Shown: positions 1-64,000, numbered from the stretch's first letter. The stretch is DNA of 64,000 bases from an uncultured Candidatus Binatia bacterium (GCA_965200965.1 OZ241744.1:1952001-2016000), one strand, 5' to 3'. Notes: generated by a model not told the origin, from the sequence alone. A program made the numbers and translations.

Positions 1-288
1 ATGGCTGAGTCGGTGCTCCTCATCGCGCTCAGCCTGGTCCTGGGGCTGGTCCTGGGGCTTGGCGGTCACTGGTATTTTGCGAGCTATGGCCTGGATATGC
101 GCACCTTCATCGAGACCGACCTGCCGATTGCCGGGACCGTCTTTGACCCTGTATTGTACTCGTCGCTGAGTCACGCGCGGATTCTCTGGGCGGTGAGTGT
201 GGTCGGCCTGCTCGCCCTGCTGATGGCCGTCTACCCGGCCTGGAAAGCCGCCCGAACCGAGCTGCCCGGGGCGCTGCGGACCATGTAG
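1..288 (+). CDS. ABC transporter permease (FtsX/LolE-like), C-terminal part, truncated by the window edge
   Basis: Hydrophobic helices ending in the typical YPAWKAA permease tail; directly upstream of an ABC ATPase. Confidence 0.8.
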   Translation: MAESVLLIALSLVLGLVLGLGGHWYFASYGLDMRTFIETDLPIAGTVFDPVLYSSLSHARILWAVSVVGLLALLMAVYPAWKAARTELPGALRTM

Positions 289-296
289 GAACAGCC

Positions 297-1013
297 ATGC
301 GAGCTCGGAGCGATTGGAGCGACTGGGCGGTCGCCCTCAAAGACGTGACCCGGACCTATCAGACCGACGGCTTGGCGGCACCCGCTTTACGCGGCCTTGA
401 CCTCCATGTCGCCGCGGACGACTTCCTGGCCATTGCCGGGCCGTCCGGCTCGGGCAAAACCACCCTGCTGAATATCATCGGTGGACTCGATCGGGCCGAC
501 AGCGGACAGGTGTGGGTGGCCGGCCACGATTTTCAAGCCCTGTCCAGCGGCCAGCTGGCCCGTTTGCGGCTCCACCACATCGGCTTTGTGTTTCAGGCCT
601 ATAACCTGATCCCGGTCCTGACCGCCCGGGAGAACGCCGAGTTCACCCTGCTGCTCCAGGGGGTTCCCGAACCGCAACGGCGGGCCCGCATCGACCGGCT
701 GTTCAGCGAGATTGGGCTGACCGGCCTTGAGGAGCGGCGGCCCACACAATTATCCGGTGGCCAGCAGCAGCGGGTGGCTGTTGCCAGGGCTATGGCAACC
801 CAGCCGGCCCTCATCCTGGCCGATGAGCCAACCGCCAATCTCGACTCGTCCACCGCCTCGGCCCTGCTCAACGTTATGGATCAACTCAACCGCTCGCACG
901 GCACAACATTCATCTTTTCGACCCACGACCCGCAGGTCATGGGTCGCGCCCGCCGTCTCATTCGGTTGCGGGACGGCCGGATTGTGAGTGACGAGCGGCA
1001 GCCCGGTCCCTGA
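297..1013 (+). CDS. ABC transporter ATP-binding protein (LolD/MacB-like)
   Basis: Walker A GPSGSGKT, signature LSGGQQQRV, Walker B ILADEPT, H-loop STHD. Confidence 0.95.
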
Positions 1014-1016
1014 GCC

Positions 1017-2240
1017 ATGACGGTCCGCCTGCGCCTTGGCCTGCTGCTCGGTGTGCTTGTCCACCTGAGTACCCCGCCCGACGCCTCAGCCCTGTGGCAG
1101 CATCACTCTGCCGACCGGTCGGTCCGTCTGAGCGGCTATATTAAAACCCTGGCTCTGGGTCAGCAGCCATCCCTGCCCGGCCTGTCGGATACGGCCACCG
1201 ACTTCACCCGGGCGCGGGTGATGCTAGAGGGTGAGGTCGGCAGTTGGCTGCGCTGGACCGTCCATTACGAGCATCTTGGCGTCATCAATCCGAGCGCCGA
1301 GACCACTACTGGACTGTTCTCCGGCGACCGCCGGGCTGGCGGCTCTTCGCTGCTGCCCTTTGAGTGGACAGCCCGGCAAAACAGCGGCTTTGTATGGCGG
1401 CACGGGCTGGACCGCGCGCATCTCCAGGTGAGCCTGCCCAGGGCCGATATCACGATTGGACGCCAAGCCCTCTCCTGGGGAGCTGGTCGGCTGTGGACGC
1501 CGGCCGACCTGTTTGTTGCCTTCTCTCCGGTTACGATTGACCAGGAGTTCAAGCCTGGGATAGACGCCGTCCGGGCCAGGGTTCCCCTGGACCAATTTTC
1601 CCAGATCGAAGCCGTCTACGCCGTGTTCGGTGTGGACTTTCGTCACCATGCCATCGGGCTGCGCGGCCAGACCAGTGTCCGGGATTTTGACCTTGGCCTG
1701 ATGGCCGGCAAGTTTTTTCACGACCTTGTGCTCGGGCCGTCCTTTGCCGGCGAAGTGCGGGGGGTCGGCATCCGGGGGGCCTTCACCTTTACCCGAAACA
1801 GCGCAGGGCGGGTCCAGGAAGCGCGGACATTTGTCCGTGCCGTCAGCAGTCTGGACTACCGTTTTCTGAGCGGTCTGTACGGCCTGCTCGAATACTATTA
1901 CAACGGCTTTGGCCAGACCGACGCTGGGGCCTACCCGCGCCTGTTTTCCTCTCGACGCCTGGCCCGGGGGGAGATCTTCAACCTCGGCCGGCACTACCTC
2001 GGCGGCCTGCTCAACTATGACTTCCACCCGCTCGTCCGCGGCAGTCTGTTCGGCCAGTGGAACCTGCTTGACCTGAGCGGCCTCGTCGGCCCGCTCATAA
2101 TCGTATCGCTCAGCGATGAGGCCGACCTGCGGCTGGGGGCCTATTTTCCGTGGGGCGACAGGATTCGTGGGGGCCGCATCCGCAGCGAGTACGGCCTGTA
2201 TCCGCGGATTTATTATGCGCAGCTGCGGCTGTATTTCTAA
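1017..2240 (+). CDS. Predicted outer-membrane beta-barrel protein associated with the ABC transporter
   Basis: Signal peptide, amphipathic beta-strands, C-terminal YAQLRLYF barrel signature. Confidence 0.65.
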   Translation: MTVRLRLGLLLGVLVHLSTPPDASALWQHHSADRSVRLSGYIKTLALGQQPSLPGLSDTATDFTRARVMLEGEVGSWLRWTVHYEHLGVINPSAETTTGLFSGDRRAGGSSLLPFEWTARQNSGFVWRHGLDRAHLQVSLPRADITIGRQALSWGAGRLWTPADLFVAFSPVTIDQEFKPGIDAVRARVPLDQFSQIEAVYAVFGVDFRHHAIGLRGQTSVRDFDLGLMAGKFFHDLVLGPSFAGEVRGVGIRGAFTFTRNSAGRVQEARTFVRAVSSLDYRFLSGLYGLLEYYYNGFGQTDAGAYPRLFSSRRLARGEIFNLGRHYLGGLLNYDFHPLVRGSLFGQWNLLDLSGLVGPLIIVSLSDEADLRLGAYFPWGDRIRGGRIRSEYGLYPRIYYAQLRLYF

Positions 2241-2307
2241 AGGAAGAAAACTCTGGCCTCTCAGACTCATCAGCCAGAACAGCCACAGACGTGAAAGGAG
2301 AGTCACC

Positions 2308-2540
2308 ATGTCCTCACCCGCTGTCACCACCCTGGTCAAGATGATGGAGGCATTGCCTGAAACCGTACAGGATCAAGTCGTCCGGCATCTGCGTGAGTAT
2401 CTTGGGCCGAGTTGTACGACGAGCAACAGTGGGACGCTACCTTCACAAAGACCCGTGCGCAACTGACGGCTGCGGCACGGCTCGCAAAACAAGACATTGC
2501 GGCTGGACAGGCAAAACCCCTGGACCCGGAGAAATTGTGA
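2308..2540 (+). pseudogene. Frameshifted type II antitoxin-like gene
   Basis: SD GAAAGGAG, then MSSPAVTTLVKMMEALPETVQDQVVRHLREYL. After removing one extra base near 2404 it continues AELYDEQQWDATF...GQAKPLDPEKL*. Its stop overlaps the toxin GTG (GTGA). Confidence 0.7.
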
Positions 2541-2799
2541 AGTCCGCCGCCCTGCCTTCCTTTTGGCGAGCCTACCGGCCTCTCAACTAGGCTCTCAAAC
2601 AGAGAGCCAGAAAAGCCTATCGTTTACAGGGATACAATCCGTTCATCCCTCCCCGCACTTCAAGTGCCTCAACGCCAAAGAAAACATCTGGGCAGTACGA
2701 ATAACCCGGGGCTACCAAGCACTTGGCATATGGGAGGGAGGCGCAGTGACATGGTTCTGGACAGGTAGTCACGACGATTATGGGCAGTTTTTTTCCCGA
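2537..2799 (+). pseudogene. Disrupted RelE/ParE/HigB-superfamily toxin
   Basis: VKSAALPSFWRAY, in-frame TAG at 2588-2590, frameshift near 2640, then HPSPHFKCLNAKENIWAVRITRGYQALG...WFWTGSHDDY. Confidence 0.7.
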
Positions 2800-2821
2800 C
2801 AGAGACGCGCTCCTGCTCAGC

Positions 2822-4012
2822 CTAGCGCCGCACGGCCGGTGCCTCAACCCCAAGACCCCGTCCCCGCCAGGCCAGATACAACTCAAGATTGACGTACTCG
2901 TCCGCCCCGTAGGCGAGCGGTTCGGCCCGGATAGCCGTATTGCACCAGGCAAACATGCGGTGGCTGGAGCCAAGGGTCTGCCAAGTGTGGCGATAGACCG
3001 GAAAGCCGTTGATCTGCCCCTGGCTGATGACCTCACCGCGCAGGCGTTGACCGGCATATCGTTCGTGACAATGGGCGCAGGCCATGTCGAGCTGACCCCG
3101 CCGGCGCTCAAAAAACGCCCTGCCGGCCTCAAAAAACGGCTTGGCCGGCCCCTCGATATCGACCTCCAGCGGCATGCCGCGCGACTCGAAGCTGAGCAGC
3201 GCGGTCAGGGCTAGCAACTCTTCGGATTCATACGCATAGGCGACCGCCCCGAGGCGTTCTTCACGGCAGCGGTTGATCTGTTGTTCGAGATTGATCAGCC
3301 TCTTGCGACGGGCGTCAAAACGGGGAAAGCGTGCGCGTGTCCCGCGCAGGTCGCTCGCCGCATGACAGCTCACGCACGACTTCTGGCTCGGACCGTGCGG
3401 TTGTGCCCACAGCTCGCCACCGCGCTCAACCCACAACAGGCCCGGATTGCCAAAGGGGTCGTCCTGCAAGCGTCTGTTTTCCTCGGACAGATAGGTAGAG
3501 CCCGAGCGGCGGCCGTCAACGCGATACGGATGGGCGAACGGCACGGTGGCTGGCGGTGGTGGCGGGGGAGCCGGTCCGTCGGTTCGCAGGCTGAGGAGAT
3601 AGGCAAGCACATCCTCAAGCTCTTGGGCATTCAGGATCGGCTTGCCGCGGTATCGCTCAAGGACCCGGTGTAAGCCGCGGGTTGTGGCATAGGCCGGCAT
3701 GATGGTGGCGGGGTTGAAGAGCTTGGGATTGACCAGGCGTAAGCGGAGCTCAGCCGCGGAATAGCGGCTGCCGACCCCATCCAGGGGCAGGCCCAGCGTC
3801 CCGTGAAACCGGCGCTCGGGCAGCGGCATGGCGTGACAGATCACGCAGTCGCCCCGCTGGCTGTCAAGCGCAATACGCCGCCCCCGTTCCACATCGCCGG
3901 GCTGTGCGGTAGGCGCGGGCGGCATCACACTGGCGCTGTCACCGGCAAGGCCAAGGCTCAGCCCGCCCACACCGACCAAGGCGGCCAAGACGACAACGAC
4001 AGCTCTCAACAT
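2822..4012 (-). CDS. soxXA: Fused SoxX-SoxA c-type cytochrome (three CxxCH motifs)
   Basis: Signal peptide. SoxX part: GDCVICH and TIMPAY. Pro-rich linker. SoxA part: NPGLLWVERG, SCVSCH, INRCREE, CAHCH, FPVYR, WCNTAIRAEP, LELYLAWRG..APAVR. Start placed at ATG 4012. Confidence 0.85.
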   Translation of the reverse strand: MLRAVVVVLAALVGVGGLSLGLAGDSASVMPPAPTAQPGDVERGRRIALDSQRGDCVICHAMPLPERRFHGTLGLPLDGVGSRYSAAELRLRLVNPKLFNPATIMPAYATTRGLHRVLERYRGKPILNAQELEDVLAYLLSLRTDGPAPPPPPPATVPFAHPYRVDGRRSGSTYLSEENRRLQDDPFGNPGLLWVERGGELWAQPHGPSQKSCVSCHAASDLRGTRARFPRFDARRKRLINLEQQINRCREERLGAVAYAYESEELLALTALLSFESRGMPLEVDIEGPAKPFFEAGRAFFERRRGQLDMACAHCHERYAGQRLRGEVISQGQINGFPVYRHTWQTLGSSHRMFAWCNTAIRAEPLAYGADEYVNLELYLAWRGRGLGVEAPAVRR

Positions 4013-4013
4013 C

Positions 4014-5276
4014 CTAGCCAAAGGTATCAGATGTGATATTGGCGTACCACGACCGGGCATACTCGGCCTCCAGGGCACGGATCGCGTCTGGTGCATCAAG
4101 CGGACTGGTCCCGCTTGAGCTGGGCGCAATTGTGTTGTTTTCAACACGGTAGACCGCGGTAATGGAAATCGCGTAGTCAGGCGCGACCAGGCTGTAGCAG
4201 GTGTTCATCAGGACCGGCTCTGGCCGCGGCTTGCCGCGGAGTTGGGCGACAATCGCCAGCGCGCAGGCTTTGGCCTGGACATTGGCGCTGAAAGCCGACT
4301 TGGGCATGGGGTTGGCGAGGGCAGCATCGCCAATAATATGCACATCCGGGTGGACGGTTGATGCAAAACTGCGGCCTTTGATCGGACACCAGCCTGTGTC
4401 CCGGTCCAGCCCGGCAGTCCGGGCAATGGCCGCGGCCTGTTGTGGCGCAATGATATTGGCCACCGCGGGTTTATATTCCTCAAATTCGGTGCGGACGACA
4501 CCGGCCCGGCTATCAACCCCGATGACCCGTCCGCCCTGGGCCGCCGGCACCCATTCAAGCAGACCAGGATAGAAGCGCTGCCAGGCGGCCAGAAACAGGG
4601 TGTCCTTGGTGAAGCTGTCCTTAGCGTCCAGGATCAGGAGTTTTGAGTTGGGCTTAGCGCGTGTGAGGTAGTGGGCGATGAGACTCGCTCGCTCGTAGGG
4701 GCCTGGCGGACAGCGGTAAGGCGTTTCCGGGACGCTGATCACCACCAGCCCGCCATCGGGCATGGTTTGGAGTTGACGCCGCAACAGGAGCGTTTGCGGC
4801 CCGGCCTGCCAGGCGTGGGGGAAGACCTCGGCTGCCGCCCGGTCGTAGCCCTCCAGCACTCCCCAGCGCAGCCCAATACCCGGCGAGAGGACGAGTTTGT
4901 CGTAGGCCAAGGTCCGGCCGTCGGCCAGCCAGAGACGATGGCGGGCTGGATCAAGCCGGGTGGCCTGGCCGTGGATGAGCCGCATGCCGTAGCGTTCCTG
5001 GAGGGCATGGTGGCTATAGGTCAGGGAGGCAAGGTCGCGCAGACCGACCAGGGCGGCGTTGCTGAACGGACAGCTGATAAACCACTCCTCCGCGGTCACC
5101 AGGCTGACTTCCAGCCCGGGGTCGGCCTGGCGCAGGTATTTGGCGCAGGTCGACCCGCCAAAGCCGCCGCCAACCACCACGACCCGCGCCGAGGTTTTTG
5201 CTGAGGCGCGGCACCTCGGCAGCCCGGCGAGGGGCAGGCTGGCAGCGGTGCTGAGCAGCTGGCGACGGGTCAGCAT
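4014..5276 (-). CDS. soxF: Flavocytochrome c sulfide dehydrogenase flavoprotein subunit (SoxF/FccB)
   Basis: Tat signal TRRQLL, GGGFGG FAD motif, SCPFSN, YRCPPGPYER, MPKSAFSAN, NTCYS. Confidence 0.9.
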   Translation of the reverse strand: MLTRRQLLSTAASLPLAGLPRCRASAKTSARVVVVGGGFGGSTCAKYLRQADPGLEVSLVTAEEWFISCPFSNAALVGLRDLASLTYSHHALQERYGMRLIHGQATRLDPARHRLWLADGRTLAYDKLVLSPGIGLRWGVLEGYDRAAAEVFPHAWQAGPQTLLLRRQLQTMPDGGLVVISVPETPYRCPPGPYERASLIAHYLTRAKPNSKLLILDAKDSFTKDTLFLAAWQRFYPGLLEWVPAAQGGRVIGVDSRAGVVRTEFEEYKPAVANIIAPQQAAAIARTAGLDRDTGWCPIKGRSFASTVHPDVHIIGDAALANPMPKSAFSANVQAKACALAIVAQLRGKPRPEPVLMNTCYSLVAPDYAISITAVYRVENNTIAPSSSGTSPLDAPDAIRALEAEYARSWYANITSDTFG

Positions 5277-5312
5277 GAGCTTACGGCATGTCCTTGGGAG
5301 CCTGCGTACATG

Positions 5313-5630
5313 TCACGATTTGGTGAAATGGGCGGCTACGGCCTCAATATCCGCGGCGGCAAGCCCCCTGGCAATGGAGGGCATGACGGTCCCCCCGCGG
5401 CCTCCGGTCCGAAACGCCTGCATGGCCTGCCTGAAGGCGTCAGCTGACAGCCCGTCAAGCCCGGGAATCGCCCCCTGACTGCGGCCTTCAGGACCGTGGC
5501 AGACGACGCAGGCCGCGGCCAGGGCCTCGCCTCGGGCGGACGGGGGGCCTGCGCTGGCCGAACTGGCGAGCGGCAGGCCCGGGAACAGGTCCAGGATCAG
5601 GACTAGGCACAGGACCGGAAGCGGTGTCAC
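5313..5630 (-). CDS. Small monoheme cytochrome c (FccA/c553-like partner of SoxF)
   Basis: Signal peptide, CVVCH, GTVMPSIA Met ligand; GTG start overlaps the soxZ stop. Confidence 0.8.
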   Translation of the reverse strand: MTPLPVLCLVLILDLFPGLPLASSASAGPPSARGEALAAACVVCHGPEGRSQGAIPGLDGLSADAFRQAMQAFRTGGRGGTVMPSIARGLAAADIEAVAAHFTKS

Positions 5631-5950
5631 GCGCTGACCGTAATGGCGACCCGCTCGGAGGTGGTGGTGCCGTCGTCGTCTGTCCACATGAACTCCAGTT
5701 CTCCCGAAGAGTGCGCGGTGGTGAAAAACGAAAAATAGGGGTTGGCGGCAATGCCGGGAAACAGCTCGGCGTGAAAAACCGGCTGGCCGTTATACCGACA
5801 GATGAGGGTATGGACGATGTTCTTGGGAATTGTGCGGCCCACATTGTCATACCGCTGGCCGGTTTCCATAGGATGACGGATGAGGAGGCGGACCTCAAAG
5901 ACCTGCCCGCGGGTGAGCGTCCGGGGAACATGGATTCTGGCGGTGGCCAC
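5627..5950 (-). CDS. soxZ: Sulfur carrier complex protein SoxZ
   Basis: LIRHPMETG, IAANPYFSF, WTDDDG motifs. Confidence 0.9.
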   Translation of the reverse strand: MATARIHVPRTLTRGQVFEVRLLIRHPMETGQRYDNVGRTIPKNIVHTLICRYNGQPVFHAELFPGIAANPYFSFFTTAHSSGELEFMWTDDDGTTTSERVAITVSA

Positions 5951-5953
5951 TGT

Positions 5954-6418
5954 TCAGAGCCCTTCGCCGCAGGCCGCGGCAGTGACTACGACGTGTGCGG
6001 AAGCCAGCCACGCCGAGCCGTCGTTCATCTCGGCCAACGCCACTACCCGCTGTGTGCCGGCCAGCCGAATCCGGGTGCTCACCTCGGCCCGTCCGGTCTG
6101 CGGACTGAGGGAAAAGCGGGCAATGATCGGCTGGGGGTTTTTTTCAGCAAAGATATGGATACGCTTGACATGCGCCTTGGCAGTCATGGGGCTTTCGACC
6201 CGGACGCTGAGGCGTACCGAGTTGCCGCTTTCGGCCAGGGCCGGCAGGCTGAGTCTGACCCGCCCGGGGCGGGGCGGCCGCCCGCCCGTTGCCTCACGAA
6301 TCAGGGGCCGGAGCCTGTTGGGCACGGTGGCGGAGGCCGGGCGGGGGATGAGGAGCGGCACAAGCAGCAGGCCTAGCAGCCGGCGGCGGGGCAGGCGGTC
6401 AGACCAGGCGGAACTCAT
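5954..6418 (-). CDS. SoxY paralog with a non-canonical C-terminal arm (VTAAACGEGL; AACIE-arm type)
   Basis: Tat-like RRRLL, PALAESGNSV, AEKNPQP, STRIRLAGTQ; lacks GGCGG. Confidence 0.85.
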   Translation of the reverse strand: MSSAWSDRLPRRRLLGLLLVPLLIPRPASATVPNRLRPLIREATGGRPPRPGRVRLSLPALAESGNSVRLSVRVESPMTAKAHVKRIHIFAEKNPQPIIARFSLSPQTGRAEVSTRIRLAGTQRVVALAEMNDGSAWLASAHVVVTAAACGEGL

Positions 6419-8573
6419 GGCACGTGAGCGGCAGCGAGCGGATGCGTTTGCCGGTAGCGGCGAACAGCGCGTTGCACAAGGCCGGTGCCAGCGGGGCCAT
6501 GCCCGGCTCTCCGACCCCGCCCCAAAAGCCGCCGCTGGGGGCCAGGATCGTTTCGACCTTGGGCATCTCGGCAATCCGCATCATCGGATAGTTATGAAAA
6601 TTGGACTGTTCAACCCGACCGTCCCTAATGGTGATCTCGCCGTACAGGGCAGCGGTCAGCGCATACACTACGCTGCCTTCGAGCTGATCCCGCACTGAGT
6701 CGGGATTGACGACATAGCCGCAGTCAATGCCGACGAGGACCCGGTGGATGTGGAACTCGCCGGGGGCGCGCAGCGATAGCTCAATCACGGCCGCGGTATA
6801 GCTGCCGTAGGAGTCCTGTACGGCAATGCCGCGATGCACGCCCTCAGGCGCTGGCGTGTTCCAGTGTGCGGCCTTGGCTACGGCGTCAAGAATGGCCAAG
6901 TCTTTGGGGGCCTCGGCCAGGAGTTTGCGGCGGAACTGATACGGGTCCTGACCGGCCGCCTGGGCGAGTTCGTCAATAAAGCACTCCCGAAAGAAGGGGT
7001 TATGGGTATGAGCTACTGCCCGCCATGGCCCGGGCGGCACATGGGTGTTACGCATGGCGTATTCCATTCGCATATGGGGAAAGGCGTAGGGCGTGTCGGC
7101 AAAGGTCCGAACGCCGACCAGATCAACCCCGTCGCGGACGAGGCTGGGCCAGGCCTCGGCGAAAATCGACGGCTCGGCCTGACGCACAAACCAGGCCGTT
7201 GGCTGGCCCGAGGCGTCGAGGCCGGCTTTCATGCGAACGAGGGCTACCGGTCGATAGCGGCCGTGCTGGATATCCTCTTCTCTGGACCAGATCAGCTTGA
7301 CCGGGACGCCGGGCATGGTTGTGGCGATCGTAACCGCCTGGCGCACAAACTCGATAAAACGCCCCCGACGGCCAAAGCCGCCTCCTAAGTGGACTTTGTG
7401 AACCTCAACCTGATGAATCGCCACCTGGGCGGTTTCGGCGGCCACGGCTGCGGTGGCCTCGCTGTTCTGGCACGGGGCCCAGACATCGACACGGCTGGCG
7501 GCGTACAGCGCTGTGCAGTTCTGGGGTTCCATAGTGGCGTGTTCGAGGTAGGGCGCGGAGTATTCGGCCTCAACCGTCTGTGCCGCGGTGGATAAGGCGG
7601 CCTCAACATCTCCCTGCTGGCGGGAGACCGGGGCCTGTTTGAGGGCGATGCCCTCGCGCAGGAAGTCCATAATACTGGCGCTGCTGACGTTGGCGTTGTC
7701 GCCAAAATCCCACTCAATCGGCAGGGCGCGGAGCGCCTGGTGGGCGTTCCACCAGCTTTCCTTGGCCACTACAATGACCGCGTCTTCCAGGGGCAGGACT
7801 TTGAGCACCCCGCGCATGTCGGCGATTTTTTCAGCCGCGGCACTCTTCAGCCGGCCGCCAAACACCGGGCACTGGGCAATGGCGGCGTAGACCATGCCCG
7901 GCAGCCGGGTATCAATCGCAAACGCGGTCGTGCCGGTCACTTTGTCGGGTATATCGAAGCGAGCCGTGGGCCGCCCGATGAGGGTCCAGTCTGCGGGGTC
8001 TTTGAGCGGTGGGTCGGCGGGGATCGGCAGCTTGGCGGCCTCAGCCGCTACCTCGCCGAAACGCAGCCGGCGGTCTGTCCGCGGGTGGCTGATGAGGCCC
8101 TCCTCGGCCACACACTCGGCGACCGGTACGCCCCACCGTCGGGCCGCGGCGGTGGTGAGCATAATCCGGGCCGCGGCCCCGGCTTGGCGCAGATACTCGT
8201 GGCTGTCACGGATCGACCGGCTGCCTCCGGTCAGCATCGGGCCGTAGATGCGGTTGCGCCGGAGGTGTTCGCTGGTAGACGCATACTCGGCCCGGACTTT
8301 GCCCCAGTCACAGGCCATCTCTTCGGCAACCAGCAGCGGCAGGCCGGTGAAGCTGCCCTGGCCCATTTCCACCCGGGCTACCCGTATGGTGATGCTATCG
8401 TCTGGGTGAACCAGAATCCAGGCGGTGACTTCCGGGTCGGATTCACCAGCTGGGGGCGGCTGACCCTCAGCCAAAGCCCAGCCGGGAAGCGTAACTTCCA
8501 GCAGCAGGCCGCCGCCAACCGTGGCAGACCGGAGGAGAAACGAACGACGGGAGAGATTCGACGCCTGTTGCAT
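6399..8573 (-). CDS. Xanthine oxidase-family molybdopterin-binding subunit (isoquinoline 1-oxidoreductase beta/aldehyde oxidoreductase type), Tat-exported
   Basis: LSRRSFL Tat motif, EMGQG, TGGSRS, HATMEP, GGGFGRR, GGVGEPG, CNALFAATGKRIRSLP. Confidence 0.9.
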   Translation of the reverse strand: MQQASNLSRRSFLLRSATVGGGLLLEVTLPGWALAEGQPPPAGESDPEVTAWILVHPDDSITIRVARVEMGQGSFTGLPLLVAEEMACDWGKVRAEYASTSEHLRRNRIYGPMLTGGSRSIRDSHEYLRQAGAAARIMLTTAAARRWGVPVAECVAEEGLISHPRTDRRLRFGEVAAEAAKLPIPADPPLKDPADWTLIGRPTARFDIPDKVTGTTAFAIDTRLPGMVYAAIAQCPVFGGRLKSAAAEKIADMRGVLKVLPLEDAVIVVAKESWWNAHQALRALPIEWDFGDNANVSSASIMDFLREGIALKQAPVSRQQGDVEAALSTAAQTVEAEYSAPYLEHATMEPQNCTALYAASRVDVWAPCQNSEATAAVAAETAQVAIHQVEVHKVHLGGGFGRRGRFIEFVRQAVTIATTMPGVPVKLIWSREEDIQHGRYRPVALVRMKAGLDASGQPTAWFVRQAEPSIFAEAWPSLVRDGVDLVGVRTFADTPYAFPHMRMEYAMRNTHVPPGPWRAVAHTHNPFFRECFIDELAQAAGQDPYQFRRKLLAEAPKDLAILDAVAKAAHWNTPAPEGVHRGIAVQDSYGSYTAAVIELSLRAPGEFHIHRVLVGIDCGYVVNPDSVRDQLEGSVVYALTAALYGEITIRDGRVEQSNFHNYPMMRIAEMPKVETILAPSGGFWGGVGEPGMAPLAPALCNALFAATGKRIRSLPLTCHEFRLV

Positions 8574-8583
8574 TATCGCCCCC

Positions 8584-9042
8584 TCATGCCTGTGTGGCCG
8601 ACTTGGCCGCGGTATGAATGGCGGCCCGAATCCGCGCATAGGTTCCGCAGCGGCAGATATTGGTGATGAACTCGTTGATATCGGTGTCGGTCGGCTTGGG
8701 CTTTTTTGCCAGCAGGGCCGCGGCTGCCATAATCATCCCGGTCTGACAATAGCCGCACTGCGGCACCTGATGCGCAACCCAGGCCCGCTGCAAGGCGTGG
8801 CTGCCCTCTTTGGACAGCCCCTCTATGGTCGTGATGTCCTTGCCGGCAGCGATCGAGACCGGCATCACGCACGAGCGCACCGCCTCGCCGTCCAGATGGA
8901 CAGTACACGCCCCGCACAGGGACATCCCACAGCCGTACTTTGCTCCGGTCAGCCCCAGGATATCCCGCAGCACCCACAGCAGGCGCATATCGGGGCTGAT
9001 ATCGAGACGGTGTTCTGTTCCGTTTACGGTCAGCACAATCAT
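8584..9042 (-). CDS. (2Fe-2S)-binding small subunit (IorA/CoxS type)
   Basis: [31 protein letters not shown]. Confidence 0.95.
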
Positions 9043-9062
9043 AACGGTCTCCCTTGTCTTCG

Positions 9063-9695
9063 CTACATCATATGCGGGGACAGCCCTAGGTCAGCCAAGT
9101 CCTGCCAGTAGGCTTCGGCGGGGACCATGCCGATCTGGCGCTTTTTGCCGCCCATAATGACCGTCGGCACGGCGCTGATCAGGTAGCTATCAACCGCCTC
9201 AAGGCACTGCTGGCGCACGGTATCCTGAAACGCCTTGTCCTCAATATCGCGCAGGAACGCGGTCATATCCAGACCGCAGGTACGCGCGACCGCTACGAGG
9301 TTGTCCTTGTCAATGAGACTCTTGCTGTCAATGAAAAAAGCCCGAAACAGCCCGGTATGAAAGTTCAGGAAGAGGTCCTCGCCCTGACGTTGGGCGGCCA
9401 CGCCGGCTTCCAGGCCCGGCATACTCCAGCGCGGAAACTCTTCGTGCGGCCACATGGTGTAGGACAGGCTGTCCGGCTCGGCCAGGGACGAGGCGTGTTG
9501 CCAGGCATATTCCACACGGCTGCCGCTGAACTGAAACGGCCGGGGGTCGTAGTGCGGACGGAGGGCGAACGGGTGCCACTTGATGCTGACCCGTTCGCCG
9601 TAGTGCTGTTTGATCTGGTGCAGGCGCACGGCCGCTGGATAACACCAGGGTCACAGATAGTCAGAGAACTCGAGGATTTCGATTGGAGCGTCCAT
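9063..9695 (-). CDS. DsbA/FrnE-family thioredoxin-fold protein with in-frame UGA (UxxC); probable selenoprotein
   Basis: ATG at 9695 gives [17 protein letters not shown](9653-9651)[10 protein letters not shown], in frame with the 188 aa ORF; cis-Pro motif ISAVPT; hairpin directly 3' of the UGA. Confidence 0.8.
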
Positions 9696-9697
9696 GT

Positions 9698-10468
9698 CTA
9701 TTCTCTCCTCTTTTCTCGCAGCCTGGCGAGAACCGCGTCGTGGACCCGCCCGTTCGAGATCACCGCGCTGCCGCTGTAGATTGAAGGGCTGCCGGTAAAA
9801 TCAGAATAGCGCCCGCCGGCCTCAGTCACAAGCAGCTTGGTCGGTGCCACATCCCAGGGTTTGATCTCCGGTTCAAGGGCGACCTCGGCCTGGCCACAGA
9901 TCACCACGCTGTGGCCGAGCGCGTCGCCAAACCCGCGCTGGCGGGCGGTCGCATCCACCAGGGATAAAAAGGCCGGCCAGCAGGGAAGGGTCTTCAGGTC
10001 GCTCAGGCCGCCGTGGATGAGCATCGCCCGGTCTAAATGCCCAACATCTGAAACCCGGACACGCCGGCCGTTGGCAAACGCTCCCTGGCCTTGTCTTGCG
10101 TACAGCAACTCGCCGAGCGCCGGCACATACATGACCCCGACCGTGATCTGCGCGGCTTCTTCCAGGGCAATCAGGGTAGCGAAGAACGGAATGCCGCGGA
10201 TGAAGTTCCTGGTGCCGTCAATGGGGTCAATGATCCAGCGGGCGTCGTTCGCGCTTGGCTGCTCGCCTAACTCTTCGCCTAGGAAACCGTGCTCCGGGAA
10301 ACGCCGGCTCAGCAGTTCGGTGATGCACGCCTCGCACTCCCGGTCGGCTCGGGTGACGGGCGTGCGGTCGGCCTTGGTTTCAACGCTGAGGTTGGTACGG
10401 AAATAGTGCCGGGCGATCTCACCGCCGGCTTTAGCCGCCTCAATCGCCGCGGAGAGAAGGGCGTCCAT
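9698..10468 (-). CDS. Inositol monophosphatase family protein (HisN-like histidinol-phosphatase)
   Basis: PVTRAD, GEE, WIIDPIDGT, PWD motifs. Confidence 0.85.
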   Translation of the reverse strand: MDALLSAAIEAAKAGGEIARHYFRTNLSVETKADRTPVTRADRECEACITELLSRRFPEHGFLGEELGEQPSANDARWIIDPIDGTRNFIRGIPFFATLIALEEAAQITVGVMYVPALGELLYARQGQGAFANGRRVRVSDVGHLDRAMLIHGGLSDLKTLPCWPAFLSLVDATARQRGFGDALGHSVVICGQAEVALEPEIKPWDVAPTKLLVTEAGGRYSDFTGSPSIYSGSAVISNGRVHDAVLARLREKRRE

Positions 10469-10475
10469 AACAAAC

Positions 10476-10484
10476 CTTATAGCA
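10476..10484 (-). promoter_or_regulatory. Extended -10 promoter (TGcTATAAG) 7 nt upstream of the ATG; probable leaderless mRNA for the IMPase-to-sox operon
   Basis: No SD upstream of the ATG; same -10 hexamer as the rRNA P1 promoter. Confidence 0.5.
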
Positions 10485-10569
10485 ACTTGCGAACCACCCG
10501 GCCGTCAACCTGCGATGCTGACCCGTTGACAGAGCTGGCCGCTTCAGAAGCCAGAAAGACGATGAGGTT

Positions 10570-11427
10570 TCAGGCTGTGAGATAGCCCTTGTTGAGGTAG
10601 AACTCCCGCACCGCAGCCTCAAACCCGGGCGGATTATCGCCCATCACCGAGTGGCCGGCACCAACGATCAGCGCAAACTCTGAGCCCGGGATGGCAGCTT
10701 GGAGCAGGCGGGCCCCGTCAAGCGACAGCACGTCACTTTCTGCGCCTTTGACCAACAGCGTCGGACAGGTGATCTTTTTGACCTCCTCGGACAACTCCTC
10801 CTGCATCTGCTTGACATCGATCCGGCTGTGCCCCTGACTGAAATAGGTGTCGTATTTCCAGGTCCATTTGCCACTGGGCAACTGCTTGAGATTATAGACC
10901 ACAGTGTATTTGCGGATGACTTCCAGGGGACGCCGGGGGTTGAACTTGTGAATAACCGCCGCGGCTTCATCCAGGGAATCGAACTCGCGGAAGTCTTTCA
11001 TAAAGGTACGGATATGCTGCACGCCTTTGTTTTCGACCCGAGGGCCAACGTCAACGACGACCAGGGCTTTGACCCGGTCGGGATTCCTGGCGGTAAAGGA
11101 CAGCGAGTTTGCTCCGCCCATTGACATGCCGGTGAGAAAAAAGCGGTCCAGACCAAGCGCGGCGGTAAACGCCCCGACATCTTTGACCATGCTGGAGCGC
11201 GAGTAGTCTTTATCAACCGCCCAGTCGGTATCGCCGTGGCCGCGCTGGTCAAAGGCCATGACGTGGAAGTGGGGAGACATCGCGGCGGCGAATAAGTCCC
11301 AGGTATGACAGGTTTGTCCCACCCCGTGGAGGAGGACCAGGGGGGGATTGGCGGGGATTCCCCAGGCGAGGTAATGAAACCGCAGGCCGTTTGCTTCAAC
11401 ATAACAATCGCGTGACTGTGCCGTCAT
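10570..11427 (-). CDS. Alpha/beta fold hydrolase
   Basis: LLHG, DQRGHG, GMSMG nucleophile elbow, AGH; SD GGAGGGG before ATG 11427. Confidence 0.9.
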   Translation of the reverse strand: MTAQSRDCYVEANGLRFHYLAWGIPANPPLVLLHGVGQTCHTWDLFAAAMSPHFHVMAFDQRGHGDTDWAVDKDYSRSSMVKDVGAFTAALGLDRFFLTGMSMGGANSLSFTARNPDRVKALVVVDVGPRVENKGVQHIRTFMKDFREFDSLDEAAAVIHKFNPRRPLEVIRKYTVVYNLKQLPSGKWTWKYDTYFSQGHSRIDVKQMQEELSEEVKKITCPTLLVKGAESDVLSLDGARLLQAAIPGSEFALIVGAGHSVMGDNPPGFEAAVREFYLNKGYLTA

Positions 11428-11515
11428 GTCTTCCCCTCCTTGTCGGCGTATTGTTTCTCTTGCCCAGCCGCGGGCCAGCATAGAGGAAAAGCGGCACAGA
11501 GGGAAGACGGGGCGG

Positions 11516-12166
11516 TCAGAGACGGACGAGCCGGCGGACGACAGCCGGACTGAGTGCTCCGAGGTCCGAGAGCAGCAGGTCGGCTTTGCTGAAGTCGTTT
11601 CGCCGGGTGTACTGATTGGGGACGGCAATGCAGGCGATACCGGCATGAACCGCGGCTATCACGCCTTTGTGGGTATCTTCCACAACTACGCACTGGGCAG
11701 GCGTGAGGCCGAGTTTGCCGGCTGCGGCCAAAAAGGCGTCAGGCAGGGGCTTGGCCCCGGTATAGTCCTGGCGGGCCACCGTCACCGCAAAGAAGCGCTC
11801 AAGGCCAAAGCGTTGGAGAATCAGATCCAGGGCATCACGATTGCTGTTGGTGGCCACTGTCAGGGCAAAGTGCGGGGCCAGCCGGGCGAGGGCCGACTCA
11901 ACGTGCGGCATCAGCCGGACTTCTTCCAGCAGGCGCAGATAGACGGGCGAGCGCAGCTTGCGGAGTTCACCCGGAGAGACCGGCAGCTTATGTTTGGAGA
12001 CGATATACTCCGGCCCAGTGCCAGTGGCAATCCAGTGCTGTTCGTATTCTTCCTGGCTGATTGTAACACCGTAGGGTTTCAGGACCTCGCTATAGGCCCG
12101 GTAGTATAAGCCCTCAGAGTCAATCAGTACGCCGTCAAGGTCAAAGATCACCCCAACCCGTGCCAT
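11516..12166 (-). CDS. HAD-superfamily hydrolase (beta-phosphoglucomutase/CbbY-like)
   Basis: FDLDGVLIDSE, ATNS, KP.PD, VVEDT; start placed at ATG 12166. Confidence 0.9.
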   Translation of the reverse strand: MARVGVIFDLDGVLIDSEGLYYRAYSEVLKPYGVTISQEEYEQHWIATGTGPEYIVSKHKLPVSPGELRKLRSPVYLRLLEEVRLMPHVESALARLAPHFALTVATNSNRDALDLILQRFGLERFFAVTVARQDYTGAKPLPDAFLAAAGKLGLTPAQCVVVEDTHKGVIAAVHAGIACIAVPNQYTRRNDFSKADLLLSDLGALSPAVVRRLVRL

Positions 12167-12212
12167 ATCTGCTCCTTTGTCAACAGGTGATTGTGTAGTA
12201 CACTTCTGGTCT

Positions 12213-12428
12213 ATGGCACACCCTCCGTCCGACCCGTCAGCCGCTTGGGCAGCGGTGTTTCGCTCGCTCGGGCTGCCCCTATACCAAGTCCGTATTGAAG
12301 ACGAAACAGTCTGTATTGAAGCGCCGGCCGAGGATCGGCTGAAACTGCTGGAGCCGGCCGTTCGCCGTAGACTAGTCGCCCACGGCAGATCTCTGGGCCA
12401 TCGGTTCATTACGCTCGATTTGGACTGA
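12213..12428 (+). CDS. Small protein resembling the C-terminal domain of LarE
   Basis: QVRIEDETVCIE...SLGHRFITLDLD parallels the LarE tail at 50.8-51.0 kb (RVRHHGHSARVE...GLGFSAALLDLE). Confidence 0.5.
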   Translation: MAHPPSDPSAAWAAVFRSLGLPLYQVRIEDETVCIEAPAEDRLKLLEPAVRRRLVAHGRSLGHRFITLDLD

Positions 12429-12501
12429 ACTCCCTCCACTCTCCTTGACTTGCCAGAGAGCGGCTTTCGTTCTAATGTACAGGAGCGAAGAGGTGACACC
12501 C

Positions 12502-13224
12502 ATGCCCTCCCCCGACGAAGCCCGGCACCCAGCCTGCCTGTCTCCAGCCCCCGAGACAGAATATCTGCCAGAATCGGACGGTACACCCATGGCCGAAACC
12601 GATGTGCATCGGAACCAGATGATCGATCTACTGGACTGTCTGGAAGAGTATTACCACGCCGATCCCCGCGTCTATGTGACTGGCAATATCTTTCTCTACT
12701 TTTGCAACCACGAGGGTGAGCGTCAGTCTATCAGCCCAGATATCTTTGTGGTCCGTGGTATCGAAAAGAAGCTCCGGCGCATCTACAACCTGGACGTGGA
12801 GAAAAAGGCCCCAGATGTCGTCATTGAACTGACCTCACGCCATACCAAAGTGGAAGATCTCGGCAACAAGCGGGTCATCTATGCCGACCTAGGCGTCGCC
12901 GAGTATTTCCTATTTGATCCCCTTGACGCCTCACTAAGCCCCCAGTTGCGCGGTTTTCGTTTACAGGGCGGCGAATATATACCGATGCTCGGCACTCGGC
13001 TGACCAGTGAGGTCTTAGGCTTGGACTTGATCGTCGAAGACGATCAGTTGCGCCTGTACAATCCACGCACTGCCGAACACCTGCGTACCCACGCCGAAGC
13101 TGAGGCCGCCCGCCGAGAGGCTGAGGCCGCCCGCCGAGAGGCTGAGGCCGCCTACCGAGAGGCTGAGGCAGAAAACCTGCGCTTACGCGAAGAACTGGCG
13201 CGCCTGCGGGCGCGGCAAGGCTGA
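12502..13224 (+). CDS. Uma2 family (DUF820) PD-(D/E)XK endonuclease-like protein
   Basis: PESDGTPMAET, SPDIFVV, PDVVIELTS, GVAEYFLFDP, coiled-coil tail. Confidence 0.9.
   Translation: MPSPDEARHPACLSPAPETEYLPESDGTPMAETDVHRNQMIDLLDCLEEYYHADPRVYVTGNIFLYFCNHEGERQSISPDIFVVRGIEKKLRRIYNLDVEKKAPDVVIELTSRHTKVEDLGNKRVIYADLGVAEYFLFDPLDASLSPQLRGFRLQGGEYIPMLGTRLTSEVLGLDLIVEDDQLRLYNPRTAEHLRTHAEAEAARREAEAARREAEAAYREAEAENLRLREELARLRARQG
13099..13169 (+). repeat. 21-bp tandem repeat (about 3.4 copies) encoding AEAARRE heptads
   Basis: GCTGAGGCCGCCCGCCGAGAG twice, then a variant third copy and a partial fourth. Confidence 0.9.
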
Positions 13225-13298
13225 GCACAGCGCCTTGGGGGCGCTCCCGACAAGGCCCTTGACCCCTCTGCCTCAGCGGGGATATGACGGACACACAA

Positions 13299-13372
13299 CG
13301 GGGTGTGGCGCAGCCTGGTAGCGCACTCGCTTGGGGTGCGAGTGGTCGGCCGTTCAAATCGGCTCACCCCGA
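13299..13372 (+). tRNA. tRNA-Pro (GGG); CCA not encoded
   Basis: Acceptor CGGGGTG/CACCCCG, anticodon arm CTCGC-TTGGGGT-GCGAG, T-loop GTTCAAATC. Confidence 0.95.
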
Positions 13373-13435
13373 TGTCTCGTACAAGGCGGTTGGTGTGACC
13401 AGCCGCCCTTGCTTCTCTCCAAGCTTCTTACGACC

Positions 13436-14188
13436 ATGCGCATTCTGGTGTCCAACGATGACGGCATCCACTCCGAGGGACTGCATGCCCTGGAAGAGAC
13501 GCTGAGGAGCGTCGGCGAGGTATATACTGTGGCACCCGACCGGGAGCGGAATGCGGTCAGCCATGCCCTGACCCTGCACCGCCCACTGCGTATTGACGAA
13601 ATCGCTCCGCGCCGCTTTGCGGTCAACGGTACGCCGACCGACTGCGTGAATCTGGCGGTCAAAGGCTTTTTGCCGGTCCGACCGGATATGGTGGTGTCGG
13701 GGATCAATAAAGGCCCCAACCTTGGCGACGATATTACCTACTCGGGCACGGTCGCAGCAGCCATTGAGGGCACCCTGTTAGGCATCATGTCGTTTGCCGT
13801 GTCAGTCGTCGGCACCCCCCCCAACTACCACTTCAGCCCGGCCGCCGAGTTTGCCACCAGCTTGGCCACCCACATCGCCGCCCACGGACTGCCGGACAAA
13901 ACCCTGCTGAATGTGAATGTCCCTAACCTGGACCGGCCCGAACTCAAAGGCTACCGTTTCACTCATCAGGGCAAACGCCGCTATGGCGAGAAAATCGAGA
14001 ACTGTCCCAATCCGCGTGGTCAGCCCTACTATTGGATCGGTGGTGATGACCTGGGCTTTGACCCGGAAGAGGGCAGCGACTGTCTTGCCGTCAACGAGGG
14101 CTACATCTCAGTCACTCCGCTCCAGGTTGATCTGACCAACTATCGGGCTTTGCAGGCCATACGGGATGTGCAACTGTCATGGCCCTAG
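13436..14188 (+). CDS. surE: 5'/3'-nucleotidase SurE
   Basis: MRILVSNDDG, GTPTDCV, SGINKGPNLG, YSGTVAAA. Confidence 0.95.
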   Translation: MRILVSNDDGIHSEGLHALEETLRSVGEVYTVAPDRERNAVSHALTLHRPLRIDEIAPRRFAVNGTPTDCVNLAVKGFLPVRPDMVVSGINKGPNLGDDITYSGTVAAAIEGTLLGIMSFAVSVVGTPPNYHFSPAAEFATSLATHIAAHGLPDKTLLNVNVPNLDRPELKGYRFTHQGKRRYGEKIENCPNPRGQPYYWIGGDDLGFDPEEGSDCLAVNEGYISVTPLQVDLTNYRALQAIRDVQLSWP

Positions 14189-14829
14189 ACTATGCCCAGG
14201 CCCGGCAGCGGATGGTCCGGGAGCAACTGATTGAGCGGGGTCTGAACGACCCACTGGTCTTGGCCGCCATGCGCCAGGTGCCGCGTCACCTGTTTGTTGA
14301 GGAAGCCGTGCGGGACCGGGCCTACGACGACCACCCACTGCCTATCGGAGAAGACCAGACCATCTCCCAGCCATATATGGTGGCCCGCATGGCCGCGGTG
14401 CTGAAACTGGTCCCGGGCGAACAGGTATTTGAAGTCGGCACCGGCTCCGGCTACCTGACCGCCATCCTGGCCGAACAGGGTGCCGAGGTGTCCTCGGTGG
14501 AAATCATCCCCAGCCTGGCACTCCGAGCCCGGCAGACCCTGCGCAATCTCGGCTACCATACCGTGGGAGTCCATGTTGGAGACGGCAGCCTGGGCTGGCA
14601 GGAACGCGCGCCGTTTGATGCAGTGGTAATTGGCGCGGCTGCTCCGGGTCTGCCCCGTCCGCTGCTCAATCAACTCCGGCTGGGCGGACGCCTCGTTGTC
14701 CCAATGGGAGAGCAAGACCTCCAAACCCTGGTGTGTGTCTGGAAAGAGCCGGACGGCCTGCGCGAAGAGTATTGCGGCGAGTGCCGGTTTGTCAAACTTC
14801 GCGGTGAGCACGGCTGGGAGTCCGAATAA
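14179..14829 (+). CDS. pcm: Protein-L-isoaspartate O-methyltransferase
   Basis: QTISQPY, EVGTGSGY, GDGSLG, APFD; follows surE. Confidence 0.95.
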   Translation: MALDYAQARQRMVREQLIERGLNDPLVLAAMRQVPRHLFVEEAVRDRAYDDHPLPIGEDQTISQPYMVARMAAVLKLVPGEQVFEVGTGSGYLTAILAEQGAEVSSVEIIPSLALRARQTLRNLGYHTVGVHVGDGSLGWQERAPFDAVVIGAAAPGLPRPLLNQLRLGGRLVVPMGEQDLQTLVCVWKEPDGLREEYCGECRFVKLRGEHGWESE

Positions 14830-14835
14830 ACGCCC

Positions 14836-15993
14836 ATGCAGCAGCAGATCTATCTGGACCATAACGCTACCACGCCGCTCAGGCCAGAGGTGCTTGAAGC
14901 CATGCTGCCCTATCTCCACACCCACTTTGGCAATCCGTCCAGCACGCATCGGACCGGACGTCGCGCCAAGCAAGGGCTGGAAGAAGCCCGAGAGCAACTT
15001 TCGGCTTGTATCCGGGCCACGCCGGCCGAGGTGGTGTTTACCAGTGGAGGCACCGAGAGCAATAGTCTGGCGCTGTTGGGGGCGGCCCGCGCCCGGCCCC
15101 GGTCCAAGACCCATATCATCACCACCCCGATTGAGCATTCCTCGGTCCTCGCCTCCGTCCAGGCGTTGACGCGGGAGGGCTTCAGCCACACGCTTTTGCC
15201 GGTCAACGGCGAGGGCCGTATCCGGGTTGACGACTTGGCCGCAGCCCTGCGTCCAGACACGGCCGCGGTGAGTATTGGGCTGGCCAACCCCGAGCTAGGT
15301 ACGCTCCAGCCTGTTGCGGCCTGTAGCCGGCTGATCCGTCAGCAGAGCGTCGTCCTGCATGTCGATGCGGTCCAGGCGACCGGCAAACTGGCGCTGAACA
15401 TGGAAGAGTTGGGCGCGGATCTGGTGTCGCTGTCGGCCCACAAAATCTACGGGCCAAAAGGCGTTGGGGCACTCTATGTGCGCAAAGGCACAACCCTGGC
15501 CCCCGTCCTGCGCGGTGGTCCCCAGGAGCGCGAAAAGCGGGCCGGCACCGAAAATGTCGCTGCCGCAGTCGGCTTTGGGCTCGCGGCCGTCCTGGCCGAA
15601 CACGAGCGTGAAGCGCTGTCAGTCCGCCTGACCGAGCTGATCAGCCGACTGTGGACCGGCATTCAGGGCAGTATCCCCGGCGTGGTCCGCAATACGCCCC
15701 ACCGGGGGTGTCTCCCCAATACCCTCAACCTCGAATTCCCGGGTGCCTCAGGAGAGGGGCTGATGATGGGGCTTGACCTGGCCGGCATTGCCGTCTCAAC
15801 CGGTTCAGCCTGCGCCGCGGGATCGCTTGAACCCTCACATGTGCTGCTGGCGCTCGGACGCGATGCGCGGGCGGCCAAGAGCGCGATCCGTTTCAGCCTG
15901 GGCAAAGACACGACCCAGCAGGATATTGATTGCGTCCTCGACGTCTTGCCCGGGATCGTTGAGCGGGTACGCGCCGCGGCCCAGCCGGTCTGA
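14836..15993 (+). CDS. iscS: Cysteine desulfurase (IscS/NifS)
   Basis: YLDHNATT, SAHKIYGPKG, RAGTEN, STGSAC. Confidence 0.9.
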   Translation: MQQQIYLDHNATTPLRPEVLEAMLPYLHTHFGNPSSTHRTGRRAKQGLEEAREQLSACIRATPAEVVFTSGGTESNSLALLGAARARPRSKTHIITTPIEHSSVLASVQALTREGFSHTLLPVNGEGRIRVDDLAAALRPDTAAVSIGLANPELGTLQPVAACSRLIRQQSVVLHVDAVQATGKLALNMEELGADLVSLSAHKIYGPKGVGALYVRKGTTLAPVLRGGPQEREKRAGTENVAAAVGFGLAAVLAEHEREALSVRLTELISRLWTGIQGSIPGVVRNTPHRGCLPNTLNLEFPGASGEGLMMGLDLAGIAVSTGSACAAGSLEPSHVLLALGRDARAAKSAIRFSLGKDTTQQDIDCVLDVLPGIVERVRAAAQPV

Positions 15994-16003
15994 AAAACAA
16001 CAT

Positions 16004-17122
16004 ATGCACCAGACAGATACCACCCCTGCCCTCCCGCCACCGGCCGGCAGCCGGCGTGTGTTGGCAGCCCTGAGCGGTGGAGTCGATAGTGCGGTCGCCG
16101 CCGCTCTGCTGGTCGAGGCCGGCTATGAAGTGATTGCGATCTCCATGCTGCTGGCCAGCGCTGCCGAGGGCCACGAGGGCAGTTGCTGTTCCATTGACGA
16201 TTTTCAAGACGCCCGTCGAGTGGCCGAACAGTTAGACATTCCCTACTATGTCCTCAATCTCAAAGATGCCTTCCAGCACCGGGTGATTGACGTGTTCAGT
16301 GAGGAATATCTGCGGGGTCGGACCCCGAACCCGTGCCTGCTGTGCAACCGCGACCTCAAGTTTGACCTGCTGTGGCAGCGGGCGCGAGAGCTTGACGCCG
16401 CCTATGTTGCCACCGGGCACTACGCCCGGATTCGCTATGACGCCCACACAGCCCACTACCAGCTGTGGCGGAGCACCGACCGGGCAAAAGACCAATCCTA
16501 CTTTCTCTTTACGCTGAACCAGGCCCAGCTGGCCCGGACCCTGTTCCCGGCCGGGCATCTGACCAAGGCGCAGGTCCGGGCCAAAGCGGATGCACTCGGC
16601 CTGCGGGTTGCCCATAAACCCGAGAGCCAGGATATCTGTTTTGTGCCGGACGGGAACTATGCCCGCTTTTTGGAGCAACGCTTGGCACCTGAGCGTCTTC
16701 GGCCCGGCGTGGTGGTTGACCAGGCTGGCCACCGGCTCGGCTCGCACACCGGCATTCATCGCTTTACCATTGGACAGCGCCGCGGTCTGGGTATCGGCGG
16801 GCTTGCCCAGCCGGTATACATCTCCAACATTGACGCCCAAACGGGTCGGGTGACGGTCGGCCCCAAGGACCAGCTCCACACTTCCGGTCTGCGCGCCAAG
16901 GACCTGAGCTGGATCGCCGGCGAGCAGCCCCAAGAACTGCGGACCAGCGTCAAGATTCGCTACCGCCATCCGCCGATTCCGGCCCGCGTCGTGCCCCGGG
17001 CAGACGGGACGGCCACGGTCTGGTTTGAGCACGCGTGTCCGGGCGTGACCCCCGGCCAAGCGGTCGTGTTTTACGCCGGCGACCAAATCCTGGGCGGCGG
17101 TTGGATTGAGGGAGGGCTGTAA
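16004..17122 (+). CDS. mnmA: tRNA 2-thiouridylase MnmA
   Basis: SGGVDS, TPNPC, ATGHYA, KDQSYFL, ESQDICF, TPGQ. Confidence 0.95.
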   Translation: MHQTDTTPALPPPAGSRRVLAALSGGVDSAVAAALLVEAGYEVIAISMLLASAAEGHEGSCCSIDDFQDARRVAEQLDIPYYVLNLKDAFQHRVIDVFSEEYLRGRTPNPCLLCNRDLKFDLLWQRARELDAAYVATGHYARIRYDAHTAHYQLWRSTDRAKDQSYFLFTLNQAQLARTLFPAGHLTKAQVRAKADALGLRVAHKPESQDICFVPDGNYARFLEQRLAPERLRPGVVVDQAGHRLGSHTGIHRFTIGQRRGLGIGGLAQPVYISNIDAQTGRVTVGPKDQLHTSGLRAKDLSWIAGEQPQELRTSVKIRYRHPPIPARVVPRADGTATVWFEHACPGVTPGQAVVFYAGDQILGGGWIEGGL

Positions 17123-17125
17123 GCC

Positions 17126-18466
17126 ATGTCATCGCCCGCGCTTCGGGTTGGCCTGGCGACCCTGGGCTGCAAGGTCAACCAGTACGATACGGCAACGATC
17201 GCCAACCGCCTCAGCGCGGTCGGCCACCGTCTGGTGTCGTTTACCGACCCGGCCGATGTGTATATTGTCAACAGCTGTACAGTCACCAACCAGGCTGACG
17301 CCGAGAGCCGGCAACTCGCCCGCCGCGCCAAACGCCAGAACCCATCCGCCCGGGTCATTATGACCGGCTGCTACGCCCAGGTCGCGCCCCAGGCGGTCGT
17401 GCGCCTGCCCGAGGTTGATTATGTGATCGGCATCAACCGCCCGGACGATATCCTCCGAGCCGTGACCGCCGGGTCGCACGAACCCATCGCCGTCAGCAAG
17501 CTGCGCCGGGCCACACAGATCAACACACTCGGGGCCGGCACGTTTCAGGGCCAGACCAGGGCTTTCCTGAAGATCCAAGAGGGCTGTGATCTGTTCTGCA
17601 CGTTTTGTATCGTACCCAGGTCACGCGGCAAGAGCCGCAGCGTCTCCCCCCGCACTGTGCTTGAGCAACTCGACCGTCTGGCCGAGCAGGGTTTTCAAGA
17701 AGTCGTTCTCACCGGCGTCCACCTCGGCGGCTATGGCAGCGACTTAGAGCCGCGCATTGACCTGTCCTGGCTGGTGGCGGCAATTGAAGACCGCCAGCCG
17801 GTCCCGCGTGTCCGGCTCAGTTCTCTTGATCCGCACGAGTTCAGCCCGGCCCTCATCCGCCTCCTGGCCCAGGCCCAGACCATCTGCCCCCATCTCCATA
17901 TTCCGCTCCAATCGGGCGACGATCGCATCTTAGCGCGTATGCGCCGCCGCTACGATCGAGCCCTGGCCGGCGAGGTGCTGGCCTGTCTCCGAGACCGCCT
18001 GCCCCAGGCCGCCCTTGGAACCGACCTGATTGTCGGCTTTCCCGGTGAGGGCGAGGCCGAGTTTGCCCAGGGCTATCGTTTTCTGGAGGACAGCCCGTTT
18101 ACCTATTTTCATGTCTTCCCGTATTCCGCCCGGAGCGGCACCACCGCGGCCAAATTCATCGATCCCGTCCCCAAGTCGACTATCGCCCGCCGCGCCCGCC
18201 AGGTCCGCACACTTGGCGAGCGCAAAAAATCCGCGTTTGCCACCCGGTTCGTCGGCCACACCCTGCCGGTCCTGTTTGAGCACAGCCGAGACAAGACGAC
18301 CGGCCTGCTCAAGGGCTACAGCCGCAATTACCTGAGAATCTTAGCTGCAGGTGGCGACGAGCACATGAACCACGAGCGAGCGGTCCGCCTGAGCCGCGTC
18401 AGTGGCGGCAAGCTGTGGGGAAAAATCGTGCCCCCCGACGCGCAGCACTCAAGCCACGAGTCCTAA
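17126..18466 (+). CDS. mtaB: tRNA t6A37 methylthiotransferase MtaB
   Basis: TLGCKVNQYD, NSCTVT, CDLFCTFC, HVFPYSARSGT. Confidence 0.92.
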   Translation: MSSPALRVGLATLGCKVNQYDTATIANRLSAVGHRLVSFTDPADVYIVNSCTVTNQADAESRQLARRAKRQNPSARVIMTGCYAQVAPQAVVRLPEVDYVIGINRPDDILRAVTAGSHEPIAVSKLRRATQINTLGAGTFQGQTRAFLKIQEGCDLFCTFCIVPRSRGKSRSVSPRTVLEQLDRLAEQGFQEVVLTGVHLGGYGSDLEPRIDLSWLVAAIEDRQPVPRVRLSSLDPHEFSPALIRLLAQAQTICPHLHIPLQSGDDRILARMRRRYDRALAGEVLACLRDRLPQAALGTDLIVGFPGEGEAEFAQGYRFLEDSPFTYFHVFPYSARSGTTAAKFIDPVPKSTIARRARQVRTLGERKKSAFATRFVGHTLPVLFEHSRDKTTGLLKGYSRNYLRILAAGGDEHMNHERAVRLSRVSGGKLWGKIVPPDAQHSSHES

Positions 18467-18470
18467 GCCC

Positions 18471-19178
18471 ATGCCGGACAGCCCGCCCTCCTACACCGAG
18501 TTCGAGACCTCCCTCGGCTATCGCTTCCGCCGCTACGCGCTGCTGACCCTGGCCCTGACCCACCGCTCCTTTCCCCTCACCCCCGGAGAAGAGACCAACG
18601 AAACCCTCGAGTTCCTGGGCGATGCGGTCCTTGACCTGGCGATCAGCGACCTGCTCCTGCGCCGCTTCCCTGAATCCCACGAGGGCGAGCTGTCAAAAAT
18701 GCGTGCCTCCCTGGTCAACGCCCGCACCTTAGCCCACAAGGCCAAGGCCCTGACCATAGGCCGCTGGCTGCGTCTCGGTCGTGGCGAAGAGCGCAGCGAC
18801 GGCCGGCGCAAAGGCTCTATTCTGGCCTGCGCCTATGAGGCCGTGCTGGGGGCGGTCTATCTGGACGGCGGCTTTGGTCCGGTGCTGCGGCTGGTGGCCG
18901 CTCATTTTGCCGCAGACCTGGAGCACAAACCCGTGGTCGGCCGATTTGACAGCAAGACCCGTTTACAAGAGTTGACCCAGCAGATATTCAAACAGCCCCC
19001 GACCTACGAGGTGCTTGAGGCCACCGGCCCCGACCATCACCGGCGTTTTGTCAGTCGGGTCATCATCGCCGGCAAAGCCTACGGGCGGGGCGAGGGGCCG
19101 CGCAAAAAAAGCGCCCAACAAGCGGCCGCTTCGCAGACCCTGGTCCTGCTGCGAGACCGACACGCTGGACGAGGATGA
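18471..19178 (+). CDS. rnc: Ribonuclease III
   Basis: ALTHRS, NETLEFLGDAVL, C-terminal dsRBD. Confidence 0.95.
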   Translation: MPDSPPSYTEFETSLGYRFRRYALLTLALTHRSFPLTPGEETNETLEFLGDAVLDLAISDLLLRRFPESHEGELSKMRASLVNARTLAHKAKALTIGRWLRLGRGEERSDGRRKGSILACAYEAVLGAVYLDGGFGPVLRLVAAHFAADLEHKPVVGRFDSKTRLQELTQQIFKQPPTYEVLEATGPDHHRRFVSRVIIAGKAYGRGEGPRKKSAQQAAASQTLVLLRDRHAGRG

Positions 19179-19182
19179 CCAG

Positions 19183-20340
19183 ATGTACCGCATGACATGG
19201 CACAGGCCCTCCGACCAGAGCTTCCCTCTTCACCGCACCTCCGCACCCCCCTTCCAGGCTTTGCCGCTCTACCCCCGCCTGCGTCCCTTTGTCTTCTCCC
19301 TTGCCCCGGAGCGCGCCCACCGTCTCGTCCTGATCGCACTCCGGCTGCTGCAAGCCTCTCCGTTCAAATCAATGCCTCCAAGTGACCCCCGCCTCAGCCA
19401 GGAACTATGGGGGCTGCGTTTCCCGAATCCAGTCGGTTCGGCTGCTGGTCTTGACAAAAACGCCGAAGTCCCACTCGCATGGCCATTCTTGGGATTCGGT
19501 TTTGCCGAGTTCGGTACGCTGACCGCACAAGCCCAGCCGGGCAATCCCAGGCCGCGTGTTTTTCGCCTGGCAGAGGACCAAGCTTGTATTAACCGTTACG
19601 GCTTTCCTAACATTGGAGCGGCTGCCGCGGCTCAAGGTCTCAGTCGTCTGCTGAAGGGCTGCCAGCGTCCCATTCCCTTCGGCATCAACATTGGCAAGTC
19701 TGCGAAGACGCCACTTGAAAACGCAGTTGACGACTACCTGGAGAGCTGCGCCCGACTCCTGCCCTTTGCCGACTATCTAGTTGTGAATGTCAGCTCCCCC
19801 AACACCCCCGAGCTGCGCAAACTCCAGGAAGTTGAACGCTTGGGCAAGCTACTCGAAGCCCTCCTGACACAGGTAATCCAACTCGCTCAACAGACCGCTA
19901 CCGCCCCCAAACCAGTCTTGATAAAAATTACGCCCGACCTGGGCGATACGGCCATTCACGAAATCGCCAGACTCGCGCTTGAACTTGGCATTGCCGGCCT
20001 GATCGCCACCAACACCACCCTCGCCCGGCCCGAGCTGCGCCGCCCCATCAATGAGGCCGGCGGCCTGAGCGGACGTCCCCTGGCCAAGCGGGCCACCGCG
20101 GTCATGCGCAGCCTGTTCCGGACCGTCGAAGGCAAGCTGCCCCTGATCGGCGTCGGCGGCATCTTCTCGGCCACAGACGCCTATGAACGCATATGCGCCG
20201 GAGCCTCCCTCGTCCAGCTCTACACCGGCCTGATCTACGAAGGGCCGTTCTTAGCCCGACGCATCGCCCACGGCCTGAACCATATCCTTGATAGGGAGGG
20301 TCTGGACAACATCCGGGAGGCCGTAGGAAGCAAGACCTAG
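19183..20340 (+). CDS. pyrD: Quinone-dependent dihydroorotate dehydrogenase (start uncertain)
   Basis: AAGLDKN, GNPRPRVFRL, NVSSPNTP, GGLSG, QLYTG. Confidence 0.93.
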   Translation: MYRMTWHRPSDQSFPLHRTSAPPFQALPLYPRLRPFVFSLAPERAHRLVLIALRLLQASPFKSMPPSDPRLSQELWGLRFPNPVGSAAGLDKNAEVPLAWPFLGFGFAEFGTLTAQAQPGNPRPRVFRLAEDQACINRYGFPNIGAAAAAQGLSRLLKGCQRPIPFGINIGKSAKTPLENAVDDYLESCARLLPFADYLVVNVSSPNTPELRKLQEVERLGKLLEALLTQVIQLAQQTATAPKPVLIKITPDLGDTAIHEIARLALELGIAGLIATNTTLARPELRRPINEAGGLSGRPLAKRATAVMRSLFRTVEGKLPLIGVGGIFSATDAYERICAGASLVQLYTGLIYEGPFLARRIAHGLNHILDREGLDNIREAVGSKT

Positions 20341-20407
20341 CGTGACTGTCCGCCTTGTCAAGCGTCTTCCGTCGTGCTATGGAGACAGCCATCCAGGAGA
20401 CGACGTA

Positions 20408-20797
20408 ATGCCCTACTCCCCCGACATCCTTATTGCTTGCCTGATCGTCGCCTGTTTCGGGGCGGGAGCCTGTTCAGACTCCCAAGATATTGCTGGCAGA
20501 TGCCTAGGCGACATCGATGGGACGACCAACGCGAATACGCACCTCTTGGCGAACACAAAAATTGCCGAAGAAGCGCAGGCATGGATTCTCAAACTCGGTA
20601 AAAGTACAGCCGTCGTCAAAACCTGGGGAAACTCCGAGCACGAACTTGCCCGTGTAGAGTGGGAAGGAGGGTATGGATACGCTGAGGCGAAGAGCGACAG
20701 GGATGAAAGAATTATCCTGAAATTCCCTAACCTTATCAAAGGGAATACGCTGACTATGATCTGTGTGCCAACGGAGCAACACTCCAGCTCTGGATAA
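20408..20797 (+). CDS. Hypothetical lipoprotein
   Basis: SD GGAG, hydrophobic N-terminus with AGAC lipobox-like motif; lower GC than flanks. Confidence 0.55.
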   Translation: MPYSPDILIACLIVACFGAGACSDSQDIAGRCLGDIDGTTNANTHLLANTKIAEEAQAWILKLGKSTAVVKTWGNSEHELARVEWEGGYGYAEAKSDRDERIILKFPNLIKGNTLTMICVPTEQHSSSG

Positions 20798-20805
20798 GAG
20801 AGAAT

Positions 20806-21606
20806 TTGATGGGTGAGTCTCCTAAAAATCTTTGGTCTCAGATACAAAACCACCTGTCGACCTTTTGGTCTCAGATACGAGGCTATCTTACAAATGTCCG
20901 GTCTCAGGATACGAGGCCGGCGGGGCATCAAAACCGAGAAACCCAAGAAAAGAGAGGGTCTTGGCTGTCGATCTGTACGCTGTTCGTCATAATTGTTATC
21001 GTTCTCTGGGGTCTTCGTGAATTGCAAAAAGCGGTAGGCAGCTTCCAAAGTCCAGCCGTTCAGGTGTTAGAATCTATCAACATTCAGAAGTTAACCGTGT
21101 ACAAAACCTCCGTCGAGGTAATTACGCGGGCAACCGAAGGAGAGGATGGAAACATCTCTGTCCAACTCCTGACAGGAGGATTGCTCGGCAGAGACAAGCG
21201 CACAGAAATCCTTTATCGCGGCTGTCTCGATATGAGATACGGACTTGATCTTCCCGAATTGACAGACAAACACTACCAAGTTGACGCTGATCTCATTAAA
21301 CTCACCCTCCCTCCGCCTCGCGTCATTGGATCGCCCCAATTTGTAGCGCGGGAGGACTGTATTACGGATGTTATCCGTACTCGTTCAAGTAATTGGTTTT
21401 TTTCTCCAGACACGACAGATATTGTCAAATATACCCGTATCGCTCTGCAAGAAAAACTTCCCGAGTGGATGCGCCGGTACAATTTTGACGAAAAAGTCCA
21501 AGAGCGGACCGAGCAGGTAATCAAGGACTTACTCGAGAGCTTTTTCCCCGGCCACAAAATTGCTATAACCTTCGACGCTTCTGAACAGGAGACTGGAACA
21601 TCATGA
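20806..21606 (+). CDS. Membrane-anchored DUF4230-like protein
   Basis: Single TM; KLTVY, YGLDL, IKLTLPPPRV, and the terminal ERTEQVIKDLL...IAITF pattern. Confidence 0.6.
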   Translation: MMGESPKNLWSQIQNHLSTFWSQIRGYLTNVRSQDTRPAGHQNRETQEKRGSWLSICTLFVIIVIVLWGLRELQKAVGSFQSPAVQVLESINIQKLTVYKTSVEVITRATEGEDGNISVQLLTGGLLGRDKRTEILYRGCLDMRYGLDLPELTDKHYQVDADLIKLTLPPPRVIGSPQFVAREDCITDVIRTRSSNWFFSPDTTDIVKYTRIALQEKLPEWMRRYNFDEKVQERTEQVIKDLLESFFPGHKIAITFDASEQETGTS

Positions 21607-22232
21607 GCCCGGTTGTTAAGTGGGTTCTTTGGGTTGTTAGGTGGGTTCTTCCGATTGTTGTCGTGGTATTTTTGATCATTAGCGCTCTTAACATAATCGG
21701 AATCGGCACCGGAGGAGCCATCCAACACGACCTCGATACGGTGACAGTCATCTTGGACTCAATGAAGGAAAAAGACGACCTGCATATCACTCGTACAGTC
21801 GCCTCGGATTTCCACGAGTACCATGTCAATTCCAGGGGCGAGGTAGTCGCTCAGGATGAAGGGGACGAGACGGTGGAGTACATTTCCGTCTCGACAGTTG
21901 ATGCGTCCTTACCAGTGTCCAGAATAAGGAGCCACGAAGAGGGCGGCAGATTCACAGTTTGCCTTCCTCCCATTTCTCTCGAAACGGAAATCCAAGAGAA
22001 ACTGAGTTTTATATGGGACGCTTCCGCTAAATTCCCTAATACGGATGTTGAGCAAAAGCTCTCAGACGCCGCGCGAAGACGTGCCGAGGTCATGCTAACG
22101 GCCAGAGGCATCAAACAGCAGGCAGAAGAAAGCGCCCAAATCTTTTTCTCTCAGTTGTTTGAACTGTTGGGGGATACCTCTATAGTCGTCAAGTTCTGCG
22201 AGAAAAGCCCATCCCCATTGCAGGAGGGCTGA
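21603..22232 (+). CDS. Second membrane-anchored DUF4230-like protein
   Basis: N-terminal TM, FTVCLPPI, GIKQQAEESAQIFFSQLFELLG..IVVKF; ATGA overlap with the upstream gene. Confidence 0.55.
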   Translation: MSPVVKWVLWVVRWVLPIVVVVFLIISALNIIGIGTGGAIQHDLDTVTVILDSMKEKDDLHITRTVASDFHEYHVNSRGEVVAQDEGDETVEYISVSTVDASLPVSRIRSHEEGGRFTVCLPPISLETEIQEKLSFIWDASAKFPNTDVEQKLSDAARRRAEVMLTARGIKQQAEESAQIFFSQLFELLGDTSIVVKFCEKSPSPLQEG

Positions 22233-22299
22233 GGATCACTCACCCGCCCCCCGGCCGCGACTCTCGCCCTATGTGAACCATCCCCGTCCAGCCTTCAAT

Positions 22300-23757
22300 T
22301 TACAGGGCGGTGGATTGCCACAGCTCCAGGCTGCGGACTATGGCACTCTCCAGCCAGGGCAGAAACCGCGCCTCTGCCTCCTCCTGTGCCTCCTTGTAGT
22401 TGATCTGGAATACCTGATCGGTCACAGGTGTCACCGTGCCGATCTCGCGCTCTCCGTCCTCTGTTTCCACCCGCTGAAACCACGTCGCAGAACAGGCGAT
22501 CACCCCCTGGAACCCGTGACCAAGCCCGTGAAACGCAATCAACAGTTCTGTTCGGTTGGCGTTCTTCATCACCAGGCGCGCCCAGGAACGATAAGTCTGC
22601 GTATTAGCGAAGTAGTTGAGCGCCTTTGCACTCTCAATGATCTGGGAGCGAAAGTAGTGGCTGTTCCGGTCCCCGTCTGCAGCACGGTCGGCGAAAAATT
22701 CGGCGTGTTCGAGAACGCCCCGCATTTCCACGCGCAATTGTTCCGCAACCTCAGCAAGACGGCGTTCAGATTGATTGCATAAATGGGCGGCAATGGACTT
22801 GGCCGATTCCCACTCGGCGACAAGAGAATCCCTGCGCTTCGCCAACTGCTGCCGGACAGACGCAATGGTATCCTCAACACGGCGGGATATGAGGACATCT
22901 TCGGCAATGCTGAGGGCCTTTACGAACTCGGCTCTCTGGAGGCCGGCGAAGTACGCCACCAAGTCCGCCAGATTTCCGTCGTCTGCGGCTTCCAAAGCAT
23001 CAAGATAGCGCTCACGCTCGCGGTCCCTGACCACCAACGGAAACCAGCCCGCCTTGACAAAAACCAGCGTAGCGAGGGCTCGGGCAACGCGCCCATTGCC
23101 GTCCTGAAATGGGTGTATCTGGGTAAATCGGTGGTGCAACCAGGCAGCTTCTACTTCCGATGCGACATCACCGTGAGCGCCATACATCTCGATCAATCTG
23201 TCCATCTCCGAGGCAACCTGCTCTGGTGGACAGTATTCGTGCAACTCTCCATCGGGACGTTTAGGATTGTTCGGCTGAAGTTTGTAAGCGCCTCTGAGGA
23301 GGGGAACCCTTGTCTTCTTACCAGAGGAGTCAATGCCTTCCACCGTCTCCTGATGCTGCGTCATCAGAGCGTGCAGGTCCTTGACATAGCTGGTGGACAG
23401 TGAACGGTTCCCTTTGACAAAATCAAAGACAGCGTCCACTGCTCCCTTGTGATCTTCAATCATTGACACAATGGATTGTGGATTCTGCGCGCTTTCGTGT
23501 GGGATCAAGGCGGCGTTTATACCGCGATCAATCAGCAGTTCTGTCACGCCGCGATCGAGGGTATACAGCCGCTCAATCAACCCGGTCTCAACCGCCCATT
23601 CGCGCCTCAGTCGCTCATCGAATTGCCGGAAGGCGTCCCGATCTTTCAGGCGGTCGTACTGCTCGCGCCAGACTTGCGCCAGGGGACGCAACTCGGCTTG
23701 AGCGAGTTCAGCCGGTGAGCTTTCGTAGTCTTGAATTGGCACCCATCTCTTTGTCAC
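22300..23757 (-). CDS. Fic family protein with a long C-terminal extension
   Basis: Canonical HPFQDGNGRVAR; N-terminal WAVETGLIE; SD GGGAGG before GTG 23757. Confidence 0.9.
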   Translation of the reverse strand: MTKRWVPIQDYESSPAELAQAELRPLAQVWREQYDRLKDRDAFRQFDERLRREWAVETGLIERLYTLDRGVTELLIDRGINAALIPHESAQNPQSIVSMIEDHKGAVDAVFDFVKGNRSLSTSYVKDLHALMTQHQETVEGIDSSGKKTRVPLLRGAYKLQPNNPKRPDGELHEYCPPEQVASEMDRLIEMYGAHGDVASEVEAAWLHHRFTQIHPFQDGNGRVARALATLVFVKAGWFPLVVRDRERERYLDALEAADDGNLADLVAYFAGLQRAEFVKALSIAEDVLISRRVEDTIASVRQQLAKRRDSLVAEWESAKSIAAHLCNQSERRLAEVAEQLRVEMRGVLEHAEFFADRAADGDRNSHYFRSQIIESAKALNYFANTQTYRSWARLVMKNANRTELLIAFHGLGHGFQGVIACSATWFQRVETEDGEREIGTVTPVTDQVFQINYKEAQEEAEARFLPWLESAIVRSLELWQSTAL

Positions 23758-23776
23758 GGTTTCCTCCCTGGTGTCC

Positions 23777-24604
23777 CTACTCGTCCCGCGGCCGCTCGAC
23801 CGACATGCCCAGGATGTTATAGCCGCCGTCGATGTGGACAATTTCCCCGGTGATCTTGTCGGCCAGCGGGCTGCACAGAAACAGCGCCGCCCTGCCTGTG
23901 TCGGAGTTCAGAATCTCGGCCTGAAGGGGCGCAAAGCGCTTCATGTGGTCCTGCATGACGGCAAAGCCGGGGATGCTCGTGCCGGCCTTGGTGGCGGTCG
24001 GGCCGGGCGACAGGCCGTTAACCCGGATGCGGTGGGGGGCGAGGTCGTAGGCCAGATTCCTGATGATATTGTCGAGCGCCGCCTTGGTGATGCTCATCAG
24101 CTGATAGCCCGGAATGACCTTCTCGCCAGCATAATAGGTCATGGCCAGAATGCAGCCGCCGCGGTCTTTCATCAACGGGAATGCACCGCGCGCCAGCCCA
24201 ATCAGCGAGTAGGTGCTGATGTCCATCGCCAGCTGAAAATCGTCCCGCCCGATATCCAGAAAACGCCGCTGAAAAGACGCCGGCGGGGCGTAGGCGATGG
24301 AGTGAATGAGAAAATCGAGTTGCCCGAACTCCTGGCCCAACTCGGCAAACAGCCGCTCTAGCTGCTCATCCTTACTCACGTCACACTCCAGGATGAGCGG
24401 ATCGGTGAGCTGCTCCGGGATTGCGCCCAACAGGCGACGGACGGCTTTGCGCTGAATGGACAGGGCCACCCGCGCCCCGCCGTCGTTCAGCAGCTTGGCA
24501 ATCGGCCAGCCGATCGAGTGTTCGTCCAGGACGCCGGCCACCAGCGCGGTTTTGCCGGAGAAGTCAAGCAGGCTGCCGAGCGGGTTTGGTGTCGCAGCGC
24601 TCAT
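23777..24604 (-). CDS. fabI: Enoyl-ACP reductase FabI
   Basis: SIGW, IHSIAYA, MTYY, Y..M...KAAL, RVNGLSPGP. Confidence 0.88.
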   Translation of the reverse strand: MSAATPNPLGSLLDFSGKTALVAGVLDEHSIGWPIAKLLNDGGARVALSIQRKAVRRLLGAIPEQLTDPLILECDVSKDEQLERLFAELGQEFGQLDFLIHSIAYAPPASFQRRFLDIGRDDFQLAMDISTYSLIGLARGAFPLMKDRGGCILAMTYYAGEKVIPGYQLMSITKAALDNIIRNLAYDLAPHRIRVNGLSPGPTATKAGTSIPGFAVMQDHMKRFAPLQAEILNSDTGRAALFLCSPLADKITGEIVHIDGGYNILGMSVERPRDE

Positions 24605-24614
24605 CGGGTCTCCC

Positions 24615-25403
24615 TTATTTTCCAGTGAACTCGGGTGCTCGCTTTTCCACAAAGGAGCGAATGGCCTCTTGATGATCTTGTGTATGGAAACAGTGCTTCT
24701 CCAAAGCCAGGGATGTGTCCAGAACCAGATTGGCCGTATCGCGCAAAATTTTATTCACCGACACCTTGGTCCAGCGAATCGCCTTGCTCGGCCCCTTGGC
24801 CAGACGGCTCGCAAACGCGGTTGCCCGGTCCATCAGCTCCTCACTCGGCACCACATGGTTCACCAGCCCGATGCGCTCGGCCTCGTGGGCAGTCACCAGA
24901 TCGCCGGTCATCAGAAACTCTTTGGCCCGGGCTGCGCCGACCAGCCACGGCCAGATCACCGCCCCGCCATCACCGGCCACCACCCCGACCCGCACATGCG
25001 GGTCGCCAATCCGGGCATTGTCCGCGGCGTAAATCACGTCACAGAACAGGGCCAAGGTTGCCCCCAGGCCGGTTGCCGGGCCGTTGACCGCAGCAATAAT
25101 CGGCTGTTCTACCTCCAGCATGTCAATGATGATCTTGCGCGCCTCGGCGAACAGGGCGTCGAGCTGCGGCCCGGTCATGTCCTGAAACCACTTGATATCG
25201 CCGCCCGCGCAAAAAGCCCGGCCCTTGCCGGTCAGGAGCACCACCTCGGTCTCCCGGTCGTGGGCGATATCGGCAAAAATATGCGACAACTCGGTGTGCA
25301 GCTCGGCATTGATGGCGTTCAAGGAGTCTGGCCGATTAAAAGCCAGGGTGAGGATGTTGTCCTTGCGTTCGGCGCTCAGATAATGATAACGGCTGTAGTC
25401 CAT
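24615..25403 (-). CDS. Enoyl-CoA hydratase/isomerase family protein
   Basis: AFCAGGDI, AVNGPATGLG, DPHVRVGVVAGDGG. Confidence 0.92.
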   Translation of the reverse strand: MDYSRYHYLSAERKDNILTLAFNRPDSLNAINAELHTELSHIFADIAHDRETEVVLLTGKGRAFCAGGDIKWFQDMTGPQLDALFAEARKIIIDMLEVEQPIIAAVNGPATGLGATLALFCDVIYAADNARIGDPHVRVGVVAGDGGAVIWPWLVGAARAKEFLMTGDLVTAHEAERIGLVNHVVPSEELMDRATAFASRLAKGPSKAIRWTKVSVNKILRDTANLVLDTSLALEKHCFHTQDHQEAIRSFVEKRAPEFTGK

Positions 25404-25488
25404 AGTGATCCCCTCCTTCATGCGAGGTCAACAGTGCTCAGGCGGCTTATTATCTGCCAGACACCCCCAACGATCAAGGGAAAACGCG

Positions 25489-26460
25489 ATGCGTATCTAT
25501 TTTTGCCGCAAGGGATTGGCCTATATCAGGAAGGTCTTGCAAAAAGAGTTGCCGGACGACGAGGTGCTGGAGTGCCCGCCTGAGCAGGTCGCCGAGGTCG
25601 CCCGGCAGGCCGATATCCTGATTCCGACGGTCTCGCCGATTGGGGCTGCGGCCTTTGCCGCGCCGCGTCTCAAGCTAGTCCAGCAGTACGGGGCCGGGCT
25701 GGATTCGGTCGATATTCCGGCCGCCACCCAGGCCGGGGTGTATGTCGCCAATGTGCCCAGTGCCGGCACCGGCAACGCTGAGTCGGTTGCTGAACTCAGC
25801 CTGTTCTTCATGCTTGCCCTGGCCCGCCGCTATCCCCAGGCCCAAGAGAGCATTGCCCAGCAAAAGCTCGGCACGCCAATGGGTCTGACCCTCAAGGGCC
25901 GCAGCGCGGCGATCATCGGCTATGGCGGCATTGGCCGCGAGGTCGTCCGCCGGCTGGCTGGTTTTGAGATGGACCGCATCCTGGCCGTCTCCAAACGCGG
26001 CCCCAAAGGCACGCCCGAAGAAAACGCCATCCCGGTCGATTTTCACGGCCGGCTGGGCAACCTCCACGAGGCGCTTGGCCAAGCAGATTTTGTTATTGTC
26101 GCCCCGCCGCTGAACGACGAAACACGCGGCCTGATAGGGCCGGCCGAGTTTGGTGCCATGAAGTCCGGCGCATTTCTCATCAATGTCGCGCGTGGCCCGG
26201 TTGTGGACTACGACGCCTTTCTGGCTGCGCTCAAAGACGGGCGGCTGGCCGGGGCCGGCCTGGACGTGTTCTGGCACGAGCCGTTTGACCCGACCGACCC
26301 CATCTTTTCCTATAATGTCATCGCCACCCCGCACTTCGGCGGAGCCACCGATCTCAGCCTTCAGGGCATCGGCAAGAGAGTCGCCGAGAACGTCAATCGG
26401 CTCAGGAATGGACACGCCCCGCTGAACTGCGCCAATCCAGAGGTAGCGGGCAGACGCTAG
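25489..26460 (+). CDS. D-isomer specific 2-hydroxyacid dehydrogenase
   Basis: GYGGIG, INVARG, GAGLDVF, TPHFGG. Confidence 0.92.
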   Translation: MRIYFCRKGLAYIRKVLQKELPDDEVLECPPEQVAEVARQADILIPTVSPIGAAAFAAPRLKLVQQYGAGLDSVDIPAATQAGVYVANVPSAGTGNAESVAELSLFFMLALARRYPQAQESIAQQKLGTPMGLTLKGRSAAIIGYGGIGREVVRRLAGFEMDRILAVSKRGPKGTPEENAIPVDFHGRLGNLHEALGQADFVIVAPPLNDETRGLIGPAEFGAMKSGAFLINVARGPVVDYDAFLAALKDGRLAGAGLDVFWHEPFDPTDPIFSYNVIATPHFGGATDLSLQGIGKRVAENVNRLRNGHAPLNCANPEVAGRR

Positions 26461-26505
26461 GCCGACCGGAGCGGAGGGGGGAGAATCCCTCACGCCTCGG
26501 GTCTG

Positions 26506-27639
26506 CTAGCTCCGCTGCTCAGCCTGGACATAGGAGACGGCGTGGTCGCCGGTGTAGACCTGGGTGGGCCGGAAGATGCGGTTGTTCGGCAGCTGCTCAA
26601 CCCAATGGGCCAGCCAGCCGGCCACCCGCGCAATGGCAAAGATGGGGGTGAACTGGTCAATCGGGATACCGAGCTTGTCGTAGACCACCCCAGAGTAGAA
26701 ATCGACGTTTGAGGCAATGCCTTTGCGCCCGACGTGCTCGCCAATCACGGTTTCCACCTCTTGGGCAACCTTATACAGCGGATGCTCGCCCTTTTGCTCA
26801 AACAGGCTGTGGGCCAAGCCCTGCAAGGCAAACGCACGCGGGTCTTTGACTTTGTAGACGCGGTGGCCAACGCCCATGATCTTGGCCTTGGCCTTGAGCT
26901 TGGCATCGATATAGGGCCGCACCTTGTCAACCGTTTCGATTTCACGGAACATGCGCAGCGCCTGCTCGTTGGCCCCGCCGTGCAGCGGCCCGGTCAGCGC
27001 CCCAATCGCCGACGAGACCATCGTATACGGATCGGCCAGGGTTGAGCCAACCACCAGCCCGCTGAAAGTCGAGGCGTTCATGGTGTGCTCGGCATGCAAA
27101 ATCAGACACACATCCATGATGTGGGCTTCGAGCGGGTCGGGCTCTTTTTCGTTCAGCATCCACAGAAAATTAGCCGCGTGCGACAGATCATCGCGCGGCT
27201 TGACCGGCTCGTCGCCGTGACGCATACGCTCAAAAGCGGCCACAATTGTCGGTAGCTTGGCGATCAGGCGCACAATTGACCAGTAGTTCTGATCCTGGTC
27301 GGCCACGTCTTTTGCCGGGTAGAACATACCGAGGGCGGCCACCACCGATTGCAGGGCGTCCATCGGATGGCCGTTTTCCGGGAAGGATTTGAGCACATCA
27401 ACGACCCGGTATTTGATCCGCCGATGGGTGCGGAGGTCGTGATCGAATTTTTCCAACTCCAGGCGCGTGGGCAGCCTGCCCCACAACAACAGATAGGCCA
27501 CTTCTTCGTAGGAGCTTTTCTCGGCCAGTTCCTCAATCGGAATACCGCGATATTCGAGGACGCCTTTCTGGCCGTCGATAAAGCCCACCTGCGACTCCAT
27601 AATGGGCACACCTTCGAGCCCGGGAACAAGTTTCTCCAT
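26506..27639 (-). CDS. gltA: Citrate synthase
   Basis: GLEGV, HAEHTMNAST, GPLHGGAN, GHRVYK, NVDFYSG. Confidence 0.95.
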   Translation of the reverse strand: MEKLVPGLEGVPIMESQVGFIDGQKGVLEYRGIPIEELAEKSSYEEVAYLLLWGRLPTRLELEKFDHDLRTHRRIKYRVVDVLKSFPENGHPMDALQSVVAALGMFYPAKDVADQDQNYWSIVRLIAKLPTIVAAFERMRHGDEPVKPRDDLSHAANFLWMLNEKEPDPLEAHIMDVCLILHAEHTMNASTFSGLVVGSTLADPYTMVSSAIGALTGPLHGGANEQALRMFREIETVDKVRPYIDAKLKAKAKIMGVGHRVYKVKDPRAFALQGLAHSLFEQKGEHPLYKVAQEVETVIGEHVGRKGIASNVDFYSGVVYDKLGIPIDQFTPIFAIARVAGWLAHWVEQLPNNRIFRPTQVYTGDHAVSYVQAEQRS

Positions 27640-27694
27640 AGACCAGCCTTTCTACCTGTGCAGGAACGTTCGGGGGCGACGCCAGCGGGGCGTC

Positions 27695-28069
27695 TCAGCC
27701 GTTCATCTGCCGGTTAAATGTGTCAAGGTCGAAGTAATCGCGCCACGACGCAATTTTGCCATTCTGGATTTCAAACACCCCGGCAACCGGCAGCGACAAC
27801 TTTTTCTCGCCCATGACAAAGTGGTCAACCCGTTCATTCATGACCACATTGCCGGCCGAGGTGGTGTGCAGGATATCGAACTGCACGCTGTCCGCGCCAC
27901 GCAGGAAGGGTTCAACAAACTTGCGAATGGCGTCATGGCCGACATACGGCTCCATCGGAATGTTATGGTAAAAGCAGTCCTCCGTGAGGTAGCTCAGCAC
28001 CTCGTCGGTATTCTTGCCTGACCACGCCTGACAAAAGTCAGTGACCAATTTTTCATTGTCTGCGCTCAT
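27695..28069 (-). CDS. Limonene-1,2-epoxide hydrolase family (NTF2-like) protein
   Basis: YHNIP, NERVD, WRDYFD. Confidence 0.85.
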   Translation of the reverse strand: MSADNEKLVTDFCQAWSGKNTDEVLSYLTEDCFYHNIPMEPYVGHDAIRKFVEPFLRGADSVQFDILHTTSAGNVVMNERVDHFVMGEKKLSLPVAGVFEIQNGKIASWRDYFDLDTFNRQMNG

Positions 28070-28187
28070 GTCGAGTCCTCCTTTATTCAGGAACGGGTAG
28101 CGTCAGTGCCCCGTCGTCTTCCTATTACCTAGCGGAAATACCCCGGTCCTGGCAAGCCTCTCCGCGGCGATGGAAAACGGGGCTGTC

Positions 28188-28216
28188 TTGACCCGTCCGG
28201 CGCGCTCCTCTAGCCT
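28188..28216 (+). promoter_or_regulatory. Sigma70-type promoter TTGACC-17-TAGCCT, 6 nt before the ATG (leaderless)
   Basis: Canonical spacing; no SD upstream of the phosphatase gene. Confidence 0.55.
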
Positions 28217-28222
28217 GCCGGC

Positions 28223-28759
28223 ATGACTGATTTCTACGACCCGTTTTCGCCGGCTGCTCACATCTCTGCGCGTGACCAACGGCCCGAGGTGTGCGAGATT
28301 CTGCCCGGCCTGTTTGTCGGCGAATACCCTCGGCTTGAAGACATTGCCTGGTTGAAGCGCAAGTTCGGGATTGCCGCCGTCCTAAGCCTCCAGGACGACG
28401 ACGACCTTGCGCTCAACCGGCTCAGTCTGCCGGCGCTGGACTCGGCCTATGGTCAGTGCCGGATCGCCTTCTGTCGGGTGCCGGTCGCCGACTTCAACTG
28501 TCAGAGCCTAGCCGCCAGCCTGCCCCAGGCCCTGACCGCGCTCCACACCTTTATCCGAGCCGGTACGCCGGTTTTCGTGCATTGCAACGCCGGCTGCAAC
28601 CGGGCTCCGACCCTGGCCATTGCCTACCTGCACGCCCACCGCGGCTTAGGGCTGGACGAGGCGCGCGACTTTGTTAAAGCCCGACGCGCCTGCGGCCCCT
28701 ACATGCAGGTCTTGCGTGAATACTTCGTGGATTCAGACAGATCACAGTGCGGACAGTGA
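28223..28759 (+). CDS. Dual-specificity (CX5R) phosphatase, glucan phosphatase-like
   Basis: VHCNAGCNRA P-loop, ADF acid loop, AYL motif. Confidence 0.85.
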   Translation: MTDFYDPFSPAAHISARDQRPEVCEILPGLFVGEYPRLEDIAWLKRKFGIAAVLSLQDDDDLALNRLSLPALDSAYGQCRIAFCRVPVADFNCQSLAASLPQALTALHTFIRAGTPVFVHCNAGCNRAPTLAIAYLHAHRGLGLDEARDFVKARRACGPYMQVLREYFVDSDRSQCGQ

Positions 28760-29908
28760 CGGGTGATTCAGCACAGCCGCAAACACGCTGTCGGCGATCA
28801 GCAGCCCCCGCCGGCTGAGCTTCAGCCGCCCGGCTTCGTGGTGGAGCACGCCGGCGTCAATCAGCTTGTTCAGCCGTGGGAAAGCCGCCCCTAGGCCCTG
28901 CCCAAAGCGGGCGGCAAAGGTCTCGGGCGCAAAGCCCTCGAGCTGGCGCAGGCCGAGAAACAGGAACTCGGCCCGGGCTTGGTCTTGACTCAAGGTCTCT
29001 TCAAAGCAGCGCGCGTCTCCGTCCGAGATAGCCTTGGCCATATAGGTGCGTGGGCTGGCCTCGTTGCTCCAGCGTCGGCCCCAGCCCGGCTCACCGCAGA
29101 ACGAGTGCGCCCCGGCCCCCAGCCCCAGATAGTTGCGGCTGGTCCAGTAGCCCCGGTTGTGCCGTGAGACAAAGCCCGGACGGGCAAAGTTCGAGATTTC
29201 GTACTGCCGGTAGGCGTGGCCCAAGCGGTCCTGAATCAGCCCAAACATGGCCACCTCCAGGTCTTCGTCAACCGGCCGCAGCCGGCCCGTCTGCCGCCAC
29301 CGAAAAAACGGCGTGCCCTCCTCATAGCTCAGGTTGTAGATCGAGACATGCTCAGGCCGGCAGGCCAGCGCCTCGGCCAAGTCGGCCTCGAGGCCGGCCA
29401 AGGTCTGGCCCGGTACGCCAAACATCAGATCAAAGCTCAGGTTGTCAAAACCGGCCTCCCGTGCCCAGCCAATGGCCCGCCGGGCGTCATCTCCGGTGTG
29501 CATCCGGCCCAGCGTTTTCAGCACCGCCGGCTCAAAGGACTGCACGCCGAAGCTCAGCCGGTTGATCCCCACCGACCCGAAGCCGGCCAGCGTGTCTTGG
29601 CTGACCGACGCCGGGTCGGCCTCCAGGCTGATTTCGGCTTCGGCGGCCAGGGGGCACAGCTGGGCCACCGCGCGCAGAAAACGCTCAATTGAGGCCGGGG
29701 CAAACAGCGACGGCGTTCCGCCGCCAAAGTAGATCGTCTCAACCCGTTCGGCCCGCCAGAGCGGCTGCTTGACTGCGTGGCGAAGTTCGGCGCACAGCGC
29801 ATCAACATAGCGCTCTTCCGGCCAACTCCGCCCACCGTAGGCGTTAAAATCGCAGTAGGGGCATTTGACCAGACAGTAGGGAATGTGGACATACAGCGAG
29901 AAAGCCAT
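28742..29908 (-). CDS. hemW: Radical SAM heme chaperone HemW
   Basis: YVHIPYC, CLVKCPYCDFN, GGGTPS, YEISNF, HN..YW. Confidence 0.92.
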   Translation of the reverse strand: MAFSLYVHIPYCLVKCPYCDFNAYGGRSWPEERYVDALCAELRHAVKQPLWRAERVETIYFGGGTPSLFAPASIERFLRAVAQLCPLAAEAEISLEADPASVSQDTLAGFGSVGINRLSFGVQSFEPAVLKTLGRMHTGDDARRAIGWAREAGFDNLSFDLMFGVPGQTLAGLEADLAEALACRPEHVSIYNLSYEEGTPFFRWRQTGRLRPVDEDLEVAMFGLIQDRLGHAYRQYEISNFARPGFVSRHNRGYWTSRNYLGLGAGAHSFCGEPGWGRRWSNEASPRTYMAKAISDGDARCFEETLSQDQARAEFLFLGLRQLEGFAPETFAARFGQGLGAAFPRLNKLIDAGVLHHEAGRLKLSRRGLLIADSVFAAVLNHPSLSAL

Positions 29909-29923
29909 ACCGCCGGCCGGCCC

Positions 29924-30535
29924 CTAGGTCCTGTACTTCCGCACCACCGCGCTGACCACGCCCTGAATCTCGACCTCGGTCTCGTCCACCACAATCGGCT
30001 CCATGTCGGGATTGGCGGGTTGGAGGCGAATGCGGCCGCCGGCTTCACGGTAGAACTTTTTGACCGTGGCCTCGCCCTGGAGCAGGGTCACCACGGTTTG
30101 CCCGTTATCGGCGCTGGGTCGTTGCTCAACAACGATGAAATCGCCGTCCAGGATGCCCTCGTCAATCATGGAGCGGCCTGTGACCCGCAGGGCGAAGGCT
30201 TCGTGGGCGTGCCGCACTAGGTCAGCCGGAACGGACAAGGCGTCCTGAATCTCAACCGCCTCGATCGGCAGCCCGGCCGCCACCTGACCCAGCAAGGGCA
30301 GTTCCAGGGCCTGGGCCGTTTTGTGGGGCGGTGTCAGCTCAATCGCCCGACTCAGATTCCGCTTACGACGAATCACCCCTTTGCGTTCGAGATTGATCAG
30401 ATGTTTATGGACGGTGGCCAGCGACGACAGCCCAAAATGCGCCCCGATATCCTCCAGAGTCGGCGCGTAGCCGTGGCTGGCGGTGTAGTCGTCCAGATAT
30501 TCCCAAATCTCTCTCTGTCTGCGCGTCAAGATCAT
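29924..30535 (-). CDS. lexA: SOS repressor LexA
   Basis: LTRRQ wHTH, VAAG cleavage site, GRSM, ATVK; SD GGAGGGG. Confidence 0.95.
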   Translation of the reverse strand: MILTRRQREIWEYLDDYTASHGYAPTLEDIGAHFGLSSLATVHKHLINLERKGVIRRKRNLSRAIELTPPHKTAQALELPLLGQVAAGLPIEAVEIQDALSVPADLVRHAHEAFALRVTGRSMIDEGILDGDFIVVEQRPSADNGQTVVTLLQGEATVKKFYREAGGRIRLQPANPDMEPIVVDETEVEIQGVVSAVVRKYRT

Positions 30536-30563
30536 AACGGCACCCCTCCCGCCTGTTATGCCA

Positions 30564-30581
30564 GCAAACAAAAGGCGAAAC
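30564..30581. promoter_or_regulatory. Candidate LexA operator (direct repeat, 11-bp period)
   Basis: GCAAACAAAAG-GCGAAAC about 30 nt upstream of lexA. Confidence 0.4.
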
Positions 30582-30653
30582 AACAGGCCGCGCTTGATGC
30601 ATCAGTCCCGGCGTGCCACAGTTGGAGCCATCCCTACCCAGGAAGCCCTGACC

Positions 30654-31769
30654 GTGTTGCTACAATTCCCCCTGCGTCTTGCCGTCCTTGTTGGCCTCCT
30701 TTCCTGCACCTCAAGCCACAGCCAGCCGGCAGACCGCCTGGACACAATTAACCTGCCAGACGGCTTTGCCATCGGCCTGTACGCGACCGTGCCTGGTACC
30801 CGTTCCCTGGCCCTCGGCGAGCGGGGAACGGTTTTTGTTGGCACCCGAGCCGAGGGTAGCGTCTATGCGCTGGTCAATAGAGACGCCGACCACAGGGCCG
30901 ATAGCGTCGTTCGTCTGGCCGGCGGACTGTTCGCCCCCAACGGCGTGGCCTTTCGTGACGGCGCGCTGTATGTGGCCGAGATCCACCGCATCCTGCGTTT
31001 TGAGAGCATCGAAGCCCGCCTCAATAACCCGCCCCAGCCGGTCGTGGTCAAGGCTGGGCTGCCGACCGACCGCTGGCACGGCTGGAAGTTCATCGGCTTT
31101 GGGCCGGACGGTAAACTCTATGTGCCGGTCGGCGCGCCATGCAATGTGTGCCTGCGGACCGACGAACGCTACGCCTCGCTGCTGCGTATGAACGCCGACG
31201 GCAGTGGTGTCGAGGTCTTTGCCCGGGGCATCAGAAACACGGTGGGCTTTGACTGGCACCCCAACACCGGGGAGCTGTGGTTTACCGACAACGGGCGGGA
31301 CAATCTGGGCAATGACCTTCCTCCCGACGAGTTGAACCGCGCCCCCGAGCCGGGCTTTCATTTCGGTTTTCCGTACTGCCACGCCGGCCGCATCCCGGAC
31401 CCCGAGTTTGGCCACCAGCGTCCATGTGCCGATTTTACCGGCACAGCCCAGGAACTCGGCCCACATGTCGCCGCGGTCGGCATGCGATTCTACACCGGCA
31501 CCATGTTCCCACCGGCCTACCACAACCAGATATTCATTGCCGAACACGGCTCGTGGAACCGCAGCGACCCCATTGGCTACCGCATCAGCCTCGTCCGGCT
31601 GCAAGACAAGGTTCCGGTCTCCTACGAGGTATTTGCCCAAGGCTGGCTGCAAGGCCGCTCGGCCTGGGGCCGGCCGGCCGATGTGCTGGTCATGCCCGAC
31701 GGCGCGCTGCTGGTCTCGGACGATCGGGCCAACGCGATCTATCGGATCAGCTATGCGGGGCAGCACTAA
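30654..31769 (+). CDS. PQQ-dependent glucose/sorbosone dehydrogenase-family beta-propeller protein (probable lipoprotein; start uncertain)
   Basis: LLSC lipobox, FGPDGKLY, GAPCNVC, GIRNTVG, HGSWNR, GRPADV. Confidence 0.85.
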   Translation: MLLQFPLRLAVLVGLLSCTSSHSQPADRLDTINLPDGFAIGLYATVPGTRSLALGERGTVFVGTRAEGSVYALVNRDADHRADSVVRLAGGLFAPNGVAFRDGALYVAEIHRILRFESIEARLNNPPQPVVVKAGLPTDRWHGWKFIGFGPDGKLYVPVGAPCNVCLRTDERYASLLRMNADGSGVEVFARGIRNTVGFDWHPNTGELWFTDNGRDNLGNDLPPDELNRAPEPGFHFGFPYCHAGRIPDPEFGHQRPCADFTGTAQELGPHVAAVGMRFYTGTMFPPAYHNQIFIAEHGSWNRSDPIGYRISLVRLQDKVPVSYEVFAQGWLQGRSAWGRPADVLVMPDGALLVSDDRANAIYRISYAGQH

Positions 31770-31784
31770 GGTCCCGCCCCGCGC

Positions 31785-33023
31785 TCAGTAAAAGGCCACA
31801 CTGGCAAAGCTGACCGACGACTGGGTCTGGCGGTCGAGCTAGCGGTCATATCTGAGCAGCCTGCCACGCTCGGCGTTGAGCAGATGCAGCATGGTATACA
31901 TGGGCGCAAAACCGCACCCCCGGCGCTTATCACTGTCCTTGGCGATCTGCTCAAAGAAGTCGCCCGGATCAACATTTTCCAGGGCACGGATCAGCTGCCG
32001 GTCTTCGGCCTCTACCCAGTCCGGAACGTCCTGCGTCAGCTCGCCCTGGTCGCCGAACTTCCGGCCCACATGGGCAAAGTCCACCCCGGCCACAACGCAC
32101 ACCGCCCGGCCCTCGTCTGCAATCGTCTTGCGCAGGGCGGCCAGAAAATCAGTCACCCGGGGCGTCTCAGTCGGCGGCGTCCAGGTCATGATCATGTGGT
32201 GAAAAGACGACACCAGGATCGGCACGACCGTAAAATCCTGTCGGTCGGCCAGGGAATACTTGAGGAACAGCATCTGAAACTCGAGCGAATGCTCGGTCCG
32301 GTGCAGCAACTCATCGGCAAACAGATCGTGGCCACAGTTAGTCTGCAAGGCGTTCACAAACGCCCGGTCGGTTGTGACCGGCCCCAGCGGCGTCGCATAG
32401 TCCCTGCAGGTCGAAACAAACAACTCGGTGCCCGCGGTGTGCGAGGTTCCCAGTACAATGAACAGCTCAGCCTCGGACTGCTCGGCCAACTCCTTATACG
32501 CCCAGGCGTAGGTCGGGCCGCCGACCCGCAGGTCAATATGGGGGGCGATCAGACCGCGCAGCGGCTCCCCGCTCTGGCCGCCGGCCCCGGGCCGGCCCGG
32601 TCCCTGCTCGTCGCCGAAAAAGCCCGTCATCTGCCGACGGAACTCGTCGGCCTGTGACGAGTAACGGGTATCAGCGTGGGCCATGTCGCGGACTGTGGCC
32701 CGGCGGAAGGCGGCCAGCGTCCCCTGCTGGAGGCGGGCAAAGCGCTCGCTGTCCAAGTAATAGCAGGCGTCCAACTGCGCAATCAGGCTCCGTAACTGCT
32801 CGCCGGGCAGGACTTGGCTGAACTGGCGGGTAAACGCCTCCTGGATGTCCGGCAGCGAGTGCTGGCCGTCAAAATGGCTCAGGATAAAACAGGTGGCCGG
32901 GGGCAACAGCAGCGACTCGGTGGCGTAGTTCTGCGGGTCACGCAGATAGATGCGGGTGGCGTTTTCGACCGACACCGAAAAAGCCTCAACCGGCCGCAGT
33001 CCAGGATAGTCCAGCGCACTCAT
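31785..33023 (-). pseudogene. AmmeMemoRadiSam system protein B (MEMO1 family) with an in-frame TAG 18 codons before the natural stop
   Basis: IAPHID, LGTSH, EHSLEFQ, DFAHVG, CG..P; reads YDR-TAG(31841-31839)-LDRQTQSSVSFASVAFY-TGA. Confidence 0.75.
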
Positions 33024-33150
33024 ACTGCCCCTCGCACCCTCCCTCAAGGGGAGGCTGAAGCTGGATTGCAGACTGCACAGAAGATTCCTGGAGCGGACAG
33101 ACACTTGGTGTACAAGGGCCAGTGCCCACAGCTTTTAGCCGGAATGACCA
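33024..33150. repeat. Degenerate REP-like palindromic remnants
   Basis: CCCCTCGCACCCTCCCTCAAGGGGAGG and GCCGGAATGAC half-element in intergenic DNA. Confidence 0.35.
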
Positions 33151-33710
33151 GGGGAGAAGGGCTTGCTCGGAGGGCAGCAGAAACGTGGAGGTCGGCGTAG
33201 CCGCCAAGTGGAAGCCGACATGTCACAAGCAGGGGTATCCAGACTGATGCGCCGCTCAGCCGACCGACAAGCTGCTGGCGGGCCTCCCTGACCGTGTCCC
33301 CCTCCAGGGAGGGAATGGTACCCGCCAACGCCGAAACTTCATCACCTCCACGCCCTTTAATCACCCCAATCACATAAATCACAGATCAGCCGGCCCGATT
33401 GAGGCTGTCCGGGCAAGTTGTCTTCTTCGACGACGAACAGCCGCTTGCCGACCTGGACAGGTAATGACCGCCAGGGCGCTGTTCAGCGCGGCCAGCCAGC
33501 CGGTAAAGCATCGGGTGGGCAGGGTCTCGAACAAGGGCTCGCTCTCAGGCCGATTGGCCGTGTCGGTCTTTGTTCCGTTTGGTTTTTGCTCCATAGCCGT
33601 TGTCGTGCCGAATCGGGCCGCTATGCGCTAGGCGGGTGCCATTGGATTCCGGCCGCAAACTTGCCTATAGTGGACAAGATGAAACGCGCCTGGGGGATGG
33701 AAGACCCACC

Positions 33711-34655
33711 ATGAGTTCTTACCCGGCGTGCCTGCGGGTCGGCGTGGTTGGCGTCGGCCATCTGGGACGCTTCCATGTCGAGAAATACGCCGGCCAGCCC
33801 GCTGTCAGCCTGGTCGGAGTGGTGGATGTGGACCGCGGGCGGGCCGGTGCGCTGGCCGATCAATATCAGGCTGAGGCGCTGGTGGATTACCAGGAGCTGG
33901 TCGGCCGGGTGGAGTGCGTGAGCCTAGCCGTGCCCACCCAACTTCACCACGCGATTGCGCGGGATTTTCTGCGGCAGGGAGTGGATGTGCTGGTCGAAAA
34001 GCCGCTGACCGCCACCGCCGCGGAGGGCCGCGAGCTGGTTGAGCTGGCCGCCCAAACCGGACGGATTCTTCAGGTCGGGCATCTGGAGCGCTTCAACCCG
34101 GCGCTGCGCTCGCTGAGCGGTATTTTGACTACGCCCCGGTTTATCGAATGCCAGCGGGTCGCGCCATTTGTAGAGCGCGGGACCGATGTTGATGTGGTGC
34201 GGGACCTGATGATCCATGACCTGGACGTGATTCTGAGTGTTGTCCGCTCAGAACCCAACTCGATTGAGGCATTTGGCGTGCCGGTCCTGACCTCAGAACC
34301 GGATATCGCCCATGTCCGGCTGCGCTTTGCTTCGGGCTGTATCGCCAATATCACGGCTAGCCGGGTGGCCCTTAAACGGGAGCGCAAGATGCGTATTTTT
34401 CAGCCCAATACCTATCTGGTGGTGGATTACGGCGAACACCGCATACGGATCTGTTGGCGGGAGCCTGGGTCCGGGAGCCTGCCAAACCTGCGCTTTGAGG
34501 AGCGTGAGGTGAACGGCGAAGACGCCCTGGAAGAAGAAATCCGTGACTTTCTCCGGGCGGTGCGCACCCGCACCACGCCTGTTGTCAGTGGCCGTGAGGG
34601 TCTCCAGGCCCTGGAGCTGGCCGAACAGATCATTGCCAGCCTCGAAATCCCTTAG
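33711..34655 (+). CDS. Gfo/Idh/MocA oxidoreductase, GnnA-like (UDP-GlcNAc 3-dehydrogenase)
   Basis: GVGHLG, EKP, VGHLERFNP, DLMIHDLD; immediately upstream of lpxB. Confidence 0.8.
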   Translation: MSSYPACLRVGVVGVGHLGRFHVEKYAGQPAVSLVGVVDVDRGRAGALADQYQAEALVDYQELVGRVECVSLAVPTQLHHAIARDFLRQGVDVLVEKPLTATAAEGRELVELAAQTGRILQVGHLERFNPALRSLSGILTTPRFIECQRVAPFVERGTDVDVVRDLMIHDLDVILSVVRSEPNSIEAFGVPVLTSEPDIAHVRLRFASGCIANITASRVALKRERKMRIFQPNTYLVVDYGEHRIRICWREPGSGSLPNLRFEEREVNGEDALEEEIRDFLRAVRTRTTPVVSGREGLQALELAEQIIASLEIP

Positions 34656-34696
34656 TCGCCGGAAACCCCTGCCCTCCACCCTGAAAAGACCCCAAC

Positions 34697-35851
34697 ATGC
34701 CTCTTTCCTCCTCCCCGGTCCCCAGCCTTCAGCCCGCCACACGGCGCATTCTGCTGGTCGCCGGCGAAACCTCGGGCGATGTCCACGGCGCAGACGTGGT
34801 CCGCAGCCTCAAAGCCCGAGCGCCGCGCGTCAAGGTCTTCGGCGTGGGCGGACCGGCGCTGCGGACGGCCGGGATGCAAACCCTGGTGGACAGCACCGCC
34901 ATTGCCGGCATGGGGCTGTTTGAGGCCAGGGATAAGCTCGGCAACCTGATTCGCGCCTATCATCGGCTCAGCCGGCTGTTGCGCCGCCAGCCGCCCGACC
35001 TGCTGCTCCTGATCGATTTCCCGGAGTTCAACCTGCGCCTGGCAAAAGTGGCCAAACGGGCCGGAGTGCCGGTGTTCTACTACATCAGCCCCCAGGTATG
35101 GGCGTGGCGGCCGCGGCGGGTCTACACCATCACCAAACGGGTGGACCGGCTGGCCGTGGTCTTCCCCTTTGAACCGGACTTCTACGCCGCCTACGGCTGT
35201 GTGGTCGAGTTTGTCGGCCATCCGCTGGTGGACCGGGTGCGGGCGACCCGCTCGCGAGAGGAGACTCTGCGGCACTACCGGCTTGAGTCCGAGCGGCCGA
35301 CGCTGGCCCTGCTGCCGGGCAGCCGGGCGCACGAAGTGCGCTATCTGCTGCCGTCGCTACTGGGTGCCGCGGCCCGGCTCGGCCCTGCCTATCAGTGCAT
35401 CCTGGCCCTGGCCCCGGGCCTGGATCGGGCCGTGCTTGAACCGCTGGCCGGCCCTGTCCGGGTGGCGCAGGACGACACCTATAATGTCGTCCATGCGGCA
35501 GACTTGGCGGTGGTCGCCTCGGGTACCGCCACCCTGGAAACCGCTCTGCTGGAGCGGCCGATGGTCATTGTGTACCGCATGGCATGGCTGAGCTATGCGC
35601 TGGCCCGGGCCTTTGTCAGGGTGCCGTTTATCGGAATGCCGAATCTGATCGCCGAGCGGCGGGTCGTGCCGGAATTGATCCAGGGGGCGGTAACGCCGGA
35701 CCGGGTTGCCGACGAGGCCCGGCGCTTGCTCAGCAGCCGCCGAGCGTATAGCGTGGCGCAACAGGGTTTGCGGGAGGTCCGACGTCGGCTGGGAGATGGC
35801 GGCGCGGCCCAACGGACCGCCGGCCTGATTGTGAACATGATCTACCAATGA
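34697..35851 (+). CDS. lpxB: Lipid A disaccharide synthase
   Basis: AGETSGD, IDFPEFN, SPQVWAWR, LPGSR, SGTATLE. Confidence 0.95.
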   Translation: MPLSSSPVPSLQPATRRILLVAGETSGDVHGADVVRSLKARAPRVKVFGVGGPALRTAGMQTLVDSTAIAGMGLFEARDKLGNLIRAYHRLSRLLRRQPPDLLLLIDFPEFNLRLAKVAKRAGVPVFYYISPQVWAWRPRRVYTITKRVDRLAVVFPFEPDFYAAYGCVVEFVGHPLVDRVRATRSREETLRHYRLESERPTLALLPGSRAHEVRYLLPSLLGAAARLGPAYQCILALAPGLDRAVLEPLAGPVRVAQDDTYNVVHAADLAVVASGTATLETALLERPMVIVYRMAWLSYALARAFVRVPFIGMPNLIAERRVVPELIQGAVTPDRVADEARRLLSSRRAYSVAQQGLREVRRRLGDGGAAQRTAGLIVNMIYQ

Positions 35852-37575
35852 AAATCTACCGTCGCCTCCTGCCGTTCCTGCGCCCCTATCTGGCACGGTT
35901 TTTTCTGGCGCTCGGCTGCATGGTGGTCTTCAGCGCGACGAGCGGCGCACTCCCGTTTGTGGTTGAGCACATCTTTGACGATATCTTTGCCGAGAAAAAT
36001 CTGGAATCGCTCCGCATTCTGCCGCTCATCATCATCGGGGTGTTTGTGGTCCGCGGGCTGGTCAATTTTGGTCATACCTATCTGATGGAACATGTGGGGC
36101 AGCGCATTGTCGAAGACCTGCGCAATCGCCTCAACAGCCATCTCCAATATCTGTCGGTTGCCTACTTCCACAACAACCCGACCGGCACGATTCTCTCCCG
36201 GGTCACCAACGATACGACCCTGGTCCGCGAAGCCCTGACCCAGACCTCGGCCTCAATGATGAAGGATGCTACCACGCTGCTGGCCCTGGTCATCGTGGCC
36301 TTTGTCAAAGACTGGTTTCTGGCCGTCCTGGCCTTCATCGTGTTTCCGCTCACCATTCTGCCCCTGATGCAGGTGTATAAAAAAGTCCGCCGCTTCAGCC
36401 GCCAGGGTCAGGGGGCGCTCGGCTATCTGTCAGCCCTGCTCCAGGAGGCCATTCAGGGCAACCGGGTGGTCAAAGCGTTTGGCATGGAAGCCTACGAGCA
36501 GCAGCGCTTTGCCGAGGAAAACCGGCGGATCTTTCGCCACGCCATGCGAGCCGGCCAACTCCGGGCGTTTGTCCCGTCTATGGTAGAACTGGTTGCCGCC
36601 TGCGGTATTGCCGCGGTAGTGTGGTATGGTGGCTCCAGCGTGATCGAGGGTGGGCGGACCCAGGGCGCGTTTGTGGCCTTTCTGACCGCCATGCTGTTGT
36701 TGTACGAACCATTCAAGCATCTGACCCGGACCAACACGGCTATCCAGACCGGACTAGCGGCCGCGGAGCGGCTGTTTGAGGTCCTGGACGAACCGCCAGA
36801 AGTAACCGACCGGCCCGGGGCACGGTGTCTGACGACGGTCGCCCGGGGGGTGCGCTTCGAGCAGGTGTCTTTCCGCTATGGGCAGGAGTGGGTGCTAAGA
36901 GATATCTGCCTCAATATCCGGGCCGGCGAGGTCGTAGCCCTCGTCGGCCCGAGCGGCGGCGGCAAAAGTACCCTGGCCGACCTGATCCCCCGCTTTTACG
37001 ATGTGGAGCGGGGCCGCATCTGCATTGATGGTGCCGATATCCGCGATATCACCCTGCAATCGCTGCGGGCCCAGATCGCGGTTGTCACCCAGTTTACCTT
37101 TCTGTTTAACGACACGGTGCGCAATAATATCGCCTACGGCGGGCCGTCCCGCCCGCTCGAAGAGGTCGTTGCCGCGGCCGAGGCGGCCTATGCCCACGAT
37201 TTCATTGCGGCCCTGCCCGATGGCTACGATACCGTTATTGGCGAGTTGGGCGTGCGCCTGTCGGGCGGCCAGCGTCAACGGCTGGCGATTGCCCGCGCCC
37301 TGCTCAAAAACGCGCCCATTCTCATCCTTGACGAAGCCACTTCATCGCTCGATACCGAGTCGGAGCGGCTGGTGCAGGCGGCCATTGAACGGGTGATGAC
37401 CGACCGCACGGTTCTGGTCATCGCCCACCGCCTATCGACCATTCAGCGCGCCGACCGGATTGTCGTGATCCAGGACGGGCAGATTGTTGAAGAGGGCGGC
37501 CACGAAGAACTGCTGGCCTACAACGCACGCTATCGCAAGCTGTACGACCTCCAATTCCAGGACAGCCCGCGTTGA
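35848..37575 (+). CDS. msbA: Lipid A flippase ABC transporter MsbA
   Basis: TMD plus NBD (GPSGGGKS, LSGGQRQR, LDEATS); lies within the lpx cluster. Confidence 0.88.
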   Translation: MKIYRRLLPFLRPYLARFFLALGCMVVFSATSGALPFVVEHIFDDIFAEKNLESLRILPLIIIGVFVVRGLVNFGHTYLMEHVGQRIVEDLRNRLNSHLQYLSVAYFHNNPTGTILSRVTNDTTLVREALTQTSASMMKDATTLLALVIVAFVKDWFLAVLAFIVFPLTILPLMQVYKKVRRFSRQGQGALGYLSALLQEAIQGNRVVKAFGMEAYEQQRFAEENRRIFRHAMRAGQLRAFVPSMVELVAACGIAAVVWYGGSSVIEGGRTQGAFVAFLTAMLLLYEPFKHLTRTNTAIQTGLAAAERLFEVLDEPPEVTDRPGARCLTTVARGVRFEQVSFRYGQEWVLRDICLNIRAGEVVALVGPSGGGKSTLADLIPRFYDVERGRICIDGADIRDITLQSLRAQIAVVTQFTFLFNDTVRNNIAYGGPSRPLEEVVAAAEAAYAHDFIAALPDGYDTVIGELGVRLSGGQRQRLAIARALLKNAPILILDEATSSLDTESERLVQAAIERVMTDRTVLVIAHRLSTIQRADRIVVIQDGQIVEEGGHEELLAYNARYRKLYDLQFQDSPR

Positions 37576-38312
37576 CGGCCGCCGCGCAGCACAGGAAGAT
37601 CTTACCGATGGCTTCTCCCCCAGCCTTCATCAATGCGCCGCGTTTCTCCGGGACCGAAGAACTCAAAATCCGGGGCTGGACCGGCCTCGCCCTCGGTGCC
37701 CTGTGGACCTTGAGCAAGACCGTGCGTATCGAATATGTGGGGACGCAGGAGTTGTTTGCCGACTGGGCCCGGGGTGGGCAGGTCATTCTGGCCTTTTGGC
37801 ATAACCGGATGGTCCTGATGCCCTTCCCCTACCGGGGGCGGAAAGCCTGTATCATGAACAGCGTTCACCGGGACGGGGAAATCATCTCGCGGGTCATCAG
37901 CCGCTTCAAGATTCTCTCGGTGCGGGGCTCTTCAACCCGGGGCTGGGTCGCCGGCCTCAAAGGCATGGGCGAGGCCTACCGGGCGGGCTATGACTGCATT
38001 CTTGTCCCTGATGGGCCGCGCGGCCCGCGCTATCGGGCCAAACCTGGGGTCTTGCAGTTGGCCCGGGCCACCGGCGGCCCGGTCTATCCGGTCACCTGTG
38101 GCGCGGCCTGGAAAACGACGGTCGGCAGTTGGGACCGGCTGCTCATCCCGCTGCCCTTCAGCAGGATTGTATATATTGCTGGATCGCCGGTCCGGGTGCC
38201 GGCCGACGCGTCGGCCACGGTGATGGAAACAAAGCGCCGTGAGTTGGAACAGCGGCTGCGTCAGATTACAACCCGGGCTGACGCCTATTTCACCCCGGAC
38301 CAGAGCGGATGA
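37572..38312 (+). CDS. DUF374 lysophospholipid acyltransferase family (LpxJ-like)
   Basis: AFWH, DGEII, RGSS, PDGPRGP, SWDR. Confidence 0.85.
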   Translation: MTAAAQHRKILPMASPPAFINAPRFSGTEELKIRGWTGLALGALWTLSKTVRIEYVGTQELFADWARGGQVILAFWHNRMVLMPFPYRGRKACIMNSVHRDGEIISRVISRFKILSVRGSSTRGWVAGLKGMGEAYRAGYDCILVPDGPRGPRYRAKPGVLQLARATGGPVYPVTCGAAWKTTVGSWDRLLIPLPFSRIVYIAGSPVRVPADASATVMETKRRELEQRLRQITTRADAYFTPDQSG

Positions 38313-39613
38313 ACATGGGCCGACTTGTGTACAACTGTGTCCTGACCCTGGGCGGCCTGCTGATCCTGCCGTTCATCGGCTTGACCCTGCTGGTCCGCCC
38401 GCGCTACCGTTTGGGTCTGGCGCAACGGCTGAGCTGTCTGCCGGCTGCCGTCACCCGTCGCCTAGGAGCCGGGCCGGTGGTGTGGCTGCACGCCCCGTCG
38501 GTGGGTGAGAGCCTAGCCACCCGGCCCTTTGTGCAGGGGCTGAAAGCCCAGTTTCCCGACGCCAGCGTGGTGCTCTCGGTCCTGACCCCGACGGCCTACC
38601 GGCTGGCCAGCAGCCGGCTGCCAGAGGCCGACGCGGTGATCTACTTCCCGCTTGACCATCCGCTGTGTGTCAGACATACGGTAGAGCAACTCCGGCCACG
38701 GGTCTTTTTTTTTACAGAAACCGAAATATGGCCCAACTGTCTGTCTGTGCTCATCCGGCAGGGCATCCCGGCCATCCTGGTCAGCGGCCGGTTCTCGGCC
38801 CGGGCCGCGCGCCGCTACGGTGTGTTGCGGCCCGTGTTTGCGCCCGTGTTTCGGACGCTGAGCCTGTGCTGTATGCAGACCCGAGCCGATGCCGAGCGCC
38901 TGATCGCCGCCGGAGCTCCCCGGCCGCGGGTTGTGGTGACCGGCAATTTCAAGGTGGACGGCAGTGTCCGGGCCGACGACCGGGGCACGGCCATCCTGGG
39001 CCAGCTCGGCCTAGCCGACCGACCGGTCCTGATAGCGGCCAGCACCCACCGGGGAGAAGAGGCGGTCGCGCTTGACGCCTACCGCCGGCTGCGGGCCGAT
39101 ATTGCCGAACTGCTGCTGCTGCTCGCCCCACGCTATCCGCAGCGTTTTGCCGAGGTCGAGAGTCTGCTGACCACAGCCTGCCTGAGCTATGCCAAACGGA
39201 GCCAGCCCGAGCCGCCCAGCGGTCCGGCTGTCGGCGTGTTGCTACTTGACAGCCTGGGGGAGCTGGCCTCGTTTTACTCGGCCGCGGCGGTCGTCTTTGT
39301 CGGTGGCAGTCTGGTCAAAGGACCGGGCGGACACAGTGTCATTGAACCGGCCCTGGCCCAGGTGCCGGTGTTGTTCGGGCCATATACCCGCAATTTTAGC
39401 TCGGTCGTTAAAGCGCTCAAACGGACCGGCGGGGGGGTCGAGGTGACAGATGCGGCCAGTCTGGCCCAGGCCGCGCTGCCCCTGCTCAAAGAGCCGGCGC
39501 TGAGTCAAGAGGCCGGCGGGCGGGCATATGCGGCTGTGGAGCAGGAGCGCGGCGCGGTTGAGCGGACCCTGGCGGCCATCGGCGAACGGCAGCTCGGGCC
39601 CGTGGCGGGGTGA
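38309..39613 (+). CDS. waaA: Kdo transferase
   Basis: WLHAPSVGE, ETEIWPN, GNFK, ASTHRGE, FVGGSL, GGHS..EPA. Confidence 0.93.
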   Translation: MNMGRLVYNCVLTLGGLLILPFIGLTLLVRPRYRLGLAQRLSCLPAAVTRRLGAGPVVWLHAPSVGESLATRPFVQGLKAQFPDASVVLSVLTPTAYRLASSRLPEADAVIYFPLDHPLCVRHTVEQLRPRVFFFTETEIWPNCLSVLIRQGIPAILVSGRFSARAARRYGVLRPVFAPVFRTLSLCCMQTRADAERLIAAGAPRPRVVVTGNFKVDGSVRADDRGTAILGQLGLADRPVLIAASTHRGEEAVALDAYRRLRADIAELLLLLAPRYPQRFAEVESLLTTACLSYAKRSQPEPPSGPAVGVLLLDSLGELASFYSAAAVVFVGGSLVKGPGGHSVIEPALAQVPVLFGPYTRNFSSVVKALKRTGGGVEVTDAASLAQAALPLLKEPALSQEAGGRAYAAVEQERGAVERTLAAIGERQLGPVAG

Positions 39614-39619
39614 GCGGAC

Positions 39620-40696
39620 ATGGCGAACCTCAAGCGCGTCATCCACGCCATCTGGCAGCACCGGCAGCCCTGGAGTTGGCTCGTATGGCTGTCGCTGACC
39701 CCGTTTGCGTTCGGCTTTTCGGGGCTTGTCCGGGTGCGGAACAGGCTGTACGACTGGCGGCTGCTGCCGGTCCGGCAGCCGGCCGCCAGGGTGATCAGCG
39801 TCGGCAATCTGACCGTCGGCGGCAGCGGCAAGACCCCGTTTGTGCTGTGGCTGGCCCAGGCCCTCCAGGGTCGCACGAACTGGCGCATCGCCATCCTGAC
39901 CCGGGGCTATAAGGGCAGATGCTCAGGCCCGACCGCGGTCGGTGCTGGCGGAGAAGTCTGGGCTACGCCGGCCGAGGTCGGGGATGAGGCAGTCATGCTG
40001 GCCCGGACCTTCCCGGGCCTTGTCATTGCCGGAAAAAACCGGCTCGAATCCGCCCAGTTCGCCCGCCGGGAGTTTGGCAGCGAAGTGCTCATCCTGGATG
40101 ACGGCTTCCAACACCGAAAACTCAAACGCGACCTTGACCTGCTGCTCATCGCCGGCCCCCGAGCTGACCCCCAATGGCTCTTGCCGGCAGGCCCCTGGCG
40201 CGAGCCACTGTCGGCCGCCCGGCGGGCCGATATTGTGGTGTGGACCAAGCGGGGGCCGGCACGCCCTGCGCAACGGCCGCAGGGCGTGCCGCCCATCTTC
40301 TTCGGCGATCTCGTGCCTACCGGGCTCGTCGAGTCGCTCCAGGATAGCTGGCGCGAGCTGCCGCTCAGCCTGTTGTCCCATCAACGTGTGCTGGCCGTGG
40401 TCGGCATTGCTGACCCGCTGCCCTTCTATGCCCTGCTGCGGGAACACGATGCCGAGTTGACTGAAGTCGTGTCCTTTCCCGATCACTACACCTATACACA
40501 GGCGGATTGGCGAACTATTGTAGAGGCCGGTCGGAGTTGTGACCTGATTGTCACCACCGAAAAGGACTTGGTCAAATTAGAGCGGTTTCCTTTTCCGGCC
40601 AGTAAACTGGTAGCCCTGCGAGTGCGGATGCAGGTCAGCGGTGCCGACCGCCTGCTGACCAGAATTGAACGCCAACTCCAGACCAAGACGGGATGA
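39620..40696 (+). CDS. lpxK: Tetraacyldisaccharide 4'-kinase
   Basis: SVGNLTVGGSGKTP, GDE, DDGFQH, TTEKD. Confidence 0.95.
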   Translation: MANLKRVIHAIWQHRQPWSWLVWLSLTPFAFGFSGLVRVRNRLYDWRLLPVRQPAARVISVGNLTVGGSGKTPFVLWLAQALQGRTNWRIAILTRGYKGRCSGPTAVGAGGEVWATPAEVGDEAVMLARTFPGLVIAGKNRLESAQFARREFGSEVLILDDGFQHRKLKRDLDLLLIAGPRADPQWLLPAGPWREPLSAARRADIVVWTKRGPARPAQRPQGVPPIFFGDLVPTGLVESLQDSWRELPLSLLSHQRVLAVVGIADPLPFYALLREHDAELTEVVSFPDHYTYTQADWRTIVEAGRSCDLIVTTEKDLVKLERFPFPASKLVALRVRMQVSGADRLLTRIERQLQTKTG

Positions 40697-40697
40697 T

Positions 40698-41432
40698 ATG
40701 GCCGCGCCGTTCCTCATCAAAGCGGTGACCGATCTCCTGGCCGATGTCCCCGCGGCGGGGCAGCAGCTGTTGGATGTGAGCTGTAAAGAGGGTGAGGTCT
40801 TGCGCGTCCTGCGGTCGCGCGGCTTTGTCCTGCGCGGGACAAACTTCGAGCCGAGCGGCCCCGGCCTCGGCGACATTCCGGTTGATTATGGGGTTGATCT
40901 GCGCCACTCCCTGCCGTATGACGACGCCAGCTTTGATGTGCTCCTGCTGGTTGAGGTGATTGAGCATCTGGAGAACCACCGGCTGGCCCTGACCGAACTG
41001 GCCCGCATCCTCAAGCCGGGCGGGCGGCTTATCCTGACCACCCCCAACATCATGCGCCTCAACTCGCGGCTGCATTTTTTTCTCAGCGGCTATCATAAGA
41101 CCAAGCGCCGCTTTATCCCGTTCGATACGTCGCTTGAGGACGCCCATCGTTTTCATAACTACCCGATTGATCTGCCAATTCTGTATTATCTGGGGAAACA
41201 GAACGGCCTGGAAATCGAACGCCTCGGCAGCAGCAAAGTCAAGGGCTACTCACGCCTGCTGTGGGCCGTGTTCGGCCTGCCGATTGTGGCCTATACTTGG
41301 TACACCCTCCAGTTGCGGGAAAAGAACCCACGCCAACAGCGCGAAAACAAACGCCTCCAGTCCTGGCTCGTCCACCCGCGGGTGATGCTGGAGGATAATC
41401 TGGTCGTGCGCTTTCGCAAGGCGGCCGGCTAA
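40698..41432 (+). CDS. Class I SAM-dependent methyltransferase (Methyltransf_11-like)
   Basis: LLDVSCKEG, LPYDDASFD, EVIEHL, RILKPGG..TTPN. Confidence 0.85.
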   Translation: MAAPFLIKAVTDLLADVPAAGQQLLDVSCKEGEVLRVLRSRGFVLRGTNFEPSGPGLGDIPVDYGVDLRHSLPYDDASFDVLLLVEVIEHLENHRLALTELARILKPGGRLILTTPNIMRLNSRLHFFLSGYHKTKRRFIPFDTSLEDAHRFHNYPIDLPILYYLGKQNGLEIERLGSSKVKGYSRLLWAVFGLPIVAYTWYTLQLREKNPRQQRENKRLQSWLVHPRVMLEDNLVVRFRKAAG

Positions 41433-41454
41433 GCCAGTGTTCAGGTCTCTCCCC

Positions 41455-42513
41455 ATGCCGCTCCCCATTCACCCCCGCCTGCTCGTCGCTCAAACCGGGT
41501 TTCTGGGTGACACGGTTCTGACCACGCCGCTGCTCAGTGCGCTGCGCCGCACCCTCGCCCCGGCGTCTGTGAGCGTCCTGACCACGCCGCAGGCCGCGCC
41601 GCTGTTGGCCCACCACCCGGATGTGGACGCGGTCGTGGTCGATGCCAAGCGGACGCGCGGACGCGGGTCTGGCGGGCTGCTCCATACTGCCCGGCGGATC
41701 AGACGGCGGGGCTTTGACTTGGCCGTCGCCCCCCATAAATCGCTGCGTACCGCCCTCGTCCTGGCCCTGGCCGGCATCCCCTGCCGGGTCGGTTTCCGGC
41801 AGAGTCCGGGCTGGTTTTTGTACCACCGGACCGCGGTCCGGGATAGCCGCGTCCACGAGGTCAAACGCATCTTGAGCCTGCTGCGTGTCTTTGGTCTGGA
41901 CCCTCGGCAGTATGCGAGCCGCCCGCGGGTGAGCTATGGCGAGGCCGCCCGGCAAAAGGCGCAGGCGCTGCTCAAACGCCATCGGCTTGACAGCCCGCAG
42001 CCGCTTTTTCTCGTCTGCCCCGGCTCGGTCTGGTTCACCAAACGGTGGACGGTTGAGGGCTATGCCGGCCTAGTCCAAGCCCTGGAGCGGGACTACGGCA
42101 GGGTGCTCATCTGCGGGGGGCCTGACGACCGGGCCGTCACCCAGGCTGTTCAGCGCCGGGCCGGCGGACGCGGGCTGGACCTAGCCGGACAGGCCGACCT
42201 GCAAACCTTTGTCGCGCTCCTTGACCGGGCCCGCGTCGTGGTCAGCAACGACAGCGCGCCCATGCACTTGGCGGTCGCGCGGGGCGTGCCGGTGGTCGCC
42301 ATTTTTTGCGCGACCACGCCGAGCCTGGGATACGGCCCCTACAGTCCGCCTTCGGTCATCGTTGAGCACCAAGCGCTGGCGTGTCGTCCGTGTGAGCGAC
42401 ACGGCGGACCGCGCTGTCCGCGCCAGACAGAAGCCTGTATGCGCCTAGTCAGCGTCCACGATGTCCTGGCCGGCGTCGATCGACTGCTGAGCGCCTCCCA
42501 TGCCACAGCCTGA
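41455..42513 (+). CDS. waaF: LPS heptosyltransferase (GT9, WaaF-like)
   Basis: FLGD, PGSVWFTKRW, SNDSAPMHLA, CRPC...C. Confidence 0.8.
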   Translation: MPLPIHPRLLVAQTGFLGDTVLTTPLLSALRRTLAPASVSVLTTPQAAPLLAHHPDVDAVVVDAKRTRGRGSGGLLHTARRIRRRGFDLAVAPHKSLRTALVLALAGIPCRVGFRQSPGWFLYHRTAVRDSRVHEVKRILSLLRVFGLDPRQYASRPRVSYGEAARQKAQALLKRHRLDSPQPLFLVCPGSVWFTKRWTVEGYAGLVQALERDYGRVLICGGPDDRAVTQAVQRRAGGRGLDLAGQADLQTFVALLDRARVVVSNDSAPMHLAVARGVPVVAIFCATTPSLGYGPYSPPSVIVEHQALACRPCERHGGPRCPRQTEACMRLVSVHDVLAGVDRLLSASHATA

Positions 42514-42769
42514 ACCATCGCTGAGCGAACGATTTGAGGCCCTGAATGAGGCGACCTCACGCCGGGCGGCCCAGCTTGCCGCGCAGGGCAAAACCGCCCA
42601 CCTGTGGGCCATCGTATGTACGCCGGGGCTGGTCTTTCTCCGATCCTATGTCTGGCGGGGCGGCTGGCGACACGGTATGGCGGGATTTGTCGAGGCGCTG
42701 TTTGCCGCCTATGAGGTGTTTGTGAGTCGGTTCAAGTTGTGGGAACTCCACCAAGCCCAGAAGCCCTAG
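42500..42769 (+). CDS. Small protein resembling the C-terminal helical region of KdtX/WaaE-type GT2 glycosyltransferases
   Basis: FLRSYVWRGGWRHGMAGF...KLWE pattern with no GT2 catalytic domain. Confidence 0.55.
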   Translation: MPQPEPSLSERFEALNEATSRRAAQLAAQGKTAHLWAIVCTPGLVFLRSYVWRGGWRHGMAGFVEALFAAYEVFVSRFKLWELHQAQKP

Positions 42770-42795
42770 ACCGGCCGTCAGTGCGCGTTATCCCG

Positions 42796-43569
42796 ATGGT
42801 GTTTCGCCAGCTTCAGCCGCCGCGCGAGTTTGTCGCACAGCGCTCGGACCACCGGTTGTGCTGGCTGAAAGTCGGCTGGGAAGAGACGATCCGGACGGCG
42901 CTGGCCGGCCGGCCCGAAGCCGGTCCGGCCGCGGTGCAGGGCGGGCGGGGGCAGTTGCTCCGGGTGGCGCTTGGCGAGCGTGGCAGTCTGCTCATCCGCC
43001 ACTACCGCCGCGGCGGCTTCATCCGCCACTTGGTGCGCGATACCTATTGGGATCAGCCGCCGCGTCCCTTGGCCGAGTTATCCGTCACCCAGTTCGCCCG
43101 CCGGTGTGGGGTTCCGACCGGCGAGGTCCTTGGCGCGTGGGTCGGCTGGCGGTCTTTTGGCCTGTACCGCGGCGCGCTGATTTCCCGGGCCGCGGACGGC
43201 TACACCAACTGGTGGGCTTGGCTGACGACGCGGCCCAGCTTCCCCCAACGCCGGCGGGTTGTCCTGGCGGTCGCCGGCGCTCTTGCCCGCCTGCACGCGG
43301 TGGGCATACAGCACGCCGACCTCAACCTGACCAATGTCCTGGTCCGTGTTGAGACCGAGACGCCGGCGGTCTTGCTCATCGACTTTGATCGGGCGCACAT
43401 CTTCCCGGCACCACTCCCAGCCCGCCGTTGCCGGCACAACCTGCGCCGGCTGCGCCGTTCGATCAACAAGCTTGACCCCCACGGGCAGTATGTTTCAGCT
43501 CAGGAGTTCGGCCTGTTGCTGAGCGCCTACCACCGGCGGCGGGCAGGCTCGGACCGTCACGGCGGCTGA
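42796..43569 (+). CDS. Kdo/LPS kinase (KdkA/InaA family)
   Basis: GGRG, RHYRRGG, HADLNLTN, LIDFDR, NLRRLRRS. Confidence 0.85.
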   Translation: MVFRQLQPPREFVAQRSDHRLCWLKVGWEETIRTALAGRPEAGPAAVQGGRGQLLRVALGERGSLLIRHYRRGGFIRHLVRDTYWDQPPRPLAELSVTQFARRCGVPTGEVLGAWVGWRSFGLYRGALISRAADGYTNWWAWLTTRPSFPQRRRVVLAVAGALARLHAVGIQHADLNLTNVLVRVETETPAVLLIDFDRAHIFPAPLPARRCRHNLRRLRRSINKLDPHGQYVSAQEFGLLLSAYHRRRAGSDRHGG

Positions 43570-44386
43570 ACGCATTTGCCAGGGCGGCAAAGTCTTCCAG
43601 ACCGAGGGTTTCTCCACGACGCCGCAGGTCGAGCTTGAGCTGGGCCGCAACGCCCTCGGGCGCTGAAAACCCGGCTGCGCAAAGCGCATTGCGCAGCGTC
43701 TTGCGCCGCTGGGCAAAAGCGGCTTTGACCACGCGCCTGAACATGGCCGAGTCGTGGACCGCGGCCCGAGGCTGGGTGTGAAAGACCAGTTTGATGAGTT
43801 GAGAGTAGACTTTGGGGGCCGGGAAGAAGCTGCGGGGGCCGACCGTACAGACCAGCGTAACATCGGCGTACAACTGCATCAGCACCGACAGCGCCCCATA
43901 CGCCTTTGTGCCCGGTCCGGCACCGACCCGTTCGGCAACTTCTTTTTGAAGCATCACCGTCGCTTCGGGAAAGCGGGTACGATGTTCGAGCAGACGAAAG
44001 AGAATAGGGGTGGCCACCTGGTAGGGCAGGCTGGCCACAACCCGGATGGGAGCATGAGAAAAGGCGTGCGCCACATCGAGTTTCAAAAAGTCGTCCTCCA
44101 CAACCCGGACCGTATTACAGCCGGCAAAGCGCTGGGCCAAGTGCTGGGCCAAGACCCGGTCAACCTCAACCAGATAGAGATGGACGCCACTCTCCAGCAG
44201 CGCCTCGGAGACAGCGCCTAGTCCGGGTCCGATCTCCAGGACGGCGGTGTCTGGAGCCAACTCCGCGGCTTGGACCATGCGCCGCACAAGGTCGGCATCA
44301 ACAAGAAAATGCTGACCGAGCCGCCGGTGGGTGCGGACGTTCAACGCACGCAGGACAGAGCGCGTTTGCTGGAGCAGGCTGGACAT
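43463..44386 (-). CDS. rsmA: 16S rRNA m6,2A dimethyltransferase
   Basis: GQHFL, EIGPGLG, SLPY, QKEVAER, QRRKTLRN. Confidence 0.93.
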   Translation of the reverse strand: MSSLLQQTRSVLRALNVRTHRRLGQHFLVDADLVRRMVQAAELAPDTAVLEIGPGLGAVSEALLESGVHLYLVEVDRVLAQHLAQRFAGCNTVRVVEDDFLKLDVAHAFSHAPIRVVASLPYQVATPILFRLLEHRTRFPEATVMLQKEVAERVGAGPGTKAYGALSVLMQLYADVTLVCTVGPRSFFPAPKVYSQLIKLVFHTQPRAAVHDSAMFRRVVKAAFAQRRKTLRNALCAAGFSAPEGVAAQLKLDLRRRGETLGLEDFAALANAFSRRDGPSLPAAGGRRSATGRTPELKHTARGGQAC

Positions 44387-44422
44387 AGGCGGAGAGGGGC
44401 CTGTCTTTCAGCGCCGAGCGGC

Positions 44423-45433
44423 CTACAGGCGGAGGGTGGCCGCGGCGTTCAGATTGAGGCCGGCGCGCTGTCCGTCGGCCAGACGCCACGCCCCGGCAAA
44501 GGCGATCATTACCGCGTTATCTGTACACAGCGGAAGCGACGGGACCACGACCTCGAGGCCACGCCGTTCACCTTCGTCCCTCATCCGTTGCCGCAGGCGG
44601 GAGTTGGCCGACACCCCGCCCGAGACCACGACCTGCTTGAGGCCGAGGTCTCGGGCCGCGCGTAGGGTCGGCTCCAGTAACATATCGACCACGGCTTCCT
44701 GATAGCTGGCGGCAATATCGGCCTCGGCCAAGGTTTTGGGCCGGGGGGTCTGAAGAAACTGGCGCAGGGCGGTCTTCAGGCCGCTGAAACTGAAATCGTA
44801 CTTGCCCTCTTTCAGGTGGGCGCGGGGAAAGGCAAAAGCCGCGGGATCGCCGCGCTGCGCCAGCCGGTCAATAATGCGTCCGCCGGGATAGCCGAAGCCC
44901 AGCATCTTGGCGGCTTTATCGAGGGCCTCGCCGGCAGCGTCATCGCGGGTTGCGCCGAGCCGGTCGTAGGCTCCGGGGGCCCGCGCGTTGTACAGACAAG
45001 TATGGCCGCCGGAGGCCAGCAGACACACAAAGGGGAAAGCCAGATTGTGCTCAAGCAGAACGGCCAGCAGATGCCCCTCCAGGTGGTTGACCCCGACGAA
45101 CGGCAGCGCGTGGGCAAAGGCCAAGGCTTTGGCAAACGACAGGCCGACCAGAAGAGAGCCGATCAGGCCCGGTCCACAGGTGACGGCGATCCCGTCGAGA
45201 TCCTCTATGCTCACCTCGGCCTGCCGAAGGGCGGAGTCCACAACCGGGACGATATTGGCGGTGTGGTGGCGCGAGGCGAGTTCTGGCACAATGCCCCCAT
45301 ACCGGCTGTGGACGGCGTCTTGGGAGGACACCACGCTGGCCAGGACATGCCGGTGTCCCTGCACAACCGCGGCCGCGGTGTCATCGCAGGAGGTCTCTAT
45401 GCCCAGTACCGTCAGTGGGGGTGTGGAGAACAT
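44423..45433 (-). CDS. tsaD: tRNA N6-threonylcarbamoyltransferase TsaD
   Basis: GIETSCDDT, PELASR, HLEGH, SGGH, DDAAGE, CTDNA. Confidence 0.95.
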   Translation of the reverse strand: MFSTPPLTVLGIETSCDDTAAAVVQGHRHVLASVVSSQDAVHSRYGGIVPELASRHHTANIVPVVDSALRQAEVSIEDLDGIAVTCGPGLIGSLLVGLSFAKALAFAHALPFVGVNHLEGHLLAVLLEHNLAFPFVCLLASGGHTCLYNARAPGAYDRLGATRDDAAGEALDKAAKMLGFGYPGGRIIDRLAQRGDPAAFAFPRAHLKEGKYDFSFSGLKTALRQFLQTPRPKTLAEADIAASYQEAVVDMLLEPTLRAARDLGLKQVVVSGGVSANSRLRQRMRDEGERRGLEVVVPSLPLCTDNAVMIAFAGAWRLADGQRAGLNLNAAATLRL

Positions 45434-46208
45434 CTGGTTGGGGAGGGCCGGGCGCAAACACCGGCTCGGGTTGGGGCAAACGGGCCAGGGCCGTTACGGC
45501 CTGGAGATTACCCGGGGTAAAACGGAGACAGCGTTGGTAGGCCGAGCGGGCTTCCTGAATATCCCCGAGGTCCTCAGCCACCTGTCCGCGTAAACAGGTG
45601 GTTTCGCCGATCCAGTCGGGACGCGTCCGGGGGAGCAGCAACTCGGCTTTTTGCAAAAACGCCAGGGCTTGCCGCAACTTGCCCTGGGATAGAGAGAGAC
45701 GACCGAGAAAATGGTAACTGTAGGGCTGAAAGGGGGCGAGGTCAACCGCCCGTTCAAACAGGACCTGGGCCCGCTCAGGCTCTCCCGCTCTGAGGCTGTC
45801 CTCTCCCTCTTTGACAAAACGCAGGGCGGCGCGGTCGCTCGGCGACAGGCCGACGGCCGCGTTGTGTCCCGGTGTGGGGTCCGGTGTCTCGCCCGAGGGG
45901 GACATGTCCCCCTCGGGCTGCGGCAGCGGAGGGGTGTCCCATCTGGGTGGCGGAAGAGGCCGGCCGGGTTGCCAGCCGCCGCCGGGCGGGCGCTCAACAG
46001 GCTGAGCGGCCGGACCGGAAGGGGAGTAGTTCAGGCCGGCGGGGAGGTCTTCCTCGCGGAGCGCTTCGCGCAGCCGGAAGTCGGCCGGCTCGGCCCGGGC
46101 GTGGCGCTTGGCTCCAGAGCACCACACCACACACAGCAGCGCCCACGCGGCCAGATGACGGAAGCCTTGCCAGGGGACATGTTTGGCGCACTTCTTCACG
46201 GTATACAC
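45381..46208 (-). CDS. Tetratricopeptide repeat protein with a Pro-rich linker
   Basis: Three TPR-like helical repeats (FERAVDLAP, YHFLG, AYQRCL..P); downstream of PBP1B. Confidence 0.7.
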   Translation of the reverse strand: MYTVKKCAKHVPWQGFRHLAAWALLCVVWCSGAKRHARAEPADFRLREALREEDLPAGLNYSPSGPAAQPVERPPGGGWQPGRPLPPPRWDTPPLPQPEGDMSPSGETPDPTPGHNAAVGLSPSDRAALRFVKEGEDSLRAGEPERAQVLFERAVDLAPFQPYSYHFLGRLSLSQGKLRQALAFLQKAELLLPRTRPDWIGETTCLRGQVAEDLGDIQEARSAYQRCLRFTPGNLQAVTALARLPQPEPVFAPGPPQPDVLHTPTDGTGHRDLLR

Positions 46209-46216
46209 GACGGGGG

Positions 46217-60023: not shown

Positions 60024-61700
60024 ATGTCCGCCCTTTCCATGACCGAAAAATTGCGGGTTCTGCTACGCCGCCCGCAGCCCAGCCTAGTCCTTGGAGCCCA
60101 CGATGCGCTCTCCGCCAAGTTGGCCGGAGAAGCCGGTTTTGATGCGATCTGGGCGAGTGGTTTTGGTATTTCTGCGGTAAGCGCCCTCCCTGACGCCAAT
60201 ATCCTCACCATGAGCGAGACGCTCGACGCGGTCCGCCGCATGAGCAACGCGGTCAACATCCCGGTCATTGCCGACTGCGATAACGGCTTTGGTAACGCTA
60301 TTAACGTCATCCGCACAGTCGCCGAATACGAGCGGGCGGGCGTCGCCGGACTGTGCATTGAAGACAATATCTTTCCGAAACGGTGTAGCTTTTACGCTGG
60401 GGTCCGACGCGAGTTGGTTCCCGTTGATGAGCATACTCGCAAAATTCAGGCCGCCAAAGCGGCTCAGAAAGATCCGAATTTTGTAGTGATCGCCCGCACC
60501 GAGGCCTTAATTGCCGGCTGGGGCAAACACGAAGCGCTCAAGCGTGCCGGGATCTACGCTGAAGCCGGGGCCGACGCCATCCTGGTCCATTCCAAGGCGA
60601 CAAACTTTGAAGAACTCCAAGATTTTACCGCCGCCTGGGACAACCCCTGCCCCTTGGTGTGCGTCCCAACGACATACGCCGACACCACCGTCGCCGAGCT
60701 GGCGACAGCCGGCTTCAAGCTGGTCATCTTTGCCAACCAAGTCTTACGAGCGGCAGTCAGTGCCATGCGCCACGCTCTGGCCAGCCTGAAGGCCGGGGGC
60801 CGGCCTGCCGCGGTCAATGATCGTATTGCCAGCCTGCCCGAAATATATGAGTTGGTCGGTCTCCCGGAGTTGCAGGCCAATGAGCAGAAATTCCTGGTGC
60901 CGGACGGTCACCGAGTAACGGCCATTATTATCGCCGCCGGCTTTGAAGAAACCTTGCTGCCGCTTATCGAAGATCGTCCCAAGGCGATGCTGGAGATCAA
61001 AGGCCGGACGATTCTTGAGCACCAGATCAGCGCCCTGAACGCCTGTGGGGTGAAAGATATCGTCGTCGTGCGTGGCTACCAGAAAGAGCAGATCAATCTG
61101 CCCAATATCCGTTACTACGACAACGACGCGTTTCTCGACACCGGAGAGTTAAGCTCGCTGTTTCTGGCCGAGGCGGAAATGTCGGGGCCGTTTCTGTTTC
61201 TGTACTCCGATATTATCTTCGATCCGACCATCGTCGAAAAACTGTTGAAGTCGCAGGCCGATATCAGCATTGTGGTTGATCGGGCGTGGAACGATCAGCC
61301 CCGCTCGGCCGAAGAAATCCAGGCCAATAAGCCGGACTTGGTCATCACCCACCAGCCGCCCCAGACCGGCTATCGCTTTCTGCCCACAACAGAAGGCACG
61401 GCGCTGGCGCGTATTGGCCGAAACTTGGCTGCCCAAGACGCGGATGGCGAGTTTATTGGCCTAGCCATGTTTTCCGAGGCGGGTGCCCAACTCTTGCGCC
61501 AGACCTGTCACACGGCCCGCGAACGGTCTCATACCAGCCGCTTTCACGAAGCAGACGCGCTCCAACAGGCCGCTTTTACCGACATATTGCAGGAACTAGT
61601 CAACCACGGCCATCACGTCGCGTGTGTGGATATCTATAAGGGCTGGCTGGAGATTGATACATTTGAGGATTATCGCCGGGCGTGGGCGAAAATGAAATAA
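60024..61700 (+). CDS. PEP mutase/ICL-family enzyme fused to a C-terminal nucleotidyltransferase (PntC/LicC-like)
   Basis: GAHDALSA, WASGF, DCDNGFG, EDNIFPKRCS, ARTEALIAG, LVHSK, FANQ; then IIAAG..RPK.ML, YSDI, GEFIG, WLEIDT. Confidence 0.85.
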   Translation: MSALSMTEKLRVLLRRPQPSLVLGAHDALSAKLAGEAGFDAIWASGFGISAVSALPDANILTMSETLDAVRRMSNAVNIPVIADCDNGFGNAINVIRTVAEYERAGVAGLCIEDNIFPKRCSFYAGVRRELVPVDEHTRKIQAAKAAQKDPNFVVIARTEALIAGWGKHEALKRAGIYAEAGADAILVHSKATNFEELQDFTAAWDNPCPLVCVPTTYADTTVAELATAGFKLVIFANQVLRAAVSAMRHALASLKAGGRPAAVNDRIASLPEIYELVGLPELQANEQKFLVPDGHRVTAIIIAAGFEETLLPLIEDRPKAMLEIKGRTILEHQISALNACGVKDIVVVRGYQKEQINLPNIRYYDNDAFLDTGELSSLFLAEAEMSGPFLFLYSDIIFDPTIVEKLLKSQADISIVVDRAWNDQPRSAEEIQANKPDLVITHQPPQTGYRFLPTTEGTALARIGRNLAAQDADGEFIGLAMFSEAGAQLLRQTCHTARERSHTSRFHEADALQQAAFTDILQELVNHGHHVACVDIYKGWLEIDTFEDYRRAWAKMK

Positions 61701-62749
61701 AAAGGTACAACTTTGCGCACGAAGACAGTCCGGGCGGGCGCTATGACCTGGAGTGTTTCCGATACGGATGGCGGACGATGGAGCTTGCTCTCAAAAAAAT
61801 TGATCAGATGGTTCAGGACGAATACGCGTTTTTTGTCCACAAAAAACAGGGCTGGAGTTTGACGCGTGGCCCCCAGGACCTGGAGCTTGTAGCGCACGCG
61901 CTGCGGGTTGTCCTGCACGCCCACACGACCCCAGATTTTGTAGACGACTATCTCGCCCTGGTTTCCTGCCAAGCGCGGGATGGGGGTTGGAGTCCATTTT
62001 CGACCGACCGAGAGAGCACGGTGTGGGTCTCGGCCTTTTGCGGACTGATGCTGATTCGGGGCAACCGTTTTTTGCAGCACAATCGTCTCAGTCGGGCCGT
62101 GCAGAGAGCGATTGATTATTTTCTTGACACCCAACACGCCGACGGTCGGTGGGTTGATCCAAGCTGGGCGGACCTCGATACCACTAGCCATCCGGTCAGC
62201 TTCTTCAACGTAGTCATGGCTTTGGGAGAGCCCTATCGATGCTCCGAAGTCGTCCCAGCTTGGCGAAAGGGAGCGCAGTTCATTCTCGACCATCAAGGCG
62301 CAGACGGGGGCTGGTATGACGAAGAATTCCATCCCTCGGGGGTTGAGATCACCGCCCATCTTATTCAAGACGCCCTGATTGCCGACTTGGCTATGAACAC
62401 CCAGCTCAGTGGTGTACGCGAGGCATGCATCAAAGGAGTCCACAAGCTGTACGAATGGCAGGCCGCAGACGGGTCCTGGGACGGGGAAAATGTTGACCAC
62501 AGCATGGACTGTACCCGGTCTTTGATGGTCGTGACCCGTTTGCTAGGGGACGCCCACGGACACGAGACTATTGTGCGCGGCCTGGACTGGATTCTCGCCA
62601 ACAAGAATCCCAACGGTTGGGGCGACTTCCCCAAGCTGGAGACCAACCTGGAGCGGACCTGCGACGGCATTGATACCCTGTTGAAATACAAAGCCTACTG
62701 CAATCCAGACCCCCGGGCGGTCGTTCGGCTATGGGGCTATATCCCCTAG
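61682..62749 (+). CDS. Prenyltransferase/squalene oxidase repeat (alpha-barrel) protein
   Basis: Repeated Q..DG.W motifs (QARDGGW, QHADGRW, QGADGGW, QAADGSW, NPNGWG). Confidence 0.8.
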   Translation: MGENEIKRYNFAHEDSPGGRYDLECFRYGWRTMELALKKIDQMVQDEYAFFVHKKQGWSLTRGPQDLELVAHALRVVLHAHTTPDFVDDYLALVSCQARDGGWSPFSTDRESTVWVSAFCGLMLIRGNRFLQHNRLSRAVQRAIDYFLDTQHADGRWVDPSWADLDTTSHPVSFFNVVMALGEPYRCSEVVPAWRKGAQFILDHQGADGGWYDEEFHPSGVEITAHLIQDALIADLAMNTQLSGVREACIKGVHKLYEWQAADGSWDGENVDHSMDCTRSLMVVTRLLGDAHGHETIVRGLDWILANKNPNGWGDFPKLETNLERTCDGIDTLLKYKAYCNPDPRAVVRLWGYIP

Positions 62750-62797
62750 GACGGCAAGCGGCAATCATCCCCATCTGATGCCTGACGTTTCACCTTC

Positions 62798-63115
62798 ATG
62801 CCTCCAGAGTCAGCCGCCGAATGGCTCAAAGCCTGTTCCACAGCAGAACTGCTGCCCGGAGAACGCAAGCTGGTGAAGGTGAAGGGCGTGGAGGTTGCCC
62901 TGTTCAATCTCAATGGCACGGTGTACGCTATCAACAACCGGTGTCCCCACCGAAGCGGGCCACTGATCCGAGGATTTATCGACGACAGAGGCGGCATCAA
63001 ATGTCCGATGCATGGCTGGCGCTTTGAGTTGCGCAACGGCACCAGCCCGCGCCCAGCTCAGGCAACGGTGTATCCGGTAAAAGTTGAAAACAATATCCTC
63101 TATCTGCGGCTCTAG
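62798..63115 (+). CDS. Rieske (2Fe-2S) ferredoxin
   Basis: CPH...CPMH. Confidence 0.9.
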   Translation: MPPESAAEWLKACSTAELLPGERKLVKVKGVEVALFNLNGTVYAINNRCPHRSGPLIRGFIDDRGGIKCPMHGWRFELRNGTSPRPAQATVYPVKVENNILYLRL

Positions 63116-63193
63116 CCGTTGGGCTAATAAGGGAATACAGTCTGGCGTGTCCTCCCTGTACGAGGTAGACGGCTTTTTCCCGAGAAATCAAAC

Positions 63194-63733
63194 GTGCTCA
63201 GAAAAGCCTCTTTTGAGAAGGAAGCCATTCCGCATTTTGATACCCTCATGCGCACTGCCCTGCGCCTGAGCGGGGACCGGACGCGCGCAGAAGACGCGGT
63301 CCAAGAGACGTATTTGCGTGCCTGGCGTTCCTTTCAAACTTATACGCCATGCACAAACTGCCGGGCCTGGTTATTTCAAATTCTTCTGAATGTCCTGAAG
63401 AAGACGGCCGGGAAAACACGGCGCGACCCCTTGCTCGGTGCCGAAGACATTGACGCTTCCTCAAAAGTCATCGCCCTGTTTCCCTCGGGCGGGGAAGACA
63501 GGAGCAAAGGGCAGGATATTCTTGCCGCGGTCAGCCATTTGGCCCCCCAGTTTCGACAGGTGTTATGGCTGGTCGTGGTCGAGGGATTTGCCTATAAAGA
63601 AACCGCCCAGATGCTCGATATTCCAATCGGGACTGTGATGTCACGGCTACACCGGGCCAGACGCGAGCTGCGGCGTCTCTTAACCGAATCCACCATGCCG
63701 AACAAAAAGGGGACCTCAGGCCATGGACTGTAG
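63194..63733 (+). CDS. ECF RNA polymerase sigma factor
   Basis: AEDAVQET, AWLF, IPIGTVMSRLHRAR. Confidence 0.92.
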   Translation: MLRKASFEKEAIPHFDTLMRTALRLSGDRTRAEDAVQETYLRAWRSFQTYTPCTNCRAWLFQILLNVLKKTAGKTRRDPLLGAEDIDASSKVIALFPSGGEDRSKGQDILAAVSHLAPQFRQVLWLVVVEGFAYKETAQMLDIPIGTVMSRLHRARRELRRLLTESTMPNKKGTSGHGL

Positions 63734-64000
63734 AGCAATGCAGAAACTCCTGAGCCCGTTCCTAGATAACGAGCTCAGCGCTCGCGACACCTTTTCTGTG
63801 GCCGAACATCTCGACGCCTGCCTAGCCTGTCAGCAAGAGCTGGAAGCCATGCGGCAGCTCGATGAGCACCTCAAGGAGGCCGGACACAGCCCAGTCGAGG
63901 TGAGCGCCACGCTGCGGGACACCGTTATTGCTCTGGGCGGACCGTGGACTTGGCTCCGACGCTGGCGTAGCGTCGGGGTGGCCGCCGCCGCCATACTCTT
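63723..64000 (+). CDS. Zinc-finger (zf-HC2) anti-sigma factor, truncated by the window edge
   Basis: MDCRAMQKLLSPFLDNEL...EHLDACLAC followed by the start of a TM; not in the ORF track. Confidence 0.85.
   Translation, partial: MDCRAMQKLLSPFLDNELSARDTFSVAEHLDACLACQQELEAMRQLDEHLKEAGHSPVEVSATLRDTVIALGGPWTWLRRWRSVGVAAAAIL

Follow-up and report, generated by a model that had tools for sequence, protein, structure and literature searches.

A xanthine oxidase-family molybdoenzyme linked to a non-canonical SoxYZ carrier in Binatia and Proteobacteria, with a possible role in SoxB-independent sulfur transfer

In a 64,000-nucleotide stretch of DNA (the window) from an uncultured Candidatus Binatia bacterium (GCA_965200965.1 OZ241744.1:1952001-2016000), we found a predicted system of seven genes, iorA-iorB-soxY'-soxZ-cytochrome c-soxF-soxXA, that joins a xanthine oxidase-family Mo enzyme (IorAB) to Sox proteins. 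The Mo enzyme and its carrier SoxY'Z are very probably functionally coupled, judging from their linkage across genomes, and a flow of sulfur from carrier to Mo enzyme is somewhat favored. Our main reading, to which we give a probability of roughly 0.4, is that SoxY' would be charged with sulfane sulfur by SoxXA and SoxF and would deliver it to the Mo-sulfido site.

The seven genes belong to a run of nine ORFs, all on the minus strand at 2822..10468 (Table 1), with spacings of 2, 20, 10, -20, 3, -4, 36 and 1 bp; the -20 is the overlap of soxY' with the Mo gene. As the preliminary description stated, the nine are co-oriented with overlaps or gaps below 40 bp (range -20 to +36 bp), but its single operon has this tight spacing as sole basis and does not extend to the selenoprotein and inositol monophosphatase (IMPase) genes, which lie outside the conserved unit. 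From the spacing, the cluster genes would be co-transcribed. A promoter scan gave 6 weak sites vs 2.3 expected, one of them just upstream of iorA (9/12 matches), which we do not take as evidence. The twin-arginine signals first described on three proteins are present as motifs read by eye in the Mo subunit (SRRSFL), SoxF (TRRQLL) and SoxY' (PRRRLL; this region is SRRxFL in many homologues), and the module proteins are presumably exported.

Table 1. Features of the cluster, with coordinates in the window.
Feature	Coordinates	Strand	Evidence
Fused SoxX-SoxA, three CxxCH, Pro-rich linker	2822..4012	-	TIGR04484 + TIGR04485 over cut-off
SoxF / flavocytochrome c sulfide dehydrogenase (FCSD) flavoprotein, twin-arginine signal	4014..5276	-	FCSD domains
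Monoheme cytochrome c	5313..5630	-	CxxCH + PF00034
SoxZ	5627..5950	-	TIGR04490 91.3 bits, cut-off 76
SoxY' carrier, arm TAAACGEGL	5954..6418	-	PF13501, TIGR04487 best model
Mo subunit, xanthine oxidase family (IorB/AldH type), 724 aa, twin-arginine signal	6399..8573	-	MoCoBD_1/2
IorA-type 2x[2Fe-2S] subunit	8584..9042	-	Pfam Fer2 + Fer2_2; no signal peptide
DsbA/thioredoxin-fold selenoprotein (UxxC)	9063..9695	-	DSBA PF01323, in-frame TGA
IMPase-family gene	9698..10468	-	PF00459; best model HisN, below cut-off

The Mo subunit has the MoCo-binding domains, the EMGQG, GGGFGRR and GEP motifs (the catalytic glutamate of GEP is retained), the 2x[2Fe-2S] partner and the family fold; it is predicted to act as a hydroxylase with a sulfido ligand on Mo (Mo=S). 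The iorA gene is directly upstream of the Mo gene wherever the contig extends that far, and IorA is likely co-exported with the Mo subunit. The closest solved chain is 8gy3_C (sequence E 6e-69, fold TM 0.88). Like the AldFGH large subunit (8GY3) and IorAB-type enzymes, the window enzyme combines a twin-arginine Mo subunit with a 2Fe-2S subunit and has no FAD subunit. It differs from 8GY3 in sequence (~27% identity), in belonging to a separate clade and in having F683-W684 before the GEP motif, and, unlike AldFGH, it has no multiheme membrane cytochrome and is linked to SoxYZ.

All 72 SoxY'-linked Mo subunits fall within one 78-row clade (SH-aLRT 99, quick tree) that has its own invariant residues, including arginines R64, R67, R106, R108 and R508, which by xanthine oxidase numbering, not by coordinates, would lie at the channel. 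The remaining 6/78 rows have no sox gene nearby, and 3 of these 6 have flanks below 2.5 kb. One apparent IorB-SoxY fusion (P0124) was rejected; its Mo similarity ends at residue 416 and the rest of this single record resembles frameshifted read-through.

Linkage was strongly conserved when the neighborhoods of AAC-arm SoxY were surveyed for IorAB, as had been proposed, and also in the other search direction. Among the best 80 of 299 matches, the Mo subunit adjoins non-canonical SoxY in 65/74 loci and GGCG-arm SoxY in 0/6. Starting from the Mo protein alone, we found linkage for 34/40 of the best-scoring subunits and 0/41 of the lower ones, 12 of which had only ~1.5 kb of flank. The linked loci span Binatia, Alphaproteobacteria and Betaproteobacteria with shuffled gene orders. 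Related genomes among these do not count as independent, so Fisher p values overstate the significance. A four-gene form, iorA-iorB-soxY'-soxZ, occurs in 14 genomes; hence, the carrier and the Mo enzyme are the putative core. The SoxY arms of this form are near-canonical (SGCG, TGCG, ACGG). In a weakly resolved comparison over 127 columns, its SoxY falls with canonical SoxY and not with the AAC type, a hint that the Mo enzyme may have recruited a carrier repeatedly.

The host genome (3.62 Mb, single contig, 99.3% complete) had 0 matches to soxB and none to soxC over cut-off, and no SoxD candidate was evident in a heuristic list of its CxxCH proteins. Thus, the reported absence of soxB and soxCD from the window extends, for soxB and soxC, to the complete genome. 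Of its two sulfite oxidase-family matches, one, a weak soxC-like match, is MsrP and the other a short unnamed protein. Five DMSO reductase-family matches (four genes) were formate dehydrogenase, NuoG, a Tat protein of a multiheme cluster, which we read as ActB, and one further protein; methanethiol oxidase/SBP56 was not found in this genome. SoxB is dispensable for the module: soxB is absent in 38/38 host-family genomes, 29 of which keep SoxY', and this family has no Sox machinery other than the module. Hence, as proposed, the module is not canonical thiosulfate oxidation.

SoxY' is the sole SoxY of the host genome, and its arm departs from the GGCG(G) of canonical SoxY. Of three SoxY models, the best was TIGR04487 ('SoxY-related AACIE arm protein'; 164.6 bits, cut-off 172), ahead of TIGR04488 for true SoxY (105, cut-off 125); the window protein thus scores just under the cut-off, with an arm reading AACGE. 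TIGR04487 reached its cut-off in 1/51 Binatia genomes with a match and for two linked proteobacterial SoxY copies. The arm Cys is invariant in 76/76 aligned rows, which were prefiltered for a C-terminal Cys.

SoxXA keeps the heme-ligand Cys in 69/70 rows and matches structures 1h31_A and 2c1d. SoxX and SoxA are fused in 34/35 Binatia-type loci vs 0/35 proteobacterial ones. The SoxA Arg at position -4 relative to the catalytic Cys (TsdA Arg119 type), described as invariant and thiosulfate-coordinating (PMC4423706), is Met in the window protein and in 34/36 Binatia-type rows, and Arg in 34/34 proteobacterial rows; the second thiosulfate-site Arg (Arg232 type) is retained. SoxF matches 5n1t_A (E 8.6e-146) and has the FCSD domains, an adjoining cytochrome c and both active-site Cys motifs (both in 52/61 homologues by strict pattern). 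As the cytochrome c gene is usually directly upstream of soxF, its product is likely the cytochrome subunit of a flavocytochrome c.

The module is also tied to SoxA. In a Burkholderiales-centered sample, SoxA was present, in cis or trans, in 35/35 clade genomes and in 48/116 out-of-clade genomes, and 18/18 clade genomes without soxA beside the Mo gene carry SoxA elsewhere. At 16 of 20 such SoxA loci (20 of 30 were covered), a GGCG-arm SoxY lies within the 1.5 kb flank. Hence, canonical SoxXA probably suffices for the module, and inorganic sulfur is the probable cargo.

The window has relatives among described systems. Canonical Sox (Paracoccus, Rhodovulum) shares the SoxYZ fold with arm Cys, SoxX and a diheme SoxA with Cys ligand, and SoxF/c; in contrast, the window has no GGCGG arm, SoxB or SoxCD, and its Mo enzyme belongs to the xanthine oxidase rather than the sulfite oxidase family. 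Starkeya novella has a second sox cluster, soxX2Y2Z2A2F2 (Snov_1982-1977), with a xanthine oxidase-family Mo enzyme (Snov_1975/1976); by the paper's description, its gene content matches that of the seven-gene module and it likewise has no SoxB or SoxCD (PMC3797975). With thiosulfate, glucose or methanol, its expression was very low, and the authors suggested that it possibly has no functional significance under their conditions (PMC3797975). A complete canonical cluster is present in S. novella as well, whereas the window module is its host's only Sox machinery, with SoxX and SoxA fused and SoxA without the -4 Arg. PMC3797975 was the sole mention our literature search found, and no paper, in the text accessible, assigned a function to the cluster; we found no 'sox' passage in the S. 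novella genome paper and no match to the four locus tags in the PMC3797975 supplements (one image-only file was not searchable). Hence, the system cannot be called undescribed as first claimed, given the S. novella cluster and the NCBIfam model of the SoxY paralog, although a function appears unreported. PMC2864759, in its accessible part, concerns a canonical soxB cluster. The host genome also encodes XdhC and a MocA-like gene. The genes bll2737-bll2736 probably belong to the IorAB-SoxY'Z module. These genes are listed as an Irr-site operon (PMC1698941).

In the main reading, the SoxY' arm Cys would be charged in the periplasm with sulfane sulfur that SoxF/c and SoxXA derive oxidatively from sulfide; the true Sox carrier is SoxYZ-S-sulfane (PMC5336275). 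The arm would then contact IorAB and hand the sulfur to its molybdenum center. There the Mo=S ligand would be renewed when it is now and then lost or, should the enzyme transfer sulfur to a substrate, at each turnover. Unloading would thus fall to the Mo enzyme instead of SoxB and SoxCD, and in hosts with both systems the altered arm may keep the cargo from SoxB/CD. In favor of this reading count the reciprocal linkage, the single clade, the four-gene core, the tie to SoxA, the dispensability of SoxB together with a soxF in the cluster of every soxB-less proteobacterial genome (12/12), and the loss of both Mo subunit and SoxY' in congener G025. This is close to an alternative in the preliminary description, that the Sox module maintains the Mo-sulfido ligand. 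A precedent is the metallopterin-dependent ergothioneine synthase MES, for which a protein persulfide relay has been proposed to resulfurize the metallopterin each cycle (PMC9516567). MES is a mechanistic analogue only: it is a DMSO reductase-family enzyme of anaerobes with a fused cysteine desulfurase, not homologous to the window genes, and this family mismatch counts against the analogy. Also against the main reading, XdhC and the MocA-like gene imply that first sulfuration of Mo needs no Sox protein, and the near-canonical arms of the four-gene form weaken the insulation argument. We know of no need for a periplasmic sulfur donor in the exported family members PaoABC and AldFGH. The six lone clade members, and genome G265, which has SoxXY'ZA genes but no Mo match at E 1e-100 (its completeness is not established), count against this reading as well.

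The foremost rival, itself unlikely, is sulfur oxidation independent of SoxB and SoxCD: the loaders of the main reading would charge SoxY', and the Mo enzyme would oxidize the arm-bound sulfane sulfur and set it free as sulfite, thiosulfate or sulfate, to detoxify it or to gain energy. It would fit the module's standing as the sole Sox machinery of the host family, the clade arginines, which could bind an oxyanion, and soxF, which is in the cluster in 12/12 soxB-less proteobacterial genomes vs 12/22 with soxB. However, soxB is over cut-off in 21/34 proteobacterial hosts, and to our knowledge no sulfur-oxidizing chemistry occurs in the xanthine oxidase family. The low S. novella expression also speaks against it, although sulfide is not among the conditions listed above (PMC3797975).

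Ranked after it, and improbable too, is the main idea of the preliminary description, that IorAB oxidizes or desulfurizes an organosulfur compound (a thione, thiol heterocycle or thioaldehyde) while SoxY'Z, together with SoxXA/SoxF, takes up the released sulfur and removes it. The catalytic GEP glutamate in a xanthine oxidase-family fold suits it, as do hosts that are mostly heterotrophs or sponge-associated. MES-type transfer is reversible (PMC9516567), and with the Arg described as thiosulfate-coordinating (PMC4423706) lost from Binatia SoxA, the cargo may not be thiosulfate. Yet when the genes flanking 89 loci were clustered, none for a transporter, a regulator or a catabolic enzyme was kept beside the module across taxa; the sulfur would need an exit, and none is encoded where SoxB/CD is absent; and a separate carrier would be of little benefit where the full Sox system is present.

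It is very unlikely that there is no coupling and that an ordinary periplasmic aldehyde or heterocycle oxidoreductase is only regulated and transferred together with a sulfide-scavenging Sox remnant, perhaps with cytochromes as common electron acceptors. The six lone clade members agree with this, as do 21 loci, from one lineage in a sister genus, in which a copper amine oxidase (an aldehyde producer) lies just upstream of iorA. However, the linkage is reciprocal and outlasts several gene orders in three major lineages, the four-gene unit persists without cytochrome, the module is lost as a block (congener G025 lost both Mo subunit and SoxY'), and the weak grouping of four-gene SoxY with canonical SoxY hints at repeated carrier recruitment. 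Least probable is an organic cargo, with a small thiol attached to SoxY' by SoxXA through a mixed disulfide and its tethered carbon chain oxidized by the Mo enzyme; the altered arm with its acidic tail, the altered SoxA pocket and SoxYZ-like carriers found with quinoprotein dehydrogenases (TIGR04557 model name) would suit it, but 18 genomes apparently run the Mo enzyme on canonical SoxXA only and a sulfide dehydrogenase-type SoxF would have no clear role.

The clade may be, at somewhat less than even odds, the first sulfur-atom transferase or sulfane oxidase of the xanthine oxidase family, exchanging sulfur between SoxYZ arm and Mo=S at each turnover in a Sox branch independent of SoxB and SoxCD. 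If so, this branch would be widespread among Proteobacteria of soils, a sponge-associated family of Binatia would have it as its sole Sox machinery, the xanthine oxidase family would gain new sulfur chemistry, and the duplicate sox genes left unexplained in S. novella would have a role (PMC3797975). For annotation, matches to soxA, soxX, soxY and soxZ in such genomes do not show thiosulfate oxidation. Because the module is present in strains that are cultured and non-pathogenic (Neorhizobium galegae, Methylobacterium sp. NMS14P, Pseudoduganella flava and Hyphomonas polymorpha, some without detected soxB), the coupling question is directly testable.

The DsbA-like UxxC protein is, by its sequence features, a genuine selenoprotein: its in-frame TGA gives a U-P-W-C motif, TGA is at the first Cys codon of CxxC in 30/30 loci, and the host genome has selA over cut-off and tRNA-Sec; post-UGA folds (SECIS test) did not outscore shuffled sequences (z -1.1 to +0.8). 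The suggested recycling of captured sulfur or selenium by this protein, and with it any selenium role, was rejected, since it has no signal peptide, its gene is unlinked to the module in 23/23 genomes outside the genus, and it stays after module loss. The IMPase-family gene is beside the module in 3/80 loci. Both genes are passengers outside the module, and both remain where the congener deleted it.

We found that the nine tightly packed minus-strand ORFs claimed in the preliminary description are real (spacings 2, 20, 10, -20, 3, -4, 36 and 1 bp). Pfam and NCBIfam assign them to IMPase, a DsbA-fold protein, a 2x[2Fe-2S] subunit (IorA), a xanthine oxidase-family Mo subunit (IorB), a SoxY-like carrier (SoxY', whose arm is TAAACGEGL; the canonical arm is GGCG(G)), SoxZ, cytochrome c, a flavocytochrome c sulfide dehydrogenase (FCSD) flavoprotein (SoxF) and a fused SoxXA. 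The host genome is a single contig of 3.62 Mb (completeness 99.3%, contamination 5.7%) with one copy of SoxY and of every other Sox gene. The lack of soxB and soxC, noted earlier for the window, extends to the genome, since neither was found in the 3.62 Mb contig; a weak soxC match is MsrP. Judged by sequence comparison, the seven genes from iorA to soxXA are a real and widespread variant form of the Sox carrier system that centres on a Mo-enzyme clade of its own, and the module falls outside the canonical Sox pathway. Of the region's words, 85-95% are present in four runs labelled sponge metagenome, all from one study.

The IMPase and selenoprotein (DsbA-fold) genes flank the module in only 3 of the best 80 of 299 SoxY' relatives. 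The selenoprotein is genuine: a TGA codon takes the place of the first CxxC cysteine in 30/30 loci, and the host genome carries selA and tRNA-Sec. It was found in 36 of 38 genomes of the host's Binatia family. However, the selenium role proposed in the preliminary description did not survive: the N-terminus has no signal peptide, and the gene is adjacent to the module in none of the 23 non-congeneric genomes having both selenoprotein and SoxY' (at least 0.5 Mb away on the SoxY' contig in 14, on other contigs in 9). In a congener, G025 (99% complete), the seven-gene block is gone, leaving ~0.7 kb between the selenoprotein gene and the downstream ABC genes, and a search of that genome found neither SoxY' nor the Mo subunit. 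Hence, the module boundaries are fixed, and the selenoprotein is outside the system.

To survey linkage, GTDB genomes were scanned with a SoxY' alignment, and the best 80 of 299 relatives were kept; among these, the loci nearest to the host's module carry the Candidatus Binatia label. The Mo subunit gene is in the locus for 65 of the 74 non-GGCG loci and for 0/6 GGCG-arm loci. Six of the nine Mo-less non-GGCG loci are on short or end-cut contigs; of the three genomes with full flanks, two carry a subunit with the clade signature elsewhere, and a search of the third (G265) gave no Mo subunit match at E 1e-100. Gene order is iorAB-Y-Z-c-F-XA in Binatia, iorAB-(c)-F-X-Y-Z-A in Alphaproteobacteria and iorAB-X-Y-Z-A-(c-F) in Betaproteobacteria, and the same block is on plasmid records of Neorhizobium galegae (where the position expected for the Mo gene has no annotation) and Methylobacterium sp. 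NMS14P. Seven loci (L005, L011, L012, L020, L031, L039 and L040) are titled Enterobacteriaceae, Klebsiella pneumoniae or Poriferisodalis, yet their sequence and gene order are Binatia-type, so these labels or bins are probably wrong.

Reciprocally, the Mo subunit alone was used as query against two 151-genome order-level samples, and top matches were extended; internal-stop, contig-cut and duplicate matches were left out, and lower-ranked matches were covered in part. Among 81 intact subunits, sox genes lie within 7 kb for 34 of the 40 best-scoring and 0 of the 41 lower-scoring, 12 of the latter having a flank of only ~1.5 kb. In a quick IQ-TREE phylogeny (119 rows, left of 144 after thinning near-identical Binatia rows), all 72 linked Mo subunits fall in one 78-row clade (SH-aLRT 99). 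Its near-invariant specific residues include E48, R64, R67, R106, R108, N370, E372, M507-R508-N509 and, directly preceding the GEP motif, F683-W684; from xanthine oxidase numbering, we take these to lie at the substrate funnel. The AlphaFold model (pLDDT 90.5) is closest to 8gy3_C, an aldehyde dehydrogenase large subunit (TM 0.88, 27% identity).

SoxB is dispensable for hosts of the module, because soxB exceeded the cut-off in 0/38 family and 0/251 Binatia genomes while SoxY' is kept in 29/38 family genomes. Among 34 proteobacterial hosts, soxB is present in 21, split in 1 and not found in 12, many hosts being MAGs of unstated completeness; soxF is inside the cluster in 12/12 soxB-less hosts vs 12/22 others. 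Cultured hosts without a soxB match include Pseudoduganella flava and Hyphomonas polymorpha. A four-gene form, iorA-iorB-soxY'-soxZ, stands alone in 14 genomes, 12 of them with no soxXA or soxF in a downstream flank of 6 kb or more. In the same sample, SoxA is present in 35/35 genomes with a clade Mo subunit (assigned by score) vs a baseline of 48/116 out-of-clade genomes, counting genome G473 as one SoxA-negative row and with kinship among genomes inflating the co-occurrence p values. All 18 clade genomes without soxA beside the Mo gene have SoxA elsewhere, and 16 of the 20 SoxA loci listed have a GGCG-arm SoxY in the flank.

The catalytic residues are largely kept: the SoxY' arm Cys in aligned homologues, the SoxA heme motifs, the SoxA ligand Cys (69/70), the SoxX Met ligand (71/71) and both SoxF Cys motifs (52/61 by strict pattern, with 6 more variants). 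SoxX and SoxA are fused in 34/35 Binatia-type loci. In PMC4423706, the Arg at position -4 from the catalytic Cys is termed invariant and thiosulfate-coordinating. This residue is Met in 34/36 Binatia-type rows and Arg in 34/34 proteobacterial rows, so sulfide or sulfane, and not thiosulfate, is probably what the host SoxA works on. Two proteins from Alphaproteobacteria MAGs (P0122, P0125) are SoxY-SoxZ fusions with an internal GGCG arm.

SoxXA and FCSD have established roles in oxidative sulfur loading, and a labile Mo=S ligand is the hallmark of the xanthine oxidase family. Besides IorAB, each module partner is an oxidative sulfur loader or its cytochrome; the Mo enzyme is the only candidate unloader within the cluster. 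In the functional Sox carrier, the sulfur is held as SoxYZ-S-sulfane (PMC5336275). For metallopterin-dependent ergothioneine synthase, sulfur transfer from a protein persulfide to the reduced metallopterin is proposed for each cycle (in part of PMC9516567). On this basis we favour, at a probability of roughly 0.4, a scheme in which SoxXA and SoxF/cytochrome c would charge SoxY' with sulfur, and the carrier would deliver it to the Mo centre of IorAB, renewing Mo=S. Counting against this scheme, the host already has XdhC and a MocA-like gene available for first sulfuration, six clade members stand alone, and the arms of four-gene-form SoxY are near-canonical.

The foremost alternative, itself unlikely, is that the Mo enzyme oxidises carrier-bound sulfane to an oxyanion. 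Doubtful too, and next in order, is reverse flow from Mo enzyme to carrier as a sulfur sink, the main idea of the preliminary description. Mere co-regulation of the Mo enzyme and Sox genes is improbable, and an organic thiol as SoxY' cargo is the least probable reading.

A literature search found no functional study of the cluster. [quoted passage not shown]

Coordinates of the gene cluster and of other loci observed in the window, the host genome (G000) and compared loci (L-numbers)
Location	Strand	Feature
Window 2822-10468	-	Nine-ORF cluster
Window 6402-8441	-	Putative mature Mo subunit (IorB)
Window 2286-2700	+	Two short ORF-like stretches directly beyond the soxXA stop; by impression a small antitoxin/RelE-type pair or remnant; no Pfam match at E 1e-6
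Window 12445-13224		Uma2-family endonuclease-like gene amid housekeeping genes
Window 22300-23841		Fic-domain gene amid housekeeping genes
Window 58470-62749		Possible phosphonate locus: branched-chain polyamine synthase-like gene, PEP mutase fused to NTP-transferase domain, prenyltransferase/cyclase-fold gene; lower-GC stretch
G000:C1 ~1854700-1855500 and 1483700-1484100		Probable additional selenoproteins: two genes with a rhodanese domain, each having a TGA codon in frame at/near the position of the active-site Cys
L062:3197-11664		Tandem modules, iorAB-soxY'Z then iorAB-soxXY'ZA
L004:586-7329		Sister genus (18-21 loci; one Binatia lineage only): hydantoinase/caprolactamase-like A and B, SDR and copper amine oxidase directly upstream of iorA
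L239:7848-10289		Sinorhizobium meliloti pSymA: soxY-soxZ-cytochrome c-flavoprotein block; annotations within 8 kb include neither soxXA nor a Mo enzyme
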